From: Promethearchaeota archaeon
GTDB lineage: Archaea; Asgardarchaeota; Lokiarchaeia; Sigyniarchaeales; SOKP01
DNA length: 64,000 bases
Direction: 5' to 3'
Assembly: GCA_030599585.1 (NCBI GenBank)
Contig: JAUVNS010000007.1
Span: 32,001-96,000, forward strand
Part shown: piece after piece, positions 1 through 64,000 of the stretch
How the letters are laid out: every line of letters begins with the position of its first letter
Position numbering within the stretch: position 1 is the stretch's first letter
Translations under genes and position numbers: made by a program
Notes under the pieces: model-generated
What the model was told of the DNA's origin: nothing
Databases searched by the model: none
Seen by the model: only the letters and a program-made list of their open reading frames with translations

Positions 1-536
1 ATTCCGCTTTCTTGATCTAAAACATAAGCTCCATAACATTTGTAATTACTAGCATATAGATTGATCGCACACCAATGTTCTCTAATTTCAATATTCTTTA
101 TTTTTTTTACGTTATCTATAAGGTTCTTTTCTATATTTTCACCTGTTTGGTCATTTACATGAAGAATTCTTCTTTCCGAGTGTCCACCTTCTTTACCAAG
201 GTCGTAATTTCCAGTATCGTTTCTCGTGAACTGAACTCCCATTGTAATTAATTCATTTATTCTTTCTGGTGCTTGAGTTACAATTTTTCTTACTACGGGC
301 TCATTACAAAGTCCATCTCCCGCGCTTAATGTATCTTGAATGTGTTTCTCAAAATTATCGCTATCACTCCAAACACTTGCGATACCACCTTGAGCATAAT
401 ACGTACTTCCCTCTTCCAAGTTTTCTTTAGCAATTAGTAGTATATTATCATCAGGGGAAAGATGCGCTAATTTTATTGCTAATGATATCCCAGCAATACC
501 ACTACCTACAATAAGAAAATCTGTTTTAGTATTCAA
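1..536 (-). CDS. nadB: L-aspartate oxidase, N-terminal part (runs off the window's left edge)
   Basis: Manual translation from TTG at 536: TDFLIVGSGIAG (FAD motif), STYYAQGGIA, HIQDTLSAGDGLC, LGKEGGHSERRILH. Not in the ORF track because its stop lies outside the window. Confidence 0.92.
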   Translation of the reverse strand, partial: MNTKTDFLIVGSGIAGISLAIKLAHLSPDDNILLIAKENLEEGSTYYAQGGIASVWSDSDNFEKHIQDTLSAGDGLCNEPVVRKIVTQAPERINELITMGVQFTRNDTGNYDLGKEGGHSERRILHVNDQTGENIEKNLIDNVKKIKNIEIREHWCAINLYASNYKCYGAYVLDQESG

Positions 537-712
537 GAGACTTATCAGCTTAATTCATTATTTATTTAAGTATTTATTATTTACTCTATTTGTAACTACT
601 TAATCGTAAATTTTTTTTAAGATTTTTCATTTCTACACTTAATTTACCATCAATTTAAAATTGCTTAAAATTTAGATGGCTATCTATAATTTTGATTTGC
701 ATTCTTAGAGAA

Positions 713-1210
713 ATGACAAAAATAGAGAAGGTACTTTTTTTATGCTCAGGGAATTCTTGTCGTTCCGTATATGCCGAATATTATGCAAAATGGCTGAAAA
801 GTACATCTTATAAAGAGGAATTACGATATGTCAATTTTGACTCCGCAGGAATTCGCCATTATTTTGAAACTCCACGCGAGGGCACAGTTAAATATTTAGC
901 TTCTAAAGGAATAAGCGTAGATGGGTTTGTTGCTAAGGATATAACAGAAGAATTGATAAATACACAAGATCTAATTCTAGGATTCGAAGCTCGATACCAC
1001 ACAAACAAATTAAAGAGAAAATTTAAACACATTGAGAACTTAGATAAAAAAGTTTTTTTATTACTTGAATTTGCTGGTCAAGAGAACAATTGGGAGATCG
1101 AAGACCCTATTCATATGCCACTTGTAGAATATAATAAAATTCTCCAAGTTATTGAAGCTGGTGTTAACAAATCTATAGAAAAAATAATTAAATTTAATAA
1201 ATCAGAATAA
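713..1210 (+). CDS. Low-molecular-weight phosphatase (LMW-PTP/ArsC fold), paralog 1
   Basis: P-loop CSGNSCRS, DSAG and IEDP general-acid loop. ATG at 713 preferred to TTG at 692. Confidence 0.85.
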   Translation: MTKIEKVLFLCSGNSCRSVYAEYYAKWLKSTSYKEELRYVNFDSAGIRHYFETPREGTVKYLASKGISVDGFVAKDITEELINTQDLILGFEARYHTNKLKRKFKHIENLDKKVFLLLEFAGQENNWEIEDPIHMPLVEYNKILQVIEAGVNKSIEKIIKFNKSE

Positions 1211-1220
1211 AGGTTAATCA

Positions 1221-1706
1221 ATGAATAAAATCTCTAAAGTATTAATCACCTGTTTTGGGAATACAGCAAGAAGTCCCGCAGCAGAATATTTAGCACGAGA
1301 CTATGCTAAAAAAAAGGGAGCTGATTTAATCTTTGAAAGTGCTGGCTTCATAAATGCTTTTTCATATATGCAACCGGAATCTCAAGAATATTTGGATGCT
1401 AAAAGTATAAAACATTCTGACTTTCACCCTCAAATTATCAATCGTACATTGCTTGAAAAACAGGATTTAATTATTACTATGGAGAAGTCGCATGTAGATG
1501 AAATAAGAGATAGCTACCCCGGGATTGTTGCCATCGATAAAAAGACATTCACTCTAAGAGAATTTAACGGAGAAACAGACAAATTAGATATTATCGATCC
1601 ATATTACGAGAGTACTAATACTTACAAGAAAGTTCTTAAACTTATTGAGGATAATATCGAAAAAATGGTAAATAAAATAATACAGATTAATCAATCAAAA
1701 TCTTAA
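1221..1706 (+). CDS. Low-molecular-weight phosphatase, paralog 2
   Basis: P-loop CFGNTARS, ESAG, DLIITME, IIDPYY. Confidence 0.85.
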   Translation: MNKISKVLITCFGNTARSPAAEYLARDYAKKKGADLIFESAGFINAFSYMQPESQEYLDAKSIKHSDFHPQIINRTLLEKQDLIITMEKSHVDEIRDSYPGIVAIDKKTFTLREFNGETDKLDIIDPYYESTNTYKKVLKLIEDNIEKMVNKIIQINQSKS

Positions 1707-1798
1707 TACTTTTTATTATAGCCTAGAATTTACCTTTCTATATTTGGTTAACATCAAATTGTTTATATACATGTAGTATATGTTATAATTGACTTGAA

Positions 1799-2269
1799 AT
1801 GAAAAGAAAAGAAAAAGAGCGAAAAAAGGGAATAGAACAACGACAACAAAAAACAATTAAAAATCCTCGTTTAGAAGCGCTTTCAGAGATTTCGGAGTTA
1901 ATAAATGATGCAAATGATTCCTATATGAAAATGGATTATGATAATGCAATCAATTACTCCGAAAAAGTGATTAGATTAGCTATAAAATCAAATTTTGAAC
2001 AACATATAGAAGAACAACAACAATTCTTGATAAAAATTGCTGAGAAAGTACAAGAAAAGTATTTTGTTTCAGAAATTAATGAAGCGATCAAAGAAATTGA
2101 AAAAATCTATAATATACTTCTTGAAGCTAAACAGATTTCTCAAGCTCATGAAATTTTAGAAACTTTTAAGAGGCACTATCAAGATAAGATTGATTTAGAT
2201 TCTATACCTTTAATAAAAGAATTAGAAATGAAGGATCGAAGAGAATGGGTAAAAAATAAAGTAGAATAA
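1799..2269 (+). CDS. All-helical (TPR-like) hypothetical protein sharing a ~120-aa domain with the proteins at 11343-13552
   Basis: LSEISEL...YDNAI...AHEILETFK..Y...DLDSIPL aligns by eye with the two minus-strand proteins. Confidence 0.7.
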   Translation: MKRKEKERKKGIEQRQQKTIKNPRLEALSEISELINDANDSYMKMDYDNAINYSEKVIRLAIKSNFEQHIEEQQQFLIKIAEKVQEKYFVSEINEAIKEIEKIYNILLEAKQISQAHEILETFKRHYQDKIDLDSIPLIKELEMKDRREWVKNKVE

Positions 2270-2324
2270 TAAATAATATTTTCAATCAATCCTTTATCAA
2301 ATTCCTCAGAAAAATAAACATATC

Positions 2325-2810
2325 ATGATTAGAAGAATTCTATTTATATGTTATGCAAATACATGCCGAACTCCCGCAGCTGAGAAATTAGCCGAACATT
2401 ACGCTAAAAAGTACGATCTAAAAGGAGTTTCTTTCGATTCCGCTGGTTGGCATATTGTATTTGATAATGCTCAATTAGAAACTATCGAATACATTACATC
2501 TAAAGGAATTGAAATGAAAGATTTTAGACCTAAAGCTATTACTCGATCGTTGGTAGAGAAACAGGATATTATTATTGGCATGGAAAGATACCAATTAACA
2601 AAGATCCGAAACAAATTTAAGGATATGAAAGAAATCTTGAAGGAAAAGTTGTATACTTTGAAGGAGTTCAATGGTGCGAGTAAAGAAGACCTTAATATTC
2701 CAGATCCTTACAAAACAGGAAAGAAACGGTACTTCGAGATTCTCGAAATAGTAGAGAAACAAGTCGAACTTCTCGTTCAGAAAGTTAAAAATATTAATCA
2801 AATAAAGTGA
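2325..2810 (+). CDS. Low-molecular-weight phosphatase, paralog 3
   Basis: P-loop CYANTCRT, DSAG, IIIGME, IPDPY; ends in TGA. Confidence 0.85.
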   Translation: MIRRILFICYANTCRTPAAEKLAEHYAKKYDLKGVSFDSAGWHIVFDNAQLETIEYITSKGIEMKDFRPKAITRSLVEKQDIIIGMERYQLTKIRNKFKDMKEILKEKLYTLKEFNGASKEDLNIPDPYKTGKKRYFEILEIVEKQVELLVQKVKNINQIK

Positions 2811-2942
2811 AAATGAAAATGATATTCTAATCTAAACTTAAGCATTGTTTACACTTTTGTAAAATCTCTTATTTAAACGGTCGCAATATTTAAAATTTCT
2901 GACACTATTTGAAAAAATATATAACTATTCTAATTTCTATTT

Positions 2943-3485
2943 ATGAACCAAATAACGATTAATAACGCAGTTATTGAGATATTCATTGGCGATTTATACA
3001 GTGTTCAATATGATGCAATTGTAATTCCCACAAACAGTCGCCTTTTGCCAAGTGGTAGTTTACGATGTAAGGTGCTAAAAGAAGCAGGGCATGCTATACA
3101 AGTAGAATGTAATCAGATCATAAGTAAAATAGCTAGTGTTCCAATTGGAGGTGTTGTCATCACATCTGGTGGTAATTTGAATGCCAATTTTATATACCAC
3201 CTCAGAGCAGGCCATGATCAGAAAAAATTGATGTTAGCAACTTGGAATTCCTTAACTCTCGCTAATAAAGAAGAATTATCATCTGTGGCGTTCCCTCCTC
3301 TATCAATAGATGTTTTGGGGTTTAACGCTAAGATTTGTGCTGGAATTATGATTCCGACGATTCAGAAATACATCTTAGAGAAGAATAGAAATTTAAAAAA
3401 TGTTTCAGTCTGTCTTGAAAATTTACCCGATTATAAAGAATTTGAAAGCGTTCTTAGCAATTTGACTGCTCCTATTCTTTCTTAG
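2943..3485 (+). CDS. Macro domain protein (ADP-ribose-binding fold), degenerate
   Basis: IEIFIGDL, DAIVIPTN, IGGVVITSGGNLNANFIYH, SVAFPPLS match the macrodomain layout. Confidence 0.75.
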   Translation: MNQITINNAVIEIFIGDLYSVQYDAIVIPTNSRLLPSGSLRCKVLKEAGHAIQVECNQIISKIASVPIGGVVITSGGNLNANFIYHLRAGHDQKKLMLATWNSLTLANKEELSSVAFPPLSIDVLGFNAKICAGIMIPTIQKYILEKNRNLKNVSVCLENLPDYKEFESVLSNLTAPILS

Positions 3486-3532
3486 CCTTTGTGACGTTTT
3501 ATTATTCTTGTGCGTTCTTTCAATGATTACTC

Positions 3533-3571
3533 TTCAAAAAATGAGAATTTAAAAAACTTTCGTCTATGTTA
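3533..3571. repeat. Imperfect 39-bp direct repeat, copy 1
   Basis: TTCAAAAAATGAGAATTTAAAAAACTTTCGTCTATGTTA; 34/39 identical to 6387-6425. Confidence 0.65.
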
Positions 3572-3751
3572 TGTGATGAGATTAGGGCTCAATATTTTAG
3601 TAGCCATCTGGAAAAAGTCCCTCCTTAACTGAAGAATAAGCCAAACAAATCTGGTATGGCATTATAGATGATTATTATGAAGACCCATGACTCTTACTAT
3701 TCCCCCTTAAGCTAATAAAAAGAAAATATTACTAATAATAATGGTCTAAAG

Positions 3752-4156
3752 TTATTCTCGGCGAAAATAAAAGATATCGTCCCCGTGTTGTTCCGAACTG
3801 ATCCATCCATCCACTCTCAATCTATTTAGAAGGTCTTGGAGATTCTCTCTACAAAACTCATTTTCATCAGGAAATTTACAAATTTCATCCATTCTTCTTA
3901 ATAGAGCTTTAACCGTGAGGGCTTTCCCTTGACTGTTTTTAAAGTAGATGAGCAATCTATTATAAGTATTTTCATGTAATGATACTGTTAAGGGAGGTTT
4001 CTGGATTATGGGTATACCGAGCAATCTTGCTTTTCGCTCTTCATAATCTGTATCACCGAAGACGCCATCCATTAATTTTTTCATTTTATCAATAGCTGCT
4101 CTACCTTTCTCCGTCTCAAAAACTTTACCACTAATTCCAAGACCATAGAGGTCCAT
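3752..4156 (-). CDS. Hypothetical protein with probable C-terminal winged helix; may start at ATT 4210
   Basis: 134-aa ORF; ALTVKALL...LQDLLNRLRVDGWISSEQHGDDIFYF resembles a wHTH. Frame stays open to 4210, downstream of AGGAGG. Confidence 0.6.
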   Translation of the reverse strand: MDLYGLGISGKVFETEKGRAAIDKMKKLMDGVFGDTDYEERKARLLGIPIIQKPPLTVSLHENTYNRLLIYFKNSQGKALTVKALLRRMDEICKFPDENEFCRENLQDLLNRLRVDGWISSEQHGDDIFYFRRE

Positions 4157-4477
4157 ATCTTTAAATTCGGTTTTAGAATCTTCTTCTTTTTCCTTCCTTT
4201 TCTCTTTAATTTGCCTCTCCTCCTATTTCCATTTATTTTTTCATATACTTTGAAAAGATTTTTGTAATATTACACAATTTGTCGACCATCTTTTATATAT
4301 CTTTTCCATACCCATTGCCGGCTTTTGTTGAATTCTTATGTTTTATATGTTATGGAGACGATATTTTATTAGAAGGATATTAGATGGCGTCTAATAATTT
4401 TTAAAAATGGGATTTTACATAGATTTAAAAAGTAACTTAACTAAATGAATTATTAAGACAAATATCGAAGTGCACTC

Positions 4478-5947
4478 ATGAAAGATAGTAAAAAAGAGAA
4501 GAAAAAAGCTTCTAAAAAATTGAAAAAGCTAAAACCAACAGGTTTGAATCAGCATAATATGTTTCAATTTCGGACGGGACTTGAATACTTTCAAAGAGGA
4601 CAATTAAATCGAGCAATAAATGAATGGGAGTCAATTAGAAGGCAATCACCTAATAATATTAATATTTTGCATAATCTAGCAATAGTCTATTTGCAAGCAA
4701 AGCAACTTTCAGGAGCTGAAGAGTGTATTAAAAGATCTTTAAGGATTAACTCAAAAAGATCAGAAGAATGGGATATGCTTGGCATGGTATATGCCATGAG
4801 GGCTGCTAGTAATTCAGGACCTTTAGATACCACTCTTATCGAAGAATCACTTGAATGTTTTTCAAAAGCGTTTGAATTAAATCCCAAAAATAAGGTTTTA
4901 TTGATTAAAATTGCAACTTCTCACTTTACATTACACAATCTAGAGCACGCTAAGAAAAACATCGAGAATTATCTAAAATACCACCCTAACGATCCTAAAG
5001 CTCTCGAGTTACGTAATGTGATAATAGAAGAATCCCGAAGATTTGGAGGTTTAACAATAAACTGTGAAAATTGTGGTTCAAAAGTTGAAGATTTTTTGGC
5101 TTTCTGTACTAATTGCGGTGAGGCATTAGAGAAGAAAACTGTAACGGGGGAGAGAGTTTCCTGTCTTAGTTGCGGCTCTATAATTTCAAAAAATGTTGGA
5201 AAATGCCCAAATTGTGGAGCCCCGATTGATAAGTATGGAATGGATATTCACGAGCAAGGAATTTCTAAAGATGGACTTATCTCACAAATGAATGAATTAA
5301 TGGAAAAGGAAGGATTCCAGCATGTGGAAACTGCTAAATCTTATTTTAATGCTATTCTTTTCTTAAATAAAGGAAAACACTCCGACGCCATTGATCTGAT
5401 GAAAAAAGCAACTGAGCTTGAACCTAAACATTCAACCTTACACTCTCAACTAGGTAACATGTATTTCGGCATAGGGAAATCAGATCTGGGAAAGCAATAT
5501 TGTGAGGAGGCTTTAAAATTTGATCCCCAAAATTATTCTGCATTGGAAATATTGTTAAGTTATTATACTCAGCAAGGAGATACTGAACAAGCTGAATATT
5601 ATTTCCAAAAGACTAAAGCCTTAGGTCCTAACTATGTTAAAGAATTAATTAGACAAGGGCACATTGTATTGGGAGCTGATGACACCTTTGGAGCAGTTTC
5701 ATTATGGAAGAAAGCGCAAAGATTGGATCCTGATAACATTGAAATAGAACTGAGGATTAAAGCTTTTGAAGAGGATTACATTATTGAAGAGGAATTGGCA
5801 AAGTTTAACGGAGATCTACAAGCTGCTATGGCACATTATCAAAGAAGATTAAGACTTAATCCAGATGATCCATTTGCGAAAAGAATGACAATGAAAATCT
5901 CAATGAGGCAAATGGGAGGTGCTCCCGCTTTTCGATATCGAGGATAA
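4478..5947 (+). CDS. TPR-repeat protein with central double zinc ribbon
   Basis: TPR helices (e.g. AFELNPKN, ATELEPKH, ALKFDPQN) flank CENC/CTNC/CLSC/CPNC. Confidence 0.85.
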   Translation: MKDSKKEKKKASKKLKKLKPTGLNQHNMFQFRTGLEYFQRGQLNRAINEWESIRRQSPNNINILHNLAIVYLQAKQLSGAEECIKRSLRINSKRSEEWDMLGMVYAMRAASNSGPLDTTLIEESLECFSKAFELNPKNKVLLIKIATSHFTLHNLEHAKKNIENYLKYHPNDPKALELRNVIIEESRRFGGLTINCENCGSKVEDFLAFCTNCGEALEKKTVTGERVSCLSCGSIISKNVGKCPNCGAPIDKYGMDIHEQGISKDGLISQMNELMEKEGFQHVETAKSYFNAILFLNKGKHSDAIDLMKKATELEPKHSTLHSQLGNMYFGIGKSDLGKQYCEEALKFDPQNYSALEILLSYYTQQGDTEQAEYYFQKTKALGPNYVKELIRQGHIVLGADDTFGAVSLWKKAQRLDPDNIEIELRIKAFEEDYIIEEELAKFNGDLQAAMAHYQRRLRLNPDDPFAKRMTMKISMRQMGGAPAFRYRG

Positions 5948-5977
5948 AAATGATAATATAATTAAAAGGTAAAATTT

Positions 5978-6220
5978 ATGTTTCAAAGTAAAAAAGAACG
6001 AGATCCTGAGTTGAAAAAATGGTTTGGTAAAGGCTGCGAGATGTCAGCACAGGGAAAGCATGAAGAAGCTATAAAATGTTACAATGAAGGTTTAAAAATT
6101 GATCCCATGGATTGGGCTTGCTGGAATAATAAGGGTGCTGCATTTGATAAGCTTGGAATGGAGGAAGAACATAAACAATGCATGCAACTTTCAACAATCC
6201 TCATGGTATCTAGAATTTAA
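5978..6220 (+). CDS. Small TPR protein
   Basis: EEAIKCYNEGLKIDPMDWACWNNKG is a typical TPR; AGGT upstream. Confidence 0.75.
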   Translation: MFQSKKERDPELKKWFGKGCEMSAQGKHEEAIKCYNEGLKIDPMDWACWNNKGAAFDKLGMEEEHKQCMQLSTILMVSRI

Positions 6221-6342
6221 ATTAAGCGTGGATTCTTCTTCACATCAATTAAGTAAACTAAAGAGGCAGCATCCATCAAATTTTTTTCTGTTTCGTTAAA
6301 TTCACTAAGTAAATTTAAAATCCTTCCCTTTAGAATTACCAT
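6217..6342 (-). CDS. Small 41-aa ORF or gene remnant
   Basis: AGAAGGAGG, then 8 nt, then ATG; MVILKGRILNLLSEFNETEKNLMDAASLVYLIDVKKNPRLI. Below the ORF-track cutoff. Confidence 0.4.
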   Translation of the reverse strand: MVILKGRILNLLSEFNETEKNLMDAASLVYLIDVKKNPRLI

Positions 6343-6386
6343 GTAAATAACCTCCTTCTGGATTTATTTTTTTAATGTGATAATTA

Positions 6387-6425
6387 TTCAAAAAATGAAA
6401 CTTTAAAAAACTATAATCTATGTTA
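6387..6425. repeat. Imperfect 39-bp direct repeat, copy 2 (contains a TATA-like TTTTTAAA on the minus strand)
   Basis: TTCAAAAAATGAAACTTTAAAAAACTATAATCTATGTTA. Confidence 0.65.
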
Positions 6426-6531
6426 CATGTAAGATTTTTAGTTTACGTATAAATCAAATTCACATTTGACTTAAATGTCGAATTGAATCTGACGAATCTA
6501 AAACACTAAATTAGGATAAGGGGATTCCTTT

Positions 6532-7086
6532 TTGGAAACAAATGGTATAGATGAGAATTTTTTAAACGATTTAAATGGGAGTATTCAAAATGATATATCA
6601 AATATTAATTCACTAAAGGGATTTGAAGTAATTTCTGAATCCATTGTGTACAAAATTCTTGATATATTTGGAAGAAATAGTTTACTTTCAATGTTGTATC
6701 AAACTGGGGCAGGACCAGGAGAAAAAATAGCTGAAATAATAAAACAGAAATATGAGAAAAATGACTTTGAGATTTTTGAGGCTTTAAAAATCTTAATGAT
6801 TGAGTTAAGAGATTTTTACTCAATGCAAATTAGAGAAGTTCAAGAATATTCAGACCATTTCAAGGTAATCGTAGAAAACTATTGCTTTTTACGAGATCCT
6901 TATAGTCATAGGGAAAAACTTAAACCGGGTAAAGCCTTTTGTAGAATAAATAAAGGGTATTTCGAAACGGCTTTTAAAAAATTGTTAGGAGATAAATTAA
7001 AAAAAGTAGAAATTAATTTTCTTCACAACGATCTCGAAAACGATGTTTGTGTAGAAGAGATAGTATTTTATCCTAGCCAACTTTAA
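6532..7086 (+). CDS. V4R / TRAPP-Bet3-like domain protein
   Basis: MLYQTG..PG helix, NYCF, FCRINKGYFETAF and terminal DVCVEEI match the V4R Cys pattern. Confidence 0.6.
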   Translation: METNGIDENFLNDLNGSIQNDISNINSLKGFEVISESIVYKILDIFGRNSLLSMLYQTGAGPGEKIAEIIKQKYEKNDFEIFEALKILMIELRDFYSMQIREVQEYSDHFKVIVENYCFLRDPYSHREKLKPGKAFCRINKGYFETAFKKLLGDKLKKVEINFLHNDLENDVCVEEIVFYPSQL

Positions 7087-7148
7087 GAAGTTAAGAAAGA
7101 CCTTAGATCTTTTTATTTTTTCAAATCATTAGTCAGTATTAAGAAGAT

Positions 7149-7502
7149 TTAAATTATATCATTAGCGTCGATATCCAATAATTGAGCTAATTTTTGTTTT
7201 TTACTACCCATTAACGGGCCAGCTGCAGCTGTAGCGGGTCCAATTGATCCCATCCCCAATTTTTCATGGATTTGCCAGTAGTATTCTTCATAAATTTCTA
7301 TTTTTTTATTATTATCTTTTCGAAAATCTTGGATTGCCTTGTCAATTATTATATCTGCGATCTTATCTAGCTCTTTTAATCTTTGATTAATATATTCTCC
7401 CGTTATATCTTTACCTGTATCAAGATCAATCACCCGCTGCACCATGTGTTCATCTGTAATTTTTTCTTTCCTTTCTTTCATGCGATGTATGACACTATTC
7501 AA
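7149..7502 (-). CDS. Hypothetical protein
   Basis: 117-aa ORF filling the gap, with a Gly/Ala-rich motif LGMGSIGPATAAAGPLMG; start uncertain. Confidence 0.55.
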   Translation of the reverse strand: MNSVIHRMKERKEKITDEHMVQRVIDLDTGKDITGEYINQRLKELDKIADIIIDKAIQDFRKDNNKKIEIYEEYYWQIHEKLGMGSIGPATAAAGPLMGSKKQKLAQLLDIDANDII

Positions 7503-7782
7503 ACTGAAATTTTTAATACACTAATTATTTCTTCAAGATGATAATAATAAACGAGGTATAAAATTCTTCTCATTATTGAAGGACACTAAAAACAATCTCC
7601 ATATTATTTTCAAAAGTGGAGATCCGTTTTTTCATTATATTCAATTATATTCAAATGGATCATTAACTTGTACTTTTTGAGATACGAAATGTCAAAGATT
7701 AAAAAAAAATTTGAATTAGTTTACATATAGCAATCTGATTTTAATAAACAATAAAATAAAATTTTAAAGAGGATAAATAAAA

Positions 7783-9000
7783 ATGGCTGAAATTAAAAAT
7801 ATTCTAGTACTTGGAACTGGCCTAATGGGTAATGGCATAGGACAAGTAGCATTAATGGCTGGTTATAATGTGACATTAGTAGATATCGCTGAAGAAGCTT
7901 TAAATAAAGCTTACGACGATATTCTAAAAGGTCTTAAAAAATCAGAAGAGAAAGGTAAGTTACCTATAAAGACCCCTAAGACTGAGGATACTCCCGCAGT
8001 CTTCTATACTGCTGATGAGATTATGGCTAACTGTAAGAAATCTACTGATTTAGCAAGCGCTGTAAAGGATATTGACATGGTTATTGAAGCAATTGTAGAA
8101 AAAATGGACGTCAAAAAAGCAGTCTCTAAAACTACAATGGATAATGGTCCTGATCATATTATCTTCGCTTCAAATACTTCTACTATGAGTATTACTGAGA
8201 TAGGGAAAGATTGTGGAAAACCTGCTCAAGTTTGTGGTATTCATTTCTTTAATCCAGTTGCCTTAATGGCTTGTATTGAAGTGATTAAAGGTGATGACAC
8301 TTCTGACGCTACATTTGACACAGCTATGAAAGTGGCTAAAAGCTTACCTGTTCTAAGAGGTAGGAGATATATTGCACCTGTGTTAAAAGATAAACCTGGC
8401 TTTATTGTGAATAGATTAAATGCTCCAACTAATATCTACTTAAGTTGGGTTTTTGACCAAGCACTCGAAAAAGGTATTCTTCCCGATCATCCCGAACAAT
8501 TAGATGGAGATATTGGCAAACTTGCTGCAATGCCTCCGTGCGTTTTATCGGACTATGTTGGGCTTGATACATTATACCATGTAATGAAATATAACGAAGT
8601 AGCACTCTCTCCTGATTTTAAACCGGGAAAAGTGTTAAATGATATGATGGAAAAAGGTACTCTTGGAAGAAAAACTGGACAAGGATTTTATGATTGGTCT
8701 AAAGGCAGACCTCAACCAGATCTTTCTGTTAAAGCGGGTTTAATAGATATTGATTTACTATTTTCAATTTCCTTAAATGAAGGCTGTAGAATTTTAGAAG
8801 AAGGAGTTGCAAGTGGTACTAAAACAATTGACGATGCGAATATGGCGGGTATGAACACTCCTGGACCATTTGGCTGGGGTAAACGAAATGCCGAAAAAGC
8901 TGTCGAAATGTTAAATGCTTTCGTTGAAAAAACGGGAATTAAATACTTAACTCCCTGCGAATTACTTAAGTCTGGCGGCTTTAAGAAGATGCGAAAATAG
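7783..9000 (+). CDS. 3-hydroxyacyl-CoA dehydrogenase
   Basis: GTGLMGNGI, EAIVE, ASNTST, GIHFFNP, PGFIVNR, LGRKTGQGFY; extended C-terminal dimerisation region; GAGGA RBS. Confidence 0.93.
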   Translation: MAEIKNILVLGTGLMGNGIGQVALMAGYNVTLVDIAEEALNKAYDDILKGLKKSEEKGKLPIKTPKTEDTPAVFYTADEIMANCKKSTDLASAVKDIDMVIEAIVEKMDVKKAVSKTTMDNGPDHIIFASNTSTMSITEIGKDCGKPAQVCGIHFFNPVALMACIEVIKGDDTSDATFDTAMKVAKSLPVLRGRRYIAPVLKDKPGFIVNRLNAPTNIYLSWVFDQALEKGILPDHPEQLDGDIGKLAAMPPCVLSDYVGLDTLYHVMKYNEVALSPDFKPGKVLNDMMEKGTLGRKTGQGFYDWSKGRPQPDLSVKAGLIDIDLLFSISLNEGCRILEEGVASGTKTIDDANMAGMNTPGPFGWGKRNAEKAVEMLNAFVEKTGIKYLTPCELLKSGGFKKMRK

Positions 9001-9154
9001 ACCTAAAAAGGCACAATTACCAATTTTTCTTTATTTTTTTTATTCTTAATTTTGAAAATTTTTAATTAAAAGAAAACTATTACTAAATATTCATAATTCA
9101 AATATTTTAGAGAATTAAAGTAAATAATAAGGATCTTAAAAGAGGTTAGTAAAA

Positions 9155-10105
9155 ATGTCAGAAAAAGAATTTGAACATATTAAAATCGATTGGCCAACAA
9201 AGTTAAACGACCAAGGTGAGGTTATAAGAGAAGGAACCGTAGATGGAAATTATGCGGTAATTGCTATTAATAGACCTGATAGATTAAACGCTTTAACGGA
9301 ACAAACAGTATCTGAGATTTCTAGAGCATTACGGATGATGGAAGTTGATGGGAGCGTTCGAGCTGTAGTATTAAGAGGCACTAAAGACTTCACCAAGAAA
9401 CCTGCGTTTTCTGCTGGGGCTGATTTAGCAGCTGCTTTTAGTCCGGGGCTTAAACCTAATGTAACATGGCACATGGCATTGGCAATGAGGATTAGACATC
9501 GAGATTACGATGAAATTGAACAATTCTCAAAGCCTTTAATCGCTGCGGTTGATGGTTTTGCCTTTGGTGGGGGTTGTGAATTAGTACTCTGCTGTGATAT
9601 CGTGATTGTGTCTGATAGGACAAAAATTGGATTGCCAGAAATCAAGGTAGGTATTTTTCCAGCGAATGGAGGAGTCACACGTATGGCAGAAAGAATTGGG
9701 ACTAATAGAGCGTTAAGAATGGCGATGTTCGGAGAGCCTATCGATGGTCAGACTGCAGTTGATTGGGGATTAGCTTCTTGGATTGCACCTGCGGGGGAAG
9801 AGTTTGAAAAGCTCGTTCATGAGAAAGCTAAGTGGTTTGGAAACGCGCCTACTACCGCATTGTTTGTCATTAAGAAATGCGTGAAATTTGGTACGAGGGA
9901 TGTGCAATTAGGGCTTATCATGGAACAAATGGGCTTTGGACTCAATCAAGTATCCCATGATGCAAAGGAAGGCATAATGGCTTTTAACAGAAAAATTAAA
10001 TGCCCAAAATGTGGCGGTAAAGGTAAATTTGAGGACGGAACACAATGTGATGTCTGTAAAGGCAGACGAAAGATAAAAGATTCCCCACATTTCAAAGGGA
10101 TGTAA
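9155..10105 (+). CDS. Enoyl-CoA hydratase/isomerase with C-terminal CxxCxGxG zinc-finger insertion
   Basis: NRPDRLNAL, FSAGADL, AFGGGCE, LPEIKVGIFP; CPKCGGKG...CDVCKG near the C-terminus. Confidence 0.9.
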   Translation: MSEKEFEHIKIDWPTKLNDQGEVIREGTVDGNYAVIAINRPDRLNALTEQTVSEISRALRMMEVDGSVRAVVLRGTKDFTKKPAFSAGADLAAAFSPGLKPNVTWHMALAMRIRHRDYDEIEQFSKPLIAAVDGFAFGGGCELVLCCDIVIVSDRTKIGLPEIKVGIFPANGGVTRMAERIGTNRALRMAMFGEPIDGQTAVDWGLASWIAPAGEEFEKLVHEKAKWFGNAPTTALFVIKKCVKFGTRDVQLGLIMEQMGFGLNQVSHDAKEGIMAFNRKIKCPKCGGKGKFEDGTQCDVCKGRRKIKDSPHFKGM

Positions 10106-10198
10106 TCTATTTTTTTTCCTTTTATTTTTATTTATAATTCACTTCTAACCACTACAATTCCTATAATTTTATAAGCTATTCTAATTATAAAAATAGTA

Positions 10199-10747
10199 AT
10201 GGGAGGTATCGAAGTTATAGAAGAAATAAACGATGGCAATCTTTATCTTCGCAAAATTTCTAAAGAAGATATTGCATTTTTCTTTCAGAGTTTGAAAAAT
10301 AAAGATATGACAAATTATCTATCGCTTGGACCTTTATTGTCGTACGAACATTCAAAACGCTTAATAAAAAACTATTTAAAATCTTGGGAAAAGTACCTCC
10401 AGTTTAATTATGTGATAGAATTAAGGGAAAATCAAAAAAAAACTAGAATTGGTTCTGTTAGTCTATGGAATATCAATTGGTTTCATCAACGTTCCAGAAT
10501 AGGTATATGGATTCTCCCAACATATTGGGAACGTGGAATAGGTACGAAAACTATAACTTTGATAAAGATTATCGGATTCAACCATTTGAACCTAAACAGA
10601 ATTGAAGCCCATATAGCTATGAAAAATGAGAGATCGATTAAAATGTTTAAAAAATCTGGTTTTATTGAAGAAGGCACCTTGAGAGCATACCTTAATATCA
10701 CCGGAGAGTTCCAAGATGCTCTCTTGGTAGCTTGTTTTAAAACCTAG
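10199..10747 (+). CDS. GNAT acetyltransferase, RimJ/RimL family
   Basis: IGIWILPTYWERGIG, LNLNRIEA, NERSIKMFKKSGFIEEGTLR. Confidence 0.88.
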   Translation: MGGIEVIEEINDGNLYLRKISKEDIAFFFQSLKNKDMTNYLSLGPLLSYEHSKRLIKNYLKSWEKYLQFNYVIELRENQKKTRIGSVSLWNINWFHQRSRIGIWILPTYWERGIGTKTITLIKIIGFNHLNLNRIEAHIAMKNERSIKMFKKSGFIEEGTLRAYLNITGEFQDALLVACFKT

Positions 10748-11190
10748 GATATACTGGGGTTTAGTTGGTAACCTCGTAAAAATCCTTTCGATTTTACAAT
10801 CTTGTGTATATCTGAAGAAAACGACTTAAATTGTGAAAAATTTCCATTAAAATTGATCAATTCTTTTTTGAATTTGGTTAAGAACTGATCAAAGAGTTTA
10901 ACAGCAACACTATCAAGATATTTTTTTTTCTGTTTTTTACTATCTACTCTACTATCGCACTTAAAAATTAGATGAAAATTAGATTTAGGATGAGTATAAA
11001 AGTAAAATACGCTCTTGTTCATCCGTAACGTGTTCAAACTTTCTTTAAATCCATATTTTGTGAATCTGCATATCTGGTCGAAATAACTCGCAATCAGGTG
11101 ATAATTTTCATCCTCATTTGAACTATCACCAAAATTATGGAAAAATATGGGTATACCCTCACCATTCAATAATGTGATCTTTTGGATCAA
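10744..11190 (-). CDS. Longin-like domain protein
   Basis: N-terminal beta hairpin ITLLNGEGIPIFFHNF, a helix, three strands, and C-terminal FLTKF...FNGNFSQFKSF typical of Asgard longins. Confidence 0.65.
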   Translation of the reverse strand: MIQKITLLNGEGIPIFFHNFGDSSNEDENYHLIASYFDQICRFTKYGFKESLNTLRMNKSVFYFYTHPKSNFHLIFKCDSRVDSKKQKKKYLDSVAVKLFDQFLTKFKKELINFNGNFSQFKSFSSDIHKIVKSKGFLRGYQLNPSIS

Positions 11191-11342
11191 TTTCTATCCA
11201 AAACATATATTCTTTTTTGTAGTATTTATATGTTCGGTAAAAAAATAAGGATGAGTTTGTATTAATTAAAATGGTTATTAACACGAAAATAAAAGTAGAT
11301 TGTTCTACCAAAATAAGGAAGAGGATATTTTTATGCGTTTTT

Positions 11343-12488
11343 TTATTGTGACTTTTTGGTTTTGATTAATTCTATAATTTCCTTAAAAATTAGCAGAGAA
11401 TTATCGTATTCTTCCGTTTTTAGAGCCCCAATTGCTTGAAAATTTAATTTTTTAACCTTATTTGCAATCTTTTCGGCTTCTGCTCCCAACTTTATTTTCT
11501 TTTCCAGTAAATTTATATATTCATCAAACCTCTCAATATTTTTGGTTTTACCTATAAACCGGGATATTTTGATAATTTGGCTAATGTTGTCTATAGCTTG
11601 TTTAAAACGGTTTTGAGTGATATTATCCTTGATGAGAACTTCTAAAGCTTTTAATTCGTCTTCTAATTTGAGGTATTTACTTTCAGCATCAAGAATATAT
11701 ATCATTTTTGCTTCTATATCTTTGTTATATTCTGATAGATCCTCCTTTTCTAAAAATTCGATTTTTGAGTCGAGGATTCTTTTAGCTTTCTCAAATTCGT
11801 AATTTTCTGTTAATTTAGATACTTCTTTTAAATCTTTCTCAATAATTTCATTAAGAACATATCTTTTCCTTAATTCTAAATACAGTATTTCGGAAGTTTC
11901 CCACATTTTAAGGATATTACTATTAGTGAGTTTTTTTAAAAGCGCTTTCGCTTGTTCTAATGTCTCTCCCGCTAAAGAGAGATTATTAGTACTAACATAA
12001 CTATTAAATTGTATTTCTAATGGTTCCAACTGCCTAATCAAGTTTTGTTCCCTTGTTATGAATTCGTTCCATATTTTTGAATCTCTTAATAAAAACTCCT
12101 TTACATTACTAAAAGAATTCAAATCAATATTTCTTTCATGATATTGCTTAAATGTCTGGACTAAATCATGCGCTTCTTCAATGTTCCCTTTTCCTACAAG
12201 CTTATAAAATTCTTTTTCTAAACTTTCGAAATCATCCCTGATAACGATATATTTATGCTCTTCTTTAGCTTGTTTATAAAGATTAGCTATGTATTCACCT
12301 TCTTCTCTAACAACAGAATATAACCTAGCTTGTTCTGCAATATCCATTATTTCTTCAGCAATTTTTATAGCTTCGTCGAATTTTCCCATTAGATAGTGAT
12401 TATTCGCAATCACTTTTAACTCGTCAATTTTAGATAAGACCTCTAGTTTTTTTTTATTATCCTCTCCTTCATCGAGATTATAATTAAT
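11343..12488 (-). CDS. Helical-repeat (TPR-like) protein; start probably upstream of the GTG at 12413 (ATT at 12488)
   Basis: ORF track gives 11343-12413. The frame is open 25 more codons to an ATT 6 nt after GGTGA, and paralog similarity (LEVLSKIDEL) extends into this part. Confidence 0.7.
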   Translation of the reverse strand: MNYNLDEGEDNKKKLEVLSKIDELKVIANNHYLMGKFDEAIKIAEEIMDIAEQARLYSVVREEGEYIANLYKQAKEEHKYIVIRDDFESLEKEFYKLVGKGNIEEAHDLVQTFKQYHERNIDLNSFSNVKEFLLRDSKIWNEFITREQNLIRQLEPLEIQFNSYVSTNNLSLAGETLEQAKALLKKLTNSNILKMWETSEILYLELRKRYVLNEIIEKDLKEVSKLTENYEFEKAKRILDSKIEFLEKEDLSEYNKDIEAKMIYILDAESKYLKLEDELKALEVLIKDNITQNRFKQAIDNISQIIKISRFIGKTKNIERFDEYINLLEKKIKLGAEAEKIANKVKKLNFQAIGALKTEEYDNSLLIFKEIIELIKTKKSQ

Positions 12489-12490
12489 GA

Positions 12491-13552
12491 TTATTCACCA
12501 ACTTTTTGCGAGTTATTTAATTCCAAATTTTGCACAATTTCTTCATAAATTCTTAGAGCATTAGAAAATTCTCCAATTTTTAAGTATTCTAGGGCAGATT
12601 CACACAACTTTCTTATGTTGTTGTAGAACTCATTATTGACGCTACGATATTTGCTTTTCAGAATGTCGACTTTGTCTTTGATTCTTTTATCAAAGTATTT
12701 TAAACTTGACTTCTGGATAGTAGCAAGAAATTTTTTAGTTTGTTTTAAAAATATTATGCTCCTGCTCTTTCCCATTTTTTCAGAAAAATTGTCGATATCC
12801 TTTAAAATTTTATCTTGCTCGATTTTTAACTTATATACCATATTTTCTTCTTTCATTAATAATTGTTGAGCTAACGGTATGGAAGAGAGTTCATATTTAT
12901 CTGCGTATTTTTGTTTGAATTCTTCAACGACAGTACGAGCTTCTTCGTAATCCTCTGCTTCTACTAATTGCTTAAATCTTTTAGTTTTTTCCTTACAGAC
13001 TAACTCAATTTCATTAAGGATTTCACTTGCGCGAGCTCTTATGTGAGCTTCATTGATAAAATTGATTTGATCTTGTTCGAGCGAATCATCATTTATATCC
13101 CTTGCTAAATTAACTATTTTTTGAGCAAGCTTAATAGCTTCTCCATAGTTATTAGCAATGAAAAATTTGTCAGATTTCTCTTTCAACCTATTTATTTCAG
13201 AAAGCACAGGTAATAATTTAACTTCTAACGTTTTAATATTTGATTTAAGAATTTCTTTTTCAATTCCTATAATATTCAAGAATTCTGGAGGTTCTAATCC
13301 CGATTCTATAGTAATATTTCTTAAAATTTTTAATTCTGGATATTTTCTTGAAATCGCACCCCGAATTTGAGGAATATGTCTTTTTAAACTTTGAGCTGCT
13401 TTTTTTCCCATCCATACATACATCCGTTTTAGGTCTGGAATATAAAAGATCAAAACATTGAAGAGGGTTAAGTTATTAGTTAATTCTTCTTGGGGGATTT
13501 CTTCGAAATTACCAGAATATCGTAACTTATAAACTTTGAAATCAGAACTCAT
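12491..13552 (-). CDS. Gelsolin-like domain protein with C-terminal helical domain
   Basis: VLIFYIPDLKRMYVWMGKKA...ITIESGLEPPEFL matches the gelsolin repeat (YVWxG...EGxEPxEF). ATG at 13552; alternative GTG at 13564. Confidence 0.75.
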   Translation of the reverse strand: MSSDFKVYKLRYSGNFEEIPQEELTNNLTLFNVLIFYIPDLKRMYVWMGKKAAQSLKRHIPQIRGAISRKYPELKILRNITIESGLEPPEFLNIIGIEKEILKSNIKTLEVKLLPVLSEINRLKEKSDKFFIANNYGEAIKLAQKIVNLARDINDDSLEQDQINFINEAHIRARASEILNEIELVCKEKTKRFKQLVEAEDYEEARTVVEEFKQKYADKYELSSIPLAQQLLMKEENMVYKLKIEQDKILKDIDNFSEKMGKSRSIIFLKQTKKFLATIQKSSLKYFDKRIKDKVDILKSKYRSVNNEFYNNIRKLCESALEYLKIGEFSNALRIYEEIVQNLELNNSQKVGE

Positions 13553-13656
13553 CTCTAGAATCACTTAAGGATCAATAGTATTTCAATTTATATTAAGAAA
13601 AAAGAGAAGAGTCAAAAATAATATTAAACAATTTTTTTTAGTAGTTAGAATCTCTA

Positions 13657-16600
13657 CTAATCAGAACTTTCAATAGGCTCCTTTAAAATTTTATCTGGTT
13701 TAGGAGTTACTTTTGCTGGTTTTCCTTTTAGGAGCTTCGCATTTTTAGCTATTTCACCCTGGTATTTTACTTTAAATGCTTTTTCTCTAGCAGTTATGTC
13801 AACTCCTGGACTTTTTGTTTTTCTCAGCGTTTTACTATATTTTCTAACCTTCCTGACAGGTTTTGGAAATTTAAATATCTTTTGATAAAGATATAAATAC
13901 GTAAGCAATGCAGCCGCTGTTATTCCGCCGATTATAGATAATAATTGGAATAATAATAAATCTTCTTTTGGTATATTAGCACTTATTACTATTTCATACG
14001 ATGTAAAATCGTAATCTTCACCCTTATAAGCATTTATCGTCAAAGTGAACGAACCCTCTTGAATATTTGTCAATGTAACTGTGTATATGCCATCATTATT
14101 ATCATCAGTTAAGACACCATTACCATGAGCCCATCTATATGTAACTATAGCGCCCTTCACTGTACCTCCAAAGTCTAAGTTGTTTATTACAATATTTAAA
14201 GTAACACTTTCGCCGGGTCTTATAACTCTATTTGACTCCCCTGTAATATTTGTTCGTATTCTCACTACACTTACGTATATTTTTTGGATTAAAAACAGCT
14301 CGAAATTTGCTTTCTCCGCAATTAAAGTAAGGATACCTAATCCAACTCCCAGATCAGTCGTATTTATTATTATTGAATATTGTTCTAAAGCTATAGATTC
14401 AGATAACAGACCCGCCAAATCCCCATTTAACTGAACAATAGCACCTGAAATATGATTTTCTGCTCGGATATCACTATATTTGATTGTTAAATTAAGAAGA
14501 GAACCTATAGTAAGCTCAATATAAGGATCTAGTGTTTTATTTAATTCATTGATAAAAAGCGCGCCAGTGGACCCTCTTTCAATAATTTGTATGAAGAACT
14601 CAATAAGGGCTGTTTGATAATTTGTTACTTGAGCACGGATGACTATCCTATTTAAAGTGCTATTTAAATCAATTATGTTTATTGTTATGTTGTAATGCTC
14701 TAGTAACGCATTTTCTGTCATATATCCCTTATCTATTATATCAACATCTGCACCACCGAGATATTCTTTCGTGAGGTTATCAAGATAATTTACAGTTATA
14801 TTTAACATATCGGTTACTTCCAATTGGATAGTTTCTCCATTATAGTACTGAGATCCATTCAGAAAAAGTAGTAATTCAGTTTTCTTTTCGTCTATTATAA
14901 GCGTTATTACTTCTGAAGTCAAAGTATAATTATCTGTTTTTGCGCTTATAGTTAAAAATTTAACCCCTACTCCTAAATCATCAGCAGTTATAGTGATATA
15001 ATATTGGTTAAAGATTAAACTCTCAGTTAAATCTGTTGGAGTCCCTGATTCAATTAATCGGACATTCGCAGAATCTATGAAAGAGTCTGTGTTCAAATCC
15101 TTATAGAAAACAGTAATGTTCAATTGTTCTCCGATAGAAATATTGTAAAATTCAAAATTAGATGATAGTGTACCATTTAGATAAACATCAACTTTAGTGT
15201 CTCTTTCGGTGACAGATATAGAAATTATTCTCGAAGAAAGAGTATAATTCTCCTTAATAGCTGAAATCGTTAGAAAATTAATGCCAAGCGCCATTAATGC
15301 TGTGTTGATATTTAAACTATAATCTATCGGTGAATTTTCTGTGAAGTTTTCAGAAATTCCCGTTCCCGAAAGTTGCACCGATGCTCCACTAATAAAAGAA
15401 TTATCTAAACTGTCATTATAGGATATTGAAATGCTTAAAATTTCATTCCAAGGAATTTCTATTGATGTGGTTTCAATTCCGTCTAAATTTATATTGTCCA
15501 TATAAGAATTTCTCTCAAGTACTTCTATTTTAAAACGAATGGATTGAGTAGTATAATTTTCTTTAAATGCATTAACAGTGAGGAAACTGTTCCCTAAACC
15601 AAGATCCGTAGTGTTGATTATAATGGAATATTGATCATTTGAAAGATCTTCAGTTAAATTTTGCGGATTACCTATTCCAATCAATTCTACAGTTGCTCCA
15701 TCTATATGTATAGGAAGTTGTTCAATGTCTTTGTATGTTATTGTTATATTTCCATCATTTCCATATATCATCTCTATAGATTTATCCAAAGTTTGGTTTG
15801 TGCTATCTAAGTAGAGTTGTAATTCCGTGTTTCTTTCAATTACTTTTATATTGATTAACTCTGATATTGATTCGTAATACTTTTTACTCGCAGATATGGT
15901 TAAGAAATTATTACCAATCTGTAAGTTCGAAGATTGAATAGTAATATTATAATGTTCCAACGGATTATTTTCTGTTAAATTCTTAGGTGATCCTAATCCC
16001 ACCAGCTGTACTGCCGCATTTTGTATGAAATTGTTGTTAGTTTGATTTTTATATATAATTGTAATATTAATCGGATTACCCATAGTGACTTCAATTGATT
16101 TTTCTAATGTTTTATTTACACTGTTAAGGAATATATCTGTTTTAGTTTCTGTTTCTACTATATTTTCTGTATAAGAAATTACTAAACTTGCATTATCTAT
16201 TGAGACAATTCTTTTTTGTTCTAAAGGAAATGTATCCGCAAGAAAGACTTGTATAGTTAGAGTTATATTTTCATCCTTTAAAATTAGATTAGAGACGTCA
16301 AATCCTCCAATTTTAGCATCTTGAAAAGTGGTGTTTCCTGAACTCAATTTTATTGTCTCAGAATGTTGTCTGTCGTTAATTAAAACCCTTATTTCGGAAT
16401 TTGGAGAGGATTCGGTCCAATTTTGATCAAGCTTATATTTAAAATTAAGAGTAGCGTTATTTATTATAATATTACTCCCACTAATAGTATTTCCTATTTG
16501 ATTCCACGATATTTTAGTAAGTTCGTCGATTTTCTTTTTATATGTAAAAGTGAAATTTAAATACTTAAAGATTAATGAATCCCACCTATCACGATCGACA

Positions 16601-17517
16601 CCAGATTCATTATCTTCGCAATAAATGTCAATACCCAAAGTAATTGTAAATTGGTAATTATTAGTTTTAAATAAACTTGTTAAAATAGCAATTAAAATAT
16701 CTTGGGGGACAATATCTAATAAGGTATCACCATAACTGGGGATTGCAGGTGAATCTTGCCCTAAATCAACTGTTTGATTATAAGCTACTTCAAATTCAAA
16801 AGTGTTATCTGGATCAGAAATTAAAACATAAAATCTAGCATAATCTCCAGTTGAAAATTGCAATGGAGTATCACCAGGATCACCTGGACAATCAATTCCT
16901 CCATTCCACCAAGGGGATGTTGTAACAGTAGCATTAAAATAAGCTTCAACAGAAGCAGATGTAATAATATAATCTGACATATTTACTGGCATTGTTATAT
17001 TTCTTTTCCAATGAATACTAGGTGTATTATGAGTTTGACCCGCAGCTTCATTCTCATCCCAGAAATGATAAACATTCAAACCGGCAGAATCATTGAAAAA
17101 GTTATCAGGGTATCTTGGAAAACGTGGATTAGTAAAATTAGCCCAATCTAAATTTGGTGGATCTGCGACTAATTCAAATGTATTTGTTTCACCTAACACT
17201 TCGAAATTGGCTTGATCATTATCAGAAGTAGCGTTAACATCAGAAATATCTCCATCAGTTGTGTTATACCATGGAGTTATTGGAGTGGTAAATTCAGTAT
17301 TATCTAGCCATTCAATAGTATAAACATCTTGAACAATTCCTTGAGATTTGGGGTGAATATCTCTTAAATCATTATTATAACTATTTAATGTATCGATAGA
17401 TTGATACTCTACTAAGTTTGACATGAAAATAACTGATAGATTCCCAATAAAAATGAGAACCAAAAGTGCAATAACATATTTTGTCTTGGTCTTTTTATTA
17501 ATAAACATAATTCTCAC
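13657..17517 (-). CDS. Large membrane-anchored surface glycoprotein with ~7 Ig-like repeats
   Basis: N-terminal hydrophobic signal, many N-x-S/T sites, ~100-aa beta repeats (..NITxxY.D....I.GA.V.L....LT....K.NY), C-terminal TM and PVRKVRKY tail. Confidence 0.85.
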   Translation of the reverse strand: MRIMFINKKTKTKYVIALLVLIFIGNLSVIFMSNLVEYQSIDTLNSYNNDLRDIHPKSQGIVQDVYTIEWLDNTEFTTPITPWYNTTDGDISDVNATSDNDQANFEVLGETNTFELVADPPNLDWANFTNPRFPRYPDNFFNDSAGLNVYHFWDENEAAGQTHNTPSIHWKRNITMPVNMSDYIITSASVEAYFNATVTTSPWWNGGIDCPGDPGDTPLQFSTGDYARFYVLISDPDNTFEFEVAYNQTVDLGQDSPAIPSYGDTLLDIVPQDILIAILTSLFKTNNYQFTITLGIDIYCEDNESGVDRDRWDSLIFKYLNFTFTYKKKIDELTKISWNQIGNTISGSNIIINNATLNFKYKLDQNWTESSPNSEIRVLINDRQHSETIKLSSGNTTFQDAKIGGFDVSNLILKDENITLTIQVFLADTFPLEQKRIVSIDNASLVISYTENIVETETKTDIFLNSVNKTLEKSIEVTMGNPINITIIYKNQTNNNFIQNAAVQLVGLGSPKNLTENNPLEHYNITIQSSNLQIGNNFLTISASKKYYESISELINIKVIERNTELQLYLDSTNQTLDKSIEMIYGNDGNITITYKDIEQLPIHIDGATVELIGIGNPQNLTEDLSNDQYSIIINTTDLGLGNSFLTVNAFKENYTTQSIRFKIEVLERNSYMDNINLDGIETTSIEIPWNEILSISISYNDSLDNSFISGASVQLSGTGISENFTENSPIDYSLNINTALMALGINFLTISAIKENYTLSSRIISISVTERDTKVDVYLNGTLSSNFEFYNISIGEQLNITVFYKDLNTDSFIDSANVRLIESGTPTDLTESLIFNQYYITITADDLGVGVKFLTISAKTDNYTLTSEVITLIIDEKKTELLLFLNGSQYYNGETIQLEVTDMLNITVNYLDNLTKEYLGGADVDIIDKGYMTENALLEHYNITINIIDLNSTLNRIVIRAQVTNYQTALIEFFIQIIERGSTGALFINELNKTLDPYIELTIGSLLNLTIKYSDIRAENHISGAIVQLNGDLAGLLSESIALEQYSIIINTTDLGVGLGILTLIAEKANFELFLIQKIYVSVVRIRTNITGESNRVIRPGESVTLNIVINNLDFGGTVKGAIVTYRWAHGNGVLTDDNNDGIYTVTLTNIQEGSFTLTINAYKGEDYDFTSYEIVISANIPKEDLLLFQLLSIIGGITAAALLTYLYLYQKIFKFPKPVRKVRKYSKTLRKTKSPGVDITAREKAFKVKYQGEIAKNAKLLKGKPAKVTPKPDKILKEPIESSD

Positions 17518-17773
17518 CCTTCTACTAGATGTAGATAATTTTTATAATTTGGACTTAATAAATTCTGTAAGGAAATACTTATTTATAATATATTTTAACA
17601 TTTAATACTTAGTCTAGATAAAATTAATGTCATTGAATTTAAAGCAAAGAAAAATTAAATCAGAATTTTCAGAGTTGCCTCTTTTTGTATCAGATAGGAA
17701 AGGACTTTTATAAATAATTTATATCTTTCATAAATAAAAGATATGAAATTGAAGAAAATAAAAAGGAAATTTA

Positions 17774-19417
17774 TTATTTTGGCAATAGATCCTCTTTTTT
17801 GTCGAGCAATTTATCTCTCAATATTTTTCCATTTTTCGGAGCGCCTTTTAAAAGCTTTTCAGTCTTTTTTAACTCTTGATGATAATCCCTACTGAATGAT
17901 GTTTTTTGACTTACAATACCAACACCAGGAGTTTTATCATTAGATAATGATTTTCTATACTTTCTCACTTTTCTAACAGGAACAGGATATTTTAAATATG
18001 TTTGGTAAGCAATTAGGTAAGCAGCTAAAACTCCAGCACCGATTACTGAAATAATGAATAATCCTGTAAATATCCAAGGTTCTGGTATAACATCTGTGAA
18101 AGTTTCAATATAAGAAATCAAAAGCGTAGCATTTGTGATTGAAACTGTAATTAAATTCTCTAAACCAAACTCATCTGCTAAATAAACTTGAATCGAAAGG
18201 CTGATATTAACATCTTTTAATATCAAAGGTGTCACATCATATCCTCCGATTTTGGCTTTTTGGAAAGAATCTGTAACTGTACTAAGTTTTATTGTTTCAG
18301 TATGAAGGTTATTGTTGATTAAAACTCTTAATTCAGAGTTAGGAGACGAGCTTGTCCAATTTTGATCTATTTTATATTCAAATTGTAGGTTTCCCCCCAT
18401 GATCAACTTGTTTGGACCACTAATAGATTCCCCTACTTGGTTCCATGATACTGATGTAAACTGATCAATTTTTTTTCTATACGCGAATGTAAAGTTCAAC
18501 GATCTAATGATTAGAGAATCCCACCTGTCCCTATCCACTCCTGATTCGTTATCTTCACAATAGATATCAATTCCTAAAGTGATGGTAAAATTAAAATTAT
18601 TTTCTTTAAAAATCGCCGTAAGGTAAGCAATCAAAACTTCTTGAGGAACGGGTACCATTAATGTATCAGGATAGCTAGGAACAGCTGGAGAATCTTGCCC
18701 TAAATTAATTGTTTGATTATAAGCAATTTCATACTCATAAGTATTATCGGGATCTGATATAAGAACATAAAATCTTGCATAATCACCAGTAGAAAATTGT
18801 AAAGGAGTATCTCCTGGATCTCCGGGACAATCTATGCCCCCCGTACTATATGGTGATACTGTTACAGTTGCATTAAATGTTGCTTGAACTGAAGCAGATG
18901 TAATTATGTAATCAGACATATTTACTGGCATAGTAAAACCCCTTTGCCAATGAACGCTAGGGGTATTATGTGTCTGTCCAGCAGATTCAGCTTCATCCCA
19001 AAAATGAAACACATTTAATCCCGCTGAATCAGTAAAATTGCTATCTGGGAATCTCGGGAAACGCGGATTATTAACAGCTGTCCAATTTCCATCAGGAGGA
19101 TCTGCTACTACTTCAAATATGAAATCTTCCCCTAATATTGCCATATTTGCTTGATTTGTACCGGTGCTAGTATCAACATCTGAGGTGTCTCCTATGATAT
19201 TGGAAAACCACGTAGGTTCAATTGGATCTTCAAATGTCGGATTTTCGAGCCAAAGCTCATTCAGATATTCTATCGTCCCAGAAGTCTTAGGATTTATGCT
19301 AGTTTCACGATTTAATTGACTAAAAGAATTCAAACTTGGAAACGCAATGCTGACAATAATGATGGCAAGTATAACGTACAAAAACCATCGCTTATTTAAT
19401 TTGAGTAATATTCGCAT
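17774..19417 (-). CDS. Membrane-anchored surface protein, short paralog of 13657-17517 lacking the Ig-like repeats
   Basis: Shares GGIDCPGDPGDTPLQFSTGDYARFYVLISDPDNT, ITLGIDIYCEDNESGVDRDRWDSLI and the TM + PVRKVRKY tail. Confidence 0.85.
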   Translation of the reverse strand: MRILLKLNKRWFLYVILAIIIVSIAFPSLNSFSQLNRETSINPKTSGTIEYLNELWLENPTFEDPIEPTWFSNIIGDTSDVDTSTGTNQANMAILGEDFIFEVVADPPDGNWTAVNNPRFPRFPDSNFTDSAGLNVFHFWDEAESAGQTHNTPSVHWQRGFTMPVNMSDYIITSASVQATFNATVTVSPYSTGGIDCPGDPGDTPLQFSTGDYARFYVLISDPDNTYEYEIAYNQTINLGQDSPAVPSYPDTLMVPVPQEVLIAYLTAIFKENNFNFTITLGIDIYCEDNESGVDRDRWDSLIIRSLNFTFAYRKKIDQFTSVSWNQVGESISGPNKLIMGGNLQFEYKIDQNWTSSSPNSELRVLINNNLHTETIKLSTVTDSFQKAKIGGYDVTPLILKDVNISLSIQVYLADEFGLENLITVSITNATLLISYIETFTDVIPEPWIFTGLFIISVIGAGVLAAYLIAYQTYLKYPVPVRKVRKYRKSLSNDKTPGVGIVSQKTSFSRDYHQELKKTEKLLKGAPKNGKILRDKLLDKKEDLLPK

Positions 19418-19635
19418 GATTTATTGGGTTTTCAAATTTAATATATATTAGGTATAAATAAGGCTAGTTATACTTATAATTGTTGAGAATATGAAAAATA
19501 AAATTCAATATATTCTTTTTATAATCTAGTATTGATTAAATTTATTTAAACAAATTACTTAAAACTTAATTATAGATTTAATTATAGATATTTTAATTAA
19601 TTACTCAAGTATTATAAAAATAGAGGCAAAAAAAA

Positions 19636-20892
19636 ATGATTCAAGGAATTTTGACTTTTAAGTTTAATCTAAATCAGAATGAGACTACTGGAGAGATAAA
19701 TCCTGAATTTAGTCCTATTCAATTAGTCTTTTCGAACAAAAAATTCGAGGAAAATGATTTTTCAGGACTAATCATAGAAAATGATATCTTTGCTAATTTT
19801 TATCAGCATACCGTAGGCATTTTAAATCCGAAATATGGATTTAGTAATTATTATACCGGTCACCTGAAAGAAACACCCTACCAAGTGTATTCATACTTCA
19901 AGCAATTAGCTGATGGCACTCAATATTTAACAATATCAATGTTTGAATTAGATGATGAAATTGAGCTATTTGAAGACTTAATAAAAGATATGGCTAAAAG
20001 ATTAGATACCATTTACGATAAATTAACTAAAGCTTCAAATACAAGACAACTAGATTTAATATCTAACGTTAACATCCGTCTTAAAAATGAATTAAAGTAT
20101 ACGATTTTTCAAATTGAACGCTTAAGCCAATTAGATAAGCTTCAAAAAGTAGCATTAATCTACAATAGTAACGAAAGGCTAAAAATTCTGGATGTTCTAA
20201 GGGAAAGACCTTTGGCTAAAAGCGAAATGAAGACTACCATCGAGAATCTGAAGCCTACTGCAAATATTGACATTTTATTGCGTCCCTTCTTAGAGCTCAA
20301 TTTAATTAGGCGCGATTGGATAAAAGGAGAGAAGGATAGAAAAACAGGAGTAATAACTAATCAAGGCGAATACATATTTTTAGTTAAAGATATCCTGTTC
20401 GCACGCGTTCCAAATCAAAATCTTCTTAAACATTTTAAGGAGACTAACAACGATCTCTTGCCGCTTTTTAAACAAAAGTCTTTAGATTTCTTCAACAATT
20501 ACGATCCTTATGATGAACCTTTTGAGAATACACAAAAATTAGCGGCAATATTATTAAACCCAGATGTATATGATTTCTTCATCTTAATGCGCTCAAACCA
20601 TTATCCACTAGATAAAATACCGAAAATCTTTTCAGAATTCGCCGTTACGGAGATACTGCTTGACAACCTGAAGAAATTGAATGTCATTACCGAGATTAAA
20701 GACCAAAACAAAAGGAGTTGGATTTGCTTACTTACGGATATTAAACCTTTAACCATTTTTCCAGAATATATACTGCCCAAGATAAGAGAAGCTTATAGAA
20801 AAGAAGATGAAGAAGGTAAAATAACGTATGAAATCGCAAAAAAAGCTTTAAATTTATTAGAAGTATCATTTCCAGAAAAAGTTACTTTTTAA
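19636..20892 (+). CDS. Hypothetical protein, possible longin-like N-terminus plus winged-helix domains
   Basis: 418-aa ORF; RLKILDVLRERPLAKSEM...LLRPFLELNLIRRDW is wHTH-like. Confidence 0.6.
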   Translation: MIQGILTFKFNLNQNETTGEINPEFSPIQLVFSNKKFEENDFSGLIIENDIFANFYQHTVGILNPKYGFSNYYTGHLKETPYQVYSYFKQLADGTQYLTISMFELDDEIELFEDLIKDMAKRLDTIYDKLTKASNTRQLDLISNVNIRLKNELKYTIFQIERLSQLDKLQKVALIYNSNERLKILDVLRERPLAKSEMKTTIENLKPTANIDILLRPFLELNLIRRDWIKGEKDRKTGVITNQGEYIFLVKDILFARVPNQNLLKHFKETNNDLLPLFKQKSLDFFNNYDPYDEPFENTQKLAAILLNPDVYDFFILMRSNHYPLDKIPKIFSEFAVTEILLDNLKKLNVITEIKDQNKRSWICLLTDIKPLTIFPEYILPKIREAYRKEDEEGKITYEIAKKALNLLEVSFPEKVTF

Positions 20893-20925
20893 ATTTGAAA
20901 TAATATTGAAAGAGATGAATAATAA

Positions 20926-23157
20926 ATGTATTTATTTAAAGAAAAGGACGAAGTTGAAGTTTCATATACCTGTAAATTGTGTTTAAAAGAAATTCCTTTC
21001 AAAATAACTAAAAAGGAATATCAAGAAGTTACCAGATTTCCTATAACCAAGCAATTGACGCACGGAGACCCTGCGCACAAATTAATAGTTAATTTTAATC
21101 AATATTTAGAAGTTGAAAATTTTGAAATTGAAGAAATCCTTCAGAAGGAAGAAGTAACTTATTCAGAAGAACTCACAAAGCAAGTTTTAAGTGAGATCGA
21201 TCTTACGGATGACGAGATTGAACTCTATTTCAGAATTACAGGTCGTGAAGCAGTGAGTATTGGTGAAATCGCAATACTTACTGGTAAGACCAAAGCAGTG
21301 TGTAAGGAAATTGCTGATAAATTCGTTCAAAAGGGATTGTTTAAGGAGATTGTTGGGGCACAACCGCATTATAGTGCTTTACCCCCATATGCGGCGTTAG
21401 TAAGCCAATTACGAAAATTCCATCAATATATCTCTGATATTAAAAAGAGCATACCTACGCAGTTAGAAAAATCTTTTAAAGAGTTAGAATCTGAAACTGG
21501 AAAGGTCGAAGTAAAGCCAAAAGCAGTTCCCACAGAACTAATGTCAGAATTAAAAAATAACATGTTAACTCAAATTCGTACACAAAAGAAAGAATTTGAC
21601 GATACGCTAGCAGTTATGGATCAAATTAGAGGCATCACTGACGACATAACAAACATTGAAGGTTATACTGAAACCGTTATGGGTGGTCAAATGGGAAACC
21701 TTAAGAAGCAATTTGAAGATATTAATATCAAAACGTCTCAAATCATTAAAGGACAAATAAACGACTTGAAAAGCGAATTTGAGAATATTAAGACAACTGT
21801 TTCTAAAAATTTACAAAAATTACGCTTAGGAGTAATCCAACAAACTGTAGACCAAGTAATCGATAAAGTAATGAACGCAAAAATAAAAGATATTTCTGAT
21901 AACATAAATGTTCAATTGAGCGTAAGCCAAGTGGCTTTTACAGATGAATTGAAAAAAGTTGCTCAAGGTGTGGACTCAGAACTAATTACAAAATTAAAAG
22001 CGTCTTTAAAAGATACTCTTAAAAATATCGATGGTCTGAGTTCAAAAGCTAAAGATGAGGAAAAAATATACGATGATATAACGGAGAATTTTAATAAAGC
22101 TGTAAGAATGGCGGAAGAGAAAATTGAAGGAATCTCTGGAACTACTTTTGAGTCTTTAGGGACGTTAAAGAATGTGTTTTCCGATCAAATTGTTGCCACA
22201 CTAGATAACACTTTGGATGACATTTTAGGTAAACTCGAAAGGTCCGAAAAGGTAACTAATGAATTCTGGCAACAAGCAAAAACCGGAAAATCAATTACAA
22301 TGAAAGATATCTGGTTCATAAGATCGCCTGAGGCCGCAAAAGCACACATAGACGATGAAATTTCAAAAGCCAAAATGAGAATTTTACTTGTAGCGCCTCA
22401 AATTAGCGACATTAATATTAAAGCGATCATGGAACGCCCTTCGAGAATCAACTTCAGAATTACAGCTAACATAGATTTTTCAAACTCTGAACATGTCGCT
22501 ATAGTAGAACAATTAGATAAGATGGATAATGTAGATTATCGACATAGAGCACTACAAAACTTATGGGGAATTAATAGAGATTACGAAGAAGTAATAGTGT
22601 GTGTCTTATCCAAGGCAGAAGTGCGGGGAGAATCAATCACAGAAATTGCAGGGATCGGGAGTATAATAGAAGAACACATCAAAATATTCGTTCCCATCTT
22701 AGAAGAATCTTGGATGAGTTCGAGAAAAGAAGTAATGCATTCTATTAAATCAAACATAGAAAGAGAGATTTCAACACCAAAACCTCAAACAAGTGTAGAA
22801 CTCAAAAAAGAAGAACAGAAAGAAAGAGCAAGGTTAAAACCCCAAGTTCAAATCCCAAAAGTCATGGTCCCACAGGAATCGCTAACTACAGAAAAACCAG
22901 CTGGAAAAGAATCATTATTAACAAAACAATTTAATTTGATCTTCGAAAATTTAGACTCTTTAATGGGTTTAGAGATATCTTCAGCTCTTGAGAAATTTCA
23001 AAGCGAATACATCAAAGACAAAGGTTACAACAGCGTTTTAAAGAACATACATAACACCAGCACGACTTTGAAGAGCAAAACTTATGTGCTGAGTCAACCA
23101 GAGAAAGATGACTTAAAACAAAAAATGAATTTTTGGAGAACTAAACTAGATCTTTAA
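20926..23157 (+). CDS. TrmB-like HTH protein with long coiled coil and C-terminal PLD-like/effector domain
   Basis: LTDDEIELYFRI...SIGEIAILTG...KGLF...YSALPP (TrmB HTH), ~300-aa heptad region, IWFIRS...ISKAKMRILLVAP; N-terminal CxxC..H..H. Confidence 0.7.
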   Translation: MYLFKEKDEVEVSYTCKLCLKEIPFKITKKEYQEVTRFPITKQLTHGDPAHKLIVNFNQYLEVENFEIEEILQKEEVTYSEELTKQVLSEIDLTDDEIELYFRITGREAVSIGEIAILTGKTKAVCKEIADKFVQKGLFKEIVGAQPHYSALPPYAALVSQLRKFHQYISDIKKSIPTQLEKSFKELESETGKVEVKPKAVPTELMSELKNNMLTQIRTQKKEFDDTLAVMDQIRGITDDITNIEGYTETVMGGQMGNLKKQFEDINIKTSQIIKGQINDLKSEFENIKTTVSKNLQKLRLGVIQQTVDQVIDKVMNAKIKDISDNINVQLSVSQVAFTDELKKVAQGVDSELITKLKASLKDTLKNIDGLSSKAKDEEKIYDDITENFNKAVRMAEEKIEGISGTTFESLGTLKNVFSDQIVATLDNTLDDILGKLERSEKVTNEFWQQAKTGKSITMKDIWFIRSPEAAKAHIDDEISKAKMRILLVAPQISDINIKAIMERPSRINFRITANIDFSNSEHVAIVEQLDKMDNVDYRHRALQNLWGINRDYEEVIVCVLSKAEVRGESITEIAGIGSIIEEHIKIFVPILEESWMSSRKEVMHSIKSNIEREISTPKPQTSVELKKEEQKERARLKPQVQIPKVMVPQESLTTEKPAGKESLLTKQFNLIFENLDSLMGLEISSALEKFQSEYIKDKGYNSVLKNIHNTSTTLKSKTYVLSQPEKDDLKQKMNFWRTKLDL

Positions 23158-23302
23158 TTTCCTAATAACTTCTTAAATTACATATTTTTTATCTATTCCT
23201 TATTTTTTAATCATAAAGTAGCCCTACTTCGTTAACAACCTAGAAATTAAACTTATCATCGTAAACAATATAATTATTATGCTATTTCTTCTTTTTTTTT
23301 GT

Positions 23303-24298
23303 ATGGTAGAAAACTTCATCACCATCGAAACTGGAAAAATTAACGATTATATTTACCATATAGATGTTCGGGCTTATGGTGCGCCAAGAATGCTCTCTGT
23401 TTTTGTTGCCCAATTTGACGACTCGAGCGTGTTGATTGATTGTGGGTCGTCATTAGACACAAAGAAATTAATTCGGTTTTTAAAAAAACTGAATATCGAC
23501 TTATCTTCGTTTAAATACATCACCACAACTCATCACCATTTTGATCATAACGGTGGACTATGGCAGTTTTACGAGATCTTAAAGGATTACAACCCAGAAG
23601 TTAAAATCCTTACAAACCAAAAAACTAAAGAATTACTTAACGATTACGAAGAACATTTGGCTCGTGGAAAGCGAACTTATGGCAATTTAATAGGTTCGAT
23701 GAATCCTATTGAGGAAAACGCCTTTCAATTAGTAGATCCTAGCATGAACTTCAATCCAGAGGTAAATGAGCTTGATTTTATTGATTCTTTTATGGTTAAT
23801 GGGTCAGAAGTTAAATTTGGTATATTAAAAACTCCGGGACACACTCCAGACCACCAGTGTCCTATATTTGCAAAAGATAATTTAATTGACTTTATACAAC
23901 TGGGAGAAAGCGTAGGGACAATTTACCACTCCTCAGCATTAATAACTATGCCAACATCTATGCCTACATATTACAATCATAAAGAATATATGGCAACTTT
24001 AAGAAACCTTAAGAACTTATTTCCTTCCAAAGCTGGTTTTGGTCATTTTGGAGTTATTAATGGAAAAGAAAACGTTCGGAAGATACTAATAGAGCATGAA
24101 TCTTTTATGAAAGAATTTAGAGAAGCAATAATCAAATTTTACAGTAAAAAACCAGAAACAAGATATGTACTCGAGCAAATCATGCCAATGTTAATCCAAA
24201 GAACCGATTTAGCAATTGATGATAATCCTGTTTTTAACGGTATTGCATTAGGTATAGTCTATGGTATGATGATGGATTTAGGTTATCGCAAAGAATAA
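23303..24298 (+). CDS. Metallo-beta-lactamase fold hydrolase
   Basis: LIDCG, THHHFDHNGG, TPGHTPDH, FGHFG. ATG at 23303 preferred to 23279. Confidence 0.9.
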   Translation: MVENFITIETGKINDYIYHIDVRAYGAPRMLSVFVAQFDDSSVLIDCGSSLDTKKLIRFLKKLNIDLSSFKYITTTHHHFDHNGGLWQFYEILKDYNPEVKILTNQKTKELLNDYEEHLARGKRTYGNLIGSMNPIEENAFQLVDPSMNFNPEVNELDFIDSFMVNGSEVKFGILKTPGHTPDHQCPIFAKDNLIDFIQLGESVGTIYHSSALITMPTSMPTYYNHKEYMATLRNLKNLFPSKAGFGHFGVINGKENVRKILIEHESFMKEFREAIIKFYSKKPETRYVLEQIMPMLIQRTDLAIDDNPVFNGIALGIVYGMMMDLGYRKE

Positions 24299-24349
24299 TT
24301 ATTTTCTTTTTCAAAACATTCTAATTTATTATAAACATTCCTTCTTATA

Positions 24350-25555
24350 ATGCAAGAGAGAAGTTTCGATCGTTATGATGTTTGTATTGTTGGCGCCAGT
24401 ATTGCAGGAAATTATTTAACTTATTTATTATCTAAATCAAATTTGAAGATTGTAGTGCTTGAAGACCATAAAGAGATCGGTTTACCATTTCAATGCGCTG
24501 GAATTATCTCTCAAAAATTAAGCAAGTTAATTGATTTACCTGAGGAAATCGTATTAAATAGAGTTAACACCGCAAAACTTGTTAGTCCCTCTGGTAACTT
24601 TATTAAACTCGCAGGAAACGAACGTCCATATGTTACTGATAGAATTAAACTCGATCGACTATTCTACAACGAGGTTAAAGACAATCCAAATATCACTTAT
24701 TATCTTGCCGAAAAATATAAATCGTTTGAATATCTCATCGAGGACGATAAGATCTATTTATTGATTGAAACATCTAAAAGAAATATTATTGCTAAGATGC
24801 TAATAGGGTGTGACGGACCTCTCTCATTAGTAGGAAAGCAATTAAATGTTAAAAATAACGTAATTTTCGCCTCTCAAATTAGGGTTAAAGCTAATTTCTT
24901 TAACCATGAAGCAGCTATGTATTTTAATCCTCAGTGGAAGCAATTATTTGGATGGATTGTGCCCGAGGGTAATCAAATCTACCGTATTGGTATTGCTTCT
25001 GCTAAAAATCTGAATACAAGTTTTAAACGCTTCTTGAATGAGTTAAGCGTTGACATGAAGGATAAAATAGATCAGCAAGGCGGTATTATTCCTTATGGTG
25101 TAATGAACAAGCTAGCTTTTGATAACATATTATTATTAGGCGATGCCGCAGGACAAGTAAAAGCTACTACTGGAGGGGGTATTGTCATGCTTTTAACTGC
25201 TGCAAAATACGCATCGAATTGTATTCATCGATGTTTTAAAGAAGAAAATTTTTCTAAGAGGATAATTAAAAAATATTATGAAAGGCCTTGTTCGCAAACA
25301 ATCGGTAGAGAATTGAAGCTCCATTTTATTATAAGGCTTATTTTAGAGAACTTTACTACACGCGATTTTGAAATTTTCTTTAAAATAATAAAAGAGAATA
25401 AGATTGAGCACTTGATTACATTCTATGGAGATATGGATTTTCCAAAATCATTAGTATTTAAACTACTGCGTAATCGAACTGTTCTAAGTTTCATGTTCAA
25501 GTTTTTTATAAAAAATCCAGTAATAATCTTTAAAATTCTAAAATTATTTATCTAA
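24350..25555 (+). CDS. Geranylgeranyl reductase family FAD oxidoreductase
   Basis: DVCIVGASIAG, QCAG, IGCDGP, FGWIVP, LLGDAAGQVKATTGGGI. Confidence 0.88.
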   Translation: MQERSFDRYDVCIVGASIAGNYLTYLLSKSNLKIVVLEDHKEIGLPFQCAGIISQKLSKLIDLPEEIVLNRVNTAKLVSPSGNFIKLAGNERPYVTDRIKLDRLFYNEVKDNPNITYYLAEKYKSFEYLIEDDKIYLLIETSKRNIIAKMLIGCDGPLSLVGKQLNVKNNVIFASQIRVKANFFNHEAAMYFNPQWKQLFGWIVPEGNQIYRIGIASAKNLNTSFKRFLNELSVDMKDKIDQQGGIIPYGVMNKLAFDNILLLGDAAGQVKATTGGGIVMLLTAAKYASNCIHRCFKEENFSKRIIKKYYERPCSQTIGRELKLHFIIRLILENFTTRDFEIFFKIIKENKIEHLITFYGDMDFPKSLVFKLLRNRTVLSFMFKFFIKNPVIIFKILKLFI

Positions 25556-25603
25556 AACTAATATCTAAGTTTCTTTTGTTTTACAGAAATAGGTGAAAAA
25601 AAA

Positions 25604-26782
25604 ATGGATTGTAGAGAAAGAGTTCTTACGACCTTAAATTTAGAAGAACCAGATAGAGTTCCGGTTCACGCCATTCTAATTGACGCTAATAACGTTGATA
25701 CCATACTCGGAAAGCCGCAAATTACCGATTTTGACACTATAGAGCAATTACAACGAGATAACCCTGACGGATGGGCAGAAGAATTAACTAATCTTATAGA
25801 AGGTATAGAAACAAGCGTATTTTCCCGGTGTGTGGAAGCTGCTACAGCAATTGGGCTTGATTGTATGCAGATAGGTATATTGCCTTTTTATATTTTTGAA
25901 GATCCAAGTGATCCTCGTCTTCTTATGAAAGATATTTTTGGACGCGTATGGGAAGCTAGAAATAATGAAGGGAATATTAATCCTTACTATTTATATGGGA
26001 CGATGAATTCGCCTGAGAAATGGGAAGAAACTAAAGAGAATATTGAAGGTCCTATGACCGAAAAATACACCAAAATGGCTAAAAAATTCTTCCGTCGGAT
26101 AAATAAGAAACACAAAGATAACATATTTGTTGCTGTTACAAACGATTTAGCAGGTGTATTTGAAAGCGCTTCACAAGGTATGGGTTTGACTTATTACTCT
26201 CGAATGCTTCACAAAAAACCGAGTTTTATTAAAGAAGTTCATGAAGTGATAGCGGAATTTACAGCTGCTTGTTATAACGCTTATATGGATTCAGGCGCTG
26301 AATTATTCATTGAATCTGGGGATTTGGCTTATAAAACGGGGCCGATGATGAGTCCGAAAAAGTTCACTGAGGTATTACAGCCAGCTTATAAAATAATTAC
26401 TGATGCTGTACACGAGCGAGGGAAAAAAATAGTGTTACATACTGATGGTCAAGTCACACCTTTATTAGATTTTGTTGTAAATTGTGGTTTTGACGGGTTA
26501 CATAGCCTTGAGCCTACAGCGGGAGTCGATATAGCCTTGGTAAAGAAAAAGGTTGGAGACAAACTCTGTCTTTGGGGGAATATTGATGTTGCTCACGATC
26601 TTACTTATGGAACAAAAGAAGAAGTATTTGGTGCTGTCAAACATGCTATTAAAACCGCTGGTCCCGGCGGAGGTTATATAGTGAGCCCAGCAAATATGCA
26701 CCCGACTGTTAAAGTTGATAATTTACGCTGGATGGTAGAAGCCACAAAAGAATTTGGAGAATATCCAATTAATCTGAAGTAG
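25604..26782 (+). CDS. Uroporphyrinogen decarboxylase / MtaA-CmuA methyltransferase family protein
   Basis: RERVLTTLNLEEPDRVP, DLAYKTGPMMSP, HTDG, LWGNID, GGGYI; GGTGA RBS. Confidence 0.85.
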   Translation: MDCRERVLTTLNLEEPDRVPVHAILIDANNVDTILGKPQITDFDTIEQLQRDNPDGWAEELTNLIEGIETSVFSRCVEAATAIGLDCMQIGILPFYIFEDPSDPRLLMKDIFGRVWEARNNEGNINPYYLYGTMNSPEKWEETKENIEGPMTEKYTKMAKKFFRRINKKHKDNIFVAVTNDLAGVFESASQGMGLTYYSRMLHKKPSFIKEVHEVIAEFTAACYNAYMDSGAELFIESGDLAYKTGPMMSPKKFTEVLQPAYKIITDAVHERGKKIVLHTDGQVTPLLDFVVNCGFDGLHSLEPTAGVDIALVKKKVGDKLCLWGNIDVAHDLTYGTKEEVFGAVKHAIKTAGPGGGYIVSPANMHPTVKVDNLRWMVEATKEFGEYPINLK

Positions 26783-26823
26783 GACTCAATTCAAAATTAT
26801 ACTTTTAATTCTAGTACTTCTTT

Positions 26824-27189
26824 TTATGGAGGTAACATTGAGAAAAATGCTATCTTGTTAAAAAGGATAAACCATACAACCATATAACCGATAATAATAA
26901 TAGTAGATACCGTTCCAAAGCGATAAACTCCTTTAGGGATACCAGAAGATTCATTTTTTCTCTGAACAATTGCCCGAATCATAGCTACAATATATATTAT
27001 TGTAATTATTAAAGCTACAATCCATAAGAATAATATAAATAACAAGAGAGTATAAATAGGTTGTCCATCAAACCTCAGTGTGTTCAACCATTCCCAGTAA
27101 TTAAATATTAGATGTGTTGGGATTGAACCATAAATCGCAGCAGTTAGTAAAAAAACAAATGACCATAAAAATCCTTTAGTAGACGACAT
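26824..27189 (-). CDS. Small membrane protein (3 TM)
   Basis: Three hydrophobic stretches. Confidence 0.7.
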   Translation of the reverse strand: MSSTKGFLWSFVFLLTAAIYGSIPTHLIFNYWEWLNTLRFDGQPIYTLLLFILFLWIVALIITIIYIVAMIRAIVQRKNESSGIPKGVYRFGTVSTIIIIGYMVVWFILFNKIAFFSMLPP

Positions 27190-27286
27190 CTAGCTCATTA
27201 AGGTAAAAATTAGTTAATAGAAATATATCTACGATAATAAATAAATTTTTTAGAAATATAAAAAAAAGAAAAGATTTAAAATTATC

Positions 27287-28981
27287 TTAAAATAATAATC
27301 TCGCTATAAACGAAAGCCCGCTTTGTGGTGTGGACATGGTGACAATCAGAAAAGTCAATAAAACTGCGTTTATTATTGCTCCAGTAATAATGTTTCCCGT
27401 TTTTCTATAGCTTAATATCGATACTCCTGAAGTTAAAGTGAACATAAGTATTGAAATAGGTATAAATGTTCCAAAGTAAAATAAACTTCTCATGAGAACG
27501 CTAACGAGTAATAAATAAACTATATAATACAGAAGTGGAAAGATAGCGCCTAAAAATAGAACTTTCATTGTGTCTTTAATGGAATCACTAAATTTGTTTT
27601 GAAGTATCACTTGAGTTACCATGTTCAGAATTAGAATTACGAAAAAACTAATAGCGAAGTATATAGGCATTGTCCAAAATTTAGTTATCGAAGGAACTAA
27701 CCCTAAATAGTTTAATCCAATTGAAAGGTATACTATAAGAAATAGCATAGCCCCTAAAATTGCTCCCAAAATAATTTGTCTGAGAAGTATATTCCTTCCT
27801 TTAAATGGTCTTGCTAGTATTGTTCTCAAAGGTGAATCTGTTTTCTTTCCTATTCTCCAGAGTAAAACGATTAATCCAAAAGCTTGACCAAATAACAAGG
27901 CTACTACGAAACCTGCGACTGCTAAAGGTAATATTAATAATAACGGCAGAAATATTAGTACGCCAAGAATGCCGAGCACGATTGAAAATAAAATAGTTTT
28001 AATTGTAATAGACATAACCGACATATCTGGTGCTTCAATTTTGTAATATTGAATTTCCTTTTCTCTATCGCTTTTTGAAGTTAAGACTAATTTAGATAAT
28101 GGCTCAACTGTTAAAAAGAAGAATCCCATACCTCCTATCACCTGTAATAATAATATTAACCCTCTTATATTAACATAAAATGTTTCATCTACTACATCAA
28201 GATCGAACGAATTTATAGCCCAATCTCTTGCTTCACGAATGAAATCAGCGTCCCATGCGACTGTAAGGTGATTACTATTATCATCTAAATAAATCATAGA
28301 AGCGTTTCCTTCTTGAAAAGAACCATATAGTTTGTTCGAATCAACGGTTGAAACAGGGATGCTTACGCGTGTGGCTAGACTGATCTTTAATTCTGAAAGT
28401 TCAACAGCTTCATCAAACAGTGCCTGAATCATGAGTACATTTAATGGATTGGTCGAATCACCAGCCCTGAGAGTAGGATATAACCAAGTTCCAATTCCTA
28501 TAAAACATTTAAATGCGAGATCTTCTTCTATTAAAACTTGTCCTAAACCTCCCATACTATACCCTATATAACCTAAGGAATTCATATCAATATCGCCCCT
28601 TGTATTGAGATATTCTTTAATTGCGATTATATCTTTCGTTTTATTATCTGGTTCTATCATACTGCTTTGTCCATGTCCTCTGAAATCAAATGGTACGGCA
28701 ACAAATCCTACTGCCGCTAACTCTAACGCGTATCCTTTTAACATCTCTTTATTGACCATAGAACCATGCCCAATTATAATAGCTGGCTTGTTTAATCCAC
28801 CACTCGACGGTTCAAAAACATTAAAAGAAATTGTTACGCCATCACTCGTTTGAGTAAATTTACCATATGTACTTTTAACGCTAAGGGGTGTTATAAAAAT
28901 GAAAACAGTACCTATTGTAAAAATAGCGAGAAATATGCCAATTAATACAACTCTTTTTTTTGATAGATTTAATATAGTCAT
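27287..28981 (-). CDS. Alpha/beta hydrolase fused to a multi-pass membrane domain
   Basis: N-terminal TM, HG, DFRGHGQS, nucleophile motif GYSMGG, then ~8 TM helices. Confidence 0.85.
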   Translation of the reverse strand: MTILNLSKKRVVLIGIFLAIFTIGTVFIFITPLSVKSTYGKFTQTSDGVTISFNVFEPSSGGLNKPAIIIGHGSMVNKEMLKGYALELAAVGFVAVPFDFRGHGQSSMIEPDNKTKDIIAIKEYLNTRGDIDMNSLGYIGYSMGGLGQVLIEEDLAFKCFIGIGTWLYPTLRAGDSTNPLNVLMIQALFDEAVELSELKISLATRVSIPVSTVDSNKLYGSFQEGNASMIYLDDNSNHLTVAWDADFIREARDWAINSFDLDVVDETFYVNIRGLILLLQVIGGMGFFFLTVEPLSKLVLTSKSDREKEIQYYKIEAPDMSVMSITIKTILFSIVLGILGVLIFLPLLLILPLAVAGFVVALLFGQAFGLIVLLWRIGKKTDSPLRTILARPFKGRNILLRQIILGAILGAMLFLIVYLSIGLNYLGLVPSITKFWTMPIYFAISFFVILILNMVTQVILQNKFSDSIKDTMKVLFLGAIFPLLYYIVYLLLVSVLMRSLFYFGTFIPISILMFTLTSGVSILSYRKTGNIITGAIINAVLLTFLIVTMSTPQSGLSFIARLLF

Positions 28982-29167
28982 AATTTATTATTCTGACTCC
29001 AAATTATATAAAAACTCTTTTTTAAGATATTAATAATATAAAAGTTACTAAGTTATCTATGTTTTAATCTGGTAAATTTCGTGTAGAATCTTCAATATTT
29101 TATTAATGAAAGGTTTTTATCATCCAAACAACTTTTTCACCTAATTAAATACATATTTTTAAAGAAA

Positions 29168-30478
29168 ATGGCAACTGAACAAAAAGTTAGAAATCGATGG
29201 ATCGTAGTAATAGGAGCTATATTAATACAATTGGCATTAGGGACGATTTATTCTTGGGGAACCCTTACGGTTTTTGTAAGCCCATATTTGAATTTAACTA
29301 TGAGTTTGGATCCGAGCATCATTAGAGAAGTTACGGTATATATTTTTGGAGTGGGATTATTATCCTTTGCGATTACGATGATCTTTGCAGGTAAATTACA
29401 ACAAAAATACGGTCCTAAAAAGATTGCGATTTTGGGAGGGATATTAATTGGAATTGGCGTAATCTCATCCGCATTTATGACTACATTTATAGGTCTTTTA
29501 ATTACTTATGGTGTTATCTTTGGTGTAGGTATTGGTTTTGCTTATGTGTGTCCTATCGCTTCAGCGAGTAAATGGTTTCCAGACAAAAAAGGATTTATTA
29601 ATGGAATTGCTGTAGCAGGGTTTGGTGCCGGAGCTTTCGTTTTTAACTTCGTAATAAAAGAGCTGGCTAATCCTACAGGGTTATCTGACGACGCTCTTAA
29701 TTTTGTTGATGTAATTTCTCCGAACATTCCAATTATGTTCATCATTTTAGGGATTGTTTATCTCGTTCTTGTTATAGGAGGAGCAATGACGCTTAGCAAT
29801 CCCCCTGAAGGTTGGAAACCTGATGGATGGACACCCCCTACTCCTTCTGAAGAAAGTGGAATATCGGGTTTGGAGTTCGAACGAGGTCAAACAGTAAAAC
29901 TACCTCAATTTTGGATGCTTTGGACGGCATTTGCATTAAGTGCAATGTCTGGTTTAATGGTTATTGGGTCGTTTTCTGCATTTGCTAAAACATATGCAGC
30001 CCCTAGCGTATTTTCGTACATTATTGGAACCAGTGATATCGTATTAATTGGAAGTTTAGCAGCTTTATTCAACGGGTTAGGTAGAATAGTTTGGGGAAAA
30101 CTGGCAGATATGATAACCTACAAAAAAGCTATGTTGGTAATGTTCATAACTCAAGCGATTCTCATGTTTATCTACTTCACAACGAATGTTAACGAAGTAT
30201 ATTTCTTGATAATAACTTGTGCAATCTTTTTCTGTTTTGGAGGTAATTTCAGCTTATTTCCAACCGCCACTGCTGATTTATTTGGATCGAAAAATTTAGG
30301 ACCTAACTATGGAATTGTTTTTACAGCTTATGGTGTCGCAGGATTTATTGGTGCTGTAGGTGTAAACTTATTCTTTAGCATTTTTGGAAGCTATCTGATA
30401 CTATTCATCGTAATGGGAATAATGTCTGTCGGTTCAGCAATTTTGGCTTATGTAATTAAGCCACCAAAACAAAGATAA
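29168..30478 (+). CDS. MFS transporter, oxalate:formate antiporter (OFA) family
   Basis: LALGTIYSW, KWFPDKKG, AVAGFGAG, NGLGRIVWG, FGGNFSLFP; 12 TM. Confidence 0.92.
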   Translation: MATEQKVRNRWIVVIGAILIQLALGTIYSWGTLTVFVSPYLNLTMSLDPSIIREVTVYIFGVGLLSFAITMIFAGKLQQKYGPKKIAILGGILIGIGVISSAFMTTFIGLLITYGVIFGVGIGFAYVCPIASASKWFPDKKGFINGIAVAGFGAGAFVFNFVIKELANPTGLSDDALNFVDVISPNIPIMFIILGIVYLVLVIGGAMTLSNPPEGWKPDGWTPPTPSEESGISGLEFERGQTVKLPQFWMLWTAFALSAMSGLMVIGSFSAFAKTYAAPSVFSYIIGTSDIVLIGSLAALFNGLGRIVWGKLADMITYKKAMLVMFITQAILMFIYFTTNVNEVYFLIITCAIFFCFGGNFSLFPTATADLFGSKNLGPNYGIVFTAYGVAGFIGAVGVNLFFSIFGSYLILFIVMGIMSVGSAILAYVIKPPKQR

Positions 30479-30513
30479 AAATTATAATTATTTTTTCTTA
30501 TTTTCTTTTTTCC

Positions 30514-31599
30514 TTAGACATTAGCTTTATTACGAATGAAGGCGTCAATAAGATGAATTGTGCTAAGGATATCCTCTAATTTTAGCAGAGATGTTGGAGA
30601 GTGGATATATCTACAAGGTACTGAAACTACGGAACTTGGCACGCCTTCACGTGATATATGAATCTTACCTGCATCGGTTCCTCCAGACATAGGTTTTTTA
30701 TACTGATATGGGATATTATCAATTTCCGCGTTTTTAACAAGTCTATCGTTGACTTTAGGGCTAGAGATCATAGATTTATCAGCAACGGTAATCGCTGGAC
30801 CTTTCCCTATATATGATGGGATTTCTGCGTCTCTTACACCCGGAACATCAGCAGCTGTGGTATTTTCTATCGCAAGCGCTATTGTTGGCTTAAGATTAAA
30901 TGCTCCAGTAATAGCACCCCTTCCTCCAATTTCCTCCTGAACGGCAAAATTAAATAATATAGTATCTTTAAACGATGAATCTTCCTTTAGTAATCTTAAT
31001 ATGTGAATGAGCACGTTACATCCAGTACGATCGTCGAACGCTTTTCCACGGATCATATTGTTTGGAAAATCTACAAACGGAGAAAAGAGCGTGCCAGTTA
31101 TCCCTATAAAAACATTATTATTAGTAACTTCCTCTATTGAATTCATCCCTATGTCAATATACATACCTGAGATTTTTACAAGTTTCCTTCGTTCCTCTAA
31201 AGATGTGATATGTGGCGGTTTCGAACCAATTATTCCATGATATAGTTCTCCCACCTTAGATCGTACGATTACAGATTGCCCCAATAATATTCTTGTGTCC
31301 CAACCTCCAATTGTAACAAACCTTAAGAATCCGTTCTTTTCAATGTGAGAGACCATAAAGCCTATCTCGTCAGTATGGGCGTCTAATAAAATTCTTTCCT
31401 TCCCATTTGTTCCATTTTTTATTGCAAGTACGTTTCCTAAAGGGTCAATCCACGCTTTATCAGCTAAATTCTCATTTTCAATTAAATTCAATATAAAATT
31501 GCTAACATCGTCTTCATGACCAGAAACTCCAATTAGAGTAGATAATTCTTCTTGAAGAGCTTTAATAGTTTTAATATCCATAATAAGACTTTTTGTCAT
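30514..31599 (-). CDS. M42 family (TET) metallo-aminopeptidase
   Basis: GVSGHE, DAHTDEIG, KAFDDR, QEEIGGRGA, GGTDAG, RYIHSP. Confidence 0.93.
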   Translation of the reverse strand: MTKSLIMDIKTIKALQEELSTLIGVSGHEDDVSNFILNLIENENLADKAWIDPLGNVLAIKNGTNGKERILLDAHTDEIGFMVSHIEKNGFLRFVTIGGWDTRILLGQSVIVRSKVGELYHGIIGSKPPHITSLEERRKLVKISGMYIDIGMNSIEEVTNNNVFIGITGTLFSPFVDFPNNMIRGKAFDDRTGCNVLIHILRLLKEDSSFKDTILFNFAVQEEIGGRGAITGAFNLKPTIALAIENTTAADVPGVRDAEIPSYIGKGPAITVADKSMISSPKVNDRLVKNAEIDNIPYQYKKPMSGGTDAGKIHISREGVPSSVVSVPCRYIHSPTSLLKLEDILSTIHLIDAFIRNKANV

Positions 31600-31734
31600 T
31601 TGATAAATTATCTGGGATAGATAATGATAAGTAATATTTTGAGGTATTTAAAATAAAATTAATGCTTTTATTATTGAAATTGAAAAGAAATGTAGGGGTT
31701 GATTAATAAAATAAGAATAAAAATAAAACTACTA

Positions 31735-33426
31735 TTATTTACGTTTCTTCAGTTCACTTATCGCCTTTTCTGCTAAAAGAAGAGCGTCAGTATATTGAGA
31801 TCGATATTTTTTAACTTGTGCATCTAATTCTATTGCCCTATTTTGAAGTTCGAGAATCATTTCACTATTATCATCTCCAGATGGGAATGCAGATTCTGGG
31901 TTGTCCATAGTTTCTTTAAGATAATTATATTTCTCTCTCCACACTTTTAATTCGGTTTGTAGGTCTTCAATGGCATCGTCACCAGTAATGTTCTCTACTG
32001 ATAATGGAACATCTGCTTTCTCAATATCTATTATCCTCCCTTTTAGCATTCCTATTTCTTCTTCCAACTCCTTTACTCGAACTTTTAAGAAAGCAATCTG
32101 GTCTAAGTATTCTGCGGAAGTCTTAGGTGCCGTAATTTCTTCAAAAATAGTTTTTCCCGTTTCTAATTCGTTAGCAGATTTCGCTCCTAAGATTTCTTGT
32201 TTACGCTTCTGTAATTGTTCTACCGTATGCTCGGAAAGGTAATCTAGTGGATTAAAACCTACACCTCCGTGAGCAGTTGTCCTTTTGCGTATTTTTACAA
32301 ACAGAGGTATGCCTTTAATAGCTTCACCGCATAGAATTGCTTCACCTTTATCTAACCCTTGAATATCTGTTTTGTTGCTCCGAGTTAGATCCTCTGCGCT
32401 TGAAATCGTAACATCGATATCTCGAATATCGGTTAGGTTATGGACAACCCAACTACCAGCTTGTGCTCGTATAGTTGTGTCCAATAACTGGGGTCTTTGG
32501 GTGCCGATGATTAAATTAGCGCCGAACTTACGCCCCTCTTGAGAGAATAATTTAACGATTTCACACGTCTCAGTTTGCTTTTTTCCAGCAAATAAATGAG
32601 CTTCGTCAAGCAGTAAGTAAAACGGAGCAATTCTTCGTCCCGTACTAGCTTGATATAATTTCTTCAAAAGCTTCCCGGCAATCATTTCTTGTACGTTTAA
32701 ATCCATGCCTCTCATATTTACAATTGAACATAAATTTGGGGCAACAATATCGGTAGCATCTAGCGAAAACAAGTATTCTACATCGATGTCACCCCCCTTA
32801 TTTACGCTTAAATCAGAATATTCTATAATTGTGTTAACAAATTCACTTTCTTCTTTAACTCCTTCAGCTTCTTCAGTTTCTCCTGCTTTTACTTTTAAAC
32901 TACCATACTCACCGTGTCTGTCAAGGATTACGAGAGGAATACCTTTTTTCATAAACTCTTCACATAAAACACCCATTGTGTAGCTCTTTCCAGATCCTGA
33001 CTTTCCGGTAATAAAAATTCTCCCAAAGTTCTTAACTAATAAACTCACATCAAATTCATAACCAATTAATTTCCCAATAGAAACAGATTCTTCAGGGGGG
33101 TTGTTTATCCCTAATAGCGTGGTAATTTGTTCTTTGCTTGCCCGATAAACTTCCGCTCCTATATCGAACGGTCTTTTTGGCCTGTCTCCACACACCCGTA
33201 AATCTGCAAGCATTCCTTTTGTTTCACTCCACAGCGATTTAATATTTAACATATAAGTAGCTCTTTGACCTTCTTCGTCTTTTTCCCCATAGATAACAAA
33301 ATAAGAGTTCCTTTCTATTGTTGGATCAGAAAATTGAACTTGAACTGTGTGAGTAGTAGTTTTTCCAATTAGATTTCCTACTTTATCCTTCTTTACTTGC
33401 TTATCATAATTTTCTTCATCTGACAT
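31735..33426 (-). CDS. HerA/FtsK-like P-loop ATPase (DUF87) with C-terminal coiled coil
   Basis: Walker A GKSGSGKS, DRHGEY, Walker B LLDEAH, EGRKFG, TQRP. Confidence 0.88.
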   Translation of the reverse strand: MSDEENYDKQVKKDKVGNLIGKTTTHTVQVQFSDPTIERNSYFVIYGEKDEEGQRATYMLNIKSLWSETKGMLADLRVCGDRPKRPFDIGAEVYRASKEQITTLLGINNPPEESVSIGKLIGYEFDVSLLVKNFGRIFITGKSGSGKSYTMGVLCEEFMKKGIPLVILDRHGEYGSLKVKAGETEEAEGVKEESEFVNTIIEYSDLSVNKGGDIDVEYLFSLDATDIVAPNLCSIVNMRGMDLNVQEMIAGKLLKKLYQASTGRRIAPFYLLLDEAHLFAGKKQTETCEIVKLFSQEGRKFGANLIIGTQRPQLLDTTIRAQAGSWVVHNLTDIRDIDVTISSAEDLTRSNKTDIQGLDKGEAILCGEAIKGIPLFVKIRKRTTAHGGVGFNPLDYLSEHTVEQLQKRKQEILGAKSANELETGKTIFEEITAPKTSAEYLDQIAFLKVRVKELEEEIGMLKGRIIDIEKADVPLSVENITGDDAIEDLQTELKVWREKYNYLKETMDNPESAFPSGDDNSEMILELQNRAIELDAQVKKYRSQYTDALLLAEKAISELKKRK

Positions 33427-33551
33427 AATAACTCACATTAATTTCGATTCTTTTTAGTATTATATGTAAATTCATATATATTAATTATTTCTACTTAACT
33501 TCACCAATTTAAAAAAGGTATTTAAACTTTCATGAAACCAATTGTTTTTCT

Positions 33552-34478
33552 TTATGTTTTACGATAAATAATGGATTTTTTTTCCATTCGTAAAGGTTTA
33601 TACGATTCTTTAGCTCTCCTTAGACCCGGAACACCTAAATCTTGCTCACGGTTGATATATAGCACATCTTTGAAGTTATTTTTTAAAAACAGATTGCTTA
33701 TTGCTTGGTAGGCTCCTTCATAATCCATATGAGCTTTTTCAACATGAATCACCATTGTATCTTTGTTTAGCATTTCCCCAAATGTGTACGCAGCGCATTT
33801 TTCGTTTACACATAATAACGCACCTTGAAAACCTAACGTAGAAAAGTTATCTAAAGCATCATAAATAGCTAGTTCTTCTTCTTTCAAACCCTCATCATCT
33901 TCACATTCTCTAAGAATACACCACTCTAATTGGAGCTCTTTGACCCGATTTACTTCACTTTCAGTTAAAGTCTTGAATTCATAATCGTAGGTTTCTAAAA
34001 ACTTGTTTAACCATCGTCTATTTTGACGATACCGATTTCCTGGTAAAGTTCTTAGGTTTTCTGTTTCATACACATAATCCCAATTATCTCTATCTTCCAA
34101 TATTTGTAGATTTAACGATTGATAATCTGCCTTGGTTTGAATAGCATTTGTTATTACTTCAGGAACTCTATGGAATTCCAAATCTTTAAGTTCTTTAAAT
34201 AGAGAAATGACGATTTCTGTAGGGTTAGGGCCTACTGGTGGAAAAAAATACAAAGAGTTTTTGTTTCCCGATGCGGGTTCTTTTTTTGTCTTGAAAATGT
34301 CTCGCGAAAAGAGTAGTAAGTGTTCTTTCCACTCCATAAAGTTAAAACCGTAAAAATTCCTCCACATATATAGGTTCGTAAAAGTAAATTCAGATGTTAC
34401 TGGAGGATATTTCTGAAAATATGAATTGAATAGTGCTCGATCAGTCAGATTAATTTCATTCGCAGAATCTAAATCCAT
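33552..34478 (-). CDS. DUF2156 / phosphatidylglycerol lysyltransferase C-terminal-like protein
   Basis: SEFTFTNLYMW, DYVY, HVEKA, INREQDLGVPGLRRAKESY. Confidence 0.85.
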   Translation of the reverse strand: MDLDSANEINLTDRALFNSYFQKYPPVTSEFTFTNLYMWRNFYGFNFMEWKEHLLLFSRDIFKTKKEPASGNKNSLYFFPPVGPNPTEIVISLFKELKDLEFHRVPEVITNAIQTKADYQSLNLQILEDRDNWDYVYETENLRTLPGNRYRQNRRWLNKFLETYDYEFKTLTESEVNRVKELQLEWCILRECEDDEGLKEEELAIYDALDNFSTLGFQGALLCVNEKCAAYTFGEMLNKDTMVIHVEKAHMDYEGAYQAISNLFLKNNFKDVLYINREQDLGVPGLRRAKESYKPLRMEKKSIIYRKT

Positions 34479-34601
34479 GAATATGAATAATTAGAATTTG
34501 TTAAATTTTTTACTATTTACACCTAAGATAGCAAATTTATAATTTTGGATGTAAAATTTTAAATACCAAATGCCTTTTTCTTTTGTAAGAGGAATTTTAG
34601 G

Positions 34602-35915
34602 ATGTGGGTTAAAGGGTTAAAAATACATCGGGCAACTTCGTGGTTAGTAACCTTATTAGCACTTATCACCATCCTTTTAGGTTACGCTGCTACACGGCGA
34701 TGGTTTCCTGATTATGACTTTGTACTTTTCCTCCATGGAGTAACAGGATGGATTTTCCCGGGATTACTCCTAGTCCACTTTATTTTTTCAATTATGTATT
34801 TAAAACTTAATCTTCGAAGGATATTCAAAGGATTAAAGAACGAAAGAACTTCAGGCACGAGCTCTTTGAGGTTGCTACAGCGAATTACTAAATGGGGCAT
34901 AATTATCCTTGCTATTCTAATAAGTCTATCTGGGTTAACTTATTACCCTTGGTTTTTTGCTATTTTTGGTAATTTTTTCGATTTTGCCTTTCATGTAGAT
35001 TTTGATATAATTCTTTCCTTACTCATGATTGTTCATGTTGGAATTGGGGCTAGTTTCTATTTTACCAGAAGAAAAATCAACCATTGGGGTGTTAATTTAT
35101 CTATTATTTCTCTTGTTTCCTTTTTATTATTTGCATCATTCGCAATAGATTTACCAGCCGGTTTTGCAGATCCTGGAGTTTATATTGGAGGAACTAAATA
35201 TGATTTTGATCCAAATGAGATTGAAAGCGTTCGGCCAGACCTTTTTCAAAATGGTTCCTTTTCCGTTTTTGATATTCTCGTTCATCTTAATTCAACAGGT
35301 GAAATAAGTTTAAATTCCCACTTCAATATTAGTATGGATACTTATGTAATTGACTCCTTAAATGGAAATACTGATTATTGGTGGTATCACATCTATTATA
35401 CTGGTGGTGATATAGAAAAAAATGTGGTTAGGATGGACCATTACCCATGGAAACTAGGAGCGATAATCAGACTATACCATGAAAGCGAATCGTATATTAG
35501 CGACGCTTATTCGCTTTTTAAAGAAGAAGTTGATCGCTTTATCTCTAACAACAACTCGATAATTATTCCTAAAATTACCATAACTGGAAATACGTTTAGC
35601 GTCGAATTCTATAATATTACAGTTACTCCGCATAATTTGAGAAATGAAACGTTCAAGATCGATGTAATTACAGCTATGGATGCCATTATGACTTTGGGAG
35701 ACTTAGGGTATATTACATACGAACTTACATATTACGTAAGTTTCAGGCGTGCTAGGTATGTCCACAGTTATTTTGTTAGCAAAATAAACACTGACGAAAC
35801 AGTCGGGAGATGTGGTTTTCTTTTCGATGTTAGTGATTCTTTTATCTGGTTATCCGCTGACGAAAGAATCATCACTTCTCCAGAATCCATTAATTTTTAC
35901 TGGGAATGTATATGA
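34602..35915 (+). CDS. Membrane protein with His-containing cytochrome-b-like TM region and a soluble C-terminal domain
   Basis: Two TM helices, each with a His pair 14 residues apart (LHG...VH; FHV...VH); C-terminal region has two similar halves. Confidence 0.6.
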   Translation: MWVKGLKIHRATSWLVTLLALITILLGYAATRRWFPDYDFVLFLHGVTGWIFPGLLLVHFIFSIMYLKLNLRRIFKGLKNERTSGTSSLRLLQRITKWGIIILAILISLSGLTYYPWFFAIFGNFFDFAFHVDFDIILSLLMIVHVGIGASFYFTRRKINHWGVNLSIISLVSFLLFASFAIDLPAGFADPGVYIGGTKYDFDPNEIESVRPDLFQNGSFSVFDILVHLNSTGEISLNSHFNISMDTYVIDSLNGNTDYWWYHIYYTGGDIEKNVVRMDHYPWKLGAIIRLYHESESYISDAYSLFKEEVDRFISNNNSIIIPKITITGNTFSVEFYNITVTPHNLRNETFKIDVITAMDAIMTLGDLGYITYELTYYVSFRRARYVHSYFVSKINTDETVGRCGFLFDVSDSFIWLSADERIITSPESINFYWECI

Positions 35916-36020
35916 TAGTTACCTAATGAAAACGAAATACAAATAAATAGGTTGTTTGGGATCAGTAATCTTGCTTAGATAGGATGAATACTATTCATTA
36001 TTCTTATGAAGATATTATAT

Positions 36021-38324
36021 TTACCACATCTTCTTTTCTGATTTTGATCCACATTTTTTACAGAATACCCAATCATTATTCATAGGAGTACCACAGTAAG
36101 GGCATCTACTTATATTAGCGGCAAGGGGTTTCATATCAACAGCTTTTTCAACCCGAACAGGAGTCTTATACATTTCTCTTTCTTTTAGTATTTTATATCG
36201 CGCAACTTCGTCTTTAGGTAATTTTGCCTTATTAGCCTCGATTCTTTTTTTCACTATTACTCCGGTCACAATTATTGCTAAGATGATGATAGGAACCACT
36301 ATAGCTAATACAGTTGATATAGGAAAAGGATTGCACTCTAATTGAGTGCCTTGAATGTCTACACCATTGTTACTAAAATCATTATCTGAAATTATGTTAC
36401 ATCTAGAGTAGGATATGTAGATGCCAATATCATTGTAACTGATCACATTTTGTGTGATAGTGTTGCTATCGCTAGACATTAAACTTATTCCGTAAACATT
36501 TTGATAAACAGTGTTGTTTGATATGATGTTATTGGTACAATCCCAACCCAATTGTATCCCATAGGTATTGAAACTTACATTATTTTGTGATACCTTATTC
36601 CCTCGACTACTTGAAGAAAAGGATATCCCGTAATAATTATCACTTACATTATTTCCCGAAATGATGCTATCTCGAACGTAGGACACATAAATTCCATAAA
36701 AATTGTGGCTTGCCTCATTTTCTATAATCCGGCTCATATTATACATCGGATTATAAATATTGGCTATAAAAATGCCAAAGTTTGTGTTATTATTTGCTTT
36801 ATTACCTGAAAGAGCATTACCATGACCATATTGCGAATAAAATCCATTTGTATTGTTATTTACCGTATTCTTTGTAATATTATTAGAATTGCTTAAATAT
36901 AGATATATACCATTATTACGATTGTTATTTACGATGTTTTCAGAGATGTTGTTGTTATTACTATAATATAACGTTATTCCTGTCGAACAATTAGAAATTG
37001 TTAAATTAAATATTAATGAGTTATCACAACTCACCAAGAAAATTTGTCCTGCATTCGTAAAATTATCTGCCCCTAAATTATCTTTATCAACGTAATAATA
37101 CAAAGGTTTATCGTTCACTAAGTTAGACGTATTTATAATATGGGTGCCCATATCATCAAGTGAACCTTCGATTACTAGCCCACATCCAACCATCCTATTT
37201 CTCAAGAGGGTATGATTGGTACCAGATAGGTATATTCCGTAATAATTATTGCTTAGGTTGTTTCCAATAACAACATTATTACTACTATAATAATAATAAT
37301 AAGAATATTCGTAAAAATATATGCCACCGTCCTTATTGTTGTTTATAACATTTCTCGTAATATTGCTGTTACTGGTCCCGTAGAAATAAATTCCCTGCTC
37401 ATCATTATTATTTATGTGATTTCCGATAACTGTGAGATTGTCGCAATAATAGTTATATATGCCACGATAATTATAATTAATCTCGTTATCCTTAATGGTA
37501 TTATCATCACAATTAGAAAGATATATTCCCTCTCCCCCGTTATTTTTTATAGTGTTTCCTAGAATGATGCTATTATCACAATAATAGGTATATATCCCCA
37601 TATTATTGTTATAATTTGCGGTGTTTACCGAAATATTATTATAATTGCTGTAATAAAAATAAAATCCATAATATCTATTAGTACTTGCGTTGTTTCCTGA
37701 GATAGTATTATAATCACTATAAGATAAATAGAATCCGTAATTATTATTGCGTAAGCTATTTCCTGAGATAGTATTCTTATCGCCAGAATAAAGATATAAT
37801 CCCACATTTGCATTATAGCTAATATTGTTTCTTAGGATGGTATTATTATTGCTCGCATCTAAATATATTCCATAGTAATTAGAGGAACAATTGTTATCGA
37901 TCAATGTTCCATTATCAACATTATACAAACGGATTCCTGCATGTGGATAACTTAATTCTGAATTGGAAAGGGTACAATTTTCAATTCTAAAGTAAACATC
38001 TGAATTTTCAATCCAAATGCAGCTTCCCTGGCCTCCTGAATCTATTACTAAATCTTCTATTACATAAGGCTCAGAGTATGTACCATTCCCCGTACAGATT
38101 CCCACACTCTTGGCAGCAGTCCAATTATTATCGATATGAATTTTTTCTGACGATTTTGAAATTCTCAGACTTTCTTCGACTAAAAACATATTATCTTTAT
38201 ATTCCGAACTTTTCACGCTATATCCAATTTCTAAAGTAACGAAATAAGCAATAGTGGGGGCCAATACGAACCAAAGTCCTAAAACCACAAGAATTATTGT
38301 ATTTTTTCTGATATGCGATCTCAT
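36021..38324 (-). CDS. Parallel beta-helix (NosD/CASH) surface protein with TM and C-terminal zinc ribbon
   Basis: Repeated GIYLxxSxxNxIxxNxxxxN; C-terminal TM; CPYC...CKKC. Confidence 0.88.
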   Translation of the reverse strand: MRSHIRKNTIILVVLGLWFVLAPTIAYFVTLEIGYSVKSSEYKDNMFLVEESLRISKSSEKIHIDNNWTAAKSVGICTGNGTYSEPYVIEDLVIDSGGQGSCIWIENSDVYFRIENCTLSNSELSYPHAGIRLYNVDNGTLIDNNCSSNYYGIYLDASNNNTILRNNISYNANVGLYLYSGDKNTISGNSLRNNNYGFYLSYSDYNTISGNNASTNRYYGFYFYYSNYNNISVNTANYNNNMGIYTYYCDNSIILGNTIKNNGGEGIYLSNCDDNTIKDNEINYNYRGIYNYYCDNLTVIGNHINNNDEQGIYFYGTSNSNITRNVINNNKDGGIYFYEYSYYYYYSSNNVVIGNNLSNNYYGIYLSGTNHTLLRNRMVGCGLVIEGSLDDMGTHIINTSNLVNDKPLYYYVDKDNLGADNFTNAGQIFLVSCDNSLIFNLTISNCSTGITLYYSNNNNISENIVNNNRNNGIYLYLSNSNNITKNTVNNNTNGFYSQYGHGNALSGNKANNNTNFGIFIANIYNPMYNMSRIIENEASHNFYGIYVSYVRDSIISGNNVSDNYYGISFSSSSRGNKVSQNNVSFNTYGIQLGWDCTNNIISNNTVYQNVYGISLMSSDSNTITQNVISYNDIGIYISYSRCNIISDNDFSNNGVDIQGTQLECNPFPISTVLAIVVPIIILAIIVTGVIVKKRIEANKAKLPKDEVARYKILKEREMYKTPVRVEKAVDMKPLAANISRCPYCGTPMNNDWVFCKKCGSKSEKKMW

Positions 38325-38530
38325 TTTTTTTTCCTAAAATTGTATAAAAATATGACTGTTGAATCTATTTTATTTCAAAGTATATATATATGTATTTGAG
38401 CTTTTAATCGGTAAAAAAATCATTTTACCAGTAAAATTTTGTATGAGTTCTCTCTCTCTTTTCCTCTTAAATCCACTTAACTAAAAAAGAAATTTAAAAA
38501 GAAAAGAAAAAAATAATAATTTTTTAGAAT

Positions 38531-39532
38531 CTATAATTTTTTAACAATTACATCTGCCAATCGGTTAGAATATCCCATTTCATTATCGTACCAAGATACG
38601 ACAGAAATTAAATTACCGATTACTTTTGTCCATAAGGAACAATAAATTGAACTTGCAGGATTTCCTATAATATCACTACTTACTATAGGGTCATCTGTAT
38701 ACTCTAAAATTCCTTTTAGGTAAGTTTCAGAAGCAGCTTTCATTTTAGCGTTTATATCTTCAACTGTAGGTGGATTTTCTACTACCGCTTTTAAATCTAC
38801 GCAACTTCCGTCTGGAACAGGAACTCTCATAGCAATTCCGTCTATTTTCCCATTCAATTCAGGAAAAACAAGACCTATAGCTTTTGCTGCTCCTGTAGAT
38901 GTTGGAATAATGTTTTGTGCTGCCGCTCGACCTCTAATCATCTTAATTGGGGCTCCCGCTACAGCAGTATCAACAGTTTTTTGTGGACCTGTATAGCCAT
39001 GTATCGTAGTCATGATTCCTTTGTTAATTTTGTAGTTCTCGTGTAAAACTTTTACGATTGGCGCGAGACAGTTCGTTGTACAAGAAGCGTTTGAAACAAT
39101 TATATGTTCTTCAGTAAGCTTATCATCATTGCATCCTAGAACTACTGTAAAATCCGGATTAGTTGCAGGAGCACTAATCAGAACTTTTTTTGCTCCCGCA
39201 TCTAAATGTTTTTGAGCTCCTTCTCGTTTTATAAAAAATCCTGTGGATTCAACAACTACATCTATATTATTACTTGCATGTGGTAAATTCGCTGGATCTC
39301 TCTCTGCTGTTACTGGAATTCTTTTTCCGTCTACGATTAAAGCTTTATCTTCATATTCTACAGTTCCTGGCCATTTTCCTTGGACTGTATCGTATTTCAA
39401 TACATAAGCTAAATATTTTGGTTCAAAAAGATCGTTAATTGAAACAATCTCAATCCCAGGGTTGCCCCAAGCAGCTCTAAAGAATAATCGGCCGATTCTA
39501 CCAAATCCGTTAATTGCAACTCGTTTTGCCAT
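38531..39532 (-). CDS. gap: Glyceraldehyde-3-phosphate dehydrogenase, class I (bacterial/eukaryotic type)
   Basis: AINGFGRIGR, VESTG, SNASCTTNCLAP, STGAAKA, WYDNE. Confidence 0.96.
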   Translation of the reverse strand: MAKRVAINGFGRIGRLFFRAAWGNPGIEIVSINDLFEPKYLAYVLKYDTVQGKWPGTVEYEDKALIVDGKRIPVTAERDPANLPHASNNIDVVVESTGFFIKREGAQKHLDAGAKKVLISAPATNPDFTVVLGCNDDKLTEEHIIVSNASCTTNCLAPIVKVLHENYKINKGIMTTIHGYTGPQKTVDTAVAGAPIKMIRGRAAAQNIIPTSTGAAKAIGLVFPELNGKIDGIAMRVPVPDGSCVDLKAVVENPPTVEDINAKMKAASETYLKGILEYTDDPIVSSDIIGNPASSIYCSLWTKVIGNLISVVSWYDNEMGYSNRLADVIVKKL

Positions 39533-39788
39533 TTATTTTCACTTTTGTTATTAATTCGCGTTCTTTTTAATTAAAAATATAATTAATTATGTGTTCGCTA
39601 GTTTTTTAATTTTTTAGTTTTAGATTTCTTAACATCAAACTATATATTAGAATGGATTTAGAGATATTTTTATGGAAAATAAAGAAAAAATTGTGCTCCA
39701 AAAAATTGATGAAATGCACAACGAGATATTTCGCCAATTACATTGAAATGGGTAAGGAAGGTGGCCGATCTTATAAAATCAGGGCTAA

Positions 39789-40460
39789 TTATAATTTTTG
39801 CATTATACAAAAAACTGATTGAAAACTTTTAGGACTAGCTTTAACTATATCTATCTCGGTTTGATGTATATTCAACACCTCAAGAGCGGCCGGATCGTTA
39901 CTATACTTTTTATATAATTCCTTGACTCTAATCTCAAGTGGACTATAATATTCTTCCCACCAAGCTTCCTCTGGCAAAGAAAAGTGTTCAATCATTTTAT
40001 ATCCACAGCTAGCAACTTTATCGCGTTTTTTGAAAAAGTGTTTAATTTCGTCGTGAATTACCATGAAACCCTTAGGTTTAAGGATCCTATTCCATCCTCT
40101 TAGACTTTTTTCGACACCCAGACTTGTTATTGAACCTTCAGCCCAAATGATATCGAAACTATTGTCTGGAAATTTAATGTCTATCAGGGAGCATTTAATT
40201 GCCTTAACTCTATTAGTCAAGCCTTTTTGTTCAATTTTTCTACTTAATCTGTCCAAACTTTCTTGATCTATATCAATGCCTATTACTTCACCATCGCTTA
40301 ATTTTGCTAATTCTATGGTGGGAACTCCCGAACCACAACCAATGTCTAATATCCGGGGTTTTTCTAATTTTGGAAGTTTTCGAAAAGCTTTTATCGTATA
40401 CTTGTTAAAGACTTTTCTAAAGTGATCTAAATCAAGCTCAATTAACATTTCTTCAGACAT
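39789..40460 (-). CDS. Class I SAM-dependent methyltransferase
   Basis: ILDIGCGSG, FDIIWAEGS, LKPKG. Confidence 0.9.
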   Translation of the reverse strand: MSEEMLIELDLDHFRKVFNKYTIKAFRKLPKLEKPRILDIGCGSGVPTIELAKLSDGEVIGIDIDQESLDRLSRKIEQKGLTNRVKAIKCSLIDIKFPDNSFDIIWAEGSITSLGVEKSLRGWNRILKPKGFMVIHDEIKHFFKKRDKVASCGYKMIEHFSLPEEAWWEEYYSPLEIRVKELYKKYSNDPAALEVLNIHQTEIDIVKASPKSFQSVFCIMQKL

Positions 40461-40553
40461 GAGTTATCAATCCAATGCAATTATAAGTAAACTACTCATT
40501 TAAATGTCGTGGATAAAAGTTAGATTAAAATAAAAGTTTAAGATTGCACTTAA

Positions 40554-41015
40554 TCAAGATGTTTTACTGCTTAGTTTTTCTTTTAAATTAGTTAACGCAC
40601 CTGACCACGCTTTTTCAAAATAATCACGAGCTTTTTGCCATTCGGGATCGTCTCTCCAACCAGAGTGGAAGAGAAAGAGCGTAGTTTTTTTCGGATCAGC
40701 AGAATTAGAAGAAAAAACGACTACTACATGTGTCAGTGGATCACAGAAATTCATAAAAGATTGAAACATTTCTGGACCTTTCCATTCGAATGAAATAAAC
40801 TTATCAATTTCGATGCTTGTAATCTTACAACCTATTGTGCTATTAATTTCCCGATTCGGAGGGGTCCAAAATAGTTCGTATTTACCACCAACTTTTGGAT
40901 CAACCTCAGCTTTCTCAGGCAACCACGATTCTAATTTCTCGTTAATTGTGAAGAAATTGAATGCTTCATGAACACCACAATCTAATTCAATTTCAATCTG
41001 AATAATATTTTGCAT
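40554..41015 (-). CDS. SRPBCC / Aha1-like domain protein
   Basis: LESW, DPKVGGKY, ISFEW, HSGW, terminal W..AL..L helix. Confidence 0.85.
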   Translation of the reverse strand: MQNIIQIEIELDCGVHEAFNFFTINEKLESWLPEKAEVDPKVGGKYELFWTPPNREINSTIGCKITSIEIDKFISFEWKGPEMFQSFMNFCDPLTHVVVVFSSNSADPKKTTLFLFHSGWRDDPEWQKARDYFEKAWSGALTNLKEKLSSKTS

Positions 41016-41069
41016 TATATTCGCTTTAAAGTAGATTAACTATTTAAAAGTAATTTAAATTTTAATATT

Positions 41070-41759
41070 TTAATAGATAAATGGTATTAGTTTTTTGCTT
41101 TTCTTTTTGTAATTAGTGAATTCTTCTCCAAAAGCCTCATAAAGAAGTCTTTCTTCCTCATCTATTCTCATTTTAAACACGATAAAATAGAAAATCGAAA
41201 CGAATAAAAGCGTGATAATACTTCTAAAAACTAAACCGAACCCAATAACAGCTATTAATGCCCCCGAATACATTGGATTGCGAATATGTTTGTAAACTCC
41301 TTCGGTATAAAGCTTATGGTCTTCTTCCGTTATTAATTCACCTGAACCGAACTTGCCAAGCTGTAGTCGTCCTACAATAACTAAGATACCTGCTGAAAGA
41401 TAAATGACAAATCCAATATAACTAACCACAAGATTATCCCAGAATGGTAGTATCGTTGAGATTAGTAGCTTATTTTCATAAAAAGCAGCAATTAATAAGA
41501 ATGGAGATAAGAAAAACATCAATAATATTAAGAAATCATATATTTTTGAAGGATTTCTCTCTTTCGTTAGAGGGCGTATCAATGAATCTGCAAGAGCAAT
41601 TACATAATTAGTTAGCAAATATAAAACATAAATGGGTGCTGAATAAATTTCTGGAACCAGGAGAATATAGAATATATTTGGATACGTAATCTGCAATATT
41701 AAAAATAGTAAGATTTTCTTGCCAATATCTTTCATTTTTATTATCTCCTCATAATGCAA
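41070..41759 (-). CDS. Isoprenylcysteine carboxyl methyltransferase (ICMT/PEMT) family membrane protein
   Basis: HKLYTEGVYKHIRNPMYSG, EEERLL..FGEEF..Y, LIPFIY. Confidence 0.88.
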   Translation of the reverse strand: MHYEEIIKMKDIGKKILLFLILQITYPNIFYILLVPEIYSAPIYVLYLLTNYVIALADSLIRPLTKERNPSKIYDFLILLMFFLSPFLLIAAFYENKLLISTILPFWDNLVVSYIGFVIYLSAGILVIVGRLQLGKFGSGELITEEDHKLYTEGVYKHIRNPMYSGALIAVIGFGLVFRSIITLLFVSIFYFIVFKMRIDEEERLLYEAFGEEFTNYKKKSKKLIPFIY

Positions 41760-41832
41760 TTGTAATTTGCTGATCTATATAGAGAAACTAAAGAATAAAA
41801 AATATGTTGAAAATAATAAAAATTACTAAAAA

Positions 41833-42609
41833 TTAGGTTTCTTCTTCTTCCTCTCTAAATTCCTTGCCTAGTAACCGCATAACGGAATCAGCAAGCTTAT
41901 TTTGGCTGCGACTCATGATTCCTTTAATCTTCCCCTCTTTTCCAAGAACACGTAGCATAATACCATTCCATACGGAGGAAGGATTGCCTTTAACTTTCAT
42001 GAATTGATCTCTGTGTATCTCAACACTAATATTGTCGTAGTTTTTGGAAGCGTCTGTGCATTTAAAACACAAAATACATTTATCTATGTCTACTGCTATG
42101 TCCTTTCCTTCACGCGACATTGCGTCTACAGCACATTCCTTAGTAAAAGCGTCAATTACTTTGGCATTTTTCTCAGAGCAATTAAATTTAATTGAACCGT
42201 GAACTACTTTGCGAACCTTGTGACCATTTTCTAAAGTGCGAACTTCTTCGTCAAATTCGGCAAGAGATCCATTTTCCACTAATAGGATCTTATTTTCCCC
42301 ATTGATTAGCAATTCTAAAGTATATCCCGGACATATCCACGTACAACTACCGCACCAGATACACTTTTCCGTGTCTACGACAATTTTCTTGTCGGATTCG
42401 ATTCTCATTTCCTCTGGTGTTCCGATAGCGGTTCGTTTTAATGGTTCGTCGTATATAGATATAGTAACAGGACAAACTCTATGACAAAATCCGCACTCAA
42501 CGCATTTACTTTCGTCGTATTTAAGGACACTTTCATGCGAGAGCATTTTATACATGTAATGAGTAATATTCTCGTCAATCTCGATTGTTTTCTTAGCTGG
42601 TAACGACAT
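41833..42609 (-). CDS. Polyferredoxin, FwdF-like 4Fe-4S protein
   Basis: CVECGFCHRVCP, CIWCGSCTWICP, and a degenerate CILCFKC. Confidence 0.8.
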   Translation of the reverse strand: MSLPAKKTIEIDENITHYMYKMLSHESVLKYDESKCVECGFCHRVCPVTISIYDEPLKRTAIGTPEEMRIESDKKIVVDTEKCIWCGSCTWICPGYTLELLINGENKILLVENGSLAEFDEEVRTLENGHKVRKVVHGSIKFNCSEKNAKVIDAFTKECAVDAMSREGKDIAVDIDKCILCFKCTDASKNYDNISVEIHRDQFMKVKGNPSSVWNGIMLRVLGKEGKIKGIMSRSQNKLADSVMRLLGKEFREEEEET

Positions 42610-42699
42610 AATCCTTCACTTTTATTTTTCTTTCTTTAATTAAAAATATTTTTTTGTATTTTTAAGAATTTATATCCAAACTTTTTGACCAAATTAGAA

Positions 42700-43839
42700 T
42701 TACGTTTTTTCTAATTCCATTTGACTAATCGCTTTACCAGACCTAAACGGTATATCCTCTAGACTCTCACCAGCGCTGTAACCAAATTTTTCCTTAAAGG
42801 AATCGTTTAACGATTGGAAGTAAAGCGATAATGGAAGATGTTGTGGGCAATTATTATCACAATTACCGCATTCTATGCACCGGTCGGCAACATGAGCAAT
42901 CCTTGTTAATTGATAAGATTCCTTGTTGATTATCTTTTCTTTCCGTTTCTTCATTAGAATGCAATCAACGCAGTAGCATACTGGACATCCACGAATGCAC
43001 ATATTACACATTGTACATTTTTGGAACCTTTCCAATTTATCTTCCTGAGAAAGCTTGTCCCATTCTTCTAAATCCTTTGTTCTTTTTGCTAAAGCAGTAT
43101 CTTTGATTTTTTTAAGTGCTTCGGAGTGTTTTGTTCTCATATCCTCAGGTAATGGTTTTTTGTTGATCTTTGATTTTTCTACGAGATCAGCACCTTTATC
43201 TGAATATACTATTAGGACAATTTCGTCTGAATCAATAGGTAATACAAGATCGCTAACACTGATATCGGCAACAACAGGGACTTTTCGATTACAACGGGCG
43301 CAGTTTTCTGAGATTTCTAATCCGACTTCTTTTGAGCTCCCATCTTCAAATTTAAGAATTAATCCATTGTCGCCTACTTTTTCTTTGGTTACTTTAGTCA
43401 AGTCGAGTCCTTCTACTTTCTTCAATTGACGCGAAGCATTTATTACCATCCCTCTGTCCTCAAAGCCAACAATAAAAAGATTATCCATATTAATTTGTCT
43501 AATCTTTGCTAGCTCAATTATTCCGCGAGTATCACAGGGACGAGCAATAACTCCAACTTTTTCGTTCTTAGCCCCATCAACTGATTTATGTAAGAATTTC
43601 GCAGCTGTATCCGTTCTAGCGTATCCATATGCAATTAAATTTGTTAAAGGAAAAGTTGTAAGATCTTCTGACTTTTCAACAATAACTGGAGACACTGTAA
43701 ATCTATCTATAGCCCCAGATTTCTTATCTACTTTTAATTTTGCTCCAATAATCTTATCTACAAATTTTTCTTGCAAGAGCGTAGCTAATAGCTTAGGAAA
43801 ATCTTCAATTTTAATTAAATATTCATCTAATGCATCCAT
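42700..43839 (-). CDS. FdhB/FlxC-like protein (FrhB-like domain plus 2x[4Fe-4S])
   Basis: ARPCDTRGIIELAKIRQIN, CARC, ADIS, CTMCNMCIRGCPVCYCVDC, CIECGNCDNNCP. Confidence 0.8.
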   Translation of the reverse strand: MDALDEYLIKIEDFPKLLATLLQEKFVDKIIGAKLKVDKKSGAIDRFTVSPVIVEKSEDLTTFPLTNLIAYGYARTDTAAKFLHKSVDGAKNEKVGVIARPCDTRGIIELAKIRQINMDNLFIVGFEDRGMVINASRQLKKVEGLDLTKVTKEKVGDNGLILKFEDGSSKEVGLEISENCARCNRKVPVVADISVSDLVLPIDSDEIVLIVYSDKGADLVEKSKINKKPLPEDMRTKHSEALKKIKDTALAKRTKDLEEWDKLSQEDKLERFQKCTMCNMCIRGCPVCYCVDCILMKKRKEKIINKESYQLTRIAHVADRCIECGNCDNNCPQHLPLSLYFQSLNDSFKEKFGYSAGESLEDIPFRSGKAISQMELEKT

Positions 43840-43918
43840 GTTAAAAACTTTTTTTCAATTTTTTTATTAAATTATTTTTTTATATTTTTAATAACTATTA
43901 CTTTTTAAAATTTCTTTT

Positions 43919-43991
43919 ATGTGTTGTATGGTGCTTCCATTTCTTCAGCTGAATTCTCGTTTTTTTAACTCAGCTTCATCAGTTAACACAT
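43919..43991 (-). promoter_or_regulatory. Eukaryote-type SECIS element in the 3' UTR of mvhD
   Basis: Minus strand: helix I AUGUGUU/AACACAU; core AUGA...GA; helix II AGCUGAGUU/AAUUCAGCU (9 bp, one G-U); apical loop AAAAAAACGAG. Starts 5 nt after the mvhD stop. Confidence 0.85.
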
Positions 43992-43996
43992 TTATT

Positions 43997-44443
43997 TTAA
44001 GCTTTCGCTTTTTTTGTTGGTGTGCTGTCTTTGGTTTTTAGTGGACTAGGTCCTAATTTTTGTATAAGTTTATCGAATTTTATCACTTCTTGTTGAAACT
44101 TTTGCCCCTCGGCTGCGGTACAATACCCAAACATTATCCGTTCTTCACTGAGTCCCATAGATTTGAGCACTTCTTTTAAATACTCAACTTGCCGGTAAGC
44201 AACATAGTTCCCCGTTTCATAATCGCATTCTTTAGGATATCATCCAACAATCATTACGCCATCAGCGCCTCTACCAAACGATCGCATGACCATATCGGAA
44301 CCAATTCTACCGGAACACGGAACTAAAACCACTCTGATAGATAAGGGATACTGAGCGCGAATAGTTCCAGCCATATCAGCGGAACCATAGCCTCATTTGT
44401 AGCAAAGAAATGCTATAATTTTAATGTCTTGTTCTTCTGCCAT
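43997..44443 (-). CDS. mvhD: MvhD/VhuD [2Fe-2S] subunit, selenoprotein with 2 Sec (148 aa); absent from the ORF track
   Basis: Manual translation: MAEEQDIKIIAFLCYKUGYGSADMAG...VPCSGRIG...GADGVMIVGUYPKECDYETGN...CTAAEG...LGPSP. UGA at 44393-44395 (codon 17) and 44240-44242 (codon 68); GAGGT RBS; TAA stop. Confidence 0.93.
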
Positions 44444-44456
44444 TTCTATTACCTCT

Positions 44457-46433
44457 CTATTCCTCCATTGGTAGTAATTCGTCAATTAATGCCATATACT
44501 GATCGTCTCTAAAGTAAGTCAGTTCAATTGCTTTCGATGGACAAATTGCTGTGCAAGATCCGCAACCACGACATTTAATGATGTCAACAACTAACGCACC
44601 AATTTCATTTACAGAAATTGCGTAATATGGACAGATCTCAATGCATTTATAACATTTCGCACATCTTTCATCTATTGGAGTAGCACGAATTAATTCCATC
44701 GTATGTTCGCCTCTGCCCATAGGAATACTAGCAGCAGATGCAGCACCTCTTGCTTGACTTACGGCTTTATCAATTTCTTTTTGTCCTTGAGCCGAGCCTG
44801 CGATATAAATACCCATAGTTTTTGTGCTAATTGGATCTAATCGAGGATGAAATTCTTTTAAAAATCCATCAGGACTTTTCTCCATCTTCATTACTTTAGC
44901 GATTTCTAGGGTACCCTTAGAAGGGAGCGATGCAGACGATAGAACTACCATATGAGCATCCATGGTAACTACTGTATCTGTTCCAACTGGTTCAAACTTA
45001 ACCGTTAAATTCTTCGTTAATGGATCTTCTTGGATTTCTCCAACTAATCCTTTAAGAAATATTATTCCGGCTTCTCTTGAACGTCTATAGTATTCTTCGT
45101 AATCTTTACCGGCGCATCTCATATCTATATATGTACATACGATATCTGAATCAGGGTACTCCGATTTAATTAATTTAGAGTTTTTTAGCGATAGATTGCA
45201 GCATATTACCGAGCAATAAGCGTTTTTCGATACATCTCTACTCCCTACACAATTAATAAACAAGATTTTTGTAGGGCGTTTTCCGTCAGAAGGTCGTTTT
45301 AAGTGTCCGAATGTGGGCCCGTTGGGGGCTAATATTCTTTCTAGTTGAATTTGGTTGATTACATTTTCATATGTTCCATAACCATAATCATCACCTTCGT
45401 AGATGTCCCAACCCGTTGCTACTACTATTGTTCCCACTTCAAGATCTAGAAATTCATCTTGAATGCTAAAATCGATTGAATCTTCTTCGCAAGCATCAAC
45501 ACAAGCAAAACATTCAACACAAGTTTCTCGATTTATATCATAAATCGCAGGAACTGCCTGAGCAAAAGCGATGTCAATACATTTTCTAGCAGATAATCCT
45601 TCGTCAAAACTGTTAGGGATGAAAATTGGGCAAACTTCAGTACAAGCTCCACATCCGGTACATGTTTTCTCACTTACAAATCGGGAGTTCCTTTTAACTT
45701 TTATTCTGAAGTTTCCAATGTATCCATCGACTTCCACGACTTCGGAGTATGATAGGATCTCGATATTTGGATGACGATTTGCCTCCAACATTTTAGGACC
45801 GAGAATTCATATCGAACAATCGTCAGTTGGGAAAGTTCTATCTAACTGGCTCATTCTTCCGCCAATAGTAGTATTCTTTTCAACTAAGTACACTTTAAAT
45901 CCTTTGTCTCCTAAATCTATAGCAGTTGACAACCCCGCAATACCACCCCCTACTACTAGAGCAGCAGGTGTTACAGGAACGGTTTTAGTAGGTACGTTTT
46001 CTAATAGTCTTGATCGTGCTATTCCTGCCCTTATAAGTTCGATAGCTTTTTTAACGGCTTTTTCTCTTACTTCAAGAGCTTGGTGAACGAAACTACAGTG
46101 TTCTCTGATATTTACAAATTCTAAATATCTTGGAGGGAGGCCTGCTTCAGTTAAAATTGCGTGAAAGACAGGTTGATGAGTTTTTGGAGTACACGCAGCA
46201 ACAACGATTCTTTCGAGTCTAAATTCCTCGATCTGTTCCTTGATATACTCTGATCCACCCTCAGTTCACATAGACATATACTCGAAAGCTTTGACACCTT
46301 CTAATTTATTGAGTTCTTCGACAATTCCAGGTACGTCTAGTATTCCAGCGATATTAATACCTCACCGACACACAAATACACCAACAACTGATTTCTTAGT
46401 GTTATTATTATCCTTGGTCTGATTTCCAGACAT
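44457..46433 (-). CDS. hdrA: Heterodisulfide reductase subunit A, selenoprotein with 3 Sec (658 aa)
   Basis: Continuous frame from ATG 46433: GVFVCRUGINIAG, YMSMUTEGG, AACTPKTH, NIREHCSFVH, VGGGIAG, DRTFPTDDCSIUILGPKM, then the ORF-track 444 aa. UGA at 46362-64, 46266-68 and 45807-09; TAG stop. Confidence 0.93.
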
Positions 46434-46500
46434 TTTTTACACCTTGGTTTATATATCCTCCTAATTATTCAAGAGTCTATACTTTTCTAATAGCTTCTTT

Positions 46501-46544
46501 ATAGTTCTTAATACATTTTAATTATGTATGTAAAATAGTTCTTA
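46501..46544. promoter_or_regulatory. Candidate operator upstream of hdrA
   Basis: ATAGTTCTTA at 46501 and 46535 flanking the palindrome ATACAT-N7-ATGTAT (46511-46529). Confidence 0.35.
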
Positions 46545-46664
46545 TTATTAAAATTCAATTATTATCAGTTTTAAATCGATTATTATAACATTTACTCTTA
46601 AAGTGAAGTAACATAAATTTCTAATATTGAATAAAAAAATAAAAATAGATAAAAAAATAGTTAA

Positions 46665-47222
46665 TTATTTTCCGCCAAATTCAGTGACGTCACCAAACAA
46701 ACGCCTCACAGCATCTATTCTGGTTTCTTCACCAATTTGTTCGACATTTTTCAACGCTATGGCTTCTTTTGGGCAAACCGCAATACATTGAGGCTCTGTT
46801 TTTCCAACTTCAGGATCAATGAAATCTTCCTTCATACCATCGCAAAGGTCACAAATAAGAGCATTCTGGGTGTCGATGTGTAAATTTATAACTCCAAAAT
46901 CGCAAGCGCGGATACAATAAGCACATCCATTACACTTATCATCATCTACGATTATAGATCCTGTCTCTTCATTTTTCGACAATGCCTTTTCGGGACAACT
47001 TCGAATACATGGTGCGTCCTCACATTTTTGGCACGCTAGAGCGATGTTAAAAACTGGTTCAATTCGGACTCTATGAATTCGGGTGTTAATAGGATTAAAT
47101 TCGCCATCGTGGACAAATGAGCATACTGATTCGCATGTTTCGCATCCGGTACATAAATCTGGATCAATAATTATAAATTGATGCATCTTTCCCCCGCGTT
47201 TCTTCAAGGATGATCTTGACAT
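46665..47222 (-). CDS. 4x[4Fe-4S] ferredoxin-like subunit (DmsB/CooF/AorA type)
   Basis: CTGCETCESVC, CQKCEDAPCIRSCP, CNGCAYCIRAC, CDLC...CIAVCP; 4 nt downstream of AOR. Confidence 0.9.
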   Translation of the reverse strand: MSRSSLKKRGGKMHQFIIIDPDLCTGCETCESVCSFVHDGEFNPINTRIHRVRIEPVFNIALACQKCEDAPCIRSCPEKALSKNEETGSIIVDDDKCNGCAYCIRACDFGVINLHIDTQNALICDLCDGMKEDFIDPEVGKTEPQCIAVCPKEAIALKNVEQIGEETRIDAVRRLFGDVTEFGGK

Positions 47223-47226
47223 TTTC

Positions 47227-49149
47227 CTATTTACCCCCGGCTGGTTTTAACTTACCAATTACAAAATCCAACCCCAAACTCTTTAGAGTTGCATCCGTAG
47301 GAATTCCCGTTTTCGTGTCCCAACCTCGAGCTTCGTAGTATCCGCTTAGAAGTTTTTGATATCCTTCTTCTTTTAAAACGACCCCTTTAGCAGGACCCTT
47401 TGTGTGTGCTTCTTTAAAGAACCTTTCTGGGGGATGATCGTCTGCTCTGGTCCACCCTTCTCGAATATTGAAACATTTTGAAAGGTTTAAGATAGAAGCT
47501 CCTCTTTTATTAATCGATTCTTCAGTGTGTGGAATACCAGTTACTAACTCATAGACTTTTGCCAACTCTGCATCGTTTTCATAAATTCCACGAGTGAACT
47601 TACAAATTATATACGAATCGATAATACAATAGATGTCTTCAAGTCCTATGATTGCTTTACCGCGTTCAAGTGGTTTGTCGTATCCGAATCTATCGAATTT
47701 ACCTTTAGCGTCAAGTCCATAAGCACCATTCCTCAAATGGCAAGCGCCTCTAATAGATACGCTTTCGCCTACAGCAAAACTTGTCATTCCGTGAAGATCA
47801 AAAGCAGGCATTTCTAATCCTTTAATATGCATTCCATAATAGCCAGCGTTCTTTATTCCCTTTTCTTCTAACCTAATACCCGCTTGTTTACAGCCATCTC
47901 CAAAGATTTCATTAGCAAAACCTTTACCAAGAATCATTTCTTCTGTAAATCGTGCTAGATTAGTAGTAGAACCAAATGGGAGTTCGAAACCAAGGTCTTT
48001 TTTCGTTATAAGTCCTAGATCGTATAATTCGCAAGCCATACTGGCTGTTACACCGCCACTAATGGCGTCAATTCCTAGATCATCGCATAAAGCAACGCAT
48101 TTGAAAATTGTTGGCCAGTCAGCGCATCCAGTGTTAGTACCAAATGAATAACACATTTCTACATCAATTGAAGCGACTAAGTTTGGATATTCAGGGTGAG
48201 TTTTAGGTACTCTAGCGAGGTGATCGCAAGCGATTGAGCATTGAGAGCAAGCAACTTTTTTAACAATCCAGTCTTCGTTTAATTTATCACCAGTAAAGGC
48301 TCCTTTATCAATTTCTTCCCATGTGCCTTCGCGATAATTCATGGTAGGCATCATTCCGAGTTTATTGTAACTAGTTATTCCTGCAGGAGTGCCTAAATCA
48401 CGATATTTGGCGGTTGCAGGGCCATTCGCAATTTTAATTAATTTCTTTGCTATCTTGTAAAATTCCTGAGGATAAGCAACTTTAAGGCCTTTCGTGCCCC
48501 GAAAAGCTATTGCTTTCAGATTTTTACTGCCCATCACAGCTCCCATACCAGTTCGACCAGCTTGTCTATTCCTATCGTTCGTAATACATGCTAATTTGCT
48601 TAATCTTTCTCCTGCCTGTCCGATTGACATAACTGCTAATCTCTGATCTTGGAATTCTTCTCTGAGAATTTCTTCCGTTTCAAAATTTCCTTTTCCCCAA
48701 ACCGTTTTTTCACATGGCTCTAGGTAGTAATCGTCATCATCTACAACCAGGTATACGGGTTCAGAAGCTTTTCCTTTGATCACGATCGCATTGACTCCAG
48801 CGCGTCGTGCTTGTGCACCAACAGAACCTGAGGAAATAGCCATACCAAACATACCTGTTAACGGTGATTTAGCAAATACGCCGTATTTTGAACTAGTAGG
48901 TAGTATTGTAGTTGGAAAAGGGCCTATAGACCAGACAAATATGTTTTCTGGACCTAATGGGTCTATACCTGGTTTTAATTCGTCCCAGAGGATTTTTGCT
49001 CCAAATCCATAACCACCAATCCAATCTCGGCAGAATTCTCCAGATAAAGTAGATTTACCAATTTTTCCACTGGTTAAGTCGACATCGAGTCTCACTTGAG
49101 AGTATCCTTTGACATCGTCGGGCAAAGTTATTTCTTTAGATTTACTCAT
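47227..49149 (-). CDS. aor: Tungsten-containing aldehyde:ferredoxin oxidoreductase family protein
   Basis: IGGYGFG, AKSPLTG, SIGQAGE, AGRTGMGAVMGSKNLKAI, CSQCSIAC, DDLGIDAIS, RGACH, YYEARGW. Confidence 0.92.
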   Translation of the reverse strand: MSKSKEITLPDDVKGYSQVRLDVDLTSGKIGKSTLSGEFCRDWIGGYGFGAKILWDELKPGIDPLGPENIFVWSIGPFPTTILPTSSKYGVFAKSPLTGMFGMAISSGSVGAQARRAGVNAIVIKGKASEPVYLVVDDDDYYLEPCEKTVWGKGNFETEEILREEFQDQRLAVMSIGQAGERLSKLACITNDRNRQAGRTGMGAVMGSKNLKAIAFRGTKGLKVAYPQEFYKIAKKLIKIANGPATAKYRDLGTPAGITSYNKLGMMPTMNYREGTWEEIDKGAFTGDKLNEDWIVKKVACSQCSIACDHLARVPKTHPEYPNLVASIDVEMCYSFGTNTGCADWPTIFKCVALCDDLGIDAISGGVTASMACELYDLGLITKKDLGFELPFGSTTNLARFTEEMILGKGFANEIFGDGCKQAGIRLEEKGIKNAGYYGMHIKGLEMPAFDLHGMTSFAVGESVSIRGACHLRNGAYGLDAKGKFDRFGYDKPLERGKAIIGLEDIYCIIDSYIICKFTRGIYENDAELAKVYELVTGIPHTEESINKRGASILNLSKCFNIREGWTRADDHPPERFFKEAHTKGPAKGVVLKEEGYQKLLSGYYEARGWDTKTGIPTDATLKSLGLDFVIGKLKPAGGK

Positions 49150-49224
49150 GTTTTTCACTAATTTTAATTTTTGATATTTTTAGTATAGAGAATTAATACT
49201 TAATATAAAAAATTACCATTTATT

Positions 49225-49250
49225 AGGTTATTTGTTAAATTAAACAACCT
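49225..49250. promoter_or_regulatory. Imperfect palindrome upstream of aor
   Basis: AGGTTATTT-N8-AAACAACCT (8/9 arm match). Confidence 0.3.
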
Positions 49251-49364
49251 CTACTCTGACTGAAATTCTAATTATTAATTCTTCCAAGATAGTGTTAAGA
49301 TGAAATTTACTAAAAATTGATTATTTTATTGGTGAAATTAGAAAAAAAAAGCATTGACTACTAG

Positions 49365-50417
49365 TTAAAGATCGCCACCACTGACAATACTCCAGCTATT
49401 ACCGTTATATGCGTATGTCCACGTATCTCCAAGGGTGTTCCCTGGGAATCGAAACCCTCCAAATAAGATGGTTTTTTGATTATCAGAGTCATAAACCATA
49501 GAGAAATCCATTCTGTTGGAAGGATGACTTAAAGGTAGAACCTCTGTCCATTGATTGTTCGAGGGATCTAATATCCAAGTGTCTTCTATTGCTTCTCCTG
49601 GAGCTCCCGTGCGCCTTCCTCCAAAAACTATTACTTTATGATTCTGAGAATCATACGTCATTCCATGCCAATAGCGGGTGCCTGGGCTACCAGTAGTATT
49701 CAATTCGGTCCACGTATTATTTCCATAATAATAAATCCAAGTATCATCCAGTATAGATGTTGAACGACCTCCAAAGAGAATTGCTCTTTGATTTATGGGA
49801 TCGTAAACCATATTAGATCCGTATCTACCAGAAGGACTACTTAATGGATTTAATTCCGTCCATGTATTGTTGGAATAATTGTATTCCCAAGTGTCGTTAT
49901 AATGGGGTAATGAATCTTTATAACCTCCAAATAAAATAACTCTCTGAAAAATTGGATCGTAATACATAGCACAGCTCTGTCTAATCTCTGGCGCAGTATT
50001 TGGAAAAACTTCGGTCCATTGATTAGTTTGAGAGTCGTAAATCCAAATATCGTTCGTTAATCCTACATTTCCGCTCCAACCCCCAAATAAAATGGTTTTA
50101 TGGTTAATTGAATCATATACCATCGAATGACCCGATCTGGCCGAAGGTTTATTAGTTAAAATAATCTCATTCCACATGTTATCTATAGAATGGTAAACCC
50201 ACATGTCATCACGAACTTCCCAATCAGTTCCATCTTGAGTTCCTCCTCCAAAAATTATCGTTTTCTGCAGTTGAGGATCATATACTGCTCCAGGACCATA
50301 CCTACCTACGGGAGTTTGGCTTTCGATGAAAGTAACTAATAGATAAATTCCTACCAATCCCGAAGAAATAACGATTACTCCCAACACCATGGAAATGTAC
50401 TTAGTTTTCTTTTTCAT
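49365..50417 (-). CDS. Kelch-repeat beta-propeller with N-terminal TM anchor, paralog 1
   Basis: Six P.AR.G..MVYD......ILFGG...DTW.Y....W repeats. Confidence 0.9.
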   Translation of the reverse strand: MKKKTKYISMVLGVIVISSGLVGIYLLVTFIESQTPVGRYGPGAVYDPQLQKTIIFGGGTQDGTDWEVRDDMWVYHSIDNMWNEIILTNKPSARSGHSMVYDSINHKTILFGGWSGNVGLTNDIWIYDSQTNQWTEVFPNTAPEIRQSCAMYYDPIFQRVILFGGYKDSLPHYNDTWEYNYSNNTWTELNPLSSPSGRYGSNMVYDPINQRAILFGGRSTSILDDTWIYYYGNNTWTELNTTGSPGTRYWHGMTYDSQNHKVIVFGGRRTGAPGEAIEDTWILDPSNNQWTEVLPLSHPSNRMDFSMVYDSDNQKTILFGGFRFPGNTLGDTWTYAYNGNSWSIVSGGDL

Positions 50418-50594
50418 GAGAAAATACTCTGGTCATTGTATTAAATTAGCTTCCCTAACTATTCTAATAAATTGATTTTACGTAAACTTATATATATTTC
50501 TATTCGAAATACCTTTAATGGAAACCATTAAAATTCTTTTTAACAAACAGTGAATTCTCTATTTATTAAGAAATAAAAGGAGATTCGACTTCTA

Positions 50595-51644
50595 CTAAGG
50601 ATCGTTGCCTTTCACGATATTCCAGCTATTACTGCCATGATTAAATACCCAAGTATCTCCAAGATTATTATCAGTGCCCCTTATTCCTCCAAAAAGGAAA
50701 GTTATTTGAATATTAGAGTCGTAAACCATTGTAAAAAATAATCTATTGGAAGGGGAAGTTTCAGGTAAGACCTCAGTCCATTGGTTGTTGGATGGATCAA
50801 ATATCCACGTATCTTCCAATGCTCCCGCATGGCTTCCCCCGAAGACAACTATTTTGTTGTTATTAGGATCGTACACCATGCCATGCCAGTAACGGGTATC
50901 AGGTTTACTTGTAATAAATATCTCCGACCAGGAGTTATTACCATAATAGTAAACCCAAGTGTCATCCATTGTTGTTGTTGAGCGACCTCCAAAGAGAAAA
51001 CCTCTATTGTTTTTAATTTCGTATACAATTTTTGATCCATACCTAACAGGTGGGCTATTTGAAGGGTTGAGGCTAACCCAGGAATTATTGGAATAAATAT
51101 ATTCCCATGTATCTCTAAAATAACTACTAAAACTTCTGAAACCTCCAAATAATATAACTTTCTGTGCGTTAGAATCGTAATACATCGAATGGTCTTGTCT
51201 ATTAGTGGGATGATTCAAGGGAAAAAATTCTGTCCACTGGTTTGTTTGGGAGTCGTAGATCCAGGTATCGCTCGCCAAGCCTACATTTTCTACCCAACCC
51301 CCAAATAAAATTGTTTTATGGTTAATTAAGTCATATACCATCGAGTGACCCGATCTCGCCGAAGGTTTCACAGTTGGATTAATTTCAGTCCATATGTTAA
51401 ATGTTGGATCGTAAAGCCACATGTCATTAAATACTTCAGAACCACTTGTATCTTGATATCCTCCCCCAAAAAGTATCATTTTTTGTAGAACGGGATCGTA
51501 AACCATCGCAGAACCGTACCTCGCTGAAGGAGAAGCATTTTGAATAACAGCAAAAAAAAATAGAGTTCCAATTGTTCCGGAGGAAATTATAATTCCTACT
51601 AAACTTAAAATTAAAATTTTAATTCTTCTCTTCATGAAATCCAC
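50595..51644 (-). CDS. Kelch-repeat beta-propeller with N-terminal TM anchor, paralog 2
   Basis: Same repeat pattern; shares PSARSGHSMVYD.INHKTILFGGW with paralog 1. Confidence 0.9.
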   Translation of the reverse strand: MDFMKRRIKILILSLVGIIISSGTIGTLFFFAVIQNASPSARYGSAMVYDPVLQKMILFGGGYQDTSGSEVFNDMWLYDPTFNIWTEINPTVKPSARSGHSMVYDLINHKTILFGGWVENVGLASDTWIYDSQTNQWTEFFPLNHPTNRQDHSMYYDSNAQKVILFGGFRSFSSYFRDTWEYIYSNNSWVSLNPSNSPPVRYGSKIVYEIKNNRGFLFGGRSTTTMDDTWVYYYGNNSWSEIFITSKPDTRYWHGMVYDPNNNKIVVFGGSHAGALEDTWIFDPSNNQWTEVLPETSPSNRLFFTMVYDSNIQITFLFGGIRGTDNNLGDTWVFNHGSNSWNIVKGNDP

Positions 51645-51807
51645 TCTAAATAAATTTCCGGTATGCCTTCTTTAATCTTTCTGATTTATTGATATCATGT
51701 CAACTTATATAATTTTCCAATCAAATGCTTTTTAACAATAATAATAGCATATTTAAAGTGGTTTAAATTATATTTAACAACAGAATAAAGACTTTAATGT
51801 TGTTATT

Positions 51808-54570
51808 ATGACTGAAACTACGGATACAACACAAAATGAGAAAGCCGAGAAGATACTCTCAAGCGATATCATAAAAAATGTTATTGCAAATGCAAACTAT
51901 TGTTATAATTGCAATCGTTGCGTAAATGTATGTCCAGTATCTTATTTAGACCTATTTTATCCAAGAAATTTGATTACAGATTTAACTTTCTTATCGCCTG
52001 AAGAAGCACTAAAGAATAATAATATTTGGGATTGCCTCACATGTGGATTGTGCACCGAATATTGCCCAATGACTAAAGGTAAGACTGGTGTTAACTTCAC
52101 TGAGATTATAAAGGAACTTCGAACATTGACTTCGGAATACGAGCCTTTACAAGAGACTCTGCGAAGTTGTAATCACGATAGGGTTTATTCCAGTATACCA
52201 AAATTAATGGCAGATGATAAGATAAAATTCACCAATAAGCTTGGATTCTTAGAAGGAACCGGATTGAAAACAAAAAGCGAAGGGGAACTCGCTTACTTTA
52301 TGGGTTGTGTACCGTTTTTAACTGGGACGGCACCTTGCGTTGTAGGATGTCCAGCTGGAGTAGATGTTCAAGGATACGTTTCCTTAATCTCTGAAGGAAA
52401 ATTTCAAGAATCCATAGATTTAATAAGAGAAATGAACCCTTTACCTTATTTGTGTGGAAGAATTTGCACTGCTCAGTGTGCTTTGAACTGTAATCGTCAA
52501 CATCACGATGATCCCGTGGCAATTCGAGAGTTAAAACGATTTGTATCTGATTATGAAGCTGCGCATCCAAACAATAGTAAAATACAGCCCGTTAAACAAA
52601 CTAAAGAAAAAGTAGCAATTATCGGGGCTGGACCAGGAGGATTATCTGCAGCTTACTACCTTGCGCGAATGGGATACAAACCTACAATCTATGAAAAAGG
52701 TGATAAAACGGGTGGAGTCGTAAGATATGGTGTTCCTCAATATAGGCTATCTGATGAGGCGTTAGACCACGATGTAGATTTCATAAAAAGTATGGGAGTT
52801 GAAATTGTACTGAACAAGGAGTTTGGAGCTAATTTCACCCTTGAAGATCTTAAGAAGGAAGGATTTAAAGCAGTGTTTATTGCGGTAGGTCTGTATGTAC
52901 CAAAAACTTTGCGACTGGAAGGTGAGGATTTACCTAATGTTCATGTTGCTATAGATTTTCTCTTGGATCGGAAATATGGTTGCGCAGAAGACCCTGAAGA
53001 ATTTAAAGGTAAAACTTTTGGCATAATCGGGGGAGGAGCAGTCGCCGTTGATGTAGGAGAAACCGCTGTGAGATTAGGTGCTACGAAAGCTGATTTCGTA
53101 GATATATTAACTGAGGAAGCGCTTAAAAATGTGCTTAAAGATTTGCACGAGGCCGAGAGAGAAGTAATGGAATATCATTTTACTACTTCGACAAAAAACA
53201 TAACTCAAGAACCTAATGGAAAGTTAGCCTTAAATTGTTATAAAATTGAATGGGGAGAACCCGATCCTGAAACGGGAAGACGCCCCCTGAATAAAGTGGA
53301 AGAGTCTGATTTTAAGATCGTTGTAGATCATGTCGTTACTGCTATCGGGCAAGGACTTGATGTTGTCCCCATTAATGCTGCAACTGAAAGCAAGTTAAAA
53401 ATTGATCGAGGCAGAATTATAGTTGATCAAGTAACTTTTGAAACTAGCATTCCCGGCGTTTTTGCAGGTGGAGATATCATTAATGATTCACTTATGTGTG
53501 CCGTTGATGCTATAGGAAATGGTAGAGAAGCTGCGTACTCAATCGATCGCATCTTCCGTGGAATTGATTTAAAAGAGAGTAGGATTAGAATGAAAGAATT
53601 AAAACGTTCTACTATCCCTAAAAAATACATTCAGGTAAATTCTTGTCAAGAAATGAATTTTATGCCTGGAGAAGAAAGATTGGTATGTTTTGATGAAATG
53701 GAGTTAGGATATACCGAAGAACAAGCAATTAAAGAGGCAAATCGTTGCTTAAATTGTAATTGTTGTAGTAATAGCGATCAAATCCCTGAAGATTATGACG
53801 CAGCTTTAGATTCCTCAGGAATAATGATTGCAAACTATGGAAACCAAGCTAACATGCCTTCTTATAACTCTCCAGATTATTTAACTATCCCTAAGAGCGT
53901 AATCGGAATCCTAAATCAAAACAATATTGTACCAGTTGTTTTGCCCGAAGAAAAATGTTGTGGTCACGACATTGTTTGGCAAGGCGATATGGAATCCTTT
54001 GAGAAATTAGCGAAGTATAATGTCAAGTTGTTTAAAGACGCTGGTGTAAAAACAATTGTATTCAGCTGCCCTGAAGGGTATTACACTTGGAAAGATGAGT
54101 ATAAAAAACTGTTTAAAAAAAGCGAAGATTTCGATTTTGAGATTTATCACATTTCAGAATACATCTTGAAAGAAAATCTTCTAGAAGATATATCTTTTCC
54201 AAACCTGGGAGAGGTTAAAGTTACTTATCATGATCCGTGTAGACTCGGTAGAATGAGTAATGTTTACGACGCCCCTCGTGAAGTTTTGAACAAAATACCG
54301 GGCATACAACTACTCGAGATGGAAAATAATAGAGTAGATGCTGATTGTTGCGGTGTGTCAGCCTATATTTCATGCAATCAAAATTCCAAACTACTACAAG
54401 CGTCAAGAATAAAACAAGCAATTGAAACTGGTGCGGATTATTTAATTACCACCTGTCCGAAGTGTTTAACGCATTTTAACTGCTATTTGAATGAAAATAA
54501 GGAACTTAAAAACAAAATAAAGGTAACGGATTTACTAAGCTTTATTGGTAAAATGCTTTTTATGCAGTAA
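51808..54570 (+). CDS. HdrD/GlpC-like protein (2x[4Fe-4S] + CCG domains) with an inserted GltD/NfnB-like FAD/NAD(P) module
   Basis: CYNCNRCVNVCP, CLTCGLCTEYCP, YFMGC | PCVVGCP, CGRIC, GAGPGG, YGVPQYRL, FAGGD, RCLNC | CCGH, YHDPCRLGR, CCGV, TCPKC. Confidence 0.88.
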   Translation: MTETTDTTQNEKAEKILSSDIIKNVIANANYCYNCNRCVNVCPVSYLDLFYPRNLITDLTFLSPEEALKNNNIWDCLTCGLCTEYCPMTKGKTGVNFTEIIKELRTLTSEYEPLQETLRSCNHDRVYSSIPKLMADDKIKFTNKLGFLEGTGLKTKSEGELAYFMGCVPFLTGTAPCVVGCPAGVDVQGYVSLISEGKFQESIDLIREMNPLPYLCGRICTAQCALNCNRQHHDDPVAIRELKRFVSDYEAAHPNNSKIQPVKQTKEKVAIIGAGPGGLSAAYYLARMGYKPTIYEKGDKTGGVVRYGVPQYRLSDEALDHDVDFIKSMGVEIVLNKEFGANFTLEDLKKEGFKAVFIAVGLYVPKTLRLEGEDLPNVHVAIDFLLDRKYGCAEDPEEFKGKTFGIIGGGAVAVDVGETAVRLGATKADFVDILTEEALKNVLKDLHEAEREVMEYHFTTSTKNITQEPNGKLALNCYKIEWGEPDPETGRRPLNKVEESDFKIVVDHVVTAIGQGLDVVPINAATESKLKIDRGRIIVDQVTFETSIPGVFAGGDIINDSLMCAVDAIGNGREAAYSIDRIFRGIDLKESRIRMKELKRSTIPKKYIQVNSCQEMNFMPGEERLVCFDEMELGYTEEQAIKEANRCLNCNCCSNSDQIPEDYDAALDSSGIMIANYGNQANMPSYNSPDYLTIPKSVIGILNQNNIVPVVLPEEKCCGHDIVWQGDMESFEKLAKYNVKLFKDAGVKTIVFSCPEGYYTWKDEYKKLFKKSEDFDFEIYHISEYILKENLLEDISFPNLGEVKVTYHDPCRLGRMSNVYDAPREVLNKIPGIQLLEMENNRVDADCCGVSAYISCNQNSKLLQASRIKQAIETGADYLITTCPKCLTHFNCYLNENKELKNKIKVTDLLSFIGKMLFMQ

Positions 54571-54713
54571 GTATTTACCAGTCATTATTCTCTATTTCTT
54601 TTCTAAACCCATTCTTTTCCCCTCAATTATAACAACCTTAATTAATTCTTGAACTTTAAATCAAATTGAAATAAGGTAACAATATCTTAATTAAATAGGT
54701 GTCTTGATAAACA

Positions 54714-55625
54714 TTGCCGTATGAGATTTTAGAGAAAAAAGAACTAGGAAGTAGCAAAACTATTTATGAAATGGTATTACGCACTCCATTAATTGCTAAG
54801 AAAGCTCACGCCGGAAATTTTGTTCTAATAAGAATTAATGAAACTGGAGAAAGGATTCCATTGACTATTGCCGATTACGATAGAGAGAAAGGGACTATAA
54901 CATTAGTAATTCAGGTGGTGGGTAAGAGTACTAAGTTACTCTGCAATCAAAATGTTGGAGATCAAATACTTGATGTCGTAGGGCCTTTAGGAAACGAAAT
55001 ACATGTGAAAAAGTATGATAATCCTATAGTAATTATTGGGGGTGGAATCGGTATAGCTCCTTGTTTTCCTCAAGCAAAAGAGCTCAGAGACGCAGGAAAT
55101 GAAATTATATCCATTTTAGGAGCCAGAAATAAAAGTCTTCTTATTTGGAAAGAAAAAATGAAAACTGTGAGCGATGAATTAATTGTCACTACTGACGACG
55201 GAAGCGAGGGAATAAAGGGAGTTGTTACAGATCCGCTTAAACAAATTATGCAAAAGAGGAAAATAAGTCTTGTAATCGCTATCGGACCTTTAATTATGAT
55301 GAAGTATGTTGTTCTTACTACTAACGGGTCTGGAGGTTTGCCTAAAGTAAAAACCTTTGTTTCTTTAAACACAATCATGGTTGACGGGACTGGTATGTGC
55401 GGGTGTTGTCGGTTTTCTACGCTCGAAGGTGATATTCAGTTTGCATGTGTAGACGGCCCAGATGTCGATGGACATATCGTTGATTTTGATAACTTATTAA
55501 AGCGCGCTGATAGATTTCTTGAACAAGAGAGAGAGTCTTTGGAATGCTACGACGAAGAATGCAGAGCATTAGAACAACAAAAAAAGGAGGTTGTGAAGAA
55601 TGGAGATAAAAAGATCTACAGTTAG
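54714..55625 (+). CDS. nfnA: NfnA/SudB small subunit (FAD, NAD, [2Fe-2S])
   Basis: GERIPLTIAD, VVGPLG, GGGIGIAP, TDDGSEG, MVDGTGMCGCCR, ACVDGP. Confidence 0.9.
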   Translation: MPYEILEKKELGSSKTIYEMVLRTPLIAKKAHAGNFVLIRINETGERIPLTIADYDREKGTITLVIQVVGKSTKLLCNQNVGDQILDVVGPLGNEIHVKKYDNPIVIIGGGIGIAPCFPQAKELRDAGNEIISILGARNKSLLIWKEKMKTVSDELIVTTDDGSEGIKGVVTDPLKQIMQKRKISLVIAIGPLIMMKYVVLTTNGSGGLPKVKTFVSLNTIMVDGTGMCGCCRFSTLEGDIQFACVDGPDVDGHIVDFDNLLKRADRFLEQERESLECYDEECRALEQQKKEVVKNGDKKIYS

Positions 55626-58329
55626 AATACTAATTGAGAACAAGGACAAAATTTTAAAAGCAGGGAAATTCAAGGAAGCTGAATTTAAAAAATTAATTGA
55701 TGATTTAACTATTGCCGAACTTTACCAAAAAAAAATTATTGAAGGAATCGAAGAATACGGAACCATTGATAATCCTCGGTTGTTATCAGAGCTAGGAACT
55801 TCAGAAAAAAAAATTGCCAGCACAATTGAATATCTTAAAGAATTTGGGTATTTAGAAGCTTATGGGGAGATACCGCGATTTTTTAATGCGGAAATTCAAA
55901 ATTTGAAACAGTATGGCATTCTTCCAAATGTAAAAATTATAAGAGACAGTAATTTATGTTGTGGGTGTGGATCGTGTGTGTCGTTATGTCCTGTTAGCGC
56001 AATAACATATTCAAAGGGAACATTCGAGATTGACGAAGAAGTATGTATCCGTTGCGGTTTGTGTTATACATGCTGTCCGAGATCTTTTTTCCCAAAAACT
56101 TTAGATGCTTCTGAGGATAACGATAATGAAAACATTAATTATTCAAGTCAATTTAATTATTATCATGAAATAATTACAGCTCAGACCACAAATACTGATA
56201 TTACTCAAGTAGCTCAAGATGGTGGTATAGTTACCACTCTCCTGAAAATGGCTTTCGATCAAAATCTAATTGACGGAGCTTTGGTCGTAACTGAAGGATT
56301 AGAGCCTTTGAACCCTTTACCCATATTTATAGAGCGAGAAGAGGACCTTCTAAAAACAGCGGGAACAAAATACACCAATTCACCTATTTTAAAAGAACTT
56401 TACAAGTACAGAGATAGTAAAAAAATCGCTGTAGTTGGAACTCCTTGTATTATGAAAGCTCTTAAAAAGTTATCTTTTTACCCCTTGCACAACCCGTTTT
56501 ACGAAAATATTGCAATTAAAATCGGTCTGTTGTGTTCGGAGTCGTTTGATTACTCAGAAATTACTAAACTACTGAAGAATGAATTTCAATCCACTCCCGC
56601 TGATGTTAAAAAAATGGATATTAATAAGGGTCGTTTTTTCATCTACAACCACGATGGTACCGTTTTAGATATCCCTATAAAAAAAATTAAGAAATATGGT
56701 CGTTTAGGTTGCTTTTTCTGTGAGGATTTAACAGCAATACACACCGATATTTCCGTAGGCTCGATCGGTTCCGATGTTGGTTGGTCAACAGTGTTCATAC
56801 GAACAGAAAAAGGAGCTGAGTTCTTTCAAAAAGCTTTAGATCTTAATATGATTGTGAAGAAAGAGATCGAAGAAGATAGCAAAAGTTTCAATTCACTTAG
56901 TAGGATAGCTAAATTCAAATTAAAAAGCTATGAAGAACTTCACCGTGTTGAAATGAAACAACAAGAACCAAATGTAAGGATAACAAACTTTGAAGAAGTT
57001 CCACTTGGTTTAACCGAAGAAATGGTTGAAATTGAAACTCAACGATGCCTTCAATGTGGAAATCCTCTCTGTATTTCCGGGTGCCCTGTTAATATCAAAA
57101 TTCCTCAATTTATCAAGTTACTAAAACAAAAAAAATACATTGAAGCTCTATATAAGATTAAGGGAGATAATTTATTACCCGCTATCTGTGGGAGAGTTTG
57201 TCCCCAAGAAACTCAATGCGAATTAGTGTGCATTATGAATGGTCTTGGAGAACCAATAGCAATAGGTCATTTAGAGCGTTTTATAGCAGACTGGGAAAGG
57301 AAAAATAAACTTAAGGAGTGTCCTGAGTGTGCAGCACCTAAAGGGATTAAAGTAGCTGTTATTGGTGCTGGACCAGCGGGACTAGCTTGTGCTGGAGAGC
57401 TGGCAATGAATGGTTATGAAGTTACTATTTTTGAAGCTTTTCATGCCGGAGGGGGTGTTTTAATCTACGGAATACCTGAGTTCAGACTCCCTAAAGAGAT
57501 AATCAAGAGCGAAATAGAGACTCTAGAAATGCTCAATGTTAAAATGGAATACAACTCCATCATTGGAAAAACATTAACTATCGAAGATTTAAGAGACATG
57601 GGTTTTAAAGCATTTTTTATTGGAGTTGGAGCAGGACTTCCCATTTTCTTGAAAGTATCTGGTTTATCTTTAACCGGCGTCCTTTCGGCGAACGAATTTC
57701 TTACGAGATCAAATTTAATGAAAGCTTTTAGATTTCCAGATTACGATACCCCCGTTAAAGTTGGAAAAATCGTGACTGTTATAGGTGGAGGAAATACCGC
57801 ACTAGATTCTGCGAGAACTGCATTAAGGTTAGGTGCTGAAAAAGTAATTATCGTTTATCGAAGATCTGAAGCGGAAATGCCCGCAAGAAAAGAAGAATAT
57901 CATCACGCATTGGAAGAAGGTATAAAATTTCAATTCTTAACTAATCCCGTTCAATTTATTGGCGACGACAACGAGAATGTAACTCAAATGAAAGTTATTA
58001 AAATGAAATTAGGAGAACCTGACGAATCGGGGAGGAGAAGACCCGTTAGAATTGAGGGTTCTGAATATGTGATAGACACAGACACAATTATCATCGGAAT
58101 CGGAACAGGAGCTAATCCTATTTTAACCAAGTCAATCCCCGACTTAAAACTGAATAAATGGGGCTACATCGAAATAGATGAGAATGGCCAGACAAATATT
58201 AAAGGTGTTTTTGCTGGTGGAGATATTGTAACTGGAGCTGCTACTGTCATTACAGCGATGGGAGCAGGAAAAATGGCTGCACATGCAATAGATAAGTATT
58301 TACAAGAAAATTATTTAGATAAGAATTAG
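55600..58329 (+). CDS. Fusion of an FpoF/FrhB-like F420-binding module to NfnB/SudA
   Basis: CCGCGSCVSLCP, CIRCGLCYTCCP, AQDGGIVT, GTKY, GTPC, IGLLC, CFFC, DISVGS; then NFEEV, RCLQC, CGRVCPQETQCE, GAGPAG, YGIPEFRLP, GGGNTA, YRRS, FAGGD. Overlaps the nfnA end by 26 nt. Confidence 0.9.
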   Translation: MEIKRSTVRILIENKDKILKAGKFKEAEFKKLIDDLTIAELYQKKIIEGIEEYGTIDNPRLLSELGTSEKKIASTIEYLKEFGYLEAYGEIPRFFNAEIQNLKQYGILPNVKIIRDSNLCCGCGSCVSLCPVSAITYSKGTFEIDEEVCIRCGLCYTCCPRSFFPKTLDASEDNDNENINYSSQFNYYHEIITAQTTNTDITQVAQDGGIVTTLLKMAFDQNLIDGALVVTEGLEPLNPLPIFIEREEDLLKTAGTKYTNSPILKELYKYRDSKKIAVVGTPCIMKALKKLSFYPLHNPFYENIAIKIGLLCSESFDYSEITKLLKNEFQSTPADVKKMDINKGRFFIYNHDGTVLDIPIKKIKKYGRLGCFFCEDLTAIHTDISVGSIGSDVGWSTVFIRTEKGAEFFQKALDLNMIVKKEIEEDSKSFNSLSRIAKFKLKSYEELHRVEMKQQEPNVRITNFEEVPLGLTEEMVEIETQRCLQCGNPLCISGCPVNIKIPQFIKLLKQKKYIEALYKIKGDNLLPAICGRVCPQETQCELVCIMNGLGEPIAIGHLERFIADWERKNKLKECPECAAPKGIKVAVIGAGPAGLACAGELAMNGYEVTIFEAFHAGGGVLIYGIPEFRLPKEIIKSEIETLEMLNVKMEYNSIIGKTLTIEDLRDMGFKAFFIGVGAGLPIFLKVSGLSLTGVLSANEFLTRSNLMKAFRFPDYDTPVKVGKIVTVIGGGNTALDSARTALRLGAEKVIIVYRRSEAEMPARKEEYHHALEEGIKFQFLTNPVQFIGDDNENVTQMKVIKMKLGEPDESGRRRPVRIEGSEYVIDTDTIIIGIGTGANPILTKSIPDLKLNKWGYIEIDENGQTNIKGVFAGGDIVTGAATVITAMGAGKMAAHAIDKYLQENYLDKN

Positions 58330-58456
58330 ATATCCCGATTTTTACGATTCGGTATAGTACCCTTAATTTTATAACAATGAATTGATTAATAGTATTTGGT
58401 ATTATGAACTAATACTTCTATTTGTTTAATTTAAATATCTTCTTAAAGGCGTTAAA

Positions 58457-59587
58457 ATGGAAAAACATAAATTTAGCTTCCAAACACGTATAGGTCCTTC
58501 GTTAGGAACATCTGTAAGACACTGGATGAAATTAGTTCTAACAAATGGTTCAGTAGCGCTTAGATATTACCCAAGAGTATTTTTTGTTAACGCTGTAAGT
58601 TCTCTCGGCATCCCATTCCGATTATATGAGCGTTTTAAGTTCAATAGCAAAGTAGACACCACAGAAATTTCTACTCCTCCCATTTTTATATTGGGCCATT
58701 GGAGGTCTGGAACAACTCATCTTCATAATGTAATGTGCCAAGATACTCAATTTGGTTTCATTACTATGCTTCAAGCAATGTTTCCAAAATCTTTTATGAG
58801 CAACAATTTATTTCGGCATCTAATGAGAATTTTTTTGCCAAACACTCGACCAATGGATAATATGGAAATGGACATCAACAAGCCTCAAGAAGAAGAAATG
58901 GCTTTAGGTAATTTATTTCCCTACTCTTTTTACAATGGGTTTTATTTTCCTCAAAGAACTATGGAATATTTTTTTAAATACATCAGATTTAAAAATACAT
59001 CCCTTAAAGTTTTGGAACAATGGAAGAAGGTGTATTACTACCTTATTAAGAAAGCGACATTAAACATGAGCGGTCGTCAATTAATTCTTAAAAATCCCGC
59101 AAATACTGCTCGTATTAAATTACTTTTAGACTTATTTCCTAATGCGAAATTTATCCATATTTACAGAAATCCTTATATTGTTTACGCTTCGATGCGAAAT
59201 TTTTACAGGAAAACAATTGAGGGATTTATGCTGCAAAGCGTTACAGAAAAGCAAATAGAGAATAACATCTTTAGTTTATACAAGCAGCTGATGACAAGTT
59301 ACTTCAAAGAAAAGCAGTTGATTCCTCATGGAAATTTGATAGAGTTAAAATTTGAAGATTTTGAAGTGAACACTATGAACGAGTTAAATAGGATATACTC
59401 TGAATTGGATATAAGTGGATTTGAAAGAGCGAAAAATAAAATTGACTTCTATTTGAGTTCGTTGAGTGATTATAAAAAGAATACTTATAACTTGACTCAC
59501 GAGATAATTAACTCTATAAAGAGGAAATGGGATTTTACAATAAAGAAATGGGATTACGATATCCCAATTGAACTTCAGTTGGTATGA
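58457..59587 (+). CDS. Sulfotransferase family protein
   Basis: PAPS-binding PIFILGHWRSGTTHL, PQEEE, LKNP, AKFIHIYRNP. Confidence 0.9.
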   Translation: MEKHKFSFQTRIGPSLGTSVRHWMKLVLTNGSVALRYYPRVFFVNAVSSLGIPFRLYERFKFNSKVDTTEISTPPIFILGHWRSGTTHLHNVMCQDTQFGFITMLQAMFPKSFMSNNLFRHLMRIFLPNTRPMDNMEMDINKPQEEEMALGNLFPYSFYNGFYFPQRTMEYFFKYIRFKNTSLKVLEQWKKVYYYLIKKATLNMSGRQLILKNPANTARIKLLLDLFPNAKFIHIYRNPYIVYASMRNFYRKTIEGFMLQSVTEKQIENNIFSLYKQLMTSYFKEKQLIPHGNLIELKFEDFEVNTMNELNRIYSELDISGFERAKNKIDFYLSSLSDYKKNTYNLTHEIINSIKRKWDFTIKKWDYDIPIELQLV

Positions 59588-59594
59588 TTTTATT

Positions 59595-60458
59595 TCATTT
59601 ACTCCCTTGGGGACACACTTTTAAACAGTTAGAGCAATAGTTGTTGTTCAACAGACTTTCCATACACTTTGAACGATCAATGTGAGTAAAAATGCCAGAC
59701 CCTTTTACCTTCTCAATTGGTTCTTCGTAAATAGCTTCACCTAAGCACTTTTCTATACAAACTCCGCAATTCTCGCAAAAATCTTCCATATCACTAAAAT
59801 CTACTTTCCTTGTTTCGGGGATATTAGCATCCGTAGTTATAGCGCTCCACCTTTGTCTCATGCCAAACTCAGGACTCATAATTAACCCATTCCTCCCCAA
59901 TATTCCTAACCCCGCAGCTACAGCGTGAGCTGTAAACAAGAGTTTTCCTCCAAATGGATGATGAGCTTCCGTCTTGTAACCTTTCTCTTGTAGAAATTGC
60001 GTTAGTTCGATCGTTTTTTCTCCTAAGTCGTAATACACTCTAAACGCCTCAATGCTAACGTGAATGCTTGGAGCTGTTTTAATCTTATCCCACGCCATTT
60101 CCATCCCAAGAATTATCGTGTTCTTTCCTATAATTGGAAGATTTTTGAAAATATAGTTTTCTAACACAGGTGTATATCCTATAAGTTCAATACCTTTTTC
60201 TTTAGCTAAATTCTCAAACTCTTTCCATAATTCAGGTGTTGTCTCGGTCTTATTATTATCACCATTTTGATATTTCGTTTTGTTAGCCTTTTGAAAGCCT
60301 TTAAATGTCCCTGTTAAATACTTACTATATTCTTTTGCGGTTTCTCTGTCCAACTTCTGTTCAGTTGATAATTTCATCGTAAAAAGCTCTTTTGGAACAA
60401 CAAAGACCAAGTCCTCGTTCTTTCCAACGTAAGTCGGCTCAATTTTTTCAGTTTCCAT
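59595..60458 (-). CDS. Reductive dehalogenase / QueG-like 4Fe-4S protein
   Basis: HAVAAGLGILGRNGLIMSPEFG, ITTD, FCENCGVCIEKC, CSNCLKVCP. Confidence 0.8.
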   Translation of the reverse strand: METEKIEPTYVGKNEDLVFVVPKELFTMKLSTEQKLDRETAKEYSKYLTGTFKGFQKANKTKYQNGDNNKTETTPELWKEFENLAKEKGIELIGYTPVLENYIFKNLPIIGKNTIILGMEMAWDKIKTAPSIHVSIEAFRVYYDLGEKTIELTQFLQEKGYKTEAHHPFGGKLLFTAHAVAAGLGILGRNGLIMSPEFGMRQRWSAITTDANIPETRKVDFSDMEDFCENCGVCIEKCLGEAIYEEPIEKVKGSGIFTHIDRSKCMESLLNNNYCSNCLKVCPQGSK

Positions 60459-60540
60459 AATAATACTTCAATAATTTATAATACTAAAATTTTTACCTTA
60501 ATCTATCGTACTTTGAATTAATAGAGAGAAAATTAATTGC

Positions 60541-63500
60541 ATGATTAATAATATTAGGGCTCCTAAATTTGAGTGCCCATTTTGTAATAACTCGTTAGAA
60601 ACAAGATTTACTAAGTGCTTTAATGTTTATTGCCAAGGCCATAATTTTAGCACAGATAATTTAGTTACTTTTAGGTTAAACCCTGAGTTGGGCGTTGGGA
60701 GAATTGTAAAAAAAATAGAAATTCCCGCATCGAGGTCCTTAGATGACGACGATACTTATATCATAACAAAATACAAAGTTAAGTTTGAAAACAATAACGT
60801 AAAAGTAATTCATCCTCTTGATCTTATTCATTACATTTTTGAGGTTAATGATAGAATAGTTACGAAAAACAGAATCGGAACTATCAACTCCAACAATTTT
60901 CTAATAAAAGATGGTAAAATTTCCTATGAAACTTTGTTCGCTAATGGTAAAATCAATCAAATATACGAATCAGAAATAATTTCAAAATACGAAATTCCAA
61001 TAAGAAGGATAATTACTGCCCAAAGAATTGATCCTCCGAAGAATTTTCTCGTAAAATATTGGGCTAATCTTTTTTATTCGTATTATACTTCTTACCAAAT
61101 TAAATGTATTACAAATTCAAGACTTTCTTTAATGCCACATCAAATAAATGTAGCACATCGATTGTCCGAGGAATATTTTCCTCGCATAATTTTGGCTGAT
61201 GAAGTAGGGCTAGGAAAAACTATTGAAGCAGGTATTTATGTCAAAGAAATGATGGCAAGAAATCTTGCTGAAAGAATTCTAATAGTTGTTCCTGCTACAC
61301 TCGTAAAACAATGGCAATTTGAAATGCAAAATAAGTTCAATATTGATTTTACTATTTACGATGGGAAAAAAATAAAGGAGTTATCTCGTAAAGGAAGTAA
61401 TCTTAGTGAGAAAAAGTTACAAAATCCTTTCTATTACAACAATCTTATAATTTGTTCTTTACAATTTGCCAGAAATAGAAAATATATAAATTTTCTTTCC
61501 CAAATATCCTGGGATATCGTAATTTTCGACGAATCGCATCATTTAAGGCGATATTTAGTTAATGCAACAACTGGTAATTACCGAAAAACTTTAAATTATG
61601 AGTTAGCGAGAAATATAAGCTTGAATACTGAATCTCTTTTACTTTTATCGGCTACACCACTACAATTACATTCCTTTGAGTTATATTCCCTTATTGAGTT
61701 AATTCAAAGAGAAGCTTTTGATAACTTCTCAGATTTTGAACATTTTCGGAAAAACATGCCTTTTATAAATATGTTAATAGCTAACATTAATCAAATTGAT
61801 GAACTTAACAATTTCGAAGTAAAAAATACATTTAAACTTCTTAAAAACTTGAATCATGTAAATAAAAGTAAAAACTATGACGAGATATTAAATCAGTTAA
61901 AAGATAACACTTATAAATCAAATTTATTAAAAAAAATTGAAAAAGATCACACTCTCTCTCAATTTCTTATAAGGAATCGCAAGAAGAATGTATTTTCAGA
62001 AGAGTTTCTAAACGAGCGAGTGGTTAAAACAATTCTGGTTAACCCTACTGAGAAGGAATTAGAACTTTATAATGAAATTCGGCTTTATTTAGCCAAAATT
62101 TACAACACTTCAACAAATAAAGAGAATTTTGGTTTTGGATTTGTCATAACGACGCTGCAAAAATTACTAACAAGTTCTAAATTTGCGTTTTTAAAGAGTA
62201 TTGAAAGGAGAATAGATCAAATTGAGCGTCAGAAAAGTTTCTCTCTTGAAATGAATACCTTAAGAGATGAAGATCCCGAATATTACGAATTAGAATTGGA
62301 GGAAGAATACATTGACTCCGAGGTTACCTTCAATGGTGAAGCTGAGTCTATTAATAGAGCTAAAGAGGTTTCAATAAAATTTTTAGACCAAGAAAAGATT
62401 TTGAGAGAATTCTATAATAAATTGAACTCCTTACCTTATGATTCTAAATGCCAAAAACTTGTAGAATTGGTAGGAAAGATTTATTCACAGAATCCTAATG
62501 AAAAGATCTTGGTTTTCACTCAATTTGTTGATACTCTATTATATCTAAAAGAACTGTTGGGTAAACAAGAACAAGGATATTTTGTGGAAACATTCTATGG
62601 TGGCTTGGATAAAGTTGAAAAAGATGAAGCTGTTGAGAGATTTCGCTCGAATGAGAACTTTTCAATCCTCATCTTAACAGAAATTGGGGGCGAAGGTAGG
62701 AATTTTCAATTTGCCCGTGTTATGATTAATTACGATCTTCCCTGGAATCCAATGAAACTAGAACAAAGGATAGGAAGAATAGATAGAATCGGACAAAAGT
62801 CCAAAAAAGTATTTATTTATAATTTTTATCTTGAGGGAACCATTGAAACGGACATCATGTTTGCGTTAGATAAAAGAATTCACTTATTTGAAGAGTCAAT
62901 TGGCAAATTAGAACCAATTATTGGAAATATTGAAAAAGACATTAAAAACATCATTTTTGCTGAGGAAGAGGGGAAACGAAGAAAAAAAATGAATGAGTTT
63001 AATCGAAAATTAGATATTGAAGTTAAAAAAGCAAATGAGATGGAAATGCAGCTTGATGATTTGCTGATAGACAAAAAATCATTTAAAATGGACGACCTTG
63101 TTACCTCATTAGATGCGTGTAGAGATGTTAAATTAACTCATAACGAATTATACCTCTTAGTTAAAGATTTTTTTGAATTGAATGACAAAAAATATGGAAC
63201 ACTGAATATTATTGAGGAAGGAATTCATAAAAATACGGGGTTCCAAACAGAAATTAAACCTAACAACGATTTATTTTTCAACTACAGCGATTTTAAATTA
63301 CTAAAAAACTATAGCGGTACGTTTGATTTAGACTTAGCTAAAGAAAAAGAAGAAATAGATTTTTTTGCTCTGGGACATCCATTAATTAATGCGATATTAA
63401 ACTTCTGTAGATCAGATAAATTCATTGGCACTTTTACTCGATTATACCTGAAAAGAGAGATGTTACCTGAGCATGTTAAAAAAACCTTAGTATCTCAAAA

Positions 63501-64000
63501 CCAAATTTATTTATTTATCTTTGTCATTAAATTTCAAGGTTACATCTTAGAAAACCAGTATTCTGCTGTCGTTATTGATAAAAACGGCAGAGAGCAGGAG
63601 AATTTAGCCGATTTAATACTTGATATTAATGATTTTGAAAAATTGTATGATTTGAGAGATGAGAGTCTTCTTGAGAACAAAATAGACATAACTTTTATTG
63701 ATAATCTAAGAAAAAAAGCAAAATCAATTGTCAAATGGAAAACTTCCCAATGGAAAACCGAAATTAAAGCTTTAAACGATAAAATCTTCGAAATAGAACA
63801 AAGGAAGAAAGAAAAAATATTTGCTCATAATAAGAAACTGCTAACCATTAAACTTGAATCCTTAAAATTGAAATTAGAGAAAAAAGAAAGTAAAAAACCG
63901 ACCGAACGGCAACTATTAAATATTAAAAGCATAGATGACCACCAAAGAAGGCAAGAACGCCTAGATAATATAGATAAATTAAGAGAAGAAATTCGTTTTC
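60541..64000 (+). CDS. RapA/HepA-like SNF2 helicase, partial (runs off the right edge)
   Basis: Manual translation from ATG 60541: LMPHQ, ILADEVGLGKTIEAG, DESHH, LLSATP, EGRNFQ, NYDLPWNPMKLEQRIGRIDRIGQ; N-terminal CPFC...C....C. Confidence 0.92.
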   Translation, partial: MINNIRAPKFECPFCNNSLETRFTKCFNVYCQGHNFSTDNLVTFRLNPELGVGRIVKKIEIPASRSLDDDDTYIITKYKVKFENNNVKVIHPLDLIHYIFEVNDRIVTKNRIGTINSNNFLIKDGKISYETLFANGKINQIYESEIISKYEIPIRRIITAQRIDPPKNFLVKYWANLFYSYYTSYQIKCITNSRLSLMPHQINVAHRLSEEYFPRIILADEVGLGKTIEAGIYVKEMMARNLAERILIVVPATLVKQWQFEMQNKFNIDFTIYDGKKIKELSRKGSNLSEKKLQNPFYYNNLIICSLQFARNRKYINFLSQISWDIVIFDESHHLRRYLVNATTGNYRKTLNYELARNISLNTESLLLLSATPLQLHSFELYSLIELIQREAFDNFSDFEHFRKNMPFINMLIANINQIDELNNFEVKNTFKLLKNLNHVNKSKNYDEILNQLKDNTYKSNLLKKIEKDHTLSQFLIRNRKKNVFSEEFLNERVVKTILVNPTEKELELYNEIRLYLAKIYNTSTNKENFGFGFVITTLQKLLTSSKFAFLKSIERRIDQIERQKSFSLEMNTLRDEDPEYYELELEEEYIDSEVTFNGEAESINRAKEVSIKFLDQEKILREFYNKLNSLPYDSKCQKLVELVGKIYSQNPNEKILVFTQFVDTLLYLKELLGKQEQGYFVETFYGGLDKVEKDEAVERFRSNENFSILILTEIGGEGRNFQFARVMINYDLPWNPMKLEQRIGRIDRIGQKSKKVFIYNFYLEGTIETDIMFALDKRIHLFEESIGKLEPIIGNIEKDIKNIIFAEEEGKRRKKMNEFNRKLDIEVKKANEMEMQLDDLLIDKKSFKMDDLVTSLDACRDVKLTHNELYLLVKDFFELNDKKYGTLNIIEEGIHKNTGFQTEIKPNNDLFFNYSDFKLLKNYSGTFDLDLAKEKEEIDFFALGHPLINAILNFCRSDKFIGTFTRLYLKREMLPEHVKKTLVSQNQIYLFIFVIKFQGYILENQYSAVVIDKNGREQENLADLILDINDFEKLYDLRDESLLENKIDITFIDNLRKKAKSIVKWKTSQWKTEIKALNDKIFEIEQRKKEKIFAHNKKLLTIKLESLKLKLEKKESKKPTERQLLNIKSIDDHQRRQERLDNIDKLREEIRF

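Follow-up and report, generated by a model that had tools for sequence, protein, structure and literature searches.

In a 64,000-nucleotide window of DNA from a Promethearchaeota archaeon lies what is very likely, on its sequence, an intact Lokiarchaeia (Promethearchaeia) selenoprotein gene: an hdrA with three TGA codons to be read as selenocysteine (Sec). Two of the three, U24 and U56, probably both bind the iron of HA3 (or A3), the [4Fe-4S] cluster of the HdrA N-terminal domain (PMC13518236; PMC9012536) and the shuttle cluster for the low-potential electron (PMC13580544). That at least one of them does so is, by the same conservation argument, highly likely. The gene type, its shared SECIS and the 24/56/209 pattern are already published; our departure from the literature is interpretive only, in that two selenium atoms on HA3 seem not yet to have been spelled out.

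A predicted selenoprotein hdrA hidden by gene calling

The table-11 open reading frame begins at 45791, 214 codons inside the true start of hdrA. It had been proposed that the frame runs on upstream and holds TGAs at codons 24, 56 and 209. This is borne out: the frame has 658 codons and exactly three in-frame TGAs, those at 24, 56 and 209, with a GGTG ribosome-binding-like word 6 nt ahead of the ATG (Table 1). Standard gene calling drops those 214 codons and the whole of vhuD, an annotation that needs fixing.

The TGAs sit in the motifs VCRUG, SMUTEG and DCSIU. HMMER alignments pair U24 and U56 with Cys in 5ODC, 8RVU and 9SFI (by alignment, C13 and C46 of 5ODC), while U209 pairs with Cys in 5ODC and 8RVU and with Sec (X, U197) in Methanococcus maripaludis 9SFI. 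The original prediction was thus right to place the stops at HdrA Cys positions, which supports the Sec reading, and to call DCxxU the methanococcal Sec site. Conserved Cys occupies 26 of the 658 columns, and the probability that three stops would all hit these by chance, as they do, is about 5.5e-5. The identical three TGAs recur in three congeneric genomes at 89–91% identity, so they are not sequencing errors.

The product matches methanogen HdrA over its full length: M. maripaludis 9SFI (PMC13518236; E 6.5e-208), Methanothermococcus thermolithotrophicus 5ODC (1.7e-197), Methanothermobacter marburgensis 8RVU (3.5e-192) and Methanospirillum hungatei 7BKB (5.1e-176). It shares their cluster motifs and domain order: N-terminal domain, FAD-binding thioredoxin-reductase-like domain, and inserted and C-terminal 2x[4Fe-4S] ferredoxin domains. 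The methanogen proteins differ in having one Sec or none and an all-Cys N-terminal domain. The HA4 motif, C-x(n)-C-x3-C-C, is present as C395, C407, C411 and C412. Residues E365 and K417 align to E356 and K409 of 5ODC, which we take to be the Glu/Lys pair beside the flavin. The NCBIfam HdrA equivalog models score 749, 605 and 559 bits against cut-offs of 1100–1400; these models span 762–777 positions with a fused MvhD, and vhuD is a separate gene at this locus.

Table 1. Features of the hdrA–vhuD locus (positions in the 64,000-nucleotide window)
Feature	Position	Strand	Remarks
hdrA, three Sec	44457..46433	(-)	658 aa, ATG to TAG with TGA read through
N-terminal domain, ~residues 12-140	46014..46400	(-)	thiols C22, U24, U56, C81
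U24 codon TGA	46362..46364	(-)	C-x-U motif, N-terminal domain; putative HA3 ligand
U56 codon TGA	46266..46268	(-)	putative HA3 ligand
U209 codon TGA	45807..45809	(-)	canonical C-x-x-U, equivalent to U197 of M. maripaludis HdrA
vhuD/mvhD, two Sec	43997..44443	(-)	148 aa, 13 nt past hdrA stop
vhuD U17 codon TGA	44393-44395	(-)	
vhuD U68 codon TGA	44240-44242	(-)	
lokiSECIS core	43945..43979	(-)	AUGA, 9-bp stem, 11-nt A-rich loop, GA
FdhB/FrhB-like subunit	42700..43839	(-)	conserved directly 3' of hdrA-vhuD in orthologue group
Ferredoxin-like protein	41833..42609	(-)	weak FwdF-type matches; found downstream in 38/68 loci
Aldehyde:ferredoxin oxidoreductase (AOR) + DmsB-like Fe-S subunit	46665..49158	(-)	upstream of hdrA

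One SECIS, probably for two genes

HdrA and VhuD are a textbook pair. The vhuD downstream has its TGAs at codons 17 and 68; M. maripaludis VhuD (9SFI chain K) has Sec at the same two sites. Eighteen bases past its stop lies a lokiSECIS (fold z -2.75), the sole such element within 1.3 kb past the hdrA stop, and its 9-bp stem and 11-nt loop agree with the published lokiSECIS shape (PMC4989117). Rfam gave no SECIS match at gathering score anywhere in the window. On the 2016 model, hdrA and vhuD would be transcribed as a polycistronic mRNA, and the one eukaryote-like SECIS 3' of vhuD would recode all five UGAs, the farthest about 2.4 kb upstream.

For Loki HdrA, Mariotti et al. 2016 report as many as four Sec, distributed over five positions, with hdrA always upstream of vhuD and one SECIS serving up to six UGAs over ~2 kb (PMC4989117). 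The multi-Sec tandems reported there have the same UGA-at-Cys pattern, including the site near residue 200, a two-Sec vhuD downstream and a single lokiSECIS. In the catalogue of Huang, Xiao and Zhang 2024, Asgard HdrA selenoproteins number in the hundreds (PMC11227280, Supplementary data 2). HdrA had rightly been flagged as a reported lokiarchaeal selenoprotein, then, and the question whether the three-Sec variant had been described can be answered with yes: two entries of the 2024 set, Lokiarchaeia_GCA_019894885_U and GCA_013375495_U_3, are near-identical in sequence and carry the same three sites (VCRXG, SMXTEGG and DCSIXI, with Sec written X in that supplement). Across its HdrA file SMXTEGG occurs 6 times, CRXG 175 times and AXTP 115 times. 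How many Sec there are, and where they lie in the structure, is not taken up in the HdrA passages of that paper's main text.

Selenocysteine machinery in the genome, partly as candidates

The Sec machinery that the original prediction named as a check is present, partly as candidates. SepSecS scores above cut-off in the same genome, as do two selD genes, both interrupted by a single in-frame TGA. The selD pair is in tandem (contig C34 of this genome, G000, at 187468-188265 and 190381-191178), and multiple selD copies have been reported for Loki genomes. Below their model cut-offs are an EFSec candidate (231.7 bits against 242.25) and a PSTK candidate (E 4.7e-45).

The tRNA-Sec, with a UCA anticodon, lies at C28:16776-16922 (+), between SepSecS and the EFSec candidate, 3.8 kb from the latter. 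It has two introns, one of 28 nt in the anticodon loop and another of 30 nt in the T loop; spliced, it is 89 nt long and folds as a cloverleaf at -48.5 kcal/mol. Rfam (nothing above cut-off in the genome), ARAGORN and pattern scans all missed it, and only BLAST located it, with the intron-less tRNA-Sec of relatives as queries; an intron-less copy scores above cut-off in 16 of 40 genomes of the genus. The lokiarchaeal tRNA-Sec described in the relevant passage of PMC4989117 has the T-loop intron only, whereas ours has a second, in the anticodon loop. Other lokiSECIS-like elements occur in the genome at C20:52503, C26:120384, C34:226786 and C40:117301, the first of them just before an hdrB-like gene.

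Selenocysteine and cysteine trade places

A class-wide search found a match in 150 of 151 genomes, and the top-listed matches each have 1–5 TGAs. Among 77 aligned hdrA homologues all 189 internal TGAs stand on conserved Cys columns, none at a non-Cys position, and the non-Sec state at every Sec site is Cys. UGA/Cys exchange, which the original prediction named as a check, is evident at both N-terminal codons: Sec occupies site 24 in 71 of the 77 and site 56 in 17, with 21 at site 81, 74 at site 209 and six in all in the inserted ferredoxin (258, 308, 311), frequencies that come from hits picked by score and are not an unbiased census. All 77 frames read through to TAA or TAG, an outcome forced by the extraction, yet most are 643–690 aa, which is full length.

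Sixty-eight named orthologue loci, a set that overlaps the 77, break down into 48 with U24 and U209, 14 with U81 in addition and six with U56 in addition; Sec24 is near-fixed among the homologues, and most orthologues have Cys at 56. On the 77-protein tree, from a quick IQ-TREE search, site 56 changes state 10 times, at least six of these changes being forced by well-supported branches. Sec56 is therefore a recent and repeated exchange, and the three-Sec form, from the locus counts and the tree together, is one of several common variants. The Cys codon at site 56 is mostly TGT, one base off TGA.

Within the genome itself, hdrA is present in five Sec-type copies, each with two to four Sec, and in three all-Cys single-module copies, two of them adjoining hdrB. 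Besides the copy in the window, the Sec-type genes are at C50:65406-67310 (U24/56/81/209), C24:310924-312882 (U24/56/209), C24:251398-253335 (U24/209, and a Sec at 311 in the inserted ferredoxin) and C20:387118-389061 (U24/209, with a SECIS directly past the stop and no vhuD seen downstream).

Relatives with the locus that are labelled Promethearchaeota or Promethearchaeia are Lokiarchaeia. Five further records, filed under Nanopelagicaceae, Hermodarchaeota, Odinarchaeota, Hodarchaeota and Thorarchaeota titles (L111, L113, L121, L128 and L152), carry a Loki-type locus at 69–93% identity and are probably mislabelled depositions.

Probable selenium ligands of cluster HA3

The original prediction held that the two extra Sec replace thiol ligands of the N-terminal [4Fe-4S] cluster. 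Near-invariance across 140 diverse N-terminal domains is confined to four Cys, at 22, 24, 56 and 81 (98–99% each), which align to C11, C13, C46 and C71 of 5ODC; C113 reaches 73% and is Asp in 8RVU and 9SFI. The two ferredoxin domains and the HA4 motif account for the other 20 conserved Cys. Our model of the domain (pLDDT 94) superimposes on 5ODC, 8RVU and 7BKB/7BKD with TM 0.89–0.92. With four near-invariant thiols in the domain that bears HA3, we infer that at least one of the extra Sec, and probably both, bind the cluster. This much of the original prediction stands; its claim on both residues is weakened by a crystal structure in which the partner subunit's Cys197 is described as one ligand of the N-terminal cluster (PMC9012536), which means that one of the four thiols could be a non-ligand. 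Even with partner residue 209 as one of four ligands, three of the four N-terminal thiols still bind, and these must include U24 or U56.

A precedent may exist next door. By elimination, the second Sec of methanococcal VhuD would be a [2Fe-2S] ligand, which would put selenium on an Fe-S ligand within the HdrA/VhuD complex. BLASTP between the HdrA N-terminal domain and VhuD gave no useful similarity, so ligand positions in MvhD are not transferable by sequence.

Mariotti et al. state that, one exception apart, the Sec sites of Loki HdrA do not ligate clusters (PMC4989117), a point not taken up again in the HdrA passages of later reviews or of PMC11227280. One figure legend puts HA3 at the HdrA C terminus (PMC12350162). 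No residue-numbered list of HA3 ligands turned up in the open literature searched. HA3 has been described as coordinated by five cysteines, which we do not count as evidence. The 'not cluster ligands' statement was made before Wagner's HdrABC structure of 2017.

Across the paralogues C22 is fixed and 24, 56 and 81 are exchangeable. The hdrA in the window has Sec at two of these sites, and one-, two- and three-Sec versions of the N-terminal domain all occur within its own genome. We found no statement of a Sec-bound HA3 series in the open literature searched, a search that misses most subscription journals. We would give even odds that Lokiarchaeia HdrA paralogues offer a natural [4Fe-4S] shuttle cluster with one, two or three selenolates that is both real and unreported. 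If so, the series would overturn the 2016 statement and would let one ask how selenium tunes the low-potential branch of flavin-based electron bifurcation.

In loci L050, L073, L076, L078 and L084, and in the genome's own copy ending at C24:253335, Sec occurs at the CxxCxxC positions 258, 308 and 311 of the inserted ferredoxin; these would be clearer cases of Sec as a [4Fe-4S] ligand. Locus L078 has five Sec in one HdrA, against the maximum of four reported in 2016.

What the selenium might do, and other readings

In M. maripaludis the Cys-Sec197 pair shows density between cluster A3 and FAD and is a proposed relay (PMC13518236); in M. marburgensis the Cys pair at the equivalent site binds an unknown ligand (PMC13580544). 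By analogy with the methanogen homologues, the C206/U209 pair would lie, in the folded dimer, between the clusters and the bifurcating FAD. Electrons would probably enter from the adjacent FdhB/FrhB-like subunit via VhuD, to judge by synteny, and selenium would be placed on those parts of the electron path that move. What it brings is probably modest tuning or robustness to oxidation, because sites 56 and 81 alternate between Sec and Cys in close orthologues; at least six exchanges at site 56 argue for mild tuning and not a new mechanism. Sec is concentrated on three N-terminal thiols and the relay pair, which suggests selection, and the lability of sites 56 and 81 suggests that the effect of selenium is small. 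The extra Sec may retune bifurcation, as first proposed, but Sec56 is labile and Cys stands at its site in most orthologues.

It could instead be that HA3 takes only one of U24 and U56 as a ligand. The second residue, most likely U24 in its C-x-U motif, would then be a redox selenol, free or exchangeable in the manner of MvhD's extra Cys16, and the partner's U209 would be a transient ligand. The crystal assignment of partner Cys197 fits this, as does the near-fixation of U24, which resembles that of the redox U209 and not the behaviour of U56 and U81. MvhD has a fold related to the HdrA N-terminal domain (weak matches, TM ~0.43), its Cys16 is a non-ligand (PMC13580544), and the Cys16 position is Sec in VhuD. 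We think this unlikely all the same. In the cryo-EM states the CxxC/CxxU pair binds other density or forms a selenylsulfide, and HA3 stays on a mobile arm 20–33 Å from FAD (PMC13580544, PMC12350162, PMC13518236). Away from that pair, the cluster must find all four of its ligands in the N-terminal domain, where no more than four thiols are invariant. Ligation of HA3 by both U24 and U56 is the reading we prefer.

A different doubt concerns function and is compatible with Sec ligation: the extra Sec may be nearly neutral drift, a long-range SECIS tolerating TGT-to-TGA changes at exposed, exchange-tolerant thiols. This has some appeal, given the state changes at site 56, the TGT codons there a single base from TGA, and the 48 loci with only two Sec. 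Against it, Sec is unevenly spread, with 109 at the three N-terminal thiols, 74 at 209 and six in the inserted ferredoxin, and in the 77 homologues C22, C206, the HA4 motif and the C-terminal ferredoxin are free of it; Sec has also arisen at the same sites in separate paralogue clades, and U24 is close to fixation. On balance we regard drift as a real possibility but a doubtful one. A pseudogene, an assembly artefact with three nonsense codons or a genome-wide reassignment of TGA is extremely improbable. The source is a metagenome-assembled genome with 8.9% contamination, but the stops fall only at conserved Cys in the 77 plus 68 overlapping homologous loci, the SECIS and Sec machinery are both present, and TGA ends 224 of 1948 long frames (some possibly Sec codons). 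That pattern of stops on Cys columns rules out the pseudogene and the genome-wide reassignment.

Gene neighbourhood

The hdrA-vhuD-fdhB-like order is kept in the orthologue group, and an AOR lies upstream of hdrA in about half of the related loci (29/57). Methanogen HdrA works with HdrBC and Mvh, Vhu or Fdh in methanogenesis, whereas the operon in the window offers an FdhB-like gene, with no hdrBC or hydrogenase among the genes at 41833-49158 (-). The hdrB genes above cut-off lie elsewhere in the genome, next to the all-Cys hdrA copies, and synteny suggests that the HdrBC partner would be supplied from elsewhere in the genome. On the opposite strand at 51808-58329 (+) is a second flavin redox cluster, made up of a 920-aa HdrC/GltD(NfnB)/CCG fusion, an NfnA-like gene and a 909-aa FrhB-like/NfnB-like fusion, that might supply a high-potential partner. 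At 49365-51644 (-) lie two tandem paralogues of ~350 aa, each with an N-terminal hydrophobic segment and, by eye, kelch-like repeats.

Follow-up and report, generated by a model that had tools for sequence, protein, structure and literature searches.

Does the locus at positions 54714–58329 of the window—the whole 64,000-nucleotide stretch of DNA analysed here, from an uncultured Loki-type Asgard archaeon—encode an NfnAB-type transhydrogenase into which an F420-reactive module has been built, and might F420 thereby enter a reaction otherwise linked to ferredoxin? The two genes that an earlier note had described as overlapping are both present. nfnA (54714..55625, 303 aa, TTG start), encoding a small subunit with FAD, an NAD(H) site and a [2Fe-2S] cluster, shares 26 nt with a fusion gene (55600..58329, 909 aa) that specifies, in order, an N-terminal domain, a ferredoxin domain, an FrhB-type domain and NfnB. 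Both genes, like the upstream neighbour described next, lie on the + strand. The start residue of the fusion protein, M1, is nearly invariant among homologues (alignment A1).

Upstream of nfnA, 51808..54570 encodes a variable neighbour, a 920-aa protein with Fer4, GltD-like and two CCG domains (HdrD-like; Pfam and NCBIfam matches). In a survey of 21 fused loci with 4-kb flanks (L044–L061 plus L067–L068 context), a neighbour of this type was found 5′ of nfnA in L044, L045, L048, L054, L055 and L061, as well as in the module-less genome G071 (see below), and was not found there in L046, L049, L050 and L053. The 920-aa protein is probably an enzyme separate from the Nfn fusion.

The locus retains an NfnAB core

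NfnA scored 365.5 bits on the NCBIfam profile PRK06222 (sulfide/dihydroorotate dehydrogenase-like FAD/NAD-binding protein; cut-off 220) and 282 bits against Pyrococcus furiosus NfnS (5JCA_S), with the cluster motif DGTGMCGxCR...FACVDGP in alignment. The [2Fe-2S] pattern D-x4-C-x-x-C...C is present, and the stretch that carries it, MVDGTGMCGCCR...FACVDGP, aligns with both 5JCA_S and 4YLF_A.

A complete NfnB had been predicted from about base 56941, and this held up: alignment to 4YLF_B puts the start of NfnB at residue ~448 (base ~56941), residues 457–901 reach 583 bits on the gltA/NfnB model TIGR01316 (NCBIfam; cut-off 471.75), and a six-frame search of the genome scored the fusion gene at 585 bits on the same model. 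Within this part, the N-terminal domain, which carries both [4Fe-4S] clusters, distal and proximal (residues 449–570; 56944..57309), is recognised by Fer4_20 (Pfam; residues 460–570, E 5e-39), and the FAD/NADPH domains (residues 584–903; 57349..58308) by Pyr_redox_2 (Pfam; residues 584–890, E 1e-38). The NfnB half is ~62% identical to Thermotoga maritima NfnB in the printed alignment (4YLF_B, E 4e-167), and its predicted fold has a target-normalised Foldseek TM-score of 0.86–0.88 to 5JCA_L and 4YLF_B.

Across 47 homologues, the cluster residues C483, C486, C491 and C495 are invariant, as are C534, E537, Q539, C540, E541 and C544 of the CPQExQCE region; both sets align to 4YLF_B. By analogy with published structures, the Glu of CPQExQCE is presumably a proximal-cluster ligand. 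Equally invariant are the dinucleotide-fold glycines G589/G591 and G729/G731, together with the three motifs on which the earlier assignment had leaned, namely YGIPEFRLP (Y623..P631), CPQETQCE (C534..E541) and YRR(S) (Y753–R755). Over the entire fusion protein, all 20 Cys ligands are invariant in these 47 homologues.

An FrhB-type module precedes NfnB without a linker

Ahead of NfnB lie a 2x[4Fe-4S] ferredoxin domain (residues 112–165; 55933..56094; Fer4_10, Fer4_7 and related Pfam models, with a Fer4 dicluster match at residues 112–162) and an FrhB-type flavoprotein domain (residues 187–445; 56158..56934) with FAD, one [4Fe-4S] cluster and a putative F420 site. The former contains two CxxCxxCxxxC motifs whose eight cysteines (C120, C123, C126 and C130; C149, C152, C155 and C159) are invariant in the 47 homologues. 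The latter matches both Pfam halves of the family, FrhB_FdhB_N (PF04422; residues 192–265, E 1.7e-20) and FrhB_FdhB_C (PF04432; residues 274–425, E 9.9e-41), in agreement with the intact FrhB domain and paired clusters proposed before. Since the alignment of NfnB to 4YLF_B begins at residue 5 of that chain, FrhB passes into NfnB without a linker.

The FrhB half aligns with Methanosarcina barkeri FrhB (6QGR_B, E 8e-53), and the N-terminal half, ferredoxin domain included, with the F420-reductase subunits 8RIU_B and 8RJA_E (E ~1e-52); the alignments to 8RIU_B, 8RJA_E and 7NP8 begin inside the ferredoxin domain. In Methanothermobacter marburgensis FrhB, FAD is held by the loops QDGG, G73–T77 and I132–F138, the last with a Cys ligand (PMC3930138). 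The corresponding loops of the fusion protein—QDGG (Q206–G209), GTKY (G255–Y258) and I308–F316 with C312—are conserved or invariant, the same is true of the [4Fe-4S] ligands C283, C312, C371 and C374 (47 homologues), and the lid region, which shapes the channel for the substrate, is present. Because the domain stays below the curated NCBIfam cut-offs for FrhB (PRK09325, 251.5 vs 269; TIGR03289, 226 vs 331.5) and far below that for FpoF (NF040616, 151 vs 475 bits), we regard the module as a relative of both and an orthologue of neither.

The N-terminal helical domain (residues 1–110; 55600..55929) had been called wHTH-like. A domain is indeed there, all-helical over residues 7–103 in the AlphaFold model (domain pLDDT 85–93), and it may be HTH-like: the HTH_36 match is weak (Pfam; E 0.031), and the look-alikes retrieved by a language model, wHTH families, score a sub-threshold 0.82 and serve as a lead only. 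Wing strands are missing from the model, which makes this the one weak point of the earlier description. The closest free-standing paralogue (C50:63320-64819) is 35% identical in this domain. The model of the whole fusion protein, which contains no cofactors, has a pLDDT of 79.7 and a pTM of only 0.68.

In the Asgard genomes surveyed, the fusion is confined to one family

About 100 full-length homologues of the fusion protein were found (56–92% identity). A survey of 151 Asgard genomes placed the fusion in a single family, that of the source genome, where 17 of the 26 genomes carry it, and in each of the 27 fused loci examined nfnA adjoins it directly upstream. In the NfnB tree, all fused sequences form a single clade, within which the module was lost secondarily once, in genome G071, whose nfnAB is intact. 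This loss shows that the module was added on and that the rewiring is not obligatory. Another genome, G138, harbours a fused and a canonical pair side by side. Given these two genomes, the NfnB part of the fusion may still use free ferredoxin.

F420 biosynthesis genes, which the earlier note had proposed to look for, are found in the host: CofH scored 466 bits, CofE 260 and CofD 321, with the F420-dependent Mtd at 355 and 11 FrhB-type genes in addition. Neither Fno (best 20.5 bits vs a cut-off of 149.8) nor FrhA (best 144 vs 392.5) was detected in this genome, a six-frame search found no other NfnB above cut-off that could serve as a free subunit, and no genuine Mer turned up. Family-wide, CofH was found in 23 of 25 genomes, but not in two that bear the fusion (G129, 94% complete, and G138, 99% complete), and no Fno scored above cut-off in any of the 26. 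FrhB modules of the host are also attached to other systems that are normally ferredoxin-linked, namely an Hdr-like cluster and a gene beside an OFOR. Besides, the host encodes an FrhB–PyrK-like fusion, which might connect F420 with NAD(P) just as well.

A candidate route from NADPH to F420

Taking the observed architecture, ligand conservation, nfnA pairing, host F420 genes and missing Fno, FrhA and free NfnB together, we consider it reasonably likely that the locus encodes an F420-linked Nfn, that is, an NfnAB-type bifurcating transhydrogenase with a built-in F420 module, coupling NADPH, NAD(H) and F420. The 447-residue extension, placed without a linker beside the clusters that face ferredoxin, points to F420 as the third substrate, where it probably replaces or supplements ferredoxin.

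In such an enzyme, NfnA (FAD, [2Fe-2S]) would handle NAD(H), and the NfnB part, with the bifurcating FAD and the proximal and distal [4Fe-4S] clusters, would handle NADP(H). Free ferredoxin normally docks at the distal cluster; here, the chain runs N-terminally into the ferredoxin domain and FrhB. NADPH would reduce the bifurcating FAD, from which one electron would travel via the [2Fe-2S] cluster and the second FAD (a-FAD) to NAD+, while the other would pass through the proximal and distal clusters, the two clusters of the ferredoxin domain, the FrhB cluster and the FrhB FAD to F420. The net, reversible reaction would read 2 NADPH + NAD+ + F420 = 2 NADP+ + NADH + F420H2. F420 as a substrate, electronic contact between the modules, bifurcation and its direction are what we infer from this arrangement.

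By textbook potentials, the NADP(H), NAD(H) and F420 couples all fall at about -320 to -360 mV, and the net reaction should accordingly be near equilibrium at standard conditions. Moreover, F420 is ~100 mV above ferredoxin, and there is hence no obvious energetic rationale for bifurcation onto F420 at standard conditions. If the cell keeps NADPH reduced and NAD+ oxidised, however, the reaction would push F420 into a strongly reduced state, and such a pool could serve the F420-dependent step or steps of the H4MPT Wood–Ljungdahl pathway, for which Mtd is present. That the low-potential branch ends on F420, tying the NADPH, NADH and F420H2 pools into one coupled reaction, we propose tentatively, as something short of an even chance.

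Alternative readings of the fusion

The near-isopotential couples, which in our own reasoning make bifurcation energetically dispensable, and the lack of Fno in the host and, above cut-off, in all 26 family genomes also fit a simpler enzyme: a non-bifurcating F420H2:NAD(P)+ oxidoreductase that replaces Fno, with NfnA as an alternative NAD(H) port and no obligatory coupling. P. furiosus NfnAB2, an Nfn homologue, seemingly works without bifurcation (Buckel and Thauer 2018). We nevertheless think this reading unlikely, though it is the most durable of the alternatives, as all 27 loci have kept nfnA, its cofactor motifs intact, beside the fusion gene, the NfnB half still has the hallmarks of a bifurcating type, with Glu in the proximal-cluster motif and ~62% of residues identical to T. 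maritima NfnB, and other F420-making Asgard families likewise lack Fno, yet their NfnB is unfused.

Less probable again is that F420 is not a substrate of the FrhB-like module at all—the module being an FAD/Fe-S entry point for electrons from another substrate or partner protein, or mainly a structural or regulatory addition—and that the enzyme stays a ferredoxin-dependent Nfn. The FrhB family does include members without F420 use, such as chlorophyll-pathway reductases, and the missed FrhB and FpoF cut-offs, the uncharacterised N-terminal domain ahead of the module and the module-free function of the G071 enzyme would all suit this reading. Yet the best matches of the module are F420-reactive proteins throughout (FrhB, FpoF, Fsr and the Ethanoperedens F420 reductases), its FAD loops and lid region are in place, and the host, which has F420 synthesis genes, offers no other F420:NAD(P) link that we could find apart from FrhB-type proteins.

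Database names suggest a third function, since NCBI and JGI call the homologues 'NADPH-dependent glutamate synthase'; the name attached to TIGR01316 is historical, the model covering the NfnB/SudA family. For methanogens, glutamate synthases that depend on F420 and contain FpoF-like subunits have been put forward (PMC3448663), and the fusion protein might accordingly be the small subunit of an F420-using GOGAT. This is highly improbable: the partner gene is nfnA instead of one for a GltB-type large subunit, and Azospirillum brasilense GltD is a far weaker match (275 bits vs 558 bits) to a protein whose NfnB half is ~62% identical to a proven NfnB.

An assembly chimera or gene-calling artefact, in favour of which we can cite nothing beyond the 52 contigs and 8.9% estimated contamination of the source genome, is refuted by independent assemblies, for the same full-length frame recurs in some 100 independently sourced protein clusters, in 17 of the 26 family genomes and on 18 named MAG contigs, with nfnA adjacent in every fused locus examined, ligands invariant and composition uniform over the junction.

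Comparison with known F420 modules and Nfn-type enzymes

The F420-linked Nfn that we favour shares with NfnAB of T. maritima and P. furiosus the two-gene arrangement, an NfnA with FAD and [2Fe-2S] and an NfnB with FAD, two [4Fe-4S] clusters and an NADPH site, and differs from them in the 447-residue N-terminal extension composed of the helical domain, the 2x[4Fe-4S] domain and FrhB. The two-cluster ferredoxin plus FrhB module recurs in the F420-reductase subunits of Ca. Ethanoperedens thermophilum, which belong to its CODH (8RIU chain B, zeta subunit) and formylmethanofuran dehydrogenase (8RJA chain E) complexes. There, the modules dock on the distal cluster and are reported to switch enzymes that are normally coupled to ferredoxin over to F420 reduction (Lemaire et al. 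2024, PMC11493965). In that alkane-oxidising euryarchaeon, the module forms a subunit of its own on enzymes that produce CO2, whereas here it is fused to an Asgard transhydrogenase and preceded by a ~110-residue N-terminal domain.

The order of ferredoxin and FrhB is also that of FpoF/FqoF and of the N-terminal part of the F420-dependent sulfite reductase Fsr (PDB 7NP8/7NPA), which serve as F420H2 dehydrogenase modules. In Fsr, the module likewise forms one chain with its catalytic partner, but the partner in the present case is NfnB, not a sulfite reductase or a membrane complex. Conversely, NfnB/GltD-type flavoproteins act as portable modules in StnABC (8OH5), NfnABC (9BOV, 9N5U) and the HdrA–NfnB insertions of ANME-1 (PMC9012536), where the NfnB-like part is joined to Bfu/HydBC-type proteins or HdrA; none of these has an FrhB/F420 module. 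No F420-module-fused Nfn was described in the literature searched, which agrees with the earlier remark that no characterised example was known.

Implications for Asgard redox metabolism

In flavin-based bifurcation, the second acceptor has 'to date always' been ferredoxin or flavodoxin (Buckel and Thauer 2018). An Nfn ending on F420, if true, would break this rule, and would be the first flavin-based bifurcating enzyme with its low-potential branch on the two-electron hydride carrier F420; F420 as a direct currency of bifurcation would parallel the recent Ethanoperedens result. The module-less G071 provides a natural comparison for the fused enzyme.

In the host, the presence of CofH, CofE, CofD and 11 FrhB-type genes, with neither Frh nor Fno, suggests that F420 may be a central electron currency wired into bifurcating enzymes. 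Such a role would change the redox balances predicted for these organisms, their hydrogen and formate yields and the energetics of carbon fixation. Scenarios that derive eukaryotes from syntrophy draw on metabolic models of Asgard archaea, and in these models Nfn is linked to ferredoxin (Imachi et al., preprint). If the proposal is true, Lokiarchaeia could keep F420 in a far more reduced state than NADPH and thereby drive the F420-dependent step or steps of the H4MPT Wood–Ljungdahl pathway.

Domain architecture of the nfnA–fusion gene pair

On the plus strand of the window, a 303-aa ORF with a TTG start (54714-55625) overlaps a 909-aa ORF (55600-58329) by 26 nt. The smaller product is NfnA, scoring 365 bits against PRK06222 (cut-off 220) and 282 bits against P. 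furiosus NfnS, where the [2Fe-2S] motif lines up as well. Within the larger product—hereafter, the fusion—Pfam placed a 4Fe-4S dicluster domain at residues 112-162, FrhB_FdhB_N at 192-265, FrhB_FdhB_C at 274-425, Fer4_20 at 460-570 and Pyr_redox_2 at 584-890. The C-terminal 460 residues aligned with T. maritima NfnB (4YLF_B; E 4e-167, ~62% identity in the printed alignment) and scored 583 bits on TIGR01316 (cut-off 472). ORF calls, Pfam, TIGR01316 and the 4YLF_B alignment thus bear out the two overlapping genes, ferredoxin domain, FrhB and complete NfnB described in the earlier note. Since the alignment to the crystallised 4YLF_B chain already begins at its residue 5 and the FrhB alignments stop at residue 442-445 of the fusion, the two modules are joined with essentially no linker.

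Across 47 aligned homologues, the eight ferredoxin-domain cysteines, the FrhB cluster ligands (C283/C312/C371/C374) and the NfnB cluster ligands (C483/C486/C491/C495 and C534/C540/E541/C544) were invariant, and the FrhB FAD loops QDGG and GTKY as well as the NfnB dinucleotide-binding glycines were also conserved. The motifs YGIPEFRLP, CPQETQCE and YRRS, picked out previously from the sequence alone, were recovered in the fusion and are invariant among homologues. With every sequence-level defining feature that we examined present, the core is, as judged from its sequence, a member of the NfnAB family.

The AlphaFold model, whose Foldseek matches fell mostly on the NfnB half, predicts with confidence an all-helical domain at residues 1-110. 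The ‘wHTH-like’ label proposed for this domain is weakly supported: Pfam HTH_36 matched at E 0.031 and wHTH families were the language-model look-alikes (score 0.82), both hints being sub-threshold, and the model lacks wing strands.

Likeness and possible origin of the added module

The part N-terminal to NfnB (residues 1-447) matched M. barkeri FrhB (6QGR_B) at E 8e-53 and, with the ferredoxin domain included, 8RIU_B and 8RJA_E at E ~1e-52. The latter two are F420-reductase subunits on the CO dehydrogenase and formylmethanofuran dehydrogenase, respectively, of Ca. Ethanoperedens (Lemaire et al., PMC11493965). There, the N-terminal ferredoxin domain serves as an anchor and relays electrons arriving from the host enzyme's distal cluster; because the F420-reductase subunit taps this cluster, enzymes that are normally ferredoxin-coupled reduce F420 instead (PMC11493965). 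In Fsr, the same module shares one chain with sulfite reductase, the path running from FAD via the FrhB cluster and the ferredoxin-domain clusters to the partner clusters. By analogy, the added module of the fusion may work like the Ethanoperedens subunits and Fsr-N/FpoF. Its FrhB domain keeps the FAD loops that PMC3930138 names for FrhB, and the AlphaFold model includes the lid region by which the substrate channel is formed. The module narrowly missed the curated cut-off for FrhB (251.5 vs 269) and missed that for FpoF by far (151 vs 475); it is thus related to both proteins without being orthologous to either.

The module was probably donated by a ~500-aa protein that stands alone and shares all three domains (N-domain, ferredoxin domain and FrhB). 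In the window's genome (G000), the closest such copy has 499 aa, 40% identity and the same N-domain. It is encoded in an Hdr-like cluster (L039:327-7319; G000:C50:57827-64819), as one of a pair of FrhB-type genes that accompany those for a 1028-aa HdrA-like flavoprotein and a 373-aa CCG (HdrB-like) protein.

NfnB-like modules are likewise fused into StnABC, NfnABC and ANME-1 HdrA, but without an F420 module. The search of 1.84 billion representative proteins also brought up one protein of different design, P0166 (821 aa, from a single 10-kb Logan contig): it is FpoF-like, but its FrhB_N and FrhB_C halves are separated by a GltD-like Fer4_20 and Pyr_redox_2 module of the PRK12771 type. In keeping with the earlier note, which knew of no characterised example, we found no description of an FrhB–NfnB fusion in the literature searched; most subscription-journal papers lay outside its reach, so that absence is not proven. 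The Asgard isolation preprint of Imachi et al. lists NfnAB as simply ferredoxin-linked, and the low-potential acceptor of flavin-based bifurcation has been ‘to date always’ ferredoxin or flavodoxin (Buckel and Thauer 2018).

A proposed electron path and its alternatives

The data best fit an Nfn with a built-in F420 oxidoreductase that would occupy the ferredoxin outlet. Established for this reading are the parts list, the conservation of the parts and the capacity of the host for F420 synthesis. The NfnB flavin would take a hydride from NADPH and send one electron through the [2Fe-2S] cluster and FAD of NfnA to NAD+. The other would travel along the NfnB clusters, first the proximal and then the distal one, and on through the pair in the ferredoxin domain and the single cluster of FrhB. 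At the end of this chain, the FrhB FAD would gather two electrons and reduce F420 by hydride transfer. Overall, the reaction would be reversible and read 2 NADPH + NAD+ + F420 = 2 NADP+ + NADH + F420H2. We infer F420 as substrate, electronic contact between the modules, tight coupling and direction.

The same parts might instead form a non-bifurcating F420:NAD(P) oxidoreductase, which we hold to be unlikely, if worth keeping in mind. That the FrhB-like module makes no use of F420 and leaves the Nfn ferredoxin-dependent strikes us as quite improbable. Public annotation implies a role in glutamate synthesis: the named homologues, which belong to Lokiarchaeota or Promethearchaeota MAGs, carry the label ‘NADPH-dependent glutamate synthase’. 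However, the gene is paired with nfnA and its NfnB half shares ~62% identity with a characterised NfnB, so we reject glutamate synthase as annotated and give an F420-dependent version of it very little chance. An assembly chimera, named in the earlier note as a possible refutation, or a mis-call is ruled out, and an artefact of any kind has next to no probability, because the same full-length architecture recurs in independent assemblies with synteny kept: 5.8 billion clustered proteins yielded ~100 full-length homologues that combine FrhB with NfnB (about 900-935 aa; identity 56-92%), nfnA lies directly upstream in 27/27 fused loci examined, and base composition is even over the module junction in the window.

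Distribution and history of the fusion

An even set of 151 genomes from the phylum of the window's genome was surveyed by domain architecture, as had been suggested from the sequence. The full-length fusion occurred in 17 of the 26 genomes of the window's family, spanning four genera, and in 0/125 genomes of other families, which carry ordinary NfnB genes (470-500-aa open frames); within this sample it is confined to the window's family. Some genomes hold two fused paralogues. Among 1.84 billion representatives, a single 50%-identity cluster showed the full architecture, all later matches being NfnB alone. Named contigs carrying the fusion all stem from uncultured MAGs. A few bear submitters' labels of Hermod- or Hodarchaeota; these need caution because, in the tree, the NfnB half from one such contig (L052) and the one from a genome in the window's genus (G065/L031) are identical rows. 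A shorter fused variant (L068; G040:C36:376489-379026) has an 864-aa frame with 60% identity, and its match to the query omits residues ~314-366, the FrhB lid region.

When NfnB halves were placed in a maximum-likelihood tree (38 rows, LG+C20), 24/25 fused sequences formed one clade (support 100/99). The remaining one (L060) falls outside it with a long branch, and its placement is therefore uncertain. Just outside the fused clade branch the canonical NfnB sequences of three genomes of the window's family (G104, G049 and G138), the last of which carries both fused and canonical nfnAB. Nested deep within the clade (support 100/97) is an unfused NfnB from G071, a genome of the window's genus, that shares 85% identity with the NfnB half encoded in the window. 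Its locus (L067; G071:C82:1-4000) keeps the order GltD-CCG–nfnA–nfnB, with nfnB 65 nt after nfnA. Given this nesting and shared context, G071 represents a natural deletion in which the 447-residue F420 module was lost secondarily.

That canonical nfnAB persists in G104 and G049, that G138 has the two forms side by side and that G071 reverted rule out that canonical NfnAB gave way to the fusion in the lineage. Rather, it looks like a duplicated nfnAB within the family that captured an existing module and is able to shed it again. The G071 and G138 cases also suggest that free ferredoxin can still serve the NfnB part, so the module may ‘supplement’ ferredoxin as aptly as ‘replace’ it.

Genes neighboring the pair

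Upstream of nfnA, on the plus strand (51808-54570), lies a gene for a 920-aa protein in which an HdrC-like dicluster is combined with a GltD-like flavoprotein module and, in HdrD/TfrB-like fashion, with two CCG domains; C9:65343-68075 encodes a 910-aa paralogue. Since this GltD-CCG gene precedes nfnA in only about half of the related loci with enough flank, we do not regard it as part of a conserved operon. Downstream and convergent, a 287-aa Fe-S protein gene (59595-60458, minus strand; sub-threshold reductive dehalogenase/QueG match, 88 bits vs cut-off 160) recurs in 11 related loci (L030-L034, L044-L046, L049, L052, L055, L057). Two adjoining Kelch-repeat beta-propeller proteins (350 and 349 aa; 49365-51644, minus strand) have the AOR/ferredoxin genes on one side and the redox cluster on the other. 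A further minus-strand gene (42700-43839) encodes a 379-aa protein with a divergent FrhB_FdhB_C and a C-terminal dicluster, in FdhB-like order; it is one of 11 FrhB-type genes in the window's genome.

F420 in the host

The proposed check for F420 biosynthesis was positive: genes for CofH (466 bits, next to a CofG-like one), CofE (260 bits) and CofD (321 bits), and also for F420-dependent Mtd (355 bits), lie in the window's genome, an assembly of 4.85 Mb in 52 contigs. The same genome yielded no Mer above cut-off, no NfnB besides the fused one, and only sub-threshold best scores for Fno, the F420:NADP+ oxidoreductase (20.5 bits vs 149.8), and FrhA (144 vs 392.5). In the phylum sample, CofH was present in 23/25 genomes of the window's family and Fno exceeded its cut-off in 0/26; CofH was not found in the fusion-bearing G129 and G138. 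These counts are consistent with F420 use, though not independent evidence for it. Several other F420-making Asgard families in the sample also lack Fno with NfnB unfused, and the window's genome holds a second F420:NAD(P) candidate; a replacement of Fno by the fusion is thus weakly supported. This candidate, a 605-aa protein (L041:5322-7139; G000:C24:331122-332939), contains both an FrhB domain (PRK09325, 185 bits) and, fused to it, a PyrK/NfnA-like FAD/NAD and [2Fe-2S] subunit (PRK00054, 270 bits, above cut-off). Its gene lies directly downstream of those for 2-oxoacid:ferredoxin oxidoreductase alpha and beta, and the protein may be a second F420:NAD(P) link or an F420-linked OFOR.

By textbook potentials, the NADPH, NADH and F420 couples are nearly isopotential, and the net reaction of the fusion would therefore lie near equilibrium. 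A reduced NADPH pool together with an oxidised NAD+ pool would push F420 very reduced, and the reverse, confurcating direction would be less favorable than with ferredoxin.
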